Shown in pieces: positions 1-64,000 of a stretch of DNA of 64,000 nt. Below the pieces are notes generated by a model that saw only the letters and a program-made list of their open reading frames with translations, ran no database searches and was not told the origin of the DNA. Source of the DNA: Chrysemys picta bellii. Lineage: Eukaryota. Within the stretch, counting starts at the first letter, position 1. Each line of letters opens with the position of its first letter. The stretch spans positions 17,918,001 through 17,982,000 of the forward strand of contig NC_088812.1 of the NCBI RefSeq assembly GCF_011386835.1. Reading direction: 5' to 3'. The position numbers were made by a program, and so were the translations under genes.

Positions 1-142
1 TCACTTCTTCAGATGCATCTGAAGAAGTGAGGTTCTTACCCACGAAAGCTTATGCTCCCAATACTTCTGTTAGTCTCAAAGGTGCCACAGGACCCTATGT
101 TGCTTTTTACAGATTCAGACTAACACGGCTACCCCTCTGATA
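1..142 (+). mobile_element. PLE-derived short element, copy A (left part off-window), inverted-dimer type
   Basis: Bases 1-30 are a perfect palindrome (tcacttcttcagatg|catctgaagaagtga); the tail to ...gactaacacggctacccctctgata differs from 44510-44636 at only 2 positions. Confidence 0.85.
15..55 (+). ncRNA. Minimal type-I hammerhead ribozyme motif, copy A
   Basis: GCAT CTGAAGA A GTGAGGT-TCTT-ACCCAC GAAA GCTT ATGC: helix I GCAU/AUGC, core CUGANGA, helix II with a bulged A, GAAA, palindromic AGCU, NUH = CUU. Confidence 0.75.
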
Positions 143-787
143 TAGATAGATAGATAGATCCCGCCCGCCCTCATGGAACTCAATTGCAAAGAATTGCAAA
201 GCTCCCAATGACCTGAGTGGTGGAGGATCAGAGGGTGTCCAATTCCCCTAGTTTCTAAACAAAAGCACAAAGACAAATTCCACACACATAAGCATCAATT
301 GGGGGGCGCTACTGTGTGTATGTTTCCTCTTTTAAGCGCGTGGGGTGACAGAATCTGTGTTGAGGAAGCTACAGGGAAAGGCAAGGAAGATTCGACCCAG
401 GCAAGGTGAAATTGCTCACCTAAACCACGTCAACTGACCCTAGATCCTGCAAACAGGAGTCTGCGGCCCAAGGACAAGCCGGTTCTCAGCGGGGCTCCGG
501 ACAGGCGAGTTAGCAATCTCTCTGGGTATCTGTCCCGGCTATAAACTCCCCCCGGGTAGCCACCAGGCTAGAGTTCGTCTTATCTGTGGTGCCGTGGTGG
601 GTGGGACTCTCCTTCCGCACGAATGCAGAAGTATTGGAGAAAATATAGGGCCACGTTGTCCCAGCCTACCTCCCCACTGAAACCAACGAGGGTCTGAGCC
701 AACTCTGTAGTTCACTGGAAAGTCTCCCAATAACTTCCTGTTAGTAATAGTTAGTAACCTAGCCCCTGTCATGGACCAGGACCAGGT

Positions 788-828
788 TCATAGAATCATA
801 GAATATCAGGGTTGGAAGGGACCTCAGG
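788..828 (-). mobile_element. CR1/SINE 3'-tail fragment
   Basis: tcatagaatcatagaatatcagggttggaagggacctcagg. Confidence 0.7.
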
Positions 829-1614
829 TTGTGCTAGGCCTCTGTCAGTTGGGGCTGGAAAGCTAGATAATTAACCTTGCAAATTTTCCATGATGAGGGC
901 CTGAGTCATTGTTTAATTTATTATTGTTTGCTTATCAAAACGGGGAAAGGGAAATTTGGGGAACATCTTTTTTTTTTTCAAATGGGCAAAATGTGATAAT
1001 GCTTAATAAAGAATGGAAACTGTCTTTTGCTATCAAATTATGCTCGCATTAGGCAATTCTTATTGGTATTGCATCATCAGCCAATGCTTACTCTGGTAAA
1101 GAGGGATCTACACAGTTTGTGGCCTGATGGGAGAATTTGGCAATCAGATGTAGCAACCTGAATAATTTTTTGAGATTATTCAGTTAGGGCTTATATTCAC
1201 ATCCCTTACTCCTCCAAGGGTGTCTTACTCACAGAAGCAGCTTCATTAGCGTTCGTGGTAGAGCTGGTTGGGGAAAAGATTTTGTTTGGATGAAAAAAGC
1301 TATGTGAGTGAAGTGCTTATATAGTAGTAGGAGTAGTGGTAGTGGTAGTAGTAATGAATATAGACAACCTGAGCTTCTACTGAAAGTGAAGGGCTGGCAA
1401 AAACAACTCTTTTGCAACCCAGTCTTTAGTCTTCTTTTGGTCTTTTGTTGCTCAGACTGGATGATCTTGGCCCCCACTGAAGACAGTCTGAGCTTTGACA
1501 TGGGCTTCAATTAATACCAAGGATTGGTTAAGTGAAGCTGCAAGGTTTCATTCCAGTGTTTATGGCTGCTGATATACAATGTACAATATACAATCCTTTA
1601 TGCAACACATACAG

Positions 1615-1925
1615 CAGGAGCAGGCAACCTATGGCACGCGTGCGGAAGGCAGCACGTGAGTTGATTTTCAGTGGCACTCACACTGCCCGGGTCCTGGCCA
1701 CCGGTCCGGGGGGCTCTGCATTTTAATTTAATTTTAGATGAAGTTTCTTAAACATTTTAAAACCCTTATTTACTTTACATAGAACAATAGTTTAGTTATA
1801 TATTATAGACTTATAGAAAGAGACCTTCTAAAAACATTAAAATGCATGACTGGCACAGGACACCTTAAATCAGAGTGAATAAATGAAGACTCGGCACACC
1901 ACTTCTGAAAGGTTGCCGACCACTG
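1615..1925. mobile_element. hAT (Buster/Charlie-type) non-autonomous element, 311 bp
   Basis: 8-bp TSD acatacag (1607-1614, 1926-1933; TA at positions 4-5); TIRs caggagcaggcaacct / aggttgccgaccactg. Confidence 0.88.
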
Positions 1926-2071
1926 ACATACAGAAACACACACGCACACACACAAACACACACATGCCGTTCCGCACTATGTCGAGGTATTTGAGTATTT
2001 TTATTCAACCATCCAGTTGTCACGTGGCAGTGTGTGTCTGAAGCTTTAGGTCCATATATTTTATTAATGAC

Positions 2072-2125
<54 letters not shown>
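2072..2125. repeat. (AGAT)n microsatellite
   Basis: Read directly. Confidence 0.95.
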
Positions 2126-2126
<1 letters not shown>

Positions 2127-5004
2127 GAACGGCCATACTGGGCTAGATGGACAGTGGCTAATAATCACGTGATCTTTCTTTTAACAAAAATCTGATTTTT
2201 GAAAGTAGCATAACGGGCACCTACTTCCCTTGGATTCGTTTGTAAATCCCAACCAGAGGTGCTAAAAGTTCTATTCTGACTCCACCCAGCTGTATATGTA
2301 TTCTAGAGAATAGCTCAGTCTATGTCAGGTACTTATAGGGTCCCCCGTTAATATAGGAGCGCCTCATTCCATCCCCTGTGAGGTAAGGAGGCGCGATTAT
2401 CCAAGTTGTACAGAGAGAGACTGTGTCATTTGCTTCCAAGAGTCGTGCAAAAACCCTGTGCCCCAGCTGGGAACAAAACCCAGGTCTCTTGCTCAAGCCC
2501 CAGACTAGAGACCTATCCATGGACCCACCATCTTACCTATCCGTCTGACCTCACAAGCATTTCTGCAGCCCACCTACTGTAGTTTCCCATTGTCTTTCCT
2601 TCCTCCAGCTTTTTAGACAGGTCAAAGAATCACTAGAAAAGGGGCAAGCTTTCGGGAGCGAGGGAGGCACCAGGAGAAGGAAAGTGCCTTTTGATTAAAA
2701 TTGCTCAGGTAGAAACAAACTACAATAGAAAACTCATAACAAGGACACAATGTTCGTATTTCCCATCAGACATAAGGAGCTACGATCAATAGTCTATTAC
2801 CTATTCTCTACAAGACAGGGTTGTCTATAACGCACAGGATTTATTTCCATCTGCCACTCCGTATTTCAGCCCGATCTGCGGTGTCATGTTGGATACATGT
2901 CGGTCGCAGTGCTGCCTGTATCTCACTAACGCCATGTCCGGTGATGTTGTGTGGTGTCAGGTTGTGTAGTGGTTTCACTTCAGAGTTGTTGTCTTCTGTT
3001 ATGTCTGGCATTCACCCTGACGCTCAAGAGAGCAAAAACCGATCATATAAAATCTAGGTATGTGAGCATGTGATTTCCGTGGACATCTTTAAATAAATTC
3101 GACTGAGGAAAGTAGACGTGAAGGTCCGAGGCTGGTGAAACCTCTGACTGTCCATTTCCAAGCGGAACATGTTGGTCAGTTTCAAGATTTGATGTGTTTC
3201 AGAGAAGCTCCCGCTCCTAAAGTTCTGCTCGGGGTGGGGGGAGCAAGCAACTTCATAACACCGCAAGATTTTCTTCTGTGGGGCTTAATATTTTAACCCC
3301 CGTCTTAACTGCTTTGCGAGGTGAGCGACACTGCCGCATGCTTAATGGGGGAGTGAATGTCTCTCTTATGTGGCGCTAGGTCTAAGATTTGGAAAGCGCC
3401 TGTGCATTTTGGGTGCCTCCTTTCCGGGTGTTCTGATTTTCGGTTTTTCAGGGGTGCTGAGTACCCAGCCTGGACTAAGGGACACATTTTAAGCCTCCGT
3501 TTTGAAGTGTGTTCTCCTGATGGTGTTTATGTGTGTGACTTGCTTTGTTTTAGACTCATCCTCACTGGTCCATACCTTCCTTCCCTACTCACACTGATCA
3601 CCATAGCCCTCTCTAGCGTGGTTTCTCCTATGTACAGGTTTTCGGCCTTTAGGCTCCAGTTCCCTTCTATCCCAGCAAGGCGAGAGAGGACAATTCTGCC
3701 GCTGTTCCTAAATAGACCCGGGCAGTCAAACGTGAGAATTCCGCCCTTGCCCATGGGTTGAGTCCTTCTCAGTTGCTCAGCTCTTCTCAGTCCTTGTTAC
3801 CCAGAGAGCCGCAGGATGGACTGCTCACCCAGTCCTGGATCTTCTTTGGCACTGGGGAGCAGTTCCCCTGCGCTAGCCCGGGAGCTGTGCCACAGCGGGC
3901 TGAGTACATCCAGGAGATGCCAAGAACAAAACCAGTTCATACCTAGGGGGCCTTTGAAAATCCCAGCCCTCTGCTTCTCCCAGGCCCCCTGTTTCTTATT
4001 ATGCTCCTATGCAAATCCGGAATTAACTTCGCAGCTCCCCAGACTCTCAAATGTTTTGCCATCCCAGTCACCGGCTCACACGCGAGCCATTTACTAATGT
4101 AAAAAGTAAAGGATATCTTTAAAAAAAAATCCCTCAAAACCTTGGAATCTCTCTCCCCACGACAGCTGTAGCAAACGTTCCGTTTTAATCATGTGCAAAA
4201 TGCTTCTGAAGAGTGTGTTTGAAACAAGCGAACTAGTGTCTAATGAATCCAATGCCTCTCGGATTAGAATGAGAAATGGCGTCCCCATTCGTCATTGGGA
4301 ACATGAAAAAGTCTGGCACAGGGGTTGCCTTTTTATTTGAAACAAAAGTGATGAACTCATACAAAGAAATTCGAAGAACAAACAAAGCAGCGGCAGAGCA
4401 ATCATGGTTTGCATCAATAAGCGCATGTCTATAAATAAATATTCAAGCAAATATAGATTATAAAGTATAAATGACCATCTATATTAGTTCACACAGATAT
4501 ACATGTGAGCGCACATGAACACACAAACAGCTAAAGCTTCTTTTCAAGTTTTACATTAATAACGTGTGAACTACTGATATCAGTAAATATGGGAATGATT
4601 TAGCTAATTTTAGCCCTTACTTTTCCAAAACCCAGTTGCCAAAAAATTTCCATTCACATCCACTTTCTTTGCAAGGTAGTTTCATCCTGTTATGAATGTG
4701 GTTACAAATATTTTTCATATTCCAAAAGAAAAAGAGGCCAGTTGATGACAAATCCTGAAATTAAGTCTTAAAAAATGGAGAATTCTGCGCGCTCTCTCTC
4801 TCCATTCAAAAATTCCCATTGGATCATTGTTTTCCAAGAAAATTCGCCTGAATAAGGACCCAGGGTTTCAGCCCACTGAATTTAATGGGAGTGTGGGGTG
4901 TGGAAAGAATGCAGGACCGGGTCCAAAGACAAGAGAGATGCGGGGCTGGAATAATATGTATAGTGGGGGTGCTGAGAGGCATTGAACCGAACTGTTAACT
5001 CTGC

Positions 5005-5075
5005 ATATGATGGAAACCACTTCCAGCCAGGGGGTGGTGCCGCACCCCCCAGCATCCTTACTTCCAGCACCTATG
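5005..5075 (-). mobile_element. Fragment of the same hAT MITE family as 50631-50768
   Basis: Ends in ttccagcacctatg (reverse complement CATAGGTGCTGGAA) and carries the reverse complement of the gaagtggtttc motif. Confidence 0.55.
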
Positions 5076-5114
5076 CAAGAGAAACTGCAACAGCTAAGAG
5101 GGAAAACTTCATGC

Positions 5115-5255
5115 TCTCTGTATGTGTGTATGTATATCTCCTCAATATATGTTTCACTCTATATGCATCCGAAGAAGTGGGTTGTAGCCCACGAAAGCTT
5201 ATGCTTTAATAAATTTGTTAGTCTCTAAGGTGCCACAAGTACTCCTGTTCTTTTT
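5115..5255 (+). mobile_element. PLE-derived terminal-repeat fragment, copy B, with a hammerhead motif at 5165-5204
   Basis: GCAT CCGAAGA A GTGGG-TTGTAG-CCCAC GAAA GCTT ATGC, followed by the family tail aataaatttgttagtctctaaggtgccacaagtactcc. No clean TSD found. Confidence 0.8.
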
Positions 5256-5700
5256 AAAGGTAAAGTTCATGGAGTCTAAAAAGTCCTTGCAGGAGGTTTC
5301 TCTTTTCTTTTTAACTTTATAGTTTATTCCATGATCTTTACATTTCTAACTGATCCCTACATTTGCTTTCTTGTCTGAAAATGTGAAGGTGTGTACGCAG
5401 GGTAGATAAAGATTGGCTAACTAGACGAATAGATAACTATGTATGTGTGAAGAAACATAAATATGACAAGAAACTAGTTAGTTTATTTTAGAATGGATTT
5501 GTGAGTGGGAGTGCAGATTATATATAGAGAGAGTACATGCACATTAGATAGCAAATATCTATATAGGGATTATGTATATAGATGTATTCCTATATAGATA
5601 TATATCCATATGTATAGCTAGGTATCCATCTAGCGATGTAATGTTTATATAATCTGCACTCATAAATCCATTCTAAAATAAACTAACTAGTTTGTTGTCT

Positions 5701-5756
<56 letters not shown>
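5701..5756. repeat. (TC)n(TG)n compound microsatellite
   Basis: Read directly. Confidence 0.95.
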
Positions 5757-5760
<4 letters not shown>

Positions 5761-8174
5761 AAGAAACTAACATGCAAGTTAGATCATTTTAGAGTGGATT
5801 TCTCTGTTTGTGCGTATGTATGCCAAGTACTTAAACATTAGACAGCTTGATGGACAGATATCTATATGGACATAAATGCATTGAAATACATACTTATGAC
5901 AAAACACTAGTAAGAAAGTCAGATTATTTTTAAATGAATTTACTGTGTGTGACGACTACATAAAGACGAGGTTACTAGATGGATAGATAGATAGAGCTAT
6001 GGATACATAGAGCTATGGATATATATACACACATACATAGGACAAGACACTAACACGAAAATTAGATTATTTTGGAATTAAATTTGTATGGGTATGTTTA
6101 GGTTTAGGTTAATACGAAAGATATGTGCAAGATCTCTCAGAAATCTACTTTTCAGTTGATCGAGGAGCGATTATGGAATGATGAAATACTTAGAATTTGG
6201 ATTTTTCATTTGCACTTCTCTGAATCGGTGTCATGATTTCCATTTTACGTGGTCCAAAGTTTTAACTCTTTGCTTCTTGGTTCTTTCCCCACAGACAAGA
6301 CAGCCGCAGGAAACATGTAACTTTGCCATCAAAGGGCTTATATTGAGTTACCTTCAAACCAAGACTAATCCGGCCAGTGTCTCTGCAAACCGCCAATGCG
6401 CTCTGAATGGGGGAAGTTAAAATGAAAGGAATTAACTGTTCTGGTGTGGGATAGATGGACACATGAAGAACACCAGTTCACTTTTCTAAATAAGTTATTT
6501 AAATTCTAAACTTGTTGATGTATTTTCGATGGAGACTCATCGCAATTATTTTCCTATCAGCAGTTTGCTCTTTAAGAGTCACATATTTAAACATAATTTG
6601 TATAGGGTAGAAATGTGTACACGATTTAAACTAATTTAAGGGCACGTATTTCCAATCATTGGCAGCATATTTGGATTCACTTTTAATGTTCCTAGAGGAA
6701 GAAATCTAATTTAAATCGTATCTGACACAATGTAACCACTCTCTTTTGTTATAGGGTGATATTTTAAAATCCCTCTAACCCCAGTGTTACTTACTTACTT
6801 ATTTTACTAACCGAAACCGCAAACAACTAATTAATAGGCCGATGACTAAATTCATATGAGTCCAGCGATTTTTTAAAAGCAGAGCTCTCTATTAATTTAA
6901 TTGGTTACTTCTGCTCCTACTTAAGGTCCGTGATTATTCTTTTTTTTTTTTTTTAAGTTTACATGCAAAACTGGCCGAGAAATACAATTAAAAGTCTGTG
7001 TTTTTATTTCTATAATTGAGAGAGCGTTGCCATAGAAATTAGGATGTATGTCTTTATTCTTGTTTGTTTTTAGTTCCAAGGGTATATCTTAATCCACTTG
7101 CTTTGTTGTAGTTGTTGTGATGATGATGATGACTGATGATGACGTCTTGACTTTCAGCAATATTTAGGAAACTTCCAGGAAGCAAAACATGTAGCGATCA
7201 CTCTACTATTTTGGGACAAGACACTTTATAGTGACTTATAACGGTGGTCATAGGATCGAATATTTCACTGGAATAACAGTTTAAAATGACAAGATAGATT
7301 CTACATTTTGATATTATTTTTGCTTGTAATATGTATACTTATCTACCAAGATAGATGGGTAGGAACCCACAGATAGATGCACACATTGCATATAAATAAA
7401 GATCTTTGGTAGCATCACATCTTACTGCACAAGAACATTTGGCTCAAAGACCACAGTAAGTTACTATAAAGTGTATTTTTTCCTAAAATACCACAACATT
7501 CCTTATAAATATTAATTTTTCGAAGTTTCCTGATGAAAGGAAAGAAGAATGTAGAGATAGGATTGTAATTTTTTAAATAATACCTCTACCATGCAATGCT
7601 TTCTCAGCTCAAACATAGCACGTCTTTTGCAATAGTTTAATATTCTTGTTAAAAGGACAATTTGAAACTTTACTTCCGTGACCATTTTCATAATTCCGTA
7701 TTTTGGGGATTCGGGTTCAAATGTTTTAAGAGAACTATGTCAAGTCAATTACTCTTGTTTTATGATGCATGCCTCAAATAGCTATCTGAACGGAAATGCT
7801 TGCTAAAAACATACTTGACAATTAAAATATTAACGGAGTCTTAAACCTTGTAGAATTGGACCGTAGAATTGTGTTCGAATTTGTGTGAGAGTATGTTGTC
7901 TATCTACCTGTCTGCGAGGTGGCACTGTATCCATTTTCTTGTCCTCTGGAAGACGCAGCTGGGCGAGCACTGAGGAAAAGAAAATACAATGTATGTACGA
8001 AATAACAGCAGAGATAACAAAGAGGAATCTACAAGAAAGATTGAAAGACCATAGGCCTCCTCTATGAAATACTTCCAAAAAGCGGTCCGAATAAGTGGCT
8101 ACCATAAGCAAAAGCAGTCAACAAAAGAACAGTTATGTCATGATGTTACCTCTCTACCCAGACAGCCCCTAAAC

Positions 8175-8977
8175 CAGGGGTGGGCAAACTGTATGGAGGG
8201 CCGGGTAGGGAAGGCTGTGCCTCCCCAAACAGCCTGGCCCCCGCCCCCTATCCGCCCCCTGACTGCCCCCCTCAGAACTCCCAACCCATCCAACCCCCCC
8301 TCCTTGTCCCCTGATCGCCCCTTCCCGGGACCCCTGTCCTCTATCCAACCCCTCTGCTCCCTGCCCCCTGACTGCCCCGACCACAATCCACACCCCCGCC
8401 CCCTGACATCCCCCCCGGGATTCCCACCCCGTATCCAACCGCCCTCTGCTCCTCTTCCCCTGACGACCCCCTCCCGGGACTCCACCCCTAGCTTCCCCCG
8501 GGATCCCACCCCCTTATCCAACCCTGCTTGCTCCCTGTCCCCTGACTGCCCTCCCGACCCCTATCCACATCCCCGCCACCTCACAGACCCCCCGGGACTC
8601 CCACTCCCAACCCTCACTGTTCCCCACTCCCTGATGGCCCCCCAGAACCTCCGACCCATCCAACCGCCCCCTCCTCCCCGACTGCCCTCCAGAACTCCCC
8701 ACTCCCTTACCCAATCCCCCCCCCCCCACGCTCCTCGCCCCCTTACCAGCAGCAGGAGCTCGCAGCTGCGACACCGGGCCAGAGCCAACTGCGCTCCCCA
8801 CGCTGCCCAGCGGGAGCGGCGGGCCAGAGCGCTGCCCGCGCCGCGGCTTGGCTGCGGGGGAGAGAGGATAGCGGGGGAGGGGCCGGGGACTAGGCTCCCC
8901 GGCCAGGAGCTCAGGGGCCGGGTAGGACGGTCCAGCGGCCCGGATGTGGCCCGCGGGCCGTAGTTTGCCCACGTCTG
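8175..8977. mobile_element. hAT (Buster/Charlie-type) non-autonomous element, 803 bp, with an internal C-rich minisatellite
   Basis: 8-bp TSD ccctaaac (8167-8174, 8978-8985); TIRs caggggtgggcaaact / agtttgcccacgtctg (14/16); internal degenerate cccctgactgcccc...atccaacccc units. Confidence 0.9.
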
Positions 8978-9775
8978 CCCTAAACTATTCTCTGGCAAAT
9001 CAGTTTACCGTGACTTGGGGAATCCGCAGCTGCTTTCCGCACGGAATTGGACCGTGACTCCTTTCACTTTTTCAGCTGCGCAAAAACGCCCGCATAACTC
9101 CGCACCAAATTGTGCCAGGTATCTCCTATCCCTGAGCTGCGCTTGGTCCTCTTGTTACCTTGGCCTGTCGGCCAGCCACGATCCTCCAGTCCTTTACTGT
9201 CAATTCCTCTGGTCCTCGTCCGGGGTGCGATGAAGAACAAGCGGTTGAATTCGTGTCTGTAAACCCAGGTGTGGACTGAAGACTGGGTTTGCAGAAGAAA
9301 GAGACCCACTGTTCCAAAAAGCAGCTTTGATCTTTTCACGATGAGTATGGGTCACTTGCATAGTTCTTCAGAGAAGGCAGCCCAGCAAGATCTGTGTCTG
9401 CTAAACACAGAGCCATGTCCCGGGCCGTGGGCTTGCCACTGTGAGCCTTTAAATTACAAACGCGTGGTTTGGGGCCAGCTTTATAGCGTATTTCCTCGAA
9501 TTTGTCTTTGTCTGGAAAAGCTTTTACACCAGATGCAAGTTTCATCTCTCTCTCTCCCTACCTACTTCCTGCCTATCTTGTTCCTGTTGCTGTTTATTTT
9601 ATTTTATTTTATTTTATTTTATTTTATTTTGATGCAGCTTAAAAGGGATGTCATTGACACCCTTGATCTTAATTAAAATACACAAATAATTAGAGAGGTG
9701 AAAGAGTGGCCCACTAACCTCTTTACCACATAAGAATAGCCAATTAGCACTTTCTAAAATCTGGCCACCTCAGAT

Positions 9776-9890
9776 ATCATAGAATCATAGATTATTAGGG
9801 TTGGATGGGACCTCAGGAGGTCATCTAGTCCAGCCCTCTGCTCAAAGCAGGACCAATCCCCAAATGGCCCCTTCTAGGATTGAACTCACC
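9776..9890 (-). mobile_element. 5'-truncated tortoise-type SINE / CR1 3' end
   Basis: atcatagaatcatag (reverse of the CR1 (ATTCTATG)n tail), gggacctcaggaggtcatctagtcca, ending in ggattgaactcac (B-box remnant). Confidence 0.75.
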
Positions 9891-10289
9891 TCTCTCTCTC
9901 TCTCTCTCAATGAAGTGGCCGGATTTTTCTATCTAATTTGCATATATGTGTGATTATCTCATTCCCACGAAAATATCACCATCCTCGTTACCCCCTGAGA
10001 GCTATTTACACTCCCAGATGTGAAATAACTGGCCTGACATTTCACTATGACCGTCCCAGAACTCTACACTACAGCGAGGCGCTCCAGTCCGTACATGTTT
10101 TCTCTTCTCTGAAAGTGTGACACGGTTGACATCAGAAAAGCGGCTACTGGGTGACGATCCCAGGTGTGCTCGTTGTTCTGCCTTTCTGGGTTCTTAGTTA
10201 ATTATTATTCTCATTATGTAAATAGTATGGACGTTGTGGGATTGGTCCCGTCCCGCTAAGCCCTCTGATCAGATCCAGCAACGCATTTA

Positions 10290-10595
10290 CTGGGATTTTA
10301 AAGGAGTTTAAAAGAGCTAGGCACTCAGCTCCCAATGGGATTCAGGCGCCTGACTCCCTTAAAATCAGCAAAGAGTCCTGTGGCACCTTATAGACTAACA
10401 GACGTATTGGAGCATGAGCTTTCGTGGGTGAATACCCACTTCGTCGGATGCCTGTATTCACCCAGGAAAGCTCATGCTCCAATACGTCTGTTAGTCTATA
10501 AGGTGCCACAGGACTCTTTGCTGCTTTTACAGATCCAGACTAACACAGCTACCCCTTTGATACTTGACTCCCTTAAATATATCTGAAAATCCCAG
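10290..10595. mobile_element. Older palindromic MITE-like element interrupted by PLE copy C
   Basis: Ends ctgggattttaa / tgaaaatcccag (11/12 inverted); taggcac/ggcgcctgactccc internal motifs also seen near 13310-13400 and 52850-52990. Confidence 0.5.
10364..10564 (-). mobile_element. PLE-derived inverted element, copy C, 13-bp TSD; hammerhead motif on the minus strand at 10412-10451
   Basis: TSD tgactcccttaaa at 10351-10363 and 10565-10577; 70-bp inverted arms 10366-10435 / 10454-10523 (1 mismatch); minus strand reads GCAT CCGACGA A GTGGGT-ATTC-ACCCAC GAAA GCTC ATGC. Confidence 0.85.
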
Positions 10596-11411
10596 TTTAA
10601 AGTAGTCGATTTAGCCATCCCATTAAAGCCCATGGAACCACTCACGAAGCCTGGTCCAATTATTCTGCAACACATCGCCCCCTCCATCCGGATAAGAACC
10701 AACCATTGACATCAAGAGCAAAGATGGCAGGACGTGACCATAGGACGCCAAAGCCGATTTGGGTGCGGCACAGACACATTCTTCCAATAGCTACTGCGCT
10801 GAACTGTCTATTCGACCAGCTCATTAAAAGCTCCAAACACCATAACCAGGTTTAGTGCTATATGTGACTATATGGCTCGCAGTCCAGGTGCACTGCTCCT
10901 CACCCGGCGGCGCTTTTACTGATGGGGTGAGTGAAGGACCCACCGCCGAAGTGCCGCGGAAGACCCGGAGCGCCGCAGGGTGAGTAAAAATTAAAAAGGC
11001 GCCAAGAAATTGAAAAGGCCACTTGTGCTCGCTGCCCCGCTCCTATCCACTTCAAAGAGGAGTGGTATCCGCGATCAAGAAGCAGTTTAGGACCCAGACT
11101 TTTGGCGTGGTGGTAGCAGAAAGCACATGGCTCTACACGGCTCAAGAGAATAGACCATAGATAGCCCCATACATTTCTCTGAAGCACGTGGACCTGTTCC
11201 GAGAGTAGGTTGCGGTGCCTGGAGCCTGTGTGGCTATCTTTATGGAGTTAATAGAGAGGAATCTGGAGATTGCACTGTTCTTGTTGCCTGTTGGTCCCAG
11301 GATATTAGAGAGACAAGGTGGGTGGGGTTCTTTTACTGGACCAACTTCTTTTGGTGAAGGAGACCAGCTTTTCAGCTACACAGAGATCTTCATATCTGGG
11401 AAAGGCACCCA

Positions 11412-11688
11412 GCCCTGGTCTCTACTAGAAAATTAGGTCAATTTAACTTGGTTGGTCAGGGGTGTGAAAAATCCACACACCTGAGTGGTGCTGTAAAACC
11501 AACCTAAACACCTATGTAGACATTTATGTCAAAGGAAAAAAATCTTCCTTCAACCTAGCTACTGCCTCTCTGGCAGGTGGATTATCTAAAACGACAGAAG
11601 AACCCTTCCAGCAGATGTAGGTAGTGTCTACACTGAAGCCCTATAGGCGCTAGTGTGCCCCTGTAGCATTTTAAGTGTAGACAAACCC
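11412..11688. mobile_element. Non-autonomous DNA transposon (Harbinger-like GTCTACAC/GTGTAGAC-ended MITE) nested in the PLE terminal repeat
   Basis: Right end aagtgtagacaaaccc, degenerate left end gccctggtctctacta, internal gtgtagac/gtctacac motifs; removing it rejoins the PLE sequence gtgacactctga|gggtgcctttcccaga (minus strand). Confidence 0.55.
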
Positions 11689-11827
11689 TCAGAGTGTCAC
11701 AACTATATATAAGGTGGAACAGGCTGTTTGGCATAAGTAGTTAACTCCTAAGGGACCATTCAAGGTGAAGTGGCCCATTGACACTCCCCCAATCATAGGA
11801 CGAAAAAAAGGGGAGCAGGCTAGTGAG

Positions 11828-12828
11828 TTACAGATTGTTGTGATAAGCCATAAATCCAATGCCTTTATTCAGACCATGATTTTTAGTGTCCGGCAAAGTT
11901 ATGAATTGATGCTCCCAGGTTTGTCTTTTGAAAATGTTGTGCAGGTTTTATTTGAGGATGAGGACTGAGAGGTCAAGTATAGAGTTTTTGGGGGAAGTGG
12001 TCACCCCGGGGTGATATGGCATTTTGGTTTTTTATATTTTTTCTATGTGAGTTCATTCGAGGCCACAGTGATTGTTATAACATACTTGTTATTGGGGGCA
12101 TTTACTGCACTGGATGAGATACACCAGATGTTGTGATAGGCATGTGTAGGATCCATGGAGCTGGAAAGGTGTGTTGTGGGGCTACTGATCATCGTAGCAG
12201 TGAAGATATGTCTGCAGGTTTTGCCTCTGTTGTTCTGGCAGGGTCTGGTGCCACTCTGAGTTGTGGGCTCTGGTCTGTGGGGAGTTCGCTTCTATTGATG
12301 AGTTTGATGAGGCTGGGAGGTTGTTTGAAGGCTAGAAGAGGGGGTTATGGAAAATTTCTTTCAGGATGTGGTCCCCATCATGTGTGGGTAGTAATTGTTT
12401 AATGATACCCCGTCTGAGTCCCAGTGTGGGGTGGTAGTTGACAACTAAGGATGGGTGGTCAGAGGGCTTTTCCCCCCCTGCATTGAAGCAGGTTCTCTCT
12501 GGGTATTTGGGTAGCCTGTTCCCTGATGAGATCTACTTCTCTGGTGGGGTGTACTTCTTTGGTAAAGGCAGTTTTAAGTATGTTAAGGTATGTATCCTGG
12601 ACTTTCTCTTTGGAGCATATTCTATGGTTATCGGCGGGTCTGGAAGTAGATAACAGATTTCTTGGTGTGGTTGGAATGGATGCTGAGTCTGTGAAGGTAA
12701 GTAGGATGATCCGTGGGTTTCCTGTATATAGTTCTCTGTAGGATTCCATTGCTGAAGCTGATTGTGATGTCCAGCAAGTTGATGCTGGTGTGGGAGTGTT
12801 CTAAAGAAAGTTTGATGGATGGGTGGTT
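11828..12828 (-). pseudogene. Frameshifted PLE polyprotein remnant (RT palm/thumb + GIY-YIG with CxxC)
   Basis: Motifs as listed for the element; frameshifts and stops are visible (for example an extra C after CSKCP). ORF-track entry 12459..12749 is part of it. Confidence 0.85.
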
Positions 12829-14030
12829 AAGATATTACCTCACTCATCTTGTCTGTCTGGGAATCTGGATAGTTATTTGTCAAGTCCTTGTTTATTCCAT
12901 TGTTCAAAGCTTTTTTTATCCCTGAAATTCGCTATAGTTTCCTCTCCTCCTTTCCTCTCCTTTCTCTGAGGAGTTCAGCCTGGAATTTCTTCCTCAAACA
13001 CCTGTGTCCTAAGGCACTTAAGGCCAAAGGGACCCAACCACAACAATCTCCTGTCAGGAATAGCTTCCAAGAGGTTGGGGAGGTGACTTCTAATTTCTAG
13101 AGAGAAACTACAGTTGCCAATTCTGAAAGTGCCTGAATGAGTTAGGAGCATTGATTCAACTGGAAACTGATCGGTTTTATAATCTTGGAGGTTCTTTGGT
13201 GAAGACCATCATAGTAAAATCAGTCCATCAAGTAATGAAATAAAGCCGTAACCATCCATGGTATCATAAAGGAGCTAGGCTTGGAAGGAACAGCAGACTG
13301 CCTAGGCGTTGCTATACTCAGGATCCCTGATTTAGGAGCCTAAATCTAATTTTCAAAATATTTAGGCATTTAAGAGACAAAATCCCATTGGGGATTAGGA
13401 GAGGGCCATTTTCCTCAATGGAAGGGGTTCTCTTTTGTTCTCAGTTGGGGGATTCTCCTTTGTTCGAAGGAAGTGGGGGATGAGGTGGAATTCTTCATTG
13501 TTCTCAATAGAAGATGCAGGATATTGAATGCTTTTGAAAATCTGGCCATATATGCGTCGGGTGAAGACAATCCACGGGTCATAAACTGCTCATGATCCCT
13601 GCCAAACTCCCACTGTTGTTAATAGATATCCAATAGATATCAGTGGATGTCAATGGATATCAATGCATATACCTTTGACACAAGTATCGCTTCTATGACT
13701 GTATGCAAGGATCTAGTCCTCATTTGGGCCATGCCCTCTCTTCCATCTGTGTAAGTATAGGAAACTGCATTTTGGAGGAGGGAGGGGACTGGGAACTGGA
13801 AGGGACATATATATTTCCCTTTCCACAGCGAAAATGAAAAGGGAGCAATAAAGGGTGCAGAGTTTAGCAAAACAACAGACCACGGAGGTTGCAATTTATC
13901 TTTTCAGGGTTGATGGGGGAAAAATCCCATAGTGGTGTTAGTTCACAGGCTACTATGGGACACAAGGTCCACTCCACACACAACAGCATTGTTTATGCAA
14001 GTAACAGGACCAGAGAACCAGAGAATAGAC

Positions 14031-14440
14031 ACATAGAACTCAAGATTGGAAAAGAGCTCTTGGGTCATCAAATCCAGGCCCCAGCTATTCAGGGGATGTA
14101 AGCCCCTTCATAAATTTATCAGGCTGTCTTAAACCTAGCTGTGTTGTTTTCCCCACTCCTCCTATTGCGGGGCTGTTTCAGAATCTCCTTTTTCTGGGGG
14201 TTAGAATAGAAACCTTCTTCTCATTTCCAACCTAAATTTATTCCTGGGCAGTTTAATCCCCAATTAGCTCTGGTGCCAACATGGTCATTTAGCTTCAAGA
14301 GATCTTCCCTCTTCTTGGTGTTTACTTCCTGAAGTATTTAAAGGGAGCAGTCAGATCCCCTCTCAGCCTTCCTTTTGCTAGGCTAAACAAACCTGAGTTG
14401 GTCTCTCCCCTGATCATCCTGGTAGCTCTTCTCTGCCCCT
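14031..14440 (-). mobile_element. Old CR1 LINE 3' fragment
   Basis: Begins catagaa...ttggaaaagagctcttgggtcatcaaatcca; contains aaaccttcttctcatttccaacctaaattt and cccctctcagccttccttttgctaggctaaacaaacc, typical reverse-strand CR1 ORF2 end. Confidence 0.8.
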
Positions 14441-14859
14441 ATGCATCTATGTATGCCTATACCATACACTTATGGCTGCAAATTCCATTTGATTTCTAAA
14501 GGCAACAAGAACAGGTGATATATTTCCCATAGTTCGACTGAATGCTTGTGAGTGGATGGATGGGGGGAGGAGAGGGAGGAGTGCTGGCACCCTGCTTAAC
14601 CTATTCCAAAATATGAAGTTCCATCCACAACTACAGATAGCTGAATGTTTCTGCTAAACTGTGTCACATTCCTATCGCCACATTAGGCTTCAGAGTAAAC
14701 AGTCTATGGAGATAAATGGAGACAGTTCATGTAATACCCCTTTCAGCCTATCTATTTGCGGACCAGTCAGCACCGCCTCGGTTCACACCTCCAAGAGTAG
14801 AACTAGCACCTCCGATTTTCATGAAGAGACCAGATCTCATTTAGTCGCATCAATGAAGT

Positions 14860-15448
14860 GGCCAGATTTTCAGATACTGCTCCTTTCTCCCCCTCCCCCC
14901 AATACGGGTGTGGGGGAGGGGTGGAACTCATCGTTGTTATCAAAAGTGGGGAAGGGGCGAATTCTCCATTTTCTCAATGGGGTTGGGGTGGAACGGGACA
15001 CAATTATTTTCAAATGTGAGGGAAAGGGGATCTCCATTGTTCTCAGCGGGGTTGGGGGAGGTTGAACTCACCATTGTTTTCAAAGGTGGGGGCGGAGGGA
15101 ATCTCCATTGTTCTTAATGGGGACAGGAAGAAGTAGAACTCAACAATATTTTCAAAGATGGGGAAGGGGCGAATTTTCCATTGTTCTCAATGGGGGATTG
15201 TGGAGGTGGAACTCAAGGTTGTTTTCAAAACTGGGGAGAGGTGAGATATTCCTTGTTCTCAGTAGGGGTGGGGAGAATTCTTCGTTGTTCTCAATGAGGA
15301 GGATTCTCCATTGTTCTGAAAAGGAAGGCGCGGAGTTGTTCTTTCTCCTCAATGGGAGCTGTTGGCAGTTGAGTACTCTGGTGGAAAATCCAGCCGCTTC
15401 ATGTAGGTACCTAAAAGGGAGAGGAGCTCTTTTTCTGAAAATCTGCCC
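14860..15448. mobile_element. TIR-bounded element carrying a degenerate ~70-bp tandem array
   Basis: Ends ggccagattttcaga / tctgaaaatctgccc (14/15 inverted match); internal units of the form ggtggaactca...gttttcaaa...gaattctccattgttctcaatgggg at about 14919, 14986, 15058, 15131, 15205. Confidence 0.55.
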
Positions 15449-15739
15449 CCTTATGATTTAAAGCCAACGGCTTAAATCTTGTAGAAAATTATGGAGCCTG
15501 CAAAGAAGCCCGGATTGTGCATGATCCTATAGGGTTCTATCTAAGTGTCCAAATTCCCCTGATGTGCAAATGACCAGCGCATCTAATATGCTGTTTCTAG
15601 CGCCTCGGACTTTGCTTTTGCTCCGATACCCTCCAAGTCGTCATATCCCATCCCAGCCCCCAATGAAACATTAATTAAGTAATCGCTAATCTTTTGTGGA
15701 TCACCTATATGGTGCCCTTTTCCTCCTGTAGTACATACT

Positions 15740-15875
15740 GAGACCATGATATCTTTGTGGGTAAGGATGGTCTTTCTGTTCTGTGTTAGTACATTATCTA
15801 GCACAATGGGCTCGTGGTCCATGATTGGAGTTCCTGGGTATATAATAATCATAATTAATATTAATAATAATAAAA
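15740..15875 (+). mobile_element. L2-type 3' tail (L2 LINE or L2-tailed SINE) remnant
   Basis: ggtctttctgttctgtgttagtacattatctagcacaatgggctcgtggtccatgattggagttcctggg followed by an (AAT)n-like tail; family assignment from recall. Confidence 0.55.
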
Positions 15876-18121
15876 ATAATATTAATTAATAAAGAAAAAT
15901 AAATCGCTAGGAGGATCTGTCGACCACATAGGCTTTTGCTGCTGAGTTGGTAGAATGCTGTGCAACATAATTTGCTACTTTTTCCTTCGGCCTGCTAGGC
16001 CAGGCCTTTGGATCCAGGATGGTCTATATGAACCTTTGAGGTTATAAGGTCAACTGTTCAGAGGAACAGTATTAAGCCTTAGGTTCTGCGTCATAATGAA
16101 ACCTTTAGCTGGTCCAGTGTCAATTATTTGCTGTTTTACTATGCGTAATAGCCCAGGACAGAATTTGGCTGAATATTAGCAAATGACAAAACCTGTCAAT
16201 GTGAAGTAAATAACTAGGAATTCCAGTGAAAGGCTGGCACTTAAAAGGGGTTCTCATGCCGCTGTTAATGGAATAAGAATACAATTAATCATTCTCTGGA
16301 TGTGAAGCTTTGCCAATAAACTTTCCCCCTCACATATTTGTCAGCCTCACTCTGCCCCCCCTTACCTTTACAAAAGAATGGAAATGAAATACATTTTTAT
16401 CTTGATTAGTTAATTCATCAATCCAAATAGGGCCTTTTTGTGAGATCTCGTTGTGCAAATGAAACTGGCAAGAGCAGGGAATGTGCCGGACAAACTGCCC
16501 CATAAGAAGCTGTCTACTAAAGTTCTGAGCGCAGCCAACGTTGCTAGGTATGGCACCGTTTCTGCCTGACGTTTCCTGCTTTTGCCAGTTTCATCTGGAC
16601 CCGGGTGGCACAAAAGTTCCGTTTGGATTTCGGAATGCTCAACAAAAATTGCGTTGAGAATATCCTTTGGAATTGGATCCTACAGACGTAAAAACCTTTT
16701 GGTTCAGGGTCACTAATCGCTGCATTGCCTACCCAGTCCCAACTCCCATTGTATTGCCAGGCAATGAGAGATTTGCCTGAATAAGGAATGGGGAAAGACA
16801 ACAGCATATATTCCAGTGTTATGATTTCAATGGCAGCGGCCTTGACAATTTCCTCACTCTGAGGTTCTTCTAGTGTAGTTTCACTGCTCCCTAATTTTAA
16901 GATTTTCAGTATTACCCATTACCCAAAACAAGGACACGTAAATCCGAAAAAGATCGTGTTATTTCATTCTCTGTACATATACTGCCTTTTCGACACAGCC
17001 TTGATTCCCTGCTATTTGTCTAGTAAATGCATCTCTGAACATGCTTTTGGATTAGTCAGTGATTTTAATCTTTCTTCGGTGATCTTTCTTTTTGTATTAT
17101 TTTAATCCTGCACAGAAAATTATTTTAATATACTTTTATGTTAATATTCTAAGATTGGAGAAGATTACACTAGGCAGAAATAAATCACTATCCCACAAAG
17201 AACAGGTATATTCCAGGCAGATAAATAGGGATAATTGCTCTATAAATTACTTATACAACTTTTCCTGCAGAAAATCCTTTCTGAAACTGAATTAAGTGGA
17301 AATCCAGTCATCTTTATATTATACAACTAATACATAATTCCATTTCCACGTTCGTTTGTGAGGTTTTTCTCTTGTTTTATATTTTTCAGAGCTAGATCTT
17401 CTCAATAGAGTCCTTTTCCTGAACAACATTTAATACTTATAAAGGGTATGTCCCCATAGGAGTTCCACCGCGGTAATGTAGAATGTTTGTACATTAAAAA
17501 TTCTGTGTATTGAGTTACAACATTTTGTTTAACTTTATGCCGCTCTGCTCCATTACAAAAATGGATCTAATAGAATATAATCTGATTTAATCTGAGACAT
17601 CCTGAAAAAAAATTATCTAGGATTTTTTTTTCAAATAATTGACTACTGGAAAATATATACTTCTTGGAAGAGAAGAGTCTATGCTAGATTTCAGTCTTTT
17701 GCAAAGGTAAAAGGAAGTTATTCACAGATTTAGGGTGTTGGATTCTCTCCTCCCCCCCTTCACAATTTTTTTTTCTGTTTATTTGGCCGCAGCTCAAGAA
17801 AAATTCATAATATCCTGATTATACTTGCCCTGCTGGAGAAACAATCTCTGTATTTTAATTACTTCATTTGAGATTAATTTAGGTTTAGTTCTGTGTTGAC
17901 ACCAAAACAAATGTCAAGGTTATTTGCCCTACTGCATGTTCCCCAACAAACTAAATGGTCGTGTAACTAATATTGCTACGTGAGACCGGCTGTGCCCACT
18001 ACAATGTGTAGATTGCACGGTTAAGATTTTAGTGCGTTAATGGGGACGATTAGCTATATTTTATATAATAATGTTGGTACTAACTATTAGCAAGTGTAAT
18101 TCAAAATCACCAGAGCTCAGT

Positions 18122-18269
18122 NNNNNNNNNNNNNNNNNNNNNNNNNNNNNNNNNNNNNNNNNNNNNNNNNNNNNNNNNNNNNNNNNNNNNNNNNNNNNNN
18201 NNNNNNNNNNNNNNNNNNNNNNNNNNNNNNNNNNNNNNNNNNNNNNNNNNNNNNNNNNNNNNNNNNNNN
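18122..18269. other. Assembly gap (148 N)
   Basis: N run. Confidence 1.
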
Positions 18270-20393
18270 TTAGATGGGTGATTACATCAGAAGAAAATAC
18301 AAATATTCTTCGCAGGCTATGAATGTACGCACTTCGAATACCCAGAAGCAGGTTTTCTTTTAAATAAACCTGTTGATCTGAAAAGATTTCTTATTTAGAA
18401 TTTGAAGCCAGTGGCATAACAAAACCATCTTCTCAAAAGGATCCCCAACACCTGATCTCTTACTAACTAAGCAAGAAAAGATAAATATACCTATGTAGGC
18501 TACTGATCCTGACAACACTCTTCTCCAGTTGACATTTTACAAGGGATATTTCTCAGGAAGTAGCGTTTTGTCTAAGCTACTTAGGTGTCCCCACTTACTT
18601 ATTGGACAGGAGTTATGTTAGTTATATTAACCAAATAACACACCATCAACTAATTTTCTTCCTCCCCCCACCCACTCACATGTTCATGAGGTCTATAAAG
18701 TTTCCATCGTATACTTTCTAGATCTTTATTCATGTTAGAATCAATTGTTTTACATGGAAATGTCTCTTCCTTTAGGAAATGAACGTTAAATCCCATCCCC
18801 AATTCCACTATATTTTGATTTGAAAAGAGGAATCTAGATCAGATTTTGATAATAATATCCTTCACTTAGAGCCAGGGTCTGATAGCTTTACTCATTTTGA
18901 GTAATACTTTCCCCCCTCTTTTGCTTGGGACATTTGATGGAGTGAATCAGAGTGGTGAACAGACGAAGACAACATTAAGCACTTTTAATTTGTCCCTGAG
19001 ATATGAAAGTCAGTCTTAGTTAACCGTTGTACATCATCAGCAATCCACAGAAGTCAACTGAGTTTAACAAAAGCAATATTATTGTGGAAGGGTAATTCTT
19101 TCCTGCAGTGCTGAATTATCACGAGACTGTAAAGTCCCAGCTGTATATTAACGCTGTAAGAAAACAAGTGCGGAATTTGGCTTTATTCTGGATTTTTAAA
19201 GGGGAAAAGGAAGAAGGAAAAACATTAGAAATCGAAATGGTATATAACTACAGCAAATTGTGCGATATTTTGCAGGAAGATTATATTCATTAATATAAAT
19301 TAGACTACTCTTACAAGATACGTCACTAAAATGCAATTGGAAAATAAAAACGTTATGAGTGTCATTATATTTGTAACACTGCCTTTTTATCTGACCTGTC
19401 CATGTCCTTTTCAGATATGAAGGGCAGGAATTTTGAAGATTTGAATTTAATGGTTGGACGTTTTCATATTGACCCATTCGGGGGGTAAGAGGGAGAGAGA
19501 CAGAGACACGGAGACAGAGAGACAGAGAATTTCACTAGACAAATATTCATTCTAAGAGTTTTAAAAATTTTCTGGGAATTTTCAGATCAAACAATTGGAG
19601 ATCTCTCTCTCGCTCGCTCTCTCTCTCTCTCTCTCCATCAAATCTGTCTGCCTTATAAGAACAAAAGTTATTTGGCTCAAAATTGCATTAGAAATTGACA
19701 CTTTCCCCCACCCTCTGGCCCAGTTGATATCCTGCCATCTGACTTACATAACATGATATTTCACACTAAATAACCAGAAAAGTTCCAAATCTTAGCAACC
19801 CAGTCTATCCCTCTGCAGTTACAAGGCAATAGGACCTCATAAGTAACCCTCCATGCTTCTTATGCATGTAAGCACACTACGTCCTGTATGCGTCGCACCA
19901 ATTCACCTATATGTGAAGAAGACTTTTAAGATACTTTATTATTGTTTTTGAGTGTCCAGTGTGTATCTGTAAAGTCCAGATTCCCTGTCATTGTGGCTCT
20001 TCCCCGTAGGAAATAGCAAGTGAATAACGTAACGTCTTAGTTAGCAAGGAGTTAAATAAAAATAATCATAGATATCTGAATACTTGGGGGTGGCGGGAGA
20101 TGCGGGGAGGGACGGCTCTGAAAAGTCCTGCTCAAACTAAGATCAAAACATCAGTGAATTGAAAAAAAAATTTAAATCTGAGGGTTGCTAGAATTTAGTT
20201 CCTTAATTCATCTGGATATTTTAGAATAAAAATTATTTTAAAAAGATGTTCTAAACATTTTGCATTCTTTTCATTTCCAGTGCGTGTGTATGCGTGTGTA
20301 CACAGGGGCGTTGGAAGTGACAAGAAAAGAATGCAGATAGCTAGCTAGCTATTTTTTTTAAAACGTACACGTATATATTTATACTTACATTCA

Positions 20394-20398
<5 letters not shown>

Positions 20399-20458
<60 letters not shown>
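20399..20458. repeat. (TC)n(AC)n compound microsatellite
   Basis: Read directly. Confidence 0.95.
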
Positions 20459-21777
20459 CTGCATTGAAAGTGAAAAGAGTGCAAAATGTTTAGAAGATCT
20501 TGTTATGTGCTCTGAGAATTATTTTGGGGACGTTCTCTGGCCTATGTTATACAGGGGGTAGACTTCTGGCATTGGAATATATGAAAAAATAGATTTTATT
20601 TTAGACTAAACAGATGAATCTTGGGACAACGTTCTAGTAACCCTCCGATTTAACATTTTTTCCAGTTCGCTGATGTTTTGAACTTACTTTGATCAGGACT
20701 TATCAAGGCCATCCCCACCACCACCATCTTTTTTACCCTCCCCCAACAATTATTCAAATATATATTTTTATTTTAGTTCGGTATAGTTAAGACGCTAGTT
20801 TATTCAACTGCCATTTCGTATTAAAGAGCCACAGTGACAGGGAATCTGGATACACATTGGGCATCCGATAATAACAACAATAACTCATCCTGTAAGTGTT
20901 CTCCACCTATATTTGAATTGGTGACCGCATACAGAGCATAGTGTGCTTATACACGCAAGAAGCATAGAGGGTTACTTATGAGTTTCTGCTGCAGGGGAAT
21001 GGACTGGGTTGGCAATATGCTAAGATCTGGAGCCATTTATTTAGGATGAAATATCACGTTATGTGAATAAGAGGGCATGACAGCAAATAGGGGAAGGGGA
21101 GGGGGGAATTGTCACTTTTTAAATACAATATTGAGCAAAATACCCTTTTTCTTGTAACTGAAGACAAGACTATTGAGAACTTTGTGCAAATTTGGGGGGC
21201 TGTTGAAAACTCTCTCTCTCTCTGGGAGAGAACCATTAAACTTTTCCTAACATGGGTATTTAGTGGTAAAATGTAACTAAGCATGGAACTGTTGCACTGT
21301 TTCACCCTTAATTGTTAATATAAAATATTCTTGGCGGCTTTTACTTTGTAAAATAAGACTACAACCTCCTAGCTTACCGGGCTCTAGAATCCTACGGCTA
21401 ACGGTACATTGTGTTTATTATCAATATTGCTACTTTCCAGATAAAAAGTCGGGCGTGAGATGAAGAAGCTAAAAGCATATTGAGATTGAACGGTGGAGAA
21501 TGGGAATAAAACCTGGAGACAAATTTTGGGTTGGGAGGGGGAGGGATTTCCGTGTTAACCCCTGGATGTTCCTGTTTTAGCTTTAGTACGTCTTACTTTT
21601 CGTGCTGTCATTGCTAGATCCTCACCGAAAATTTCTACCACAAAAAAAGATTAGAGCAAGTCAATAGTTTTAGGAGCAGAACGTTCTCCCGTTGCAGCGA
21701 GACGTTTCTTTTGCCGCTTATTTTCTGACACATATTTTATATATAACGCATAATCGTATATCTCCATTAACTTCTAT

Positions 21778-21987
21778 CAGAGGGGTAGCCGTGTTAGGCT
21801 GTGTCCGCAAAAAGAACGAGGAGCACCTTAGAGACTAACACATGTATTTGGGCATAAACTTTCGTGGGCTAAAACCCACTTCATCGGATGCACGCAGTGG
21901 AAAATTCAGTAGGAAGTTATTTATACACAGAGAACCCAAATAAATGTGTTAGTCTTTAAGGTACCACAAGTACTCCTCGTTCTTTTT
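21778..21987 (-). mobile_element. PLE-derived element, copy D, 12-bp TSD; hammerhead motif on the minus strand at 21852-21891
   Basis: TSD attaacttctat at 21766-21777 and 21988-21999; minus strand reads GCAT CCGATGA A GTGGG-TTTTAG-CCCAC GAAA GTTT ATGC; an inverted tail fragment sits at the right end. Confidence 0.82.
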
Positions 21988-24900
21988 ATTAACTTCTATA
22001 TTACTTCCTGCTTTCACATTAAATGTAAATGAACTCTGGAAATATTTCACACTAGTTGGTTAGTCGATTATTTCAAAAATAGCCCCAAGATACTTCATTT
22101 TCACATTAAGTGGACAAAAATAAATATAGTGGGGGGTTTTGGAGGGGGACACACACTCCTACATATTTCTAACACAACTGACTTTGAGTAATATTTGGTA
22201 TATCAAGCTGCTGTATAATGAGGAGAACTTGAGTTTTCTTACATTGGACTGGTCCTGGCTTCGAAGCAGTCTTGTCCTTCGAAATGCATCTTGAACTATG
22301 TTGGCATCAGGATGGGGGAAAAACAAATAAATCAAACCAAACCCCAAATCATTGAAATTCCAGAATCAAAAGTTCCTCTAGATTTCTGAAAGCTTGGTTT
22401 TAAAATAAAGTAGAAAGAAGTGTCTACTTCTAAAGTGATGTGAGGCTGTAAAGGACCGCAAGGTACCCGGATTTCCTTCGCTCCCTCTGAAGAATTTGCA
22501 GAGAAAATGATGAAAAGTTATAAAAGCCCTTTCTGGTGATCATCTTGTTGACACAAAGGCGACCAACACGGCCCCGTCTCTTTGTCAGTGGTGTAGGCTA
22601 CCGCCTCTTTTAACTTGGAATTGAACTTGGACTTCCGATGAGACAAGGCCCTAAATGGAAGGAGGTATTTTATTTGTCTGCCTCTGAACCATTTCCTACC
22701 TGCTTTATCTGAGCTGTGTTAAAAAGAAGACAGGAGGGCGAATTCACAGGATCTGTGTATTTTGGATATTCCCCGCCCCCTAGCCTTGCAAATAACCCCT
22801 CTTTCCCCACAGTCTTTTGTCCCGTCGATGAGACCCTCATATCAAGAGGAGGGTGGAAGGGGGGATGAGTACAGTTAGTCTGGGGGGCAGAATGCAGGGA
22901 GATGGAGGTGTTGTCTTCATGCAGACGCCTGTTGACACTCGGTAGCTCTGCCCTGGACGTGCTCTGTAAGGGCTTCCACACAGCAAGAGCAAAGAGGCGC
23001 GAAGCTCCATTTGGGAGGCGGTTGTCATGTTGGTTGTGATGTGTCAGATTATTATGACAAAGAGGTATTTTGTTTATTTATCTGTTTTCCCAGGTCGCGC
23101 CCAGGAGGTGTAGGGAGAAGCGGGGGGCGAAGGAGGCAGGGGGAAAGTGGAGCCCAAAATGAAAGGCACCGTGAATAAAAATCGCACGACTGGAGATGGA
23201 GGAGGAGAAGAAATGGAGACTTGGTTTTAAAAGTCCCTCCACCAAGCATTTCCTAGTGGTAGAAACTTTTTAAGACGCCCCGCGTTTTGAAGCATAAGGT
23301 CCTAGAGGGAGGATTTCATGATAGAATATAAGAAGAAAAGTTGGCAAGGATGATACTCGCGGTTGGGGAAGAAGCACAAAGAAGCGACTTAGATTTTAAT
23401 AAATATATACATCCATTAATTCCTAAAGAAAATGATTATATTGAAAGCAAGCTATCAACCACAAAATACGAGTGGCCTATATGAAATCATCTCACTCTGC
23501 ATCTGCTAAAGCAGGTTGCAAGAGCATGAGCAGTTCCGAGAAGGAAAGACAGGATCACATAAGGTTACAGTCAGTCCTGGCCCACTTCCATTCAAACCAG
23601 TTTGGCCCAACACGGAGGAAAGTAACCTGCTCCCCTATTTCACAAAATTCCCTTCCTCAAATGATGCCCAGTCATTTAAAACAAATTAATGATATTTTTA
23701 TGTATTCTGAGTCTGGCATCTGGGAGCACCTCCAGTCGAAGACAAGATTTTTAGGCGATTGTGGTAGATCTGTTTGAGGTTATTCTTTTTAAACCTCTGT
23801 CAAGCATCTCAAAAGGATTCTTTTTAATTGTATTCATACTTTGATCACGACCCTTCCAGAATGCACAAAGCTTCTAAACCCTGGACACAACCCCAAATTC
23901 CCGGATAGTTAGACTAATTCAACCAGGAACTGAAAGAAACAAGACCGTTAATATTCTTGAGAATGTAATGGAACAGAGAACTCTCCCAAAAGTCTGGAAA
24001 GGTATTTCAACTTTGGCTATTATTTATACAAAGTACATTAGAGATAGCATGGGAAAGCTTTTCTTAGAAATCCCTGATAGACCATTAAATGCAATGTCAT
24101 AGTTTGTTGACTACATTTGATACGCCAGTGGGAAAATTATATACTGATTCCAAATTTTTGCGTACCACGAATTCTATTTTCCCCTGTGGCTCAAAACCCT
24201 ATGATTATACCACCTCCTTTTTGCCCTAAACACATGATGGAAATGCAAGATCTCCTTCTAAGCCTATGTATATATTTTATTTGACAGTATATTGGGGTTT
24301 TTAGACATTGACAAAAATCCAGCTGATTTCTCTGTAATGTAAAGAATATATTTGCCATTCTTCATTGTATGTATTGTGGATGTGTAACTTTCTGAAGCCA
24401 CAAGGCAAGAACGTTTGCACAAAGCACTCACAAATCATCAATGTACCTAAGTGCAGGGAGATTTAAAATCTTTCAGATCTCAACACAAAGTGTGTGTGTG
24501 TGTGGGGGGGGGGATGTATATTGATTCATTTCTTCTTAGCCTTTTTCAATCCTAAATTGAAACAAAGACCCTTTATTTTTATTTCTATCTCATCAAACCC
24601 AATTCGTTTTTCTTGAAGGGATGAATAATTACAGATAGTTTTATGACGATCTGCTGCTGTTTGTACATTTCTTATTAGCCATCATTTTCCTTGCCTGAGA
24701 AAGCAATACGTAACTGAAGACGATGTTAGATGTAGGTGTGTATTTTCTGTGGGCCTTTTTAAGCTATGGACTCATAAAATAGATCATTATTTTCATGAAT
24801 ACTGTAGCCATTGGACAGAAAGTACATCCACTCAAAAATCTGTCTTTTTAAAAGTTTTGCAAGTCTTTGCTATTTAATAAGCATAATACATTGAAACATT

Positions 24901-27900
24901 AAACCCTCTCGTTGAAAACTAAAGTATACCTTGTCCATCTGCAACAGTATGTTTTTATTTCCAGCATATTTCTTTTGGAGGGGAAAATAAATGAAATTCC
25001 AAAATTAATGCCTAGTGGAAGGCATGCTGAACTAAAACAAAACGGGATCAAATCTTGGTATGGAATCATTTGAGGACTATCTTGAATTCTCAGTTCTTGC
25101 AAAGCAGCATTGTACCAGCTAAAAGAATATTATTTACTTTTCTATGGATTGTGAAATTCATTTGGCTATTATTTCTTTTCTACTGGTAAAATAAAATAAT
25201 AAGAAGAATAAAAATAATTTTAAAAAACCTCGCCCAGGAGCTCTCCCTGAAGCCCCAACACATAAGAAACCAGAGAAGCCTGATCAAAAGAATTCATGTT
25301 TTTATCAGTGACTGAAGTTACTTCATTTAGTTTCTTTCCTTCTTTAGGTCCATTTGTACCTACCTACCAGGAATCGCCCCTTGTTAAAAGTCAAAAATAT
25401 TCTCCGTCATAAGACATGGTATTTAACCAAAATGTTCAAGGCTCTATACATAATGAAGATGATGATGATGTGAGGTCATAAGTCAAGCTGTTTTGATTTT
25501 GCAACATTTGCTGCCATTTTTCTGATCAGAAAATTCTGAAAATTGACTGGAGAGCAGTCAAAAAACAGAACAACAGCCTACCGCCCAATGAATTCTATGG
25601 GGCACATATCTGCTTTTATTTCTAATTGCTCATTTTTCTTTTGGAGATTTTTATTTATGGTCAGCACTAGGCTTCGGAGTTCCATATTTGGGGGCGTAAA
25701 GGTTACTGAGCAGTTTTAATTTAATTAACCCACTAGAATTTACTCTTGGCGATCAATCCACAGCTTGCTATCTGAGGCAAATCAGCCCGTTTAAATGAGA
25801 TAGCACTGAGCAATTGTCTGAAATGGAAATGCAGCTCCAAAGTGAACACAGAGAAGATGATCGACATAAACTGCTTTGGAAAAACCTTACCTCCTTCCCG
25901 AAAAGTTGGGCTTTTTCTTTCTCCTGCTTTCTTTTGCAGTTTTCAGAAATCACAGTTTAATTGGGATATTGTGTTCCTGGACCCTGAGCCGGAGAATTTC
26001 TGAGTCCCTTTATCCCCGCCCTCCAACCTTGTTGTCCTAATTTTCTGTCTGCAACACGCAATAATAAATTGAATTGTAAAATTCAGCGTTTAATTAAATC
26101 TATATTTCATTGAAATAGGAACTGTAAATGCCCTTACATAAACCTGGAAAAGATCGCTCTATTATTTGTATTTATTACTTTGCCCGCTTTACTGAAGAAG
26201 TATACCTTAAATCCTTAATGTTTATACACTGGTTTTCTTCTGCGCTTGGTACGCACTCTGTTCAACAATTGATTTCTCCCTCGATTATAATACATGATAT
26301 ATTATGTCTCTATTATGCTTATAATCAATCTTTAAAATGTAACATTTAATCCTCCTTACACACCCCATAGACAGGACCTAAGCTACAAAATGTTAACTAT
26401 TTCAGACAATATTAAAAAATAAAGGGTTGCAAATGGGTAAGGTCCTTTGGTAAAGCGAATTGGATTTTTGCTCGCGCAGCGGGGGGGAAAAACAGTTTTC
26501 AATCTATGTATAACCTTTTTGTTGCTTTTATATCCATCAACCATCTAAACCAGGGAGGTATTTTCTCCTGGAGATTTCTAGATGAAGTGAAGTCATTCAA
26601 TGGAATGTAAAGTGTACGGATTTTCGTGTGTGTGTGTCCATGTATTTAATCTTTCATTTAAAAAAATTCACGCTGGTATATTTGCCCATGATTTTTAAAT
26701 AGTTTTGATCCTTTCAAGGTGTCGCATCCCGGATTTCTTTCCTAGAGCAAGCAGGAATAATTCTTGTGGACTGATACTTTCTCGGGGACTTTGCAAGTAA
26801 TTTAGACGTTATATGTGAAGTTCATTCTTGTCTGTCTAGACATTGATTAGGAACTGGGTTGTCTATTTTGCCTTGACCTTGGACTTCGACTTTTAAAAAA
26901 AAAACTTTAGGCAAGGATTTCTGAAAATCCCTTATCGACGACATGGCGTTCCCGTAGGAAAACTTAAAGTTTATTAAAAGCGCAGCTTACACATCTTCCC
27001 CTGAAATGCTACTTTTCTGATTGGTTTGAGTTATTGGAATATTTGTTTTTTAACTTCCTGTAGATTCTTTTTTAATGGTGAAAAGACTTCACGCGTCTTA
27101 CTAAGGAAAAATGCTACTGAAAAGCTGCAAAGAACTCTCCGAAAATGGGTATTTAAAAAACCCCGTAATTAACATGGTATGTAAGCTATAGAACATATAC
27201 CGTGCATAAATAATACTTATTTGATACATGTATTATTGTAATTTTGGTCTTTTAAAATCTTACATACACAATACACAGCTAATTCAGATATGGAATTTTA
27301 TGTCTCTGTCTGACTGTTTCATTCAGGAACATTCAATTGACCAACTCCAGAATGCAAAAATTCCCCGGAGGAGGAATATCCTCTTTTAAAAACCTTGGGT
27401 AACATTAAAAGTGGGGGATAATGCAGAAAAGCCAGGGCTGGGTGATTAGAGTCCCCATCTTCTAAAAATGAAAAGAAAAACCTCGTCTAACTTTCTCCAG
27501 CGGCTTTCTTATTCCTATTACACTGAATTGCTTTGTGAGTTATTTCTTATCAATTTTTTGGGGGGGAATCAGCATGAGTTTCTTGTTACTTTTTCACACA
27601 CCTAAATTCACATTCTTTCCCCTCATTACAAGAATGAAGACTGAAATGACCCACTTCTCAGAAATGAAGTTAGGGAACTTTGCTCTCCAAGGGAGGGGAG
27701 GGGGACAAGACCACATAAGCATCTTTCCATCAATCTCTCGCCAAGTAATTTGCTATTCTTCTATTTCGTCTGTTTAATTATAATCCATCTATCTTGGATC
27801 CTGTTTACGTTTTATAAACTCTAGTTGTATTTATTATCTTTTATGTTCACACACAAATCAGCACTGGACCATTAGACCTGCTCCCCTTTGTTCCATAACC

Positions 27901-28994
27901 CACATTGTTGCTGCAATATTTATTACTGAAGTATTAAACATTCATAACAGGATCTGATAATATAATCGCGGCCAATCCCCTTAAAACCTTCCCAGTTTGT
28001 TCAGCACGAAAGATTAAGTATTATTAGTCTGGATTAATAGAAGAAACAAGAGGATAAAGCGTTCTGGAGGCATCCATTATTACAATCTTACGTTGGGTTT
28101 TCTCGTGGTAGCTGGGTTTAATACTAGAAAAACAGCTGGGGGGGGGGAATAGAAAGGCACCTGGCAAAGAAATATACAACAGGTTAAACCTCGCAAATCC
28201 CATGTTTCGTCCAAAACCAGATATTCTTTTCTAATATTTTTAAAGTGATGATCAATCACATGTATAGTTTGTATACCCTGATTTTGAAGCAAACGGACCA
28301 ATTATTACTTACCCCGCTCACACACACACATACAAATACACAGAAAGGGAATGGATTACACACGCGTTACAGTGAAGTCGAGGTCTTTCTTTCACCTAAT
28401 ATCCCAGCGGACAACAACATTAAAAGCGTTTGAAGAATTAAAAATAAAGCCCAAGAAGGTTTACCAGGGAAGGCTAAACTATTAGACCGACCGGTCCTGT
28501 TAGTCTGTTAGAAATCTATGGGCGATGGGGAGGGAAGGAAGAATATTCTACTATTGAGATGAGAGATCCTTTCCCCCTCCTTCATTCCATTTTCCTTTTG
28601 ATGGTGCTGGTGTTTATATATTTTTTCCATCTAGCTCCCACCTAATAAAGGAGCCGTCTCATTCCTTAGCCCCCAAGGCATGCAAGCAAAGAATGAAACA
28701 CTTCAGTGAGATCACATCCACTGGCCGGTTTTATTTTATGATATTTTACTTTCAAAATGTTCCCAGTCGAGTTTTATATATATATATATGTATATATATA
28801 TTTAAAAATCTCAGGGATATATATATCTCTCTCCCTGATATTTTTGAAGGCAGTTAGAATACAACGTCATGTCTAAGCCCAGCTCTTTGTGTCGGCCAAA
28901 TATTGAGTTCCCATTCCCCTTATTTAGTCCTCTCCTTTATTACAGTCAGTGGGTGTCACCCATTGCCTTTAAAGATTTCTGTTTCTGTCCCAAA

Positions 28995-29115
28995 AGCGGC
29001 CAATGGGAGCTGCCTCTTCCCTTCCCAAAGCCAGGAGGGACTAGCAGATAGGACTGGCTGCGGAACACGTGACCGGGCCAGCTTTATTGAGAGCTATTTG
29101 CAGGTCACGTGGCCC
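28995..29115 (+). promoter_or_regulatory. HOXC13 proximal promoter: CCAAT box (29000-29004) and two extended E-boxes CACGTGAC (29066-29073) and GTCACGTG (29104-29111)
   Basis: Motifs read directly 125-240 nt upstream of the ATG; GTCACGTG is the USF/TFE-type E-box. Function inferred from position. Confidence 0.6.
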
Positions 29116-29236
29116 GGAGGATTTCTTAATGAACGGGACCCATCTCTGCGCATGCTCCTGCGTAAACAATATGTGGGGGAAATTAGGTGTCTCTGGTTGG
29201 GAAGTCGAGTTTTAAAAAGCGCAGGCAGACCATGAT

Positions 29237-29891
29237 ATGACGACTTCACTGATCCTGCATCCACGCTGGGCGGATACCTTTATGTACGTGTATGAGGAAA
29301 ACCCGAATGAAAATAACCAGAATAAAACCCCAGCCATGGAGGCGCTAAGTGGGAACTGCCCAGCGAGCCACTGCAGGGATATAATAACTTTGGGTCGCCA
29401 TTCCAGCACCATTGGGACTCACCAGGGTTCTGTCTACACGGATATACCCGCTCCGGAAGCTGCCAGGCAGTGCCCTCCGCCACCAGCTTCTTCCAACGCC
29501 ACGCTGGGCTACGGCTACCCCTTTGGAGGCAGCTATTATGGGTGCAGATTGTCTCATTCCCACAACGTGAACTTACAACAAAAACCTTGTTCCTACCACC
29601 CGGCAGAAAAGTACCCCGAACCCAGCAGTTCCATCCCCAGCGAAGAACTACCTTCAAGGGCCAAAGAGTTTGCTTTTTACCCCAGCTTTGCCAGCTCCTA
29701 CCAGGCGGTCCCTGGTTACTTGGACGTGTCAGTTGTGCCAGGTATTAGTGGCCACCCCGAGCCGAGGCATGACGCTTTGCTTCCCATGGAAGGATACCAG
29801 CACTGGGCTCTTTCCAATGGTTGGGATGGGCAGGTCTATTGCTCCAAAGAGCAGTCACAGTCTACCCATCTCTGGAAGTCACCTTTCCCAG
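29237..29891 (+). CDS. HOXC13: Homeobox protein Hox-C13, exon 1 (phase-1 donor CCAG|gtaggg, intron starts 29892)
   Basis: ORF 29237.. MTTSLILHPRWADTFMYVYEE...YGYPFGGSYYGCRLSHSHNVNLQQKPCSYHP.EKYPEP...EELPSRAKEFAFYPSFASSYQAVPGYLDVSVVPGISGHPEPRHDALLPMEGYQHWALSNGWDGQVYCSKEQSQSTHLWKSPFP matches the HOXC13 N-terminus I recall; GT donor follows SPFP+G. Confidence 0.97.
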
Positions 29892-31824
29892 GTAGGGTAT
29901 TCTGAGCTCCGGCATGCTTCTCTGCTTACTAACCGCCAGGTAAAAATCGCTTTGGAATGCCTTCTGTGCAGTACTATGTGTATGAACACGTACGGGTAAG
30001 AAGGTGAAGCAATCATGCTTAGATCAAAATACATACCGTGAGCTTGAGGTTGCTTTAAAAGTAAGTGTGTCAGTTTCCTTTCCTTTTTCTGTCTCCCCTG
30101 CGTCGCCCCACCCAGCTGGGTCTGCCTCTGTTCTTTTATGTTTTTTAAATTTTCTTTTTAGCTTCCACCCAAGTTTCCGAACGCAGGCAGCGTAAAAGTG
30201 CCGGCTCGCCTCCTAATCTTTCCCTAGAAATGTTAGATGGCTTGTAATGGTACAGTAAATCATGCTGCAATTACAGAAATTGGTGTCAAGTGACAAATGA
30301 ATCTTGTTAGGGGAATGGGGTGAGACAAACAAAAAACAGAGCAATGATTCCCCCTTCCTCTAGTTAGAAGTCTCGTATGAGTTACAGCGTGCAAAGCAAT
30401 CGGAAAGCTTATGAGTTTGGGAGAATCTCCTCCGCCTTGCTCTCTTGCTGCTTGGGAAATAAATATCACCGCCTCTTACAGGGCTCCTTCCTCGCAATTA
30501 ATATCAAGGCCTGGCGCTCTGAATGAATGCGCTGCAGTAAAGCAGAACTGAAGATTTTGTGCCCCACACCCAAAGAGCATTCATCTTGGAAATGTATGGG
30601 TACCTGAAGCCGGCTTTATTTCTCAGCAATGGTAACAGAGAGGCCAGAGAGGCAGCCAGAAAATAAAGTAGAATGATGTGGCATAATGCAGGGTTTTTTT
30701 TTAACCCGGTTGAATGAAGGAAGAAGGAGGGGGAATCTCCGAAATCCCTTTTAGAGATCGTTGGGTTTCAATGGCTCTTTTGGAAACATTGATTAAAATG
30801 CTTTCTTTTTCCTGTTTAGAACAACAACAAAAAATATCTAAGTACTGGTAGGGAAATAGCTGGCTAGCAGATTCTTCTCTTTCCTAGATATAGTATTTTG
30901 TGTGAAAACCTGATGGCAGAGATCCACTTGCCAAACCTGGAGAAAACTGAACTCTTTATAGATAACATTCAGGAGAGTGTAACCTTCTGGATATAAATAT
31001 GTGCGTGCTTTTTGAAGGCAGAGAGTCTACTCACCTATAAGTGATTTTTTTGGATGCTGGGTTCACTGATCCCCGTTTCATTTGTGGGCTGTACTGATAA
31101 ATTATGGAGAATTTCCATGGGCGGGGTGTGTGTGGGGGGGTTCCTATTACTGTATCTTTGGGCCTTTATAGAAGTCCTTAGTAGATGTTACTGGAGCTGT
31201 CATTCTTATAGCAAACAATAAAGAGAACAGCTGTGCAAAATGTTCGAGAAAGACGGTGTTGTGTTGTTGTTTTTTTAAATCCATTATTGTCAATTATAAC
31301 AATGGACTTTGGATACCTGCCTAAATTCGTGATGGAACGGAGTTTGCGCTGAATAGTCTGCGACTCTTGGTTTAGTGTCTTTGTCACCCTTACAGAGCTA
31401 AGGCGCCGTTTATCATCTCATATCTGGAATTCTTTTTTTAAATGATTGTGGTTTGCAAGTGCAAAGCCCGAATACGATTCATTACTGAGGTCTGGCAGCG
31501 AACAGCCTTAGAATAAGGCAAAAGTGACTATGCGAGCTCTGCACGCGTTCAGATTCTCATTGAATCTCTGGTATAATCGCAGGGGGTAATCTTTCTTAAT
31601 AGTTTGGTGCTACTCAAGAAAGGAGAGAACCAAGATAACATGTCACTTTTTTTTTTAAATGCATCAACCCAACCTGCAAATTAACAGCTGATGTCGAGCA
31701 AAGTCCAAGCTTTTTCAGATTGCAAATGGTACCCGCGCTGCAGAAGACAGGCGGTACAGAGTCCACAGCAAGGAACTATTTGTTTGTCCAAAGTGCTGCG
31801 ATCTATCGTGCTGAGCCATAAAAC

Positions 31825-31900
31825 TACTACCAGACAGCGGGGTACCTGCAGTCATTAATTATGAAATTAATGACTGCAGGTACCCCGCTGTCTGGTAGTA
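31825..31900. repeat. Perfect 36-bp inverted repeat with a 4-nt spacer in the HOXC13 intron
   Basis: tactaccagacagcggggtacctgcagtcattaatt-atga-aattaatgactgcaggtaccccgctgtctggtagta. Confidence 0.95.
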
Positions 31901-32227
31901 ATGGTAAAGCGAGATATTAAAGTTTACTGGAGGTTAAAAAAAAAAAGAAGAAGGGAGAAACTTTAAAACCACACTTAAAATTTACCTGGTATGAATGTCC
32001 ATTGGATTTGTATTGCATGATATTTTGTTAAATTAATTGATGCTCCTTGTTTATATGTGAAAACCCACCTAGAAAATATCTCCTGGAATACCAGCATTTT
32101 TCCCACGATAATCTATTGATATTCTTCTCAGTGAGTCAGTCCTCCTTCCCCTTTCTGTCTATCTTTCTCCTCCATCCGGTCCCAGGGAGTAGAACTATGT
32201 AACTGCTTTATCTGTCTCATCTTGCAG

Positions 32228-32484
32228 ATGTGGTACCTCTCCAGCCAGAAGTGAGCAGCTACCGTAGGGGCCGGAAGAAAAGGGTCCCCTACACGAAAAT
32301 CCAACTGAAAGAACTAGAAAAGGAGTATGCAGCCAGCAAATTCATTACCAAAGAGAAGCGAAGGAGAATTTCGGCTACCACCAACCTTTCTGAACGCCAA
32401 GTCACTATCTGGTTCCAGAACCGCAGGGTCAAAGAGAAAAAGGTAGTTAGCAAATCTAAGACACCTCACCTTCACGCTACCTGA
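32228..32484 (+). CDS. HOXC13: Homeobox protein Hox-C13, exon 2 (homeodomain); spliced CDS 912 nt, 303 aa
   Basis: Pyrimidine tract + ttgcag acceptor at 32226-32227; G+AT gives Asp, then [71 protein letters not shown]; TGA 32482-32484. Group-13 homeodomain; phase fits exon 1. Confidence 0.97.
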
Positions 32485-33356
32485 CAAAGAAATGTTTGAG
32501 AGGGTAGCGGGGGAGAAAGACAGAAAGAAACACATGCGAATATTTATCTGATACGTCTGTATAATAATAACATACATTCGAACTCTTTGATGATTCAATT
32601 GGTTATTTAAAAACAAAACAAAGAAATAAACAGCATTTTTAGTTTATTCCTCTGCCCTCTTCTACTGTCCGCCGACTGTGAATATCTAATTGCCCTCAAG
32701 CATCCATCGATAACGTTAACCGTGTACAGTATATTAAATGCAAATGTAGATTTGTTATGTTTCAAAGACATGAAACCTGAATGTTATTTTGTAACTCTGT
32801 ATAATCGCCTAGCCCCGCCCTTCCCCCCGCAAGTTCTCCAGTGCACAACCTTTCATATCTCTGGCTATTTCACGCACTGATGTCAAATGTATGGAGAGCC
32901 TCGTCCCTATAGCAGAAGCCTGTCATGTTACATTAGCTGAATATCCTTTCGCCGCACAGGACCCCCTAAAAATAAGGCTGCTATCGTGCGAAGAGAATAT
33001 TTTTAGTATTATGATTATTCTGTATCACTTGCAAAAATAACAAATACTAATTTAGGTCACCCAGGGAATGAAAGTGACTTGCTATATAATACATTTTTGA
33101 GGGTAAGTTCTCATTGGGGCTTATATATCTCCGCCATCAAACTAGAATGTCTGTTTTTTCGCGGACAATCTGGAAAGTGTCCCATATTGACACTGGTTTG
33201 GTTTATTCCCCTCGCTCCCCCCCCCACATGTAAATCGGCTCATTATCGACAGTGTTCTTTCGATATGTAAAAGCGATCATTTTTTATGTCTTGTATATGT
33301 ATATAATAGTGTGGTGTCCAAATGATATGTACTGAATGCAGATCACATTTCTTTAA

Positions 33357-33362
33357 AATAAA
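33357..33362 (+). terminator. Candidate HOXC13 polyadenylation signal AATAAA (a more proximal AATAAA lies near 32625)
   Basis: AATAAA after an AU-rich, 3'UTR-like tract and followed by U/GU-rich sequence, about 870 nt after the stop. Confidence 0.4.
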
Positions 33363-35414
33363 TATCATTTTTGCTTTGAGAATGGATTGCTGCCGAGATG
33401 TTATTATGGGTATTTATACATATATGTGTATCTATTTAACTCTTTCAAGGCAAAATCAGAGAGTTTGGGATTTACACCATTGTAACCTCACGCCAAAGTA
33501 AACAGCTTGAAAAGAATGACGCCCCAAGGCTAAAACCTGATAGGAAAACTGCCAGAAGGGTGCATTTTGAAATGTGTATGAAGAGCAGAAGTGCATTAAA
33601 GGAGTCAACACCTAGAAGCCAGAATATGGGAATATAAGAAATTGTGTTCTGATGCCTTATCTCGAAGGAATATGATATAAGTTTGTTTCAAAGGGGTAAA
33701 GGAGTAGTGGTAAATGGGATGAAAAAATATGCTTAAATCAAGCAGAAGGGGTGCTGTTTCAGAAGTGGGGAAAGGGAAAAAGGCTCCGATCATTTTCTTC
33801 CTTGGGCAGCAATTGTATTCCTGTGCCAAGGAGCGGGGGAGAAGATTTTTTGAAAATGCTTGTAACCTAGCTCCACATACTCACTATGAGAATGCTTTGC
33901 TCAAAAGGTGTCTTTTGCTAAACCAGTTTGACTCAACCCCGTTCAGAGATAAAAATCTAAACCCTGCCTTACTGTTACTAAACAAGTGGCAAGATCGTAA
34001 TCCGTAGCCTGGCTGCGTTGTTTAATATGCCAGGTAAAAGGCTGTCTTGGAACGTTGTATACTTTCAGAAGTGAGCTACTTTAAATGAAGAAAGCTTTTT
34101 AAAAATATTGCACAGTAATTTGTTTCCATAGGCGGGTCACAATATACCTTAATATCCATTAAAATTAATTACCTCGTTAAATTGTCAAAGGAAAAGACAA
34201 AAAGTTATGTAACCTAAAACAATGTTATTTCTGCTTAAATGAATATTAACTAGTGTATATATAGTTACATTTAAAGGGTATGAAAGCCAGAAACAAGCAA
34301 TAGAACGGGGGTGTGTATATGTAGAATGTATAGAATGTATATATACAAAGAATCTGTATGTACATATCTAGATATAGATATGATACCTGATTTATATATA
34401 TCAGCACTTGTATTAAAATAACGCGAGCACTATTTTAATGCATGTGCTGATTACGAAGTAAATAACGCATGTATACACGGCGTTCATGAAACCCAATATA
34501 CTGAAATTCTATCACATATTTTAAAGTTTCTAAAGGTACCTCCAAGTATACTTATAGGCATGGAACATTCCACAAGAATTTATGTGATCACTGGCCGTAT
34601 TTTATAAAGGAGGAGATGGAACAATGCCAATAGGGGTTCTTGAGTTGAAATAAATATTCGGTCATTCTCATCGCTCAAAGTCTTCCTCCATCAGGTGTGT
34701 GAACGAACAGAGGATAACTTTTCTTAAACATGCGGCCATTCCGGAAATGGTTTATTCCAGGTAATTACATAGGCTTTTCCATATTTATTTCCGATATAAT
34801 GCTGATGATTTTTTTTTCGTGAGGGTGATTGCTTATATAGGAAGGAATAATTTGGAAGGAAATGTGAAGATAGATAGATAGATATCAACCCTTGTATGTG
34901 TTTGTGTATATATATATACATATATATGCCCCTCGCTTATCTTAATATAGACACCTATTGAAAATGCACCTCCATTTACCTAGGCCGCAGATGAAATGTT
35001 ATGAAGTCTGTATCTAAGCACTGTTCGGACTTCGGGTTTAACATGGACACACTTTCCAAATCCATCTTTTAAAGCATTTTCTTTAAGGGTGGGTGTGCGT
35101 CGTATAAAACCACACTCATTTCAGACGCATGTACGCGCGGATAGATACTGATATATCATGTAGATACTGATACTGTGCTGATCTATCAAAACACAACCTA
35201 GACAGTGCCGGTTCAGACCTGCTGTTCAGGGAAAGAAGTGTAGAACTCTATAGCCTTCATTGGAGTTATGAGGCTCGGGGAGAGATTTGTAATTTATATT
35301 TAACCAGATTGGTTAATTGTTTTTTTGTGTTCTTAGGGATTCCTGTGAGAAGTTTTCCACTTCTTAAAGTCCTTTTCACCTAAAGCTTCAGTCCCTATTA
35401 ATTCTGATTGAAAA

Positions 35415-35486
<72 letters not shown>
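35415..35486. repeat. (ATCT)n microsatellite
   Basis: Read directly. Confidence 0.95.
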
Positions 35487-36293
35487 CACTGGGTATAAAG
35501 ACTATATAATAAGCAAAAGAAAAAAAGAAAACGTGCGGGATTGTCATACAAAGGGCCTGGCTCATGTAAATTAAAATTGGTTTGGACGATGGATAATGAA
35601 GATGTTATGACAATAGATGCTTTCCTATCATGTTCAGCATTTCCCTCTGTGTTTCCAATTGCTGCGTCCCTCATTTCCCTCTTTTTTTCACACTCCCTTC
35701 AAATAAAAATATGGATTTAGAACAGAGTCTCGTGAAAGCAGACAAAATTTCAGGTGCTCGGTTAAGGGCTAGGGTCTTCAGAAGTTTCAAAGAATAAATT
35801 TATTGGGTCCCATTCTGATGATGAGAGCTCTTCGGGAAGTAATCCAGGGGATGCTCAGTCATAGGGCCAAAGTCCTCATTGGGTGTGTAGGCCTGTCACC
35901 ACTCTCCACTTGTGGTTTGACATTAGTGTAACCCTCTTGCCTTTGATTCGCTTAGCCCTGATTTACACCGGTGTAAGTAAGATCAGAATCAGGTCCTTCT
36001 AACAACAAAGAAGACGAGTGGTCTGTCATGGATCGAAAAGCCTTTTAACCCTTTCATTGACTATTTAATCGAGTGCAATTTTTTTCCTATATAATTTTGT
36101 CGTATGAGTTAAGGAGACGGTTTTTGGAGGCTAATAGAACGAAAACGAAGTAACTTTTAAGTGCCTCTTACATTCCTCACGACCCTACAGGCTTGGATTC
36201 ACCCCCCCACCCCCCTTTTTTTTCTTGCAACAATAACAACCATGGGTGAATCAGGACAGCTGGTCATCTTCTTACAAGGTAATTAAGTATGGA

Positions 36294-36465
36294 NNNNNNN
36301 NNNNNNNNNNNNNNNNNNNNNNNNNNNNNNNNNNNNNNNNNNNNNNNNNNNNNNNNNNNNNNNNNNNNNNNNNNNNNNNNNNNNNNNNNNNNNNNNNNNN
36401 NNNNNNNNNNNNNNNNNNNNNNNNNNNNNNNNNNNNNNNNNNNNNNNNNNNNNNNNNNNNNNNNN
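36294..36465. other. Assembly gap (172 N)
   Basis: N run. Confidence 1.
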
Positions 36466-37219
36466 TATTTTCTGTGATAAACATCAGCGAAGTTGTGCCT
36501 TAAAACCATTTCTGGTGTACATTTTCAAACGCACACATTCTCAGCTTTCAAGACTTGCCTCTTTTCTTCAGATTTCAAACGTCCGAGGTATCTTTGATTA
36601 TTTTATTTATTTATGAAGGAACTCGGATCAGAAGGCCATGACGTCAGCTCTGGATTACCCTTGACCGTGACTAGGCGGTCTGTTTGACCTTGACATCATG
36701 AGTTTCGTACATATTAATCAAGAAGACCACAGCCTTGATCTTCTGGCAACCAGTCAGAGTTCTCTAAGTATTCCCTGCTTCTGTTTACAGATAAAAAAAA
36801 AGGTGTCATTTGAAGTCTAGACAGACGGGCTAATGACCAACAATAAAAGCATGAAAAGGAAGTTTCACAAGTTTAGTCTTTTCTTTCCTTTGTATCAAGT
36901 AGTTTGAATAACTTCTTAACCACGGTCTTTATAGTGAAATGCTCCTTATTTTCCCCCCCTTTCCTCCATTTTCAGTTTTCATAGTTCTGGCTCACTCACT
37001 TTTGAAGAATAAATTGCTAGTCTTGAGGGAAAATGTGGTTTCACATCATTGAGTTGTATGTTGAGGTATATATATTTGTCAGAGGGTTGAATAATGATAA
37101 ATGTATGTCTGGAACATGGAAATTTTCCAGTCTTTGTTGAGATATTTTTAATAGTAAAAGAGGAAAATAAAAGGAATTGCTCTCTGTATTTGTCAAGTAA
37201 TTCTTTTTAAGGTAATTAA

Positions 37220-37220
<1 letters not shown>

Positions 37221-37287
<67 letters not shown>
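37221..37287. repeat. (ATCT)n microsatellite
   Basis: Read directly. Confidence 0.95.
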
Positions 37288-49026: not shown

Positions 49027-50630
49027 CACTCTCCCAAAGAAATGAGAAGGAATGTGGGTTATGGCCAACAGGTCTGAATTGTATATAGTGGCACAAATTA
49101 TATAGAAAATTGTGATTCGGTTCATCTTGAGAAGGAATAGTTGGGTTTCAAAAGACATTTAAATATTCACCAAAATAGATAAAACGTATTTATTACCGGT
49201 GATCATGTAGGACAAATTATTCCTTCGCCGTAAAATTCTGTATTATTTCTAGCCTTCTTCTTCTTCTTCTTCTTTTATTTTTTTATTTTTTTATTCAGGG
49301 ATGTATTTCACAGCTATTGCTTTAAAATGAATTCATTATGAAAGGGAAAATTCCTCGTCTCTTTAACTGCAAAGAATAATTCAACTTCTAATAAAAAACT
49401 TATATGCTATATTTCAATAATACAGATACTGCACAATTCTTCTGTGTAGGTTCAAATGAGGCGCATTCACGGTCAAATATTTTCAGCCTATATTCGATGT
49501 GGGGAAGATAGTGTGCAAAATATGCACGTGAAGAGGATTTGAAGTTATAATATATATGCTATTTTAATTGTTGTGCCGAAGATATGTCCAATTTCAATAT
49601 TTTATTATATATTTTTTCACTGAGACTTACATCAAAGCAATAAAGGATTATTCACAAGACCCACGCGCAGAATAACATGAGATGGGACTCCTAAGAAATG
49701 GCTTTGAACAACATATAGTGCTAAGAAGTGTTAAAGTAAGTGAAGGAAAGGTATATTTGCACCTCTACAGAATAGCTTAATCCTTATTTCTGGATGCCTA
49801 GAAGCCTCATTGGAAACGTAACATCATTATCAGTTTCCCTTTGTCTTACATTATTCTTGTTCTAAGACAAAATTATAAGAGCACTGTTAGATGTATAAGG
49901 CAAACTAATCAGAATTATACGTGCTGGGGAAATAAAAACATGCATGCAGAACAGATACACCGTAGACGCACAAGTTAATTATTTGATTTTGTTTTATTAA
50001 TTGGCACCCCGCCTACATAAATAAACAAATATACAAACTACACCACCACCGCTGCTGGAAAATATATATATACAGTCTGGCTTGCTGTACGCTTAGCCTT
50101 TTAAATAAATTTCCCAATGGTGTGTCCGGAGCATTCACAACCACTGCTACTTTGAAGTGGATAAGACATCTGAAATATTGTATCTCGTACTACCCAGACG
50201 CATGGGATGTCTTTCCATTTTGATAAATGGGCTATCGCCTGGGGGGGTCAGCGAGCCTTGGTCATGGACGTAAGGTAGAATCTGTGGCATATCTGTCTCA
50301 TGGATGGCGTTTGCCTTCCTCCTAGTCAATTTCTGCAGCCAGAGCCAAACATTCCCATGCTCCTCTGGTATTTTTTGGTGGGGGGAACCCTGGGGTCTGG
50401 CAATACACTCAAAAAACAAGATAGACTTTCCATTTTTGCCACGTGGAGAGATCACACAGTTCACTCCACTATTTGTACTTCAGCGATATTTATTGCGGTA
50501 CGCCATAGCCCTGATTTTGCAGCAGGTAAGGCAGTACCAGTCGTGATATTACTGTGATATTTTACAGCCCAGATAGGGACAATTGATGCATCGCTCCCTT
50601 CCTAAGCCTCCATTTAATGCAGGCCCACAC

Positions 50631-50768
50631 AATAGGTGCTGGAACTAGGGGTGCCGGGAGTGCTGCCGTCCCCCCCCCCCCCCCCAGGCTTGAAGTGGTT
50701 TCTAGGGTTTGCAGTTTGGTTCAATGGCTCTCAGCACCCCCGCTATACAAGTTGTTCCAGCCCCCCTG
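50631..50768. mobile_element. hAT-type MITE, 138 bp, between HOXC12 and HOXC11
   Basis: 8-bp TSD gcccacac (50623-50630, 50769-50776); imperfect TIRs aataggtgctggaac / gttccagcccccctg. Confidence 0.75.
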
Positions 50769-53417
50769 GCCCACACATAAACACATGAATAGATATTCAA
50801 CTCATAACACTGCGTACAAAAATAATGTTCTGGGCTCCCTTCCAACATTTTAGAGATGTTTGTGTCCAGGCATGTAAATGAATTAAGATTTTCCTACGCT
50901 GCTATTGTTAAGAGGCTGTTAATTAATTTAAGCATATCATCAGGACATATCTATTTTGAAGGGATACTGTTTCGGGGACTGTTATCATTACTCTTATTAA
51001 ATTCTTTTTATGCTCCACCCTTTTTCCAGTGTGCCTGGGCTAACAGTGACCCTGAGTGCCAATACTTTAAATATTTTCATGATATATTATCTCTTTACAC
51101 CGTCCCTCTTCATATTAATAGGGACTATTTTAAGTAACAAGCTCCGTTATCATTAATATGCCAATGAATTAATACTAAAGGATGTCTTTTGTTTATGGGG
51201 ATGGGTCCATAAATATAAAATAAAGATAGAGTGGGAATAATTAGCAGTGTTTACCCACATATGTCACCGACTCTCCTCCGAACCTTTCCATATCCTTGGA
51301 GAGGAAAATGAAATGCACTGCAAGTAATTAGTTTTAAACAAATCATTTCAAATAGAAACTTATAGGTAAAGCCTAATGAACTGCAGGGGGAAAAATATTT
51401 TATTTTATTACTTTGTAGGTACCAAGCAGACAAAGCAATATTTTACTGTTGAAAGAATAAATTAATTACTATATCTGTAGCTACAAACTACAATGCCTCC
51501 ATGGATGACTGAATTTAAACGAGATATATGTATCCAGTCTCACTGGTGTTGTTAACAAGAGTGATAATAAAGATGAAAAGGATAAGAATGATAGAAAGAT
51601 CAGTAGATTTGTATTCCTTGCAGGAGGGTTTTTGAGGGTTTTCTACTGGATGAATCTTTGTAGCTCTCTGTAAAGTTCTTTTTTTAAAACCTGGCTTCAT
51701 TAAATAACTTTATTTTTATTCTGAAAAAGAAATGAACCATCAAAATCTGAACCTTTCCGAATAAATCCCTTTTTTAACCAGCCTTCTTTTCACTGTTGGG
51801 AGGAAAAGATTTTATGATCTGATTACTTTTAATATAAAAATGACTATTTTTTGGAAATAAAGCATCTTTCATGCTTTTGGAACTCTAGGAATTTAAATGG
51901 TTTTTTTGGAGCTAAGTTTTTATTGTGCTAGGAAAAGGCAGAAATCTTATTTTCCGTCCTCAGTCAAAATAAATCACCTTTTAAGTTTTATTTATGTCTA
52001 GGTGGAATAACAGAACATTTGTTGAAAATCCTATTGTCCCCTTTAAAGAGTTTTTTTTTAATTGTATAACTGAGTTAGCAATGCATTACCACATATAAGC
52101 TATCTGGATAGCTCATTATATTAACCATAGCCAAAACTAAACTTCTTACTGGAAAATGAAATAGTGTTAATAATAGTATTTTGTGCCAATACGCCTATTT
52201 ACCTTCTCAAATGTACATGCTTAACTGAGATATGTTGATAATTATAGGGTGTGTGGAAATTCATTTTATTTTTATGATTATCTATTAAACTATTATGAGG
52301 TGATACGAATCTCTGCTAAAGGAAATCATTTCAAAATTAGGTGCGGAAAAACAGTTTGAATCCAAAGGTAACAAAGAGCAATGTCCCACAGACTGCAGAT
52401 CCAGTTAAAAAAAGTATTGCAGAAGAACATTTATTTGATCAAACTATTTTCTAATCCATACAAAGAAGAACTATTCTTTCTCCGATATATCTTTGACACG
52501 TGGTATATATACTTGGAGCTTAGTTCTTTCATATAAAATAAGATCTTATAAACACACACGCATGTAAATGCGTCATGTGTTTCTAAATGTGTGTGTATAT
52601 AAACGCATATAATATCTGAATATATAGAATGCACATGTATCTGTATGTCTACAATGTCTGCATATGTATGGTGTGTATGTTTATTTTAAATATTTATGTA
52701 TATGTCCTTTAAGCATTTATGTGCACACGGATATATATAGGGGATACGGTGGGTATTAATGCAAGGGTAAATATACATATACTTTGTACATACATATCCA
52801 GCTATGTGTGAGTGTGTATATGTTTCAAACTTGGCTTCCTAGCATTAGCCATCTAAATCAAGACTTAGGCACCTACTGAAGTGTCTTATTTTCCGAGCTC
52901 CTAAACTCCGACTAGTGCTCATTTAAGTCAATGGAAACTAAGAAAATCAAATCACTTAGGTACCTTAAGTGCCTAGTGTCTCAAGTTTGAAAAATTCTAC
53001 CCATATAGGTAAGTAAGCTCTAAAAATACACCATTTATTATTTCATGTGCCCTCCCAAAACAAGGATTTTATTAGGTATTTATAACTGACCGTGTGTGTG
53101 TGTGTGTGCGAGAGAGAGAAAGAGAAATTATCTCTTTACACAGCGATTGTGAGTGAGATAAAGCAGGCATTTCTTTCTCTCACACACAAAGATAGTCACA
53201 CACACACACACACACACATATACATACACATATGGATATATACGTTATTTCTGAGATATTTGGATGTTTAATCATAAAGACCAGAACCTGTATTTTCTCA
53301 AATTCTAAAAAAAAATAATTCGGGCCAGTGTTTTCTTGACTAAAATAAACCCAACCGATTATTTGAAAAACTAAGAGGAATTTAGTCTCGATAACATTTT
53401 GTAGTATCTTCCAAATA

Positions 53418-53570
53418 NNNNNNNNNNNNNNNNNNNNNNNNNNNNNNNNNNNNNNNNNNNNNNNNNNNNNNNNNNNNNNNNNNNNNNNNNNNNNNNNNNN
53501 NNNNNNNNNNNNNNNNNNNNNNNNNNNNNNNNNNNNNNNNNNNNNNNNNNNNNNNNNNNNNNNNNNNNNN
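53418..53570. other. Assembly gap (153 N)
   Basis: N run. Confidence 1.
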
Positions 53571-54420
53571 AAAGAGGGTCAAGAACTAACCTACATGCCT
53601 CTTTCCACCTCTTAAAAATATTCTACGTGCAGTACCTTTTCCCAGTCAGACATAGGTTTGAATTAAGTTAAAAAGTTCTTTAGGATTCTCTAGGAATATA
53701 GAAACCTAAAAATACGACATACTGGAATCAAACTTGGCTTTTCTGTTTAAAGAGAGAAAGAGAAAGAAAGACAGGGGGAGGATAGAGGGCGAATTTGCGG
53801 TGCCTTACCGCGTGAAGCCGGATTTGTAAACAAATCACTAATGAACATAGACATGCTGGAGAGTTTGCCTTTAGTCTATATGAAGAACCTTTTGTTGGCT
53901 TTCCAAGCGCAGAACAGACGTTTTTTTATTCCCCCCCCCTCCTTTGTCCCCCTCTTGTTGAAGCTGGAGAATATTGCACCCCGTTTGCTGCTGGAAAAAT
54001 ATCAGCAAAGAACTTTTAGCTGTTCTGCGAGGGCTTTCCTGCTCGGTGCTAATCTTTTTGTCGGATGACTTCTGTTTACAACTGTCTGTCTGGGCGGGCG
54101 GGGGGGCGCCATTACAAAGTGAAGGTCAAGTTAGCATCCTACCGTATATGGCATACAGCGGTCCTCCATTTTCGTGTCTTTGTCAGAACACGGCTAAATG
54201 GCAATGGCATTTCTTGTGCTGGTAAACATGTTGCTTTCTTTAAAAAAGACCCCCCTTTAATTTTGTGGGGTGTGGGAGAGGGGTGTCTGTAAGGCGCGGA
54301 TGAAGATGAAGATGGGGGAAAGACTGTGGGAATGCGTCCAGACTTCTTCATGACGATCGCTGGTTTGGACTCTCGCCCCCTTCTGTTCCCCCCCCACCCT
54401 TGGATTATAGACTTCAAACA

Positions 54421-54456
<36 letters not shown>

Positions 54457-55884
54457 CCCCCAGCAAGATCCAAACACTTCTTCCATGGAGGAAATTAAAC
54501 GTCATAAAGAAAAGTCCAATTAGGCTTTAATGTCTCTGAACATGACCATTTTCTCCAGAACACAGTGAAGTTCACTCGGTAAGGAGAAGGGCGGTGGGGT
54601 GGGGTGGCTAAGAATTTCTTGCCTCAAAAATAGCCAAACAAAAAAAAATGTTTTAACATGTAATAATCATTAAATAGGGGAGGAGGGTGGGAATCTACCG
54701 AGTTCGTAGACAACAGTTCGAACTCAGGCAAAAGAAAACCTAGAAATGGGGACACTTAAAAAAAAGTTTAGTGTAATGCAGCATTTGCCTGACCCCAGCA
54801 GCTGGTTGTGCTGCAAATTTTGCTTGTTATAGTTAGGGGGCCTGTACATAACGAGGCTGAAAAGGTGCATTTTCCATACTTAACATAGAGGTTACATCCC
54901 AGACCCTTAACGTTAGCGGTGAGCAAAATGCGATCATCGTTAAATAAAGTCGGTAAGTCTTCCATGGATCTTCTAGTTCTCAAAATTATATGCTTCCCCT
55001 ATCCCCCATCCGGAGCTGTTTTCAGTGTGTGCAAAACTGAGTACATTTCCCCTTTAAAAAAAAAAGTATGACCCATACAGTGTTCTATGAAAAATGGCAG
55101 GACTCAGAGACAAGGAGCTTATCCTTGAAAGAAAATATTGATAGAGCCCATTGTACTTATTTACAAGCGATATCGCCAACATCTTAAGTTAGCCAAGAGA
55201 AACCCAGACTTCCAAACTTTGATTTCCTATCTTCCTTTTAGCTAGAGTTGCTGGGAATTCAGGCCAAGAGATGTTTGGAACTCAAAGGGATTCATTCACA
55301 GAAATGTGGAAAGATCCCTCAGACATTTTTTTCTTTTTTTGTAAATAAACCTTTGATGGGGGGAAAAATGCTAGCAGGCTCTAGTCCATTAGATAAATGA
55401 ATAGATCTCGCAATGACAGTTTCAAAAGCCACTTAATCTATGCAATGTGTGTCTGCATTTTCAGACCAATGCCAGATGTGCATCTCCAGCTTTATATACA
55501 GTTCTTGTTTTCCAGAACTCACTATAGAATATTGTTTACTTTGGGCTTGTGTGTCTTGGAGGTTACCGGCGACAGCGGGTTGCTTCTCCTCAGCTGTATT
55601 TTGCAAAAGGGAGACCCAACAAGAGTGGGAAATATGTTCATATATTTAATACTCTGAGCTTCCAAGAGGACTCAGCGACACTCCCCAGGATACCAGCCCA
55701 TGAACTATTTTTCTGTGATCCCCGTTTTTTTCTGGCCTCTCATGCCTTAGACGTTACACTTCTAGTAAAAAATATGCCCAATACTCAGCTCTTAAAGCAT
55801 AAGGTAGGATAAAAAACTTAATAATGTCCATCGAAGAATGAGCGCTCTCATCATCAATATCGCTATGCTATACATATTACTTGT

Positions 55885-55885
<1 letters not shown>

Positions 55886-55944
<59 letters not shown>
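55886..55944. repeat. (TAGA)n microsatellite
   Basis: Read directly. Confidence 0.95.
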
Positions 55945-58900
55945 GCATGCTATGTATGCTTATGTGTTTATATGTGTATGTGTCTATATAATAGATAATT
56001 ATAAGATATGCCTCTAAAATATTTGTGTATGTATATATAGGGAGATAAATACTTAGCTGTAGATAATTAGATATAAGAGTATACAACTTTTTATATAGTT
56101 ATACATGTGTTTGTGTGTGTTGTGTGGGTAGATAGACAGATAGATCATTTATACAACCCACATATGTGGTAGAGTGAAGAGAAAAGATATGTGTCTTTTG
56201 TCTACCAGTTTTGTATCCATAATTTACCTTCTCTCGAGTATTACTTGAACATGAAGTATTAAAGTCACATATATATTAGGTGAGAAATACGGGCACAGCA
56301 CGTTGAAAATATATATATATTCCTAGAGGATTAAGTCGGTTACCATAACAAAGCACTCAAACTTTGTCCCCCATAGAGAAAAAGGATATGACTATTATCT
56401 ATCATGCTTCAGCTGAACATCAGAAACTATTAAGAGTGGCAATGGTTGAAATGACCAAGAAAATGAACTTTTTAAAGAGCTCAGAGTTTGTGTTACGTTT
56501 GCATTTACGTGTGTACTCCTAAATATCTCCATTTATCCCTCTGTGCTGTCTAGATGAAAATAAGCGATAAATAAAGTACTTTGAATATTCTAAACATGCA
56601 TATTTCTACACGGACTCAAGTTTTAGATCTAAGGAAAGACACATACAGAGAGACAGAGAGAGAAATGTGACGCCACAATAAAAATATTCTCAAGAAACAC
56701 TCATCCTTTATAACTGGAATATATGTTGAATATATATATGGAATAAATGTCACCACAGAGCTAGCCCAAAGATTTTATTTCATTTTATTCTGATAAATGT
56801 GTTTTTTTTTGAAGTAAGGTTTCAGTGCCGACGCTGATGTAGACTGAGAACTATTGAAGTCTATCCCATAAAATGTTGAGATTCTACTTTGATCAATGGT
56901 AGCCTGAGAGAAATATATCTCCGTACTAGCTGTAGTGAAAGATATGCAGGAACCAACATATAAAATGGATTTTTTAAAAAAATATTTCCTATAAACCCAT
57001 TGATTAAATACCACTCATGTTCGTGTGTGGACGTTTTTACTAGAGCATTCTTGCGGATTATCCGCCGCACCTTTAATTCTCTATTATCCATAACGTGGTA
57101 TTTTGCTAAGAAAATGAGATACCAGCAGAATTCAAATTTTCTGTATCACATTATCCGATTTTTTTTAGGAAGTTAAATACATTTCAAAGTTACCAACATG
57201 GATCATTTGGGAAATTAACCATTTCTGGAGTGTCTATGTCTGTATTTTATATATCTTTATTTTTATTTACGCAGGTAATTTTAGCAGGTTTTTTTTGTGG
57301 GGGGAGGGAGGGGAATTGTGTTGGTTAACGGCGGTATTTGCGTTTTCAGAGCCTCATGACGACTGTATTTTCCAACGAGAATATGAAAGACTTTAGCCTA
57401 TTGTGAAGTTTCACTGAAATTCATTAAGCCAGTATATGTCATATGCATTTGTAGCCGTCGGGGAAATTTAGTTCTGCAGGGGAGAAGAATATTTTCATCA
57501 CTAAATCCTACAGAGTCAACATAGCTCAATGCTTCTTAGCACCCAAGGAAGGAAACATGCATTGAATTGGATTTCTGGAAAAAAAATACAAAGTATGCAC
57601 CACACCATGAGTGTTAGGTATATTACTTAATTACTGCACAAGATGAACTATTCTTTGGGCCTCGTACCACATTTCTACCATACAATATCTGCTTTGCCTG
57701 TGGTTAGGAAGCATAGTTTATCTGCTTTTATCTTTATTGAGTCCACATGATTTTGAACTTGCAGCTCAGGTCTACAGAGATCTAAGTCATTTTTCCCTTT
57801 GAATTGTTCACAGCTTATATAGTCTTCTTTAGTAGGCTGGCTTATATCCAATTAAATTTATCTTTGCCATTTGGGGACAATAATATTTTCCAAGAGCTTC
57901 CCACTTGTAGCTATTGTCTCCAGCTTTAGATTTCCTGGAGACACATGCGGTCTATAGTAATCTGTTTACTGGCGTGGATTTGTACACTTTTTTTTAAAGT
58001 CTATGAGTCTTGTTTTTAGGAAGTAATTGTAGTACTGTATTGGGGGAGCGGGAGGGAGGAATCAGCTTTAGAACATCTGACAGGCCAAATCCATTAGGCA
58101 TCAGAAGTCTGAGCTTATTTAGCATAAACAAATCACATATCTATGAAGCTGCCTGAAGATACATCGACCAACAAAATGATTTACACTCACTTTTAATGCA
58201 TTTGCAGACAGATCGGGAATGCATACAATTCTGAAAATGCTACTTTCCCAAATCCGTGAGCCAAAGTAAATTGTGATCAGCCGCCTGTACTAGGTAAAGA
58301 TGCAATGTATAAATAATGCATCAAATAGCTTGAGATCACAATTCCTTTTAAACGCTTGGAATGCTGCAGTAAGTGGCTATGGCTAAAATGGTAAGTCAAA
58401 CCAGTATAAATAATATTTTATTTTCTCTTTTCCAGTCAGTGGATTCCATACCCCATGACTCCAACAAAGAGCTCTTTATGATGACAAGTGCAGAAAAGTT
58501 TTATCCAGTGATAACTGGAATATTGATACGATTTTACACTGCATAAAATAAATTAATTTTGGGGGAGGAGGGAAAGGAAAATCAGAATTTCCCAGTGGAA
58601 AAAATGGATGGTTTATTGAGAATAGCTCAAGTACTGGGTTATCCTAAATCAAAATATGACTTAAGAAGTTTATATCTATAAACTAAGCAACTTTCACAAC
58701 CAAAAAGTTTTATTTCGCTACAGTTCTTAGGTTTGGCTCGTTCAGTCAAAAGTACCCGGAGTTTACTTAAAGTTCATTTTAGCAACAAAGAGCACAACTT
58801 AGAAGTCTTGTGAAATGCCTATTTGCCTGTTGAAAACACTGTTAAATGTGCAAGTGTAGTCTTTATGTCAGGCAAATTAGTAGTCAGTCAAGGCAAAATG

Positions 58901-61900
58901 TGTTGGGTTTTTAAACACTTAATTCTTGCAATGGAATCGAATTGCATTTAGATGCTTGTCTGCAACAAATAGCCCGCTAGCTAGGGAAAAGGAGGTGAAC
59001 GCTTCGCGCTCTCAGCTGCGTTTTCCTTTACTATGCTGATGTGAGGAAACAAAATACACTACCAATATTGCCTCTAAGGAGGCAGTTCAGTTAATTGTAA
59101 CCTCAAGATAGTATTCGAGCAACTTCCCTTAGAAAAATTAACGTATTTCCTCTCCTCCCCCACCCCTTAGGTTATCTGTATGTGTATTTTATTTTATTTT
59201 ATTGCAGACTTGGTTGTGAAATGAACTCGATTAAAGTTCAGGGTCCCTACAGTTGATTACCCTTAAACTCATTTGACTTTTTTTTTTTAAGGGAACCAGA
59301 AGGAATGCGAGTCTGCAGTCTTCATTCTGGCTTTTATGGTAGTCACTTTGGTGGTCAAATTCAAGTGCTATGACTCCACAGCTGTCTCTTCTGTGTTTCC
59401 TTGCAGGAAGCCGGCAAATCCTGCCCTTTAAACTGGGTTTAAAAAACAAAATGGCAACAGGACTGGTTTTAGAGATATTTACCTACTAAGAGCAATAAAT
59501 TATTCACACACCTATAGGAAGGAGCTCATGTGTTATACCACACATACGTTTTAGCGACGACACTTAGGACTTTTTCTCTCTCCCCCACGCCCACGAATGT
59601 CTTCTTTTTATTCAAATAAAATGGAGAAGAAATAATCTCTAAACGTAATGTCTAAACCCCGAAGATGAAATCTGTATTTTTACTTTTCCATTTCAACGTT
59701 CGATTCTGCCCCATGCAGGTTGCAAAGAGGAGGGAATTGGAAGAAAAATAATTGCACTCATAAACAATAGCTTAACATTATTAGTTTGTACTTAGTATTA
59801 ATATTGGTCCATAAAAAGATCACTGACACTTTAATTAAAAGTTTTGCCCAAAATGACACCTAAGACATAAAATGGGGGCAGATTACAAAACCAAGACACA
59901 TATCTCGACCTCATGAGTTCTTTACTTTGTATTTATCAGCTAAGGGTGCATTAGAGAAAAAAAATACATCTCATTCTGAGATTATAGACCTATTTATATA
60001 TATATATATATATACACACATCCCGAGATCACTTATAAAAAGAGTTTTTTGAAGATTTTTGGATAGAAAAACACCAACCTTGAGAAAAATTCAAATATGT
60101 GTAAAAAAAAGGCTCTGTTGCATTATGACTGGCAACATTGTTTAAATAAGGAAGAGTATGTATTCTTAGCATAAGAAGCCATCAAGGGATCCATAATACA
60201 GCAACTGAAATCGAGACATATTGCAATGTGCTATAGTTTTGAAAGCTACACTGCAGTGCCCAATGTATTTTTTCTTTGTTTCTTAAGTGCTCAGATCTTA
60301 GCCCCGCTGCAAGACACAGACCTACCAATCTATTTCCTGTAATTAAAATGAATTTTCAAAAGCATGTTGCTTATTAATGTCATTATGCTTTTCTAGTATT
60401 GTTTTTTTTTATCAGCGTCCGCTTCCTTCTAGGAGCTTGTGGAAGAAGTACTTGGTCTTTTCACTTTCTGTTAATATTGCGTCGAAATGAACCTACCTGC
60501 TGACTAAAATGGAAAGAAAAAAAATTAGACCAGCGAAAATGAAAATTGAGAATAAAAATATTAAATGGATTAAATGACTCCGAGCTGTACAATTTATATC
60601 TTGCGTTTCTTGTGTTGTAATTTATTATTACTTGGATGGAGTTGTTGATAGTTTTCAAGATGAAATGCTTAGCAAAACAAAAACACGCAGAAAAATCATG
60701 TCTACTCTTCTCCTTCCTAACAATATTGTTTACTGATAGCTCATGTGTCTCTGCTTTGGTTATTTCTTGTTGTTGTTCCAATTTACTGCAACACTCTTTG
60801 ACAAGATATCACTAATAAAGACATTTTACTCTGTGATGGTGTATTAGTTTTGTTAGGAGGTATTTAACCTGTCTCCAAAGAGATCCCACGATGGAGTTTA
60901 GTTGGGGGAGGGGGACCTCTATGTAAACAGCTGAATTTTTATTTATTCTTCCTTTAACTGAACAATAGCAAAAGAGGAAATAAAGAAAATTAACCAGGTG
61001 GTGTCCTGTAATTAAAAGAAGGGGAGGGGTGACACAAGGGACTGCATTATTTTCACAGATAGTGGAAAACACAAACATTTCTGCATTTGAAATAGAAATA
61101 CGATTAACATAATTTTTCATCGCAGTCCCCAGACAAATTATTTGCAACCTAGGTGAAAAGAACGAGTAGTGCACAATCAGAGTAGTGGTCACAGGATAGT
61201 TTGGTGCTAGAAGAGTTTTAAGTAGACAAGATATGCAAGATACATCTTGGAAATATTAGCAACCCACAGTATCACTCAATATTCTCTGTAAGTCCTACAG
61301 GTATCCCTTTCCATATTATTTAAAGAAGAACATTTAGACAGACAATTGGTTGAAAAACTCGCAAAATGTCTGATAGCACTTTATAGCACAAATATTTATT
61401 CCATTTCAAAACACTGGAAAATATAGACAAGCATGAAGCTCTTGGGGCACAAAATTCAAGACAAATGACTTTAATAAGAATCTCTCTTTTTTAATTCAGT
61501 TGGAGGAATAAAGGATGCTAGTAATTCTGTACTTACATTCATTGATTGACAATAAACACTTGCATTAAATATTTAATATGCCACTCTTACATAATAAATA
61601 TTTAACAAAACATTAAAGGAGGTTTTCGAATATTTATTAGGCACTGACTTAATTCATTTGCTCTATTCCCTGATATATTACTAATTCGATATCAAAAGTC
61701 ATTAAGTCAGCCTTGAAATGGCTCAGTTTTAGTCTCAGGTAACTTTAAAGTTTGAAACTTTACACACACTGGTATTGCTTAAAGGGTATATTCTCTGCAG
61801 TATATGCCACGTTGGTTTATGTACAGTTGGTATGCACATAGATAGAACAATGTAATTAGCTAATGTTAGAAGCTTGCTAATTAGCCACTTCCCCCCTTCC

Positions 61901-62429
61901 CTCCCAAATTATATATTCAACTATAATTTTAAAAGCCCTATGGCACAGAGATATGTGTATGCCCCACTGTAGCAAGATTTTGAGAAATGTTTGAAAACTT
62001 ACTTATGAATCTTCAGCGCATTCCCTGGGCTTTTTATTGAGCTTACTTAAAGACTTTACATTGTCACATCTAAAATGTGACTAGCATGGAAAGAAAAGAA
62101 AAGAAAAAAAAACCGTGGAAAAATACAGTTAAAATATCTCTAAGACCCTCCCTCAGCTCCCACTCCCTCCCAACGCCCCCACCCCATATCCGAATCCTCG
62201 TGAAAAATAGAAAGCAGAATCCAAACCGGGAAGGAAAAAAAAAAACTTCACAAGCCATCCCTTGTATTTGCCCTCTGCTTTGAATGCTTACAAGGGGTGT
62301 GCCTTAAAGAAAATGAATACAAAGCTGCAATTGATTTTCATAATGTTTCTGCGGTGTTTGAAAACCAATCGTTTGAACCTCTGAGATCTTACCTAAGTGA
62401 ACCACTCCTACACATCTAAGTGCTCCAAA

Positions 62430-62572
62430 CTGATATATGACAATATCTACTTTGGATCACGTGTTCCTTAGAGCGACTAAGACGGATAGCGCGTCATCTC
62501 GCCTTCCCAAATTTTTCCCCCTCTGCACATCGGATCCAAAACATCTATCTATAGAGCAAGAAAAGGAGAAAG
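62430..62572 (+). promoter_or_regulatory. HOXC11 promoter/5' UTR segment with E-box CACGTG (62458-62463)
   Basis: tgacaatatctactttggatcacgtg...gcgcgtcatctcgccttcccaaatt directly upstream of the ATG; resembles my recollection of the mammalian HOXC11 leader (not verified). Confidence 0.55.
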
Positions 62573-63248
62573 ATGTTTAACTCAGTGAATCTAGGAAACT
62601 TCTGCTCTCAATCGCGTAAAGAGAGGAGTGCTGACTTTGGAGACAGAGCAGGTTGCGCTTCCAATCTCTACCTCCCTAGCTGCACCTATTACGTCCCAGA
62701 ATTTTCAACTGTGTCATCTTTCTTGCCACAGGCCCCCTCTCGCCAAATCTCCTACCCTTATTCCACTAACCTCTCGCAAGTGCAGCCAGTTCGAGAGGTC
62801 TCCTATGGTCTAGACCCCTCTAGTAAATGGCACCATAGAAGCAATTACGCCTCGTGTTATTCCGCGGAAGATCTGATGCATAGAGAGTGTATCCCGCCTT
62901 CCACCATGACCGAAATGCTAATGAAAAACGAAAGCGTGTACAGCCACCACCATCCCAGCTCTAACCATCCTGCATCTACGGGATTCTACTCCAGCATGAA
63001 CAAAAACAGTGTCCTGCCCCAGGGCTTTGATCGGTTCTTCGAAAATGCCTACTGCGGGACAGAGAACCCGCCTGAGAACTGTCTGCAGAAAAGCGAGAGC
63101 AAACTGGAATCCGACTCCCAGCCCAGTGCACTATCATCCCGCGGAGAGCAAGGCATAGACCCGGAAGACGAAGAGGAAAACACAAATCCAGGGTCTTCAG
63201 CCTCGTCTTCTTCTGTCAACAAGGAAGGAAGCAAAAACAGCAACTCGA
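62573..63248 (+). CDS. HOXC11: Homeobox protein Hox-C11, exon 1 (homeobox exon lies beyond the window)
   Basis: [64 protein letters not shown]...[20 protein letters not shown] is HOXC11-type. Probable phase-1 donor TCGA|gtaggt at 63249; a neighbouring AG|gtagag donor at 63253 would be phase 2 and seems less likely. Confidence 0.94.
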
Positions 63249-64000
63249 GTAGGTAGAGCAGTAAATGGAAAGGTTAAGGGACTAGCCCGGTGTTTTGTCG
63301 GTCAAATTTTATGTGGAGTTTTATAAGCATTCAAAGGATTTTATTATAACCTACAAAGCTCTTTCTTCCAACGAGAAGAATTTTTACGATGGGAAAGCTC
63401 TTTGAAAAAATGGAGATGTTAGGCGCAGACACAGTAGCTTAGAGTCTGTGAAATTTTGAAAGCACACCATCGTGGCAAATATTAACTTTGATCATGAACT
63501 TACATGAGCATTTTAAAAGGATTTGGTCCCGGGTTGCTGAGGGTAAAAGCCAATTGGGCAGAACACTGCTGTAGCTTCCTGTGCTTGCTTTTAGGCACTA
63601 AGATGCATGTAGAGTGATTTTTTTTAAATTAAAAGTATATGCTGGGTCTTTCTTTTCTCTCTCTCTTTTGTTAAGGGGGTGTGGAGCTAAATGCAAAATG
63701 TGCAACATTTTAATTAAATCCTTAGTCTCTATTTTATTTATTTTTTAATTGCATTGATTCTTCGCAAAGCCTAGTGGAATTTCTGTCTTTTGTCATTAAG
63801 GTCAGATAAAAAAAATCACTACATTTCTAAGAAAACTTAGAGGCGTATTTTAAATTCTGAAGCCAAGCAACTTTTAAACTTAGCGATCACGGTGAGATTT
63901 TTCTCTCTCTCCCCTTTTGCTATTTGGTTTCATGATGAAAACAATGCATCCCTTTTCTTGCTCAGAGGCTAAATTCTATTTTACTTTGATTATTTTGGTG

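What the first reader, a model, noticed from the sequence alone, without database searches (positions are those of the whole stretch)
31825..31900. Perfect 36-bp stem, 4-nt loop inverted repeat in the HOXC13 intron
Seen: zero mismatches over 36 bp (76 nt total). It has no flanking TSD and no similarity to the other repeats in the window. It is bordered by GCCATAAAA (a Cdx/posterior-Hox-type motif) and has paired TCATTAATT/AATTAATGA homeodomain-type sites around the loop. Inference: possibilities are a very recent fold-back duplication, a lineage-specific pre-miRNA/endo-shRNA sized like a Drosha substrate and co-expressed with HOXC13, a cruciform-forming site, or a duplicated homeodomain site in an intronic enhancer. 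It lies about 330 nt upstream of the acceptor and could affect splicing.
Basis: partly seen in the sequence, partly recalled or inferred. Interest (0 to 1): 0.75.

Follow-up and report, generated by a model that had tools for sequence, protein, structure and literature searches.

The report
Template-switch hairpin in turtle HOXC13 intron
A single DNA-copying slip pasted a backwards copy of 40 neighbouring bases into the HOXC13 intron of one group of turtles, making a perfect 36-bp hairpin-forming palindrome that is real and inherited; it is a clean case of a known mutation type with no function shown.

Summary
Arms 31825-31860 and 31865-31900 are 100% complementary, the loop is ATGA, the repeat is unique in the window, and it lies 327 nt upstream of the HOXC13 exon-2 acceptor.

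It is not an artefact. Contigs from four other organism labels, in four studies, break exactly as a perfect 36-nt palindrome predicts at k=31, with zero differences. The arm unitig has twice the depth of the loop unitig, which rules out a high-copy MITE.

It is not very recent. The flanks of these organisms differ by up to 1.3%.

Orthologous introns of Chelonoidis, Chelydra, Emydura and Carettochelys lack the 5' arm. The 3' arm is ancestral. The loop ATGA is the reverse complement of the ancestral TCAT. One template-switch event that copied 40 nt backwards (four-point type 1-3-4-2) therefore explains the whole change.

The event hit a motif, TCATAATTAATGAG next to GCC(A/G)TAAA, that is identical in turtles and alligator. 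That motif is now flipped and sits 28 nt from its partner.

There is no Rfam family match, and the loop is too small for a canonical pri-miRNA. Small-RNA output and enhancer function could not be tested.

The scan has already reported similar template-switch hairpins elsewhere in this genome. Verdict: new member of a known kind, of modest interest.

The parts
31825..31860 (+). 5' arm: the new sequence, an inverted copy of the ancestral 3' arm; absent from four outgroup turtles
   Evidence: Present in contigs of organisms B-E.
31861..31864 (+). Loop ATGA: the reverse complement of the ancestral TCAT. It is the last 4 nt of the 40-nt inverted copy (the inverted spacer of a type 1-3-4-2 event).
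   Evidence: all outgroups carry TCAT directly before AATTAATGA (AATGAATGG in Carettochelys). Switch points p3/p4 are the same with all four references.
31865..31900 (+). 3' arm (X): ancestral sequence, continuous with the conserved right flank. In this lineage it carries G>C, C>G and +CCC relative to other turtles.
   Evidence: Alignment A1.
31824..31824 (+). Junction base C (outgroups have A or T here): the one base the single-event model leaves unexplained
   Evidence: equal-cost solutions all leave one mismatch at the left junction.
31815..31823 (+). GCCATAAAA, an ancestral posterior-Hox/Cdx-type motif (GCCGTAAAG in alligator). It was 1 nt from the TAAT-rich 14-mer and is now 28 nt from its flipped copy.
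   Evidence: Only 3 copies of this 9-mer in the window.
31852..31864 (-). Flipped copy of the ancestral 13-mer TCATAATTAATGA, which is conserved in turtles and alligator
29237..29891 (+). HOXC13 exon 1
29892..32227 (+). HOXC13 intron (GT...AG), host of the palindrome
   Evidence: protein alignments.
32228..32484 (+). HOXC13 exon 2 (homeodomain) with stop codon

Best explanation
The palindrome is a real, inherited, lineage-specific mutation made in one step by template switching during DNA synthesis.

The ancestral intron read L(...GCCATAAAAA) + TCAT + X(36 nt, AATTAATGA...GGTAGTA) + R(ATGG...). The growing strand left its template just before TCAT. It then copied the opposite strand backwards from the right end of X through TCAT, 40 nt in all, and returned to the original template at the first base of X. 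The product is L + rc(X) + ATGA + X + R: a perfect 36-bp inverted repeat whose 4-nt spacer is the inverted TCAT. This is four-point type 1-3-4-2, which calls for an inter-strand switch.

The event happened on the stem of a turtle clade, after its split from the Chelonoidis lineage and before the split of at least five present-day organism labels. It has been passed on unchanged since then.

Shown here: the structure, its reality, the polarity of the arms, the single-event fit and the phylogenetic bracket.

Inferred: it is most likely neutral or nearly so. As DNA it can extrude a cruciform. As RNA it is a very stable hairpin in the HOXC13 pre-mRNA that is removed with the intron. Its most plausible biological effect, if any, is that it rearranged a conserved GCCATAAA + TAAT-rich motif pair, flipping and half-duplicating the latter.
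For: -: Chelonoidis, Chelydra, Emydura and Carettochelys all lack the 5' arm but have TCAT + X + R.
- enumerating four-point solutions gives the same p3 (the T of TCAT) and p4 (p3+4) with every outgroup. Edit distance falls from 43 to 14 (Chelonoidis), 43 to 17 (Chelydra), 43 to 22 (Emydura) and 49 to 29 (Carettochelys). Much of what is left (10 of the 14 edits with Chelonoidis) is lineage differences in X, counted twice.
- A plain insertion would leave loop TCAT and so needs 4 extra substitutions; the observed loop is ATGA.
- the Chelonoidis ortholog is unstructured (z = 0.2), against z = -15 in the window.
- in runs X3, X9, X10 and X14 (organisms B-E, studies P2, P4, P5, P6) the left contig ends at 31854. 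A 64-nt unitig spans 31831-31894, a 36-nt unitig spans 31865-31900, and the right contig starts at 31871, all with 0 differences. This is the exact k=31 signature of a perfect 36-nt palindrome.
- arm/loop unitig depths are 65/32.5, 43/21.7, 19.5/9.5 and 5.8/2.4, a ratio of about 2 in every run. The arm therefore occurs only twice per genome.
- (PMC10710096): template switching makes perfect hairpins in one event; 31,007 new stems were found in primate genic regions.
- the scan noted other template-switch hairpins in this genome. These are leads, not support.
Against: - One junction base (C 31824) is not explained by the single event.
- No microhomology is visible at either switch point.
- X itself differs from the outgroups by G>C, C>G and +CCC. 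These changes must predate the event or have been homogenised afterwards, and I could not tell which.
- Neutrality is inferred, not shown. The palindrome stayed perfect in all five organism labels. With 19 variable sites in 825 flank nt, about 1.75 changes are expected in 76 nt, so P(0) is about 0.17. This is compatible with neutrality but does not prove it.
- The event sits in a motif conserved for the turtle-crocodilian distance, so an effect on regulation cannot be dismissed.
Confidence: 0.82

Rival explanations
1. The template switch rewired a functional cis-element. The conserved pair GCC(A/G)TAAA + TCATAATTAATGAG is a homeodomain (posterior Hox/Cdx plus TAAT-type) binding module in the HOXC13 intron. 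The event flipped the 13-mer, added a second half-site in inverted orientation and moved the two motifs 28 nt apart, changing HOXC13 regulation in this turtle clade.
For:: the 14-mer is identical in Chelonoidis, Chelydra, Emydura and Alligator at a collinear site, although the alligator intron is otherwise not alignable by blastn. GCCATAAAA is rare in the window, with 3 copies. The derived state is fixed and unchanged in five organism labels. There is precedent in yeast, where inverted-repeat expansion by template switching at TF sites changed GRE2 expression (PMC13100816).
Against: No binding, chromatin or reporter data exist. The whole intron is about 80% conserved among turtles, and this site does not stand out. 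The motif was not found in the lizard, kiwi or caecilian introns. No paper on a HOXC13 intronic enhancer was found. Motif assignments rest on general knowledge, not on a scan.
Confidence: 0.12
2. The hairpin is a young, clade-specific small-RNA gene (miRNA-like or endo-siRNA) processed from the HOXC13 intron and co-expressed with its host.
For: It lies in the sense strand of an intron, so it is transcribed with HOXC13. The stem is 36 bp, and about 35 bp is preferred (PMC10710096). Template-switch hairpins are a documented source of new intronic miRNAs. Hox clusters host miRNAs (general knowledge).
Against: The loop is 4 nt and predicted closed (P >= 0.82), against a preferred >=10 nt. No CNNC motif occurs in the 35 nt downstream (the motif's role is general knowledge). 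No Rfam family reaches gathering score, and the weak hits occur on both strands. The base rate is low: only 0.9% of miRNA-sized template-switch hairpins in primate genic regions are annotated miRNAs. No listed run is on record as RNA.
Confidence: 0.04
3. The same product arose during repair of a double-strand break (microhomology-mediated or break-induced synthesis with a template switch) rather than at a normal replication fork.
For: The four-point description makes no assumption about the process that switches templates. The untemplated junction base at 31824 and the lack of microhomology are as easily produced by repair synthesis.
Against: Nothing in the sequence separates the two processes. 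Short-range fork switching is the commoner explanation given for events of this size.
Confidence: 0.15
4. It is an assembly or read artefact (chimeric fold-back read), or a MITE or other transposon insertion.
For: Perfect arms and a short loop are what a fold-back read artefact or a young MITE would look like.
Against:: the same structure appears in short-read-derived contigs of four other organisms from four studies. The arm k-mers have only twice the depth of the loop k-mers; no other copy in the window and no TSD; the arm is local ancestral sequence, not foreign DNA.
Confidence: 0.01

Closest known systems
[quoted passage not shown]
   Same: A reverse-complement copy of adjacent sequence (40 nt) replaces 4 nt. 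[quoted passage not shown] A single event explains an insertion plus clustered substitutions. The outgroups show the unswitched state.
   Different: Nothing essential. The copy is long enough to give a 36-bp perfect stem. One junction base is untemplated. The host is a turtle rather than a primate.
Template-switch-born miRNA hairpins in primate introns (Monttinen, Frilander & Loytynoja 2023, PMC10710096)
   Same: A perfect stem of miRNA-like length, created in one step from unstructured sequence (z 0.2 to z -15), inside an intron of an expressed gene.
   Different: The apical loop is 4 nt rather than >=10 nt. There is no expression or processing evidence, and no family match. It shares the raw material, not shown gene status.
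Inverted-repeat expansion at transcription-factor sites by template switching (yeast GRE2; PMC13100816)
   Same: The inverted copy spans a likely TF-binding motif and creates a symmetric pair of half-sites.
   Different: Here the element is intronic in a vertebrate Hox gene, and its function is untested. The yeast case started from an existing imperfect inverted repeat.
Other template-switch hairpins noted by this scan in the same genome (s1-335672, TBC1D1 intron, 73-bp arms; s1-320879, 164-base copy in an old MITE)
   Same: The same mutation type, the same genome, and perfect arms.
   Different: Shorter arms here. The location is a Hox gene intron, on a motif conserved to alligator. It is shared by more related organisms.

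Membership tests
[quoted passage not shown] | The inserted fragment is the exact reverse complement of nearby reference sequence | tested here: met
   the 40-nt fragment equals rc(TCAT + X). All 36 arm positions are identical, and the loop ATGA equals rc(TCAT).
[quoted passage not shown] | One switch-and-return event explains the difference from the ancestral state better than a linear alignment. The criteria of PMC10710096 are an inverted fragment of >=15 nt that explains >=5 mismatches. | tested here: met
   edit distance falls from 43 to 14-22 with three outgroups and from 49 to 29 with the fourth. The 40-nt fragment explains a 36-nt gap plus 4 substitutions.
[quoted passage not shown] | Switch-point order is 1-3-4-2, with an inverted spacer between the repeat arms | tested here: met
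   p1 <= p3 < p4 < p2 in nearly all best solutions, and p3 and p4 are the same in all of them. One of the four equal-cost Chelydra solutions puts p1 one base past p3. The spacer TCAT became ATGA. Definition.
[quoted passage not shown] | The derived state is real in independent data, and the ancestral state is seen in outgroups | tested here: met
   four runs, four studies; four outgroup turtles.
Canonical animal pri-miRNA | Stem of about 35 bp | tested here: met
   36 bp perfect, plus a 5-bp extension after a bulge.
Canonical animal pri-miRNA | Unstructured apical loop of 10 nt or more | tested here: not met
   the loop is 4 nt, and the closing pairs have probability 0.82-1.0.
Canonical animal pri-miRNA | Match to a described miRNA family | tested here: not met
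   none at gathering score; the best hits score 45 bits against a threshold of 211 and 43 against 80, on both strands.
Canonical animal pri-miRNA | Discrete 21-23-nt reads with the Drosha/Dicer overhang signature | not testable with these tools
   One search lists no run on record as RNA.
MITE / transposon insertion | Target-site duplication and further copies in the genome | tested here: not met
   no TSD; no other copy in the window; arm k-mer depth is only twice the loop depth in all four runs.
Assembly fold-back artefact | Second arm absent from independent sequence data | tested here: not met
   both junctions and the loop are present in contigs of four other organisms.

The most novel reading that the evidence does not exclude
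The template-switch hairpin is a clade-specific small-RNA gene (miRNA-like or endo-siRNA) born inside the HOXC13 intron of one turtle lineage and expressed with its host. It would add a new Hox-cluster small RNA of known birth mechanism and approximate birth date.
Probability: 0.04. Interest if true: 0.6.

Novelty: new member of a known kind. Interest (0 to 1): 0.3.

Why it matters
The case is unusually clean. The ancestral state, the switch points, the inverted spacer and the phylogenetic bracket can all be read directly from the sequences. It shows how a single copying error creates a perfect 36-bp hairpin from unstructured sequence.

It also falls inside a developmental master gene, on a motif that stayed identical from turtles to alligator. 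This gives a natural experiment: the derived and ancestral arrangements of a candidate homeodomain-binding module can be compared between living turtles. If the hairpin turned out to yield small RNAs, it would be a dated birth of a Hox-cluster small-RNA gene.

On present evidence it is an ordinary, probably neutral structural mutation, and this genome holds others of the same kind.

Tried and rejected
- Rfam, whole window at gathering score: nothing. Permissive E-value search of 31600-32100: only generic hairpin hits, far below the thresholds and on both strands.
- Exact look-ups of the window's exon-1 ORF and exon-2 ORF: not on record, so closer relatives could not be fetched this way. Pelodiscus P0122 is not on record either.
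- Logan contig L006 is not a turtle ortholog of the intron: 86% identity in exon 1, and the intron does not align.
- Snap-back priming from the small ancestral quasi-palindrome TCAT..ATGA, or from the self-complementary AATT, was worked through by hand. Both predict palindromes centred on TAATT or AATT, not the observed ATGA centre. Rejected.
- The ancestral CCAT/ATGG inverted microhomology as the first switch point would delete AAAAC, which is present. Rejected.
- Selection for perfect pairing: 0 changes in 76 nt against about 1.75 expected gives P of about 0.17, which is not significant.
- The site as a stand-out conserved block among turtles: not so. The whole intron is about 0.8 identical. 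Only the comparison with alligator singles out the motif.
The N runs (18122-18269, 36294-36465, 53418-53570) were left alone.

Full report
**1. The observation**

The window holds a perfect inverted repeat. Its arms are 31825-31860 and 31865-31900, 36 nt each and 100% complementary, separated by ATGA. Allowing 3 mismatches, the arm matches nothing else in the 64 kb window, and shuffles give 0 matches.

As RNA, the 136-nt context folds at -84.5 kcal/mol (z = -15.4), and the 76 nt alone at -69.2 on either strand. As DNA the value is -45 kcal/mol (z = -18).

GCCATAAAA lies at 31815-31823. There is no target-site duplication.

The host is HOXC13:
- Exon 1 is 29237-29891 (HoxA13_N domain). Its best protein hit is Chelonoidis Hox-C13 at 97% identity.
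- The GT...AG intron is 29892-32227.
- Exon 2 is 32228-32484 (homeodomain).

The palindrome ends 327 nt before the acceptor.

**2. Is it real, and how widespread is it?**

I laid Logan contigs of four runs on 31300-32200. The runs carry four organism labels other than the likely source (B, C, D, E) and come from four studies. In every run:
- the left contig stops at 31854;
- a 64-nt unitig covers 31831-31894;
- a 36-nt unitig covers 31865-31900;
- the right contig starts at 31871;
- there are zero differences inside the palindrome.

This is exactly how a k=31 de Bruijn graph must break at a perfect 36-nt inverted repeat with a loop that is not self-complementary. It requires both junctions, the loop and the full 36-nt identity.

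The arm unitig has about twice the depth of the loop unitig in all four runs (65/32.5, 43/21.7, 19.5/9.5, 5.8/2.4). The arm sequence therefore occurs twice per genome and no more. This excludes a high-copy MITE.

In X3 and X10 both values are about half the flank depth. That fits loss of short reads over a hairpin. It does not fit heterozygosity, which would predict an arm depth of 1.5 times the flank.

The flanks carry 19 variable sites in 825 nt across the four runs. Organism E differs from the window at 11 sites (1.3%). So the palindrome is neither an artefact nor very recent. It predates the split of at least five organism labels.

About 1.75 changes are expected in 76 nt, so finding none has a probability near 0.17. 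Perfect preservation needs no selection.

**3. Origin**

Using the exon-1 translation, I found annotated Hox-C13 proteins and fetched their loci: Chelonoidis abingdonii (L001), Chelydra serpentina (L002), Emydura macquarii (L003), Carettochelys insculpta (L004) and Alligator mississippiensis (L005).

In alignment A1 all four turtles have the 3' arm, continuous with a conserved right flank and preceded by TCAT. None has the 5' arm. So:
- the ancestral form is L + TCAT + X + R;
- the window is L' + rc(X) + ATGA + X + R.

Because ATGA is the reverse complement of TCAT, the new material is a 40-nt reverse-complement copy of TCAT+X that replaced TCAT. A plain insertion of rc(X) would leave TCAT as the loop and would need four more substitutions.

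I enumerated four-point switch solutions against each outgroup. In every case p3 is the T of TCAT and p4 is four bases further on. Edit distance falls as follows:

| Outgroup | Linear alignment | Best template-switch solution |
|---|---|---|
| Chelonoidis | 43 | 14 |
| Chelydra | 43 | 17 |
| Emydura | 43 | 22 |
| Carettochelys | 49 | 29 |

Much of the remainder (10 of the 14 edits with Chelonoidis) is lineage differences inside X, counted once per arm.

The switch-point order is 1-3-4-2. [quoted passage not shown] It made up 23% of their human-chimp events, and they argue that spacer inversion requires an inter-strand switch (PMC5453318).

One base at the left junction (C 31824) is not explained, and I see no microhomology at either switch. 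I worked through simpler snap-back schemes from the small ancestral quasi-palindrome and from AATT. They predict different centres of symmetry, so I rejected them.

The Chelonoidis ortholog has no significant structure (z = 0.2). The stem therefore arose from unstructured sequence in one step.

**4. Dating**

Over 31300-32200, excluding the palindrome, the window differs from Chelonoidis at 7.1% of sites, from Chelydra at 8.0% and from Emydura at 16.5%. It differs from organism E at 1.3%.

The event lies on the stem between the split from the Chelonoidis lineage and a crown that is about one fifth as deep.

The distances suggest that the window comes from a testudinoid turtle outside Testudinidae. 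This is an inference; the species is not given, and the run labels are coded.

**5. What was hit**

Among turtles the whole intron is about 80% identical, and the site does not stand out. The alligator intron does not align by blastn. It nevertheless carries, at a collinear position, CTGAGCCGTAAAGC followed directly by the exact 14-mer TCATAATTAATGAG.

This 14-mer is identical in Chelonoidis, Chelydra, Emydura and Alligator. Carettochelys has two changes. I did not find it in the introns of a lizard, a kiwi or a caecilian.

The template switch therefore struck a motif pair kept for the turtle-crocodilian distance. In the derived state:
- the 13-mer survives only in flipped orientation (31852-31864, minus strand);
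- a second half-site, AATTAATGA, follows in direct orientation;
- GCCATAAAA, formerly 1 nt away, is now 28 nt away.

Reading these motifs as posterior-Hox/Cdx-type and TAAT-type homeodomain sites rests on general knowledge. No motif scan or binding data were available, and I found no paper on a HOXC13 intronic enhancer. A yeast study shows that template-switch expansion of inverted repeats at TF sites can change expression (PMC13100816).

**6. The small-RNA reading**

The hairpin is on the sense strand of an intron and has a stem of the preferred length. Against the reading:
- its loop is 4 nt and predicted closed, whereas pri-miRNAs prefer 10 nt or more (PMC10710096);
- no CNNC motif lies in the 35 nt downstream;
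- Rfam gives nothing at gathering score, and the permissive hits are generic, on both strands;
- in primates only 0.9% of miRNA-sized template-switch hairpins in genic regions are annotated miRNAs;
- no listed run is on record as RNA.

I put this reading at about 4%.

**7. Verdict**

The artefact and MITE readings are excluded. The miRNA and enhancer readings are unsupported but not excluded.

The best explanation is a single inter-strand template-switch mutation, fixed in a turtle clade and probably neutral. It makes a cruciform-capable palindrome in DNA and a very stable hairpin in the HOXC13 pre-mRNA intron.

The scan has already reported the same mutation type on other DNA of this genome (s1-335672, s1-320879). 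This is a new member of a known kind. It is of modest interest, chiefly because it rearranged a deeply conserved motif in a Hox gene.

**Limits**
- Only four runs could be laid, and all were contigs rather than raw reads.
- The exons were not joined into a spliced protein.
- The N stretches were left untouched.

Noticed in passing
window:31865-31900 compared with L001, L002, L003, L004; also window:31728-31745: Before or after the switch, the ancestral arm acquired G>C, C>G and +CCC in this lineage. This turned GTGCAC..GTACG into CTGCAG and GGTACC, two new palindromic hexamers. An older, conserved GGTACCCGCGCTGCAG lies about 90 nt upstream. I did not resolve whether this is chance or a trace of an earlier conversion or switch.
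   Followed up: partly
L005:5434-5461 (Alligator) and the orthologous turtle sites: GCC(A/G)TAAA plus the exact 14-mer TCATAATTAATGAG is kept between turtles and alligator in an intron that otherwise does not align. It may be a small conserved regulatory module of HOXC13. It was absent from the lizard, kiwi and caecilian introns sampled.
   Followed up: partly
window:10360-10529: An inverted repeat with 76-nt arms, 97% complementary, and an 18-nt spacer. It lies inside the stretch that another note (s1-330084) links to hammerhead-bearing repeats, so it is probably another Penelope-like element hairpin.
   Followed up: no
window:44418-44606: An inverted repeat with 91-nt arms, 96% complementary. 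This is the hairpin already treated by the scan as a Penelope-like element after HOXC12 (s1-329881).
   Followed up: no
L002:5001-5669 (Chelydra serpentina, protein P0128): The deposited Chelydra 'homeobox C13' model of 222 aa is only exon 1 read on into the intron, and it lacks the homeodomain exon. The window's own exon-1 ORF has the same length. It is a truncated gene model, not a truncated gene.
   Followed up: partly
window:31831-31900 in runs X3 and X10: The k-mer depth of the loop and arm unitigs is about half of what the flanks predict in two of the four runs. This probably reflects under-representation of short reads across a perfect hairpin. It is a practical warning for variant calling at such sites.
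   Followed up: no
window:31358-31490 in run X9: Two contigs of depth 12.3 and 7.8 cover the same 133 nt and differ at 3-4 sites and one inserted T. This points to heterozygosity upstream of the palindrome in that individual, while the palindrome itself is invariant.
   Followed up: no
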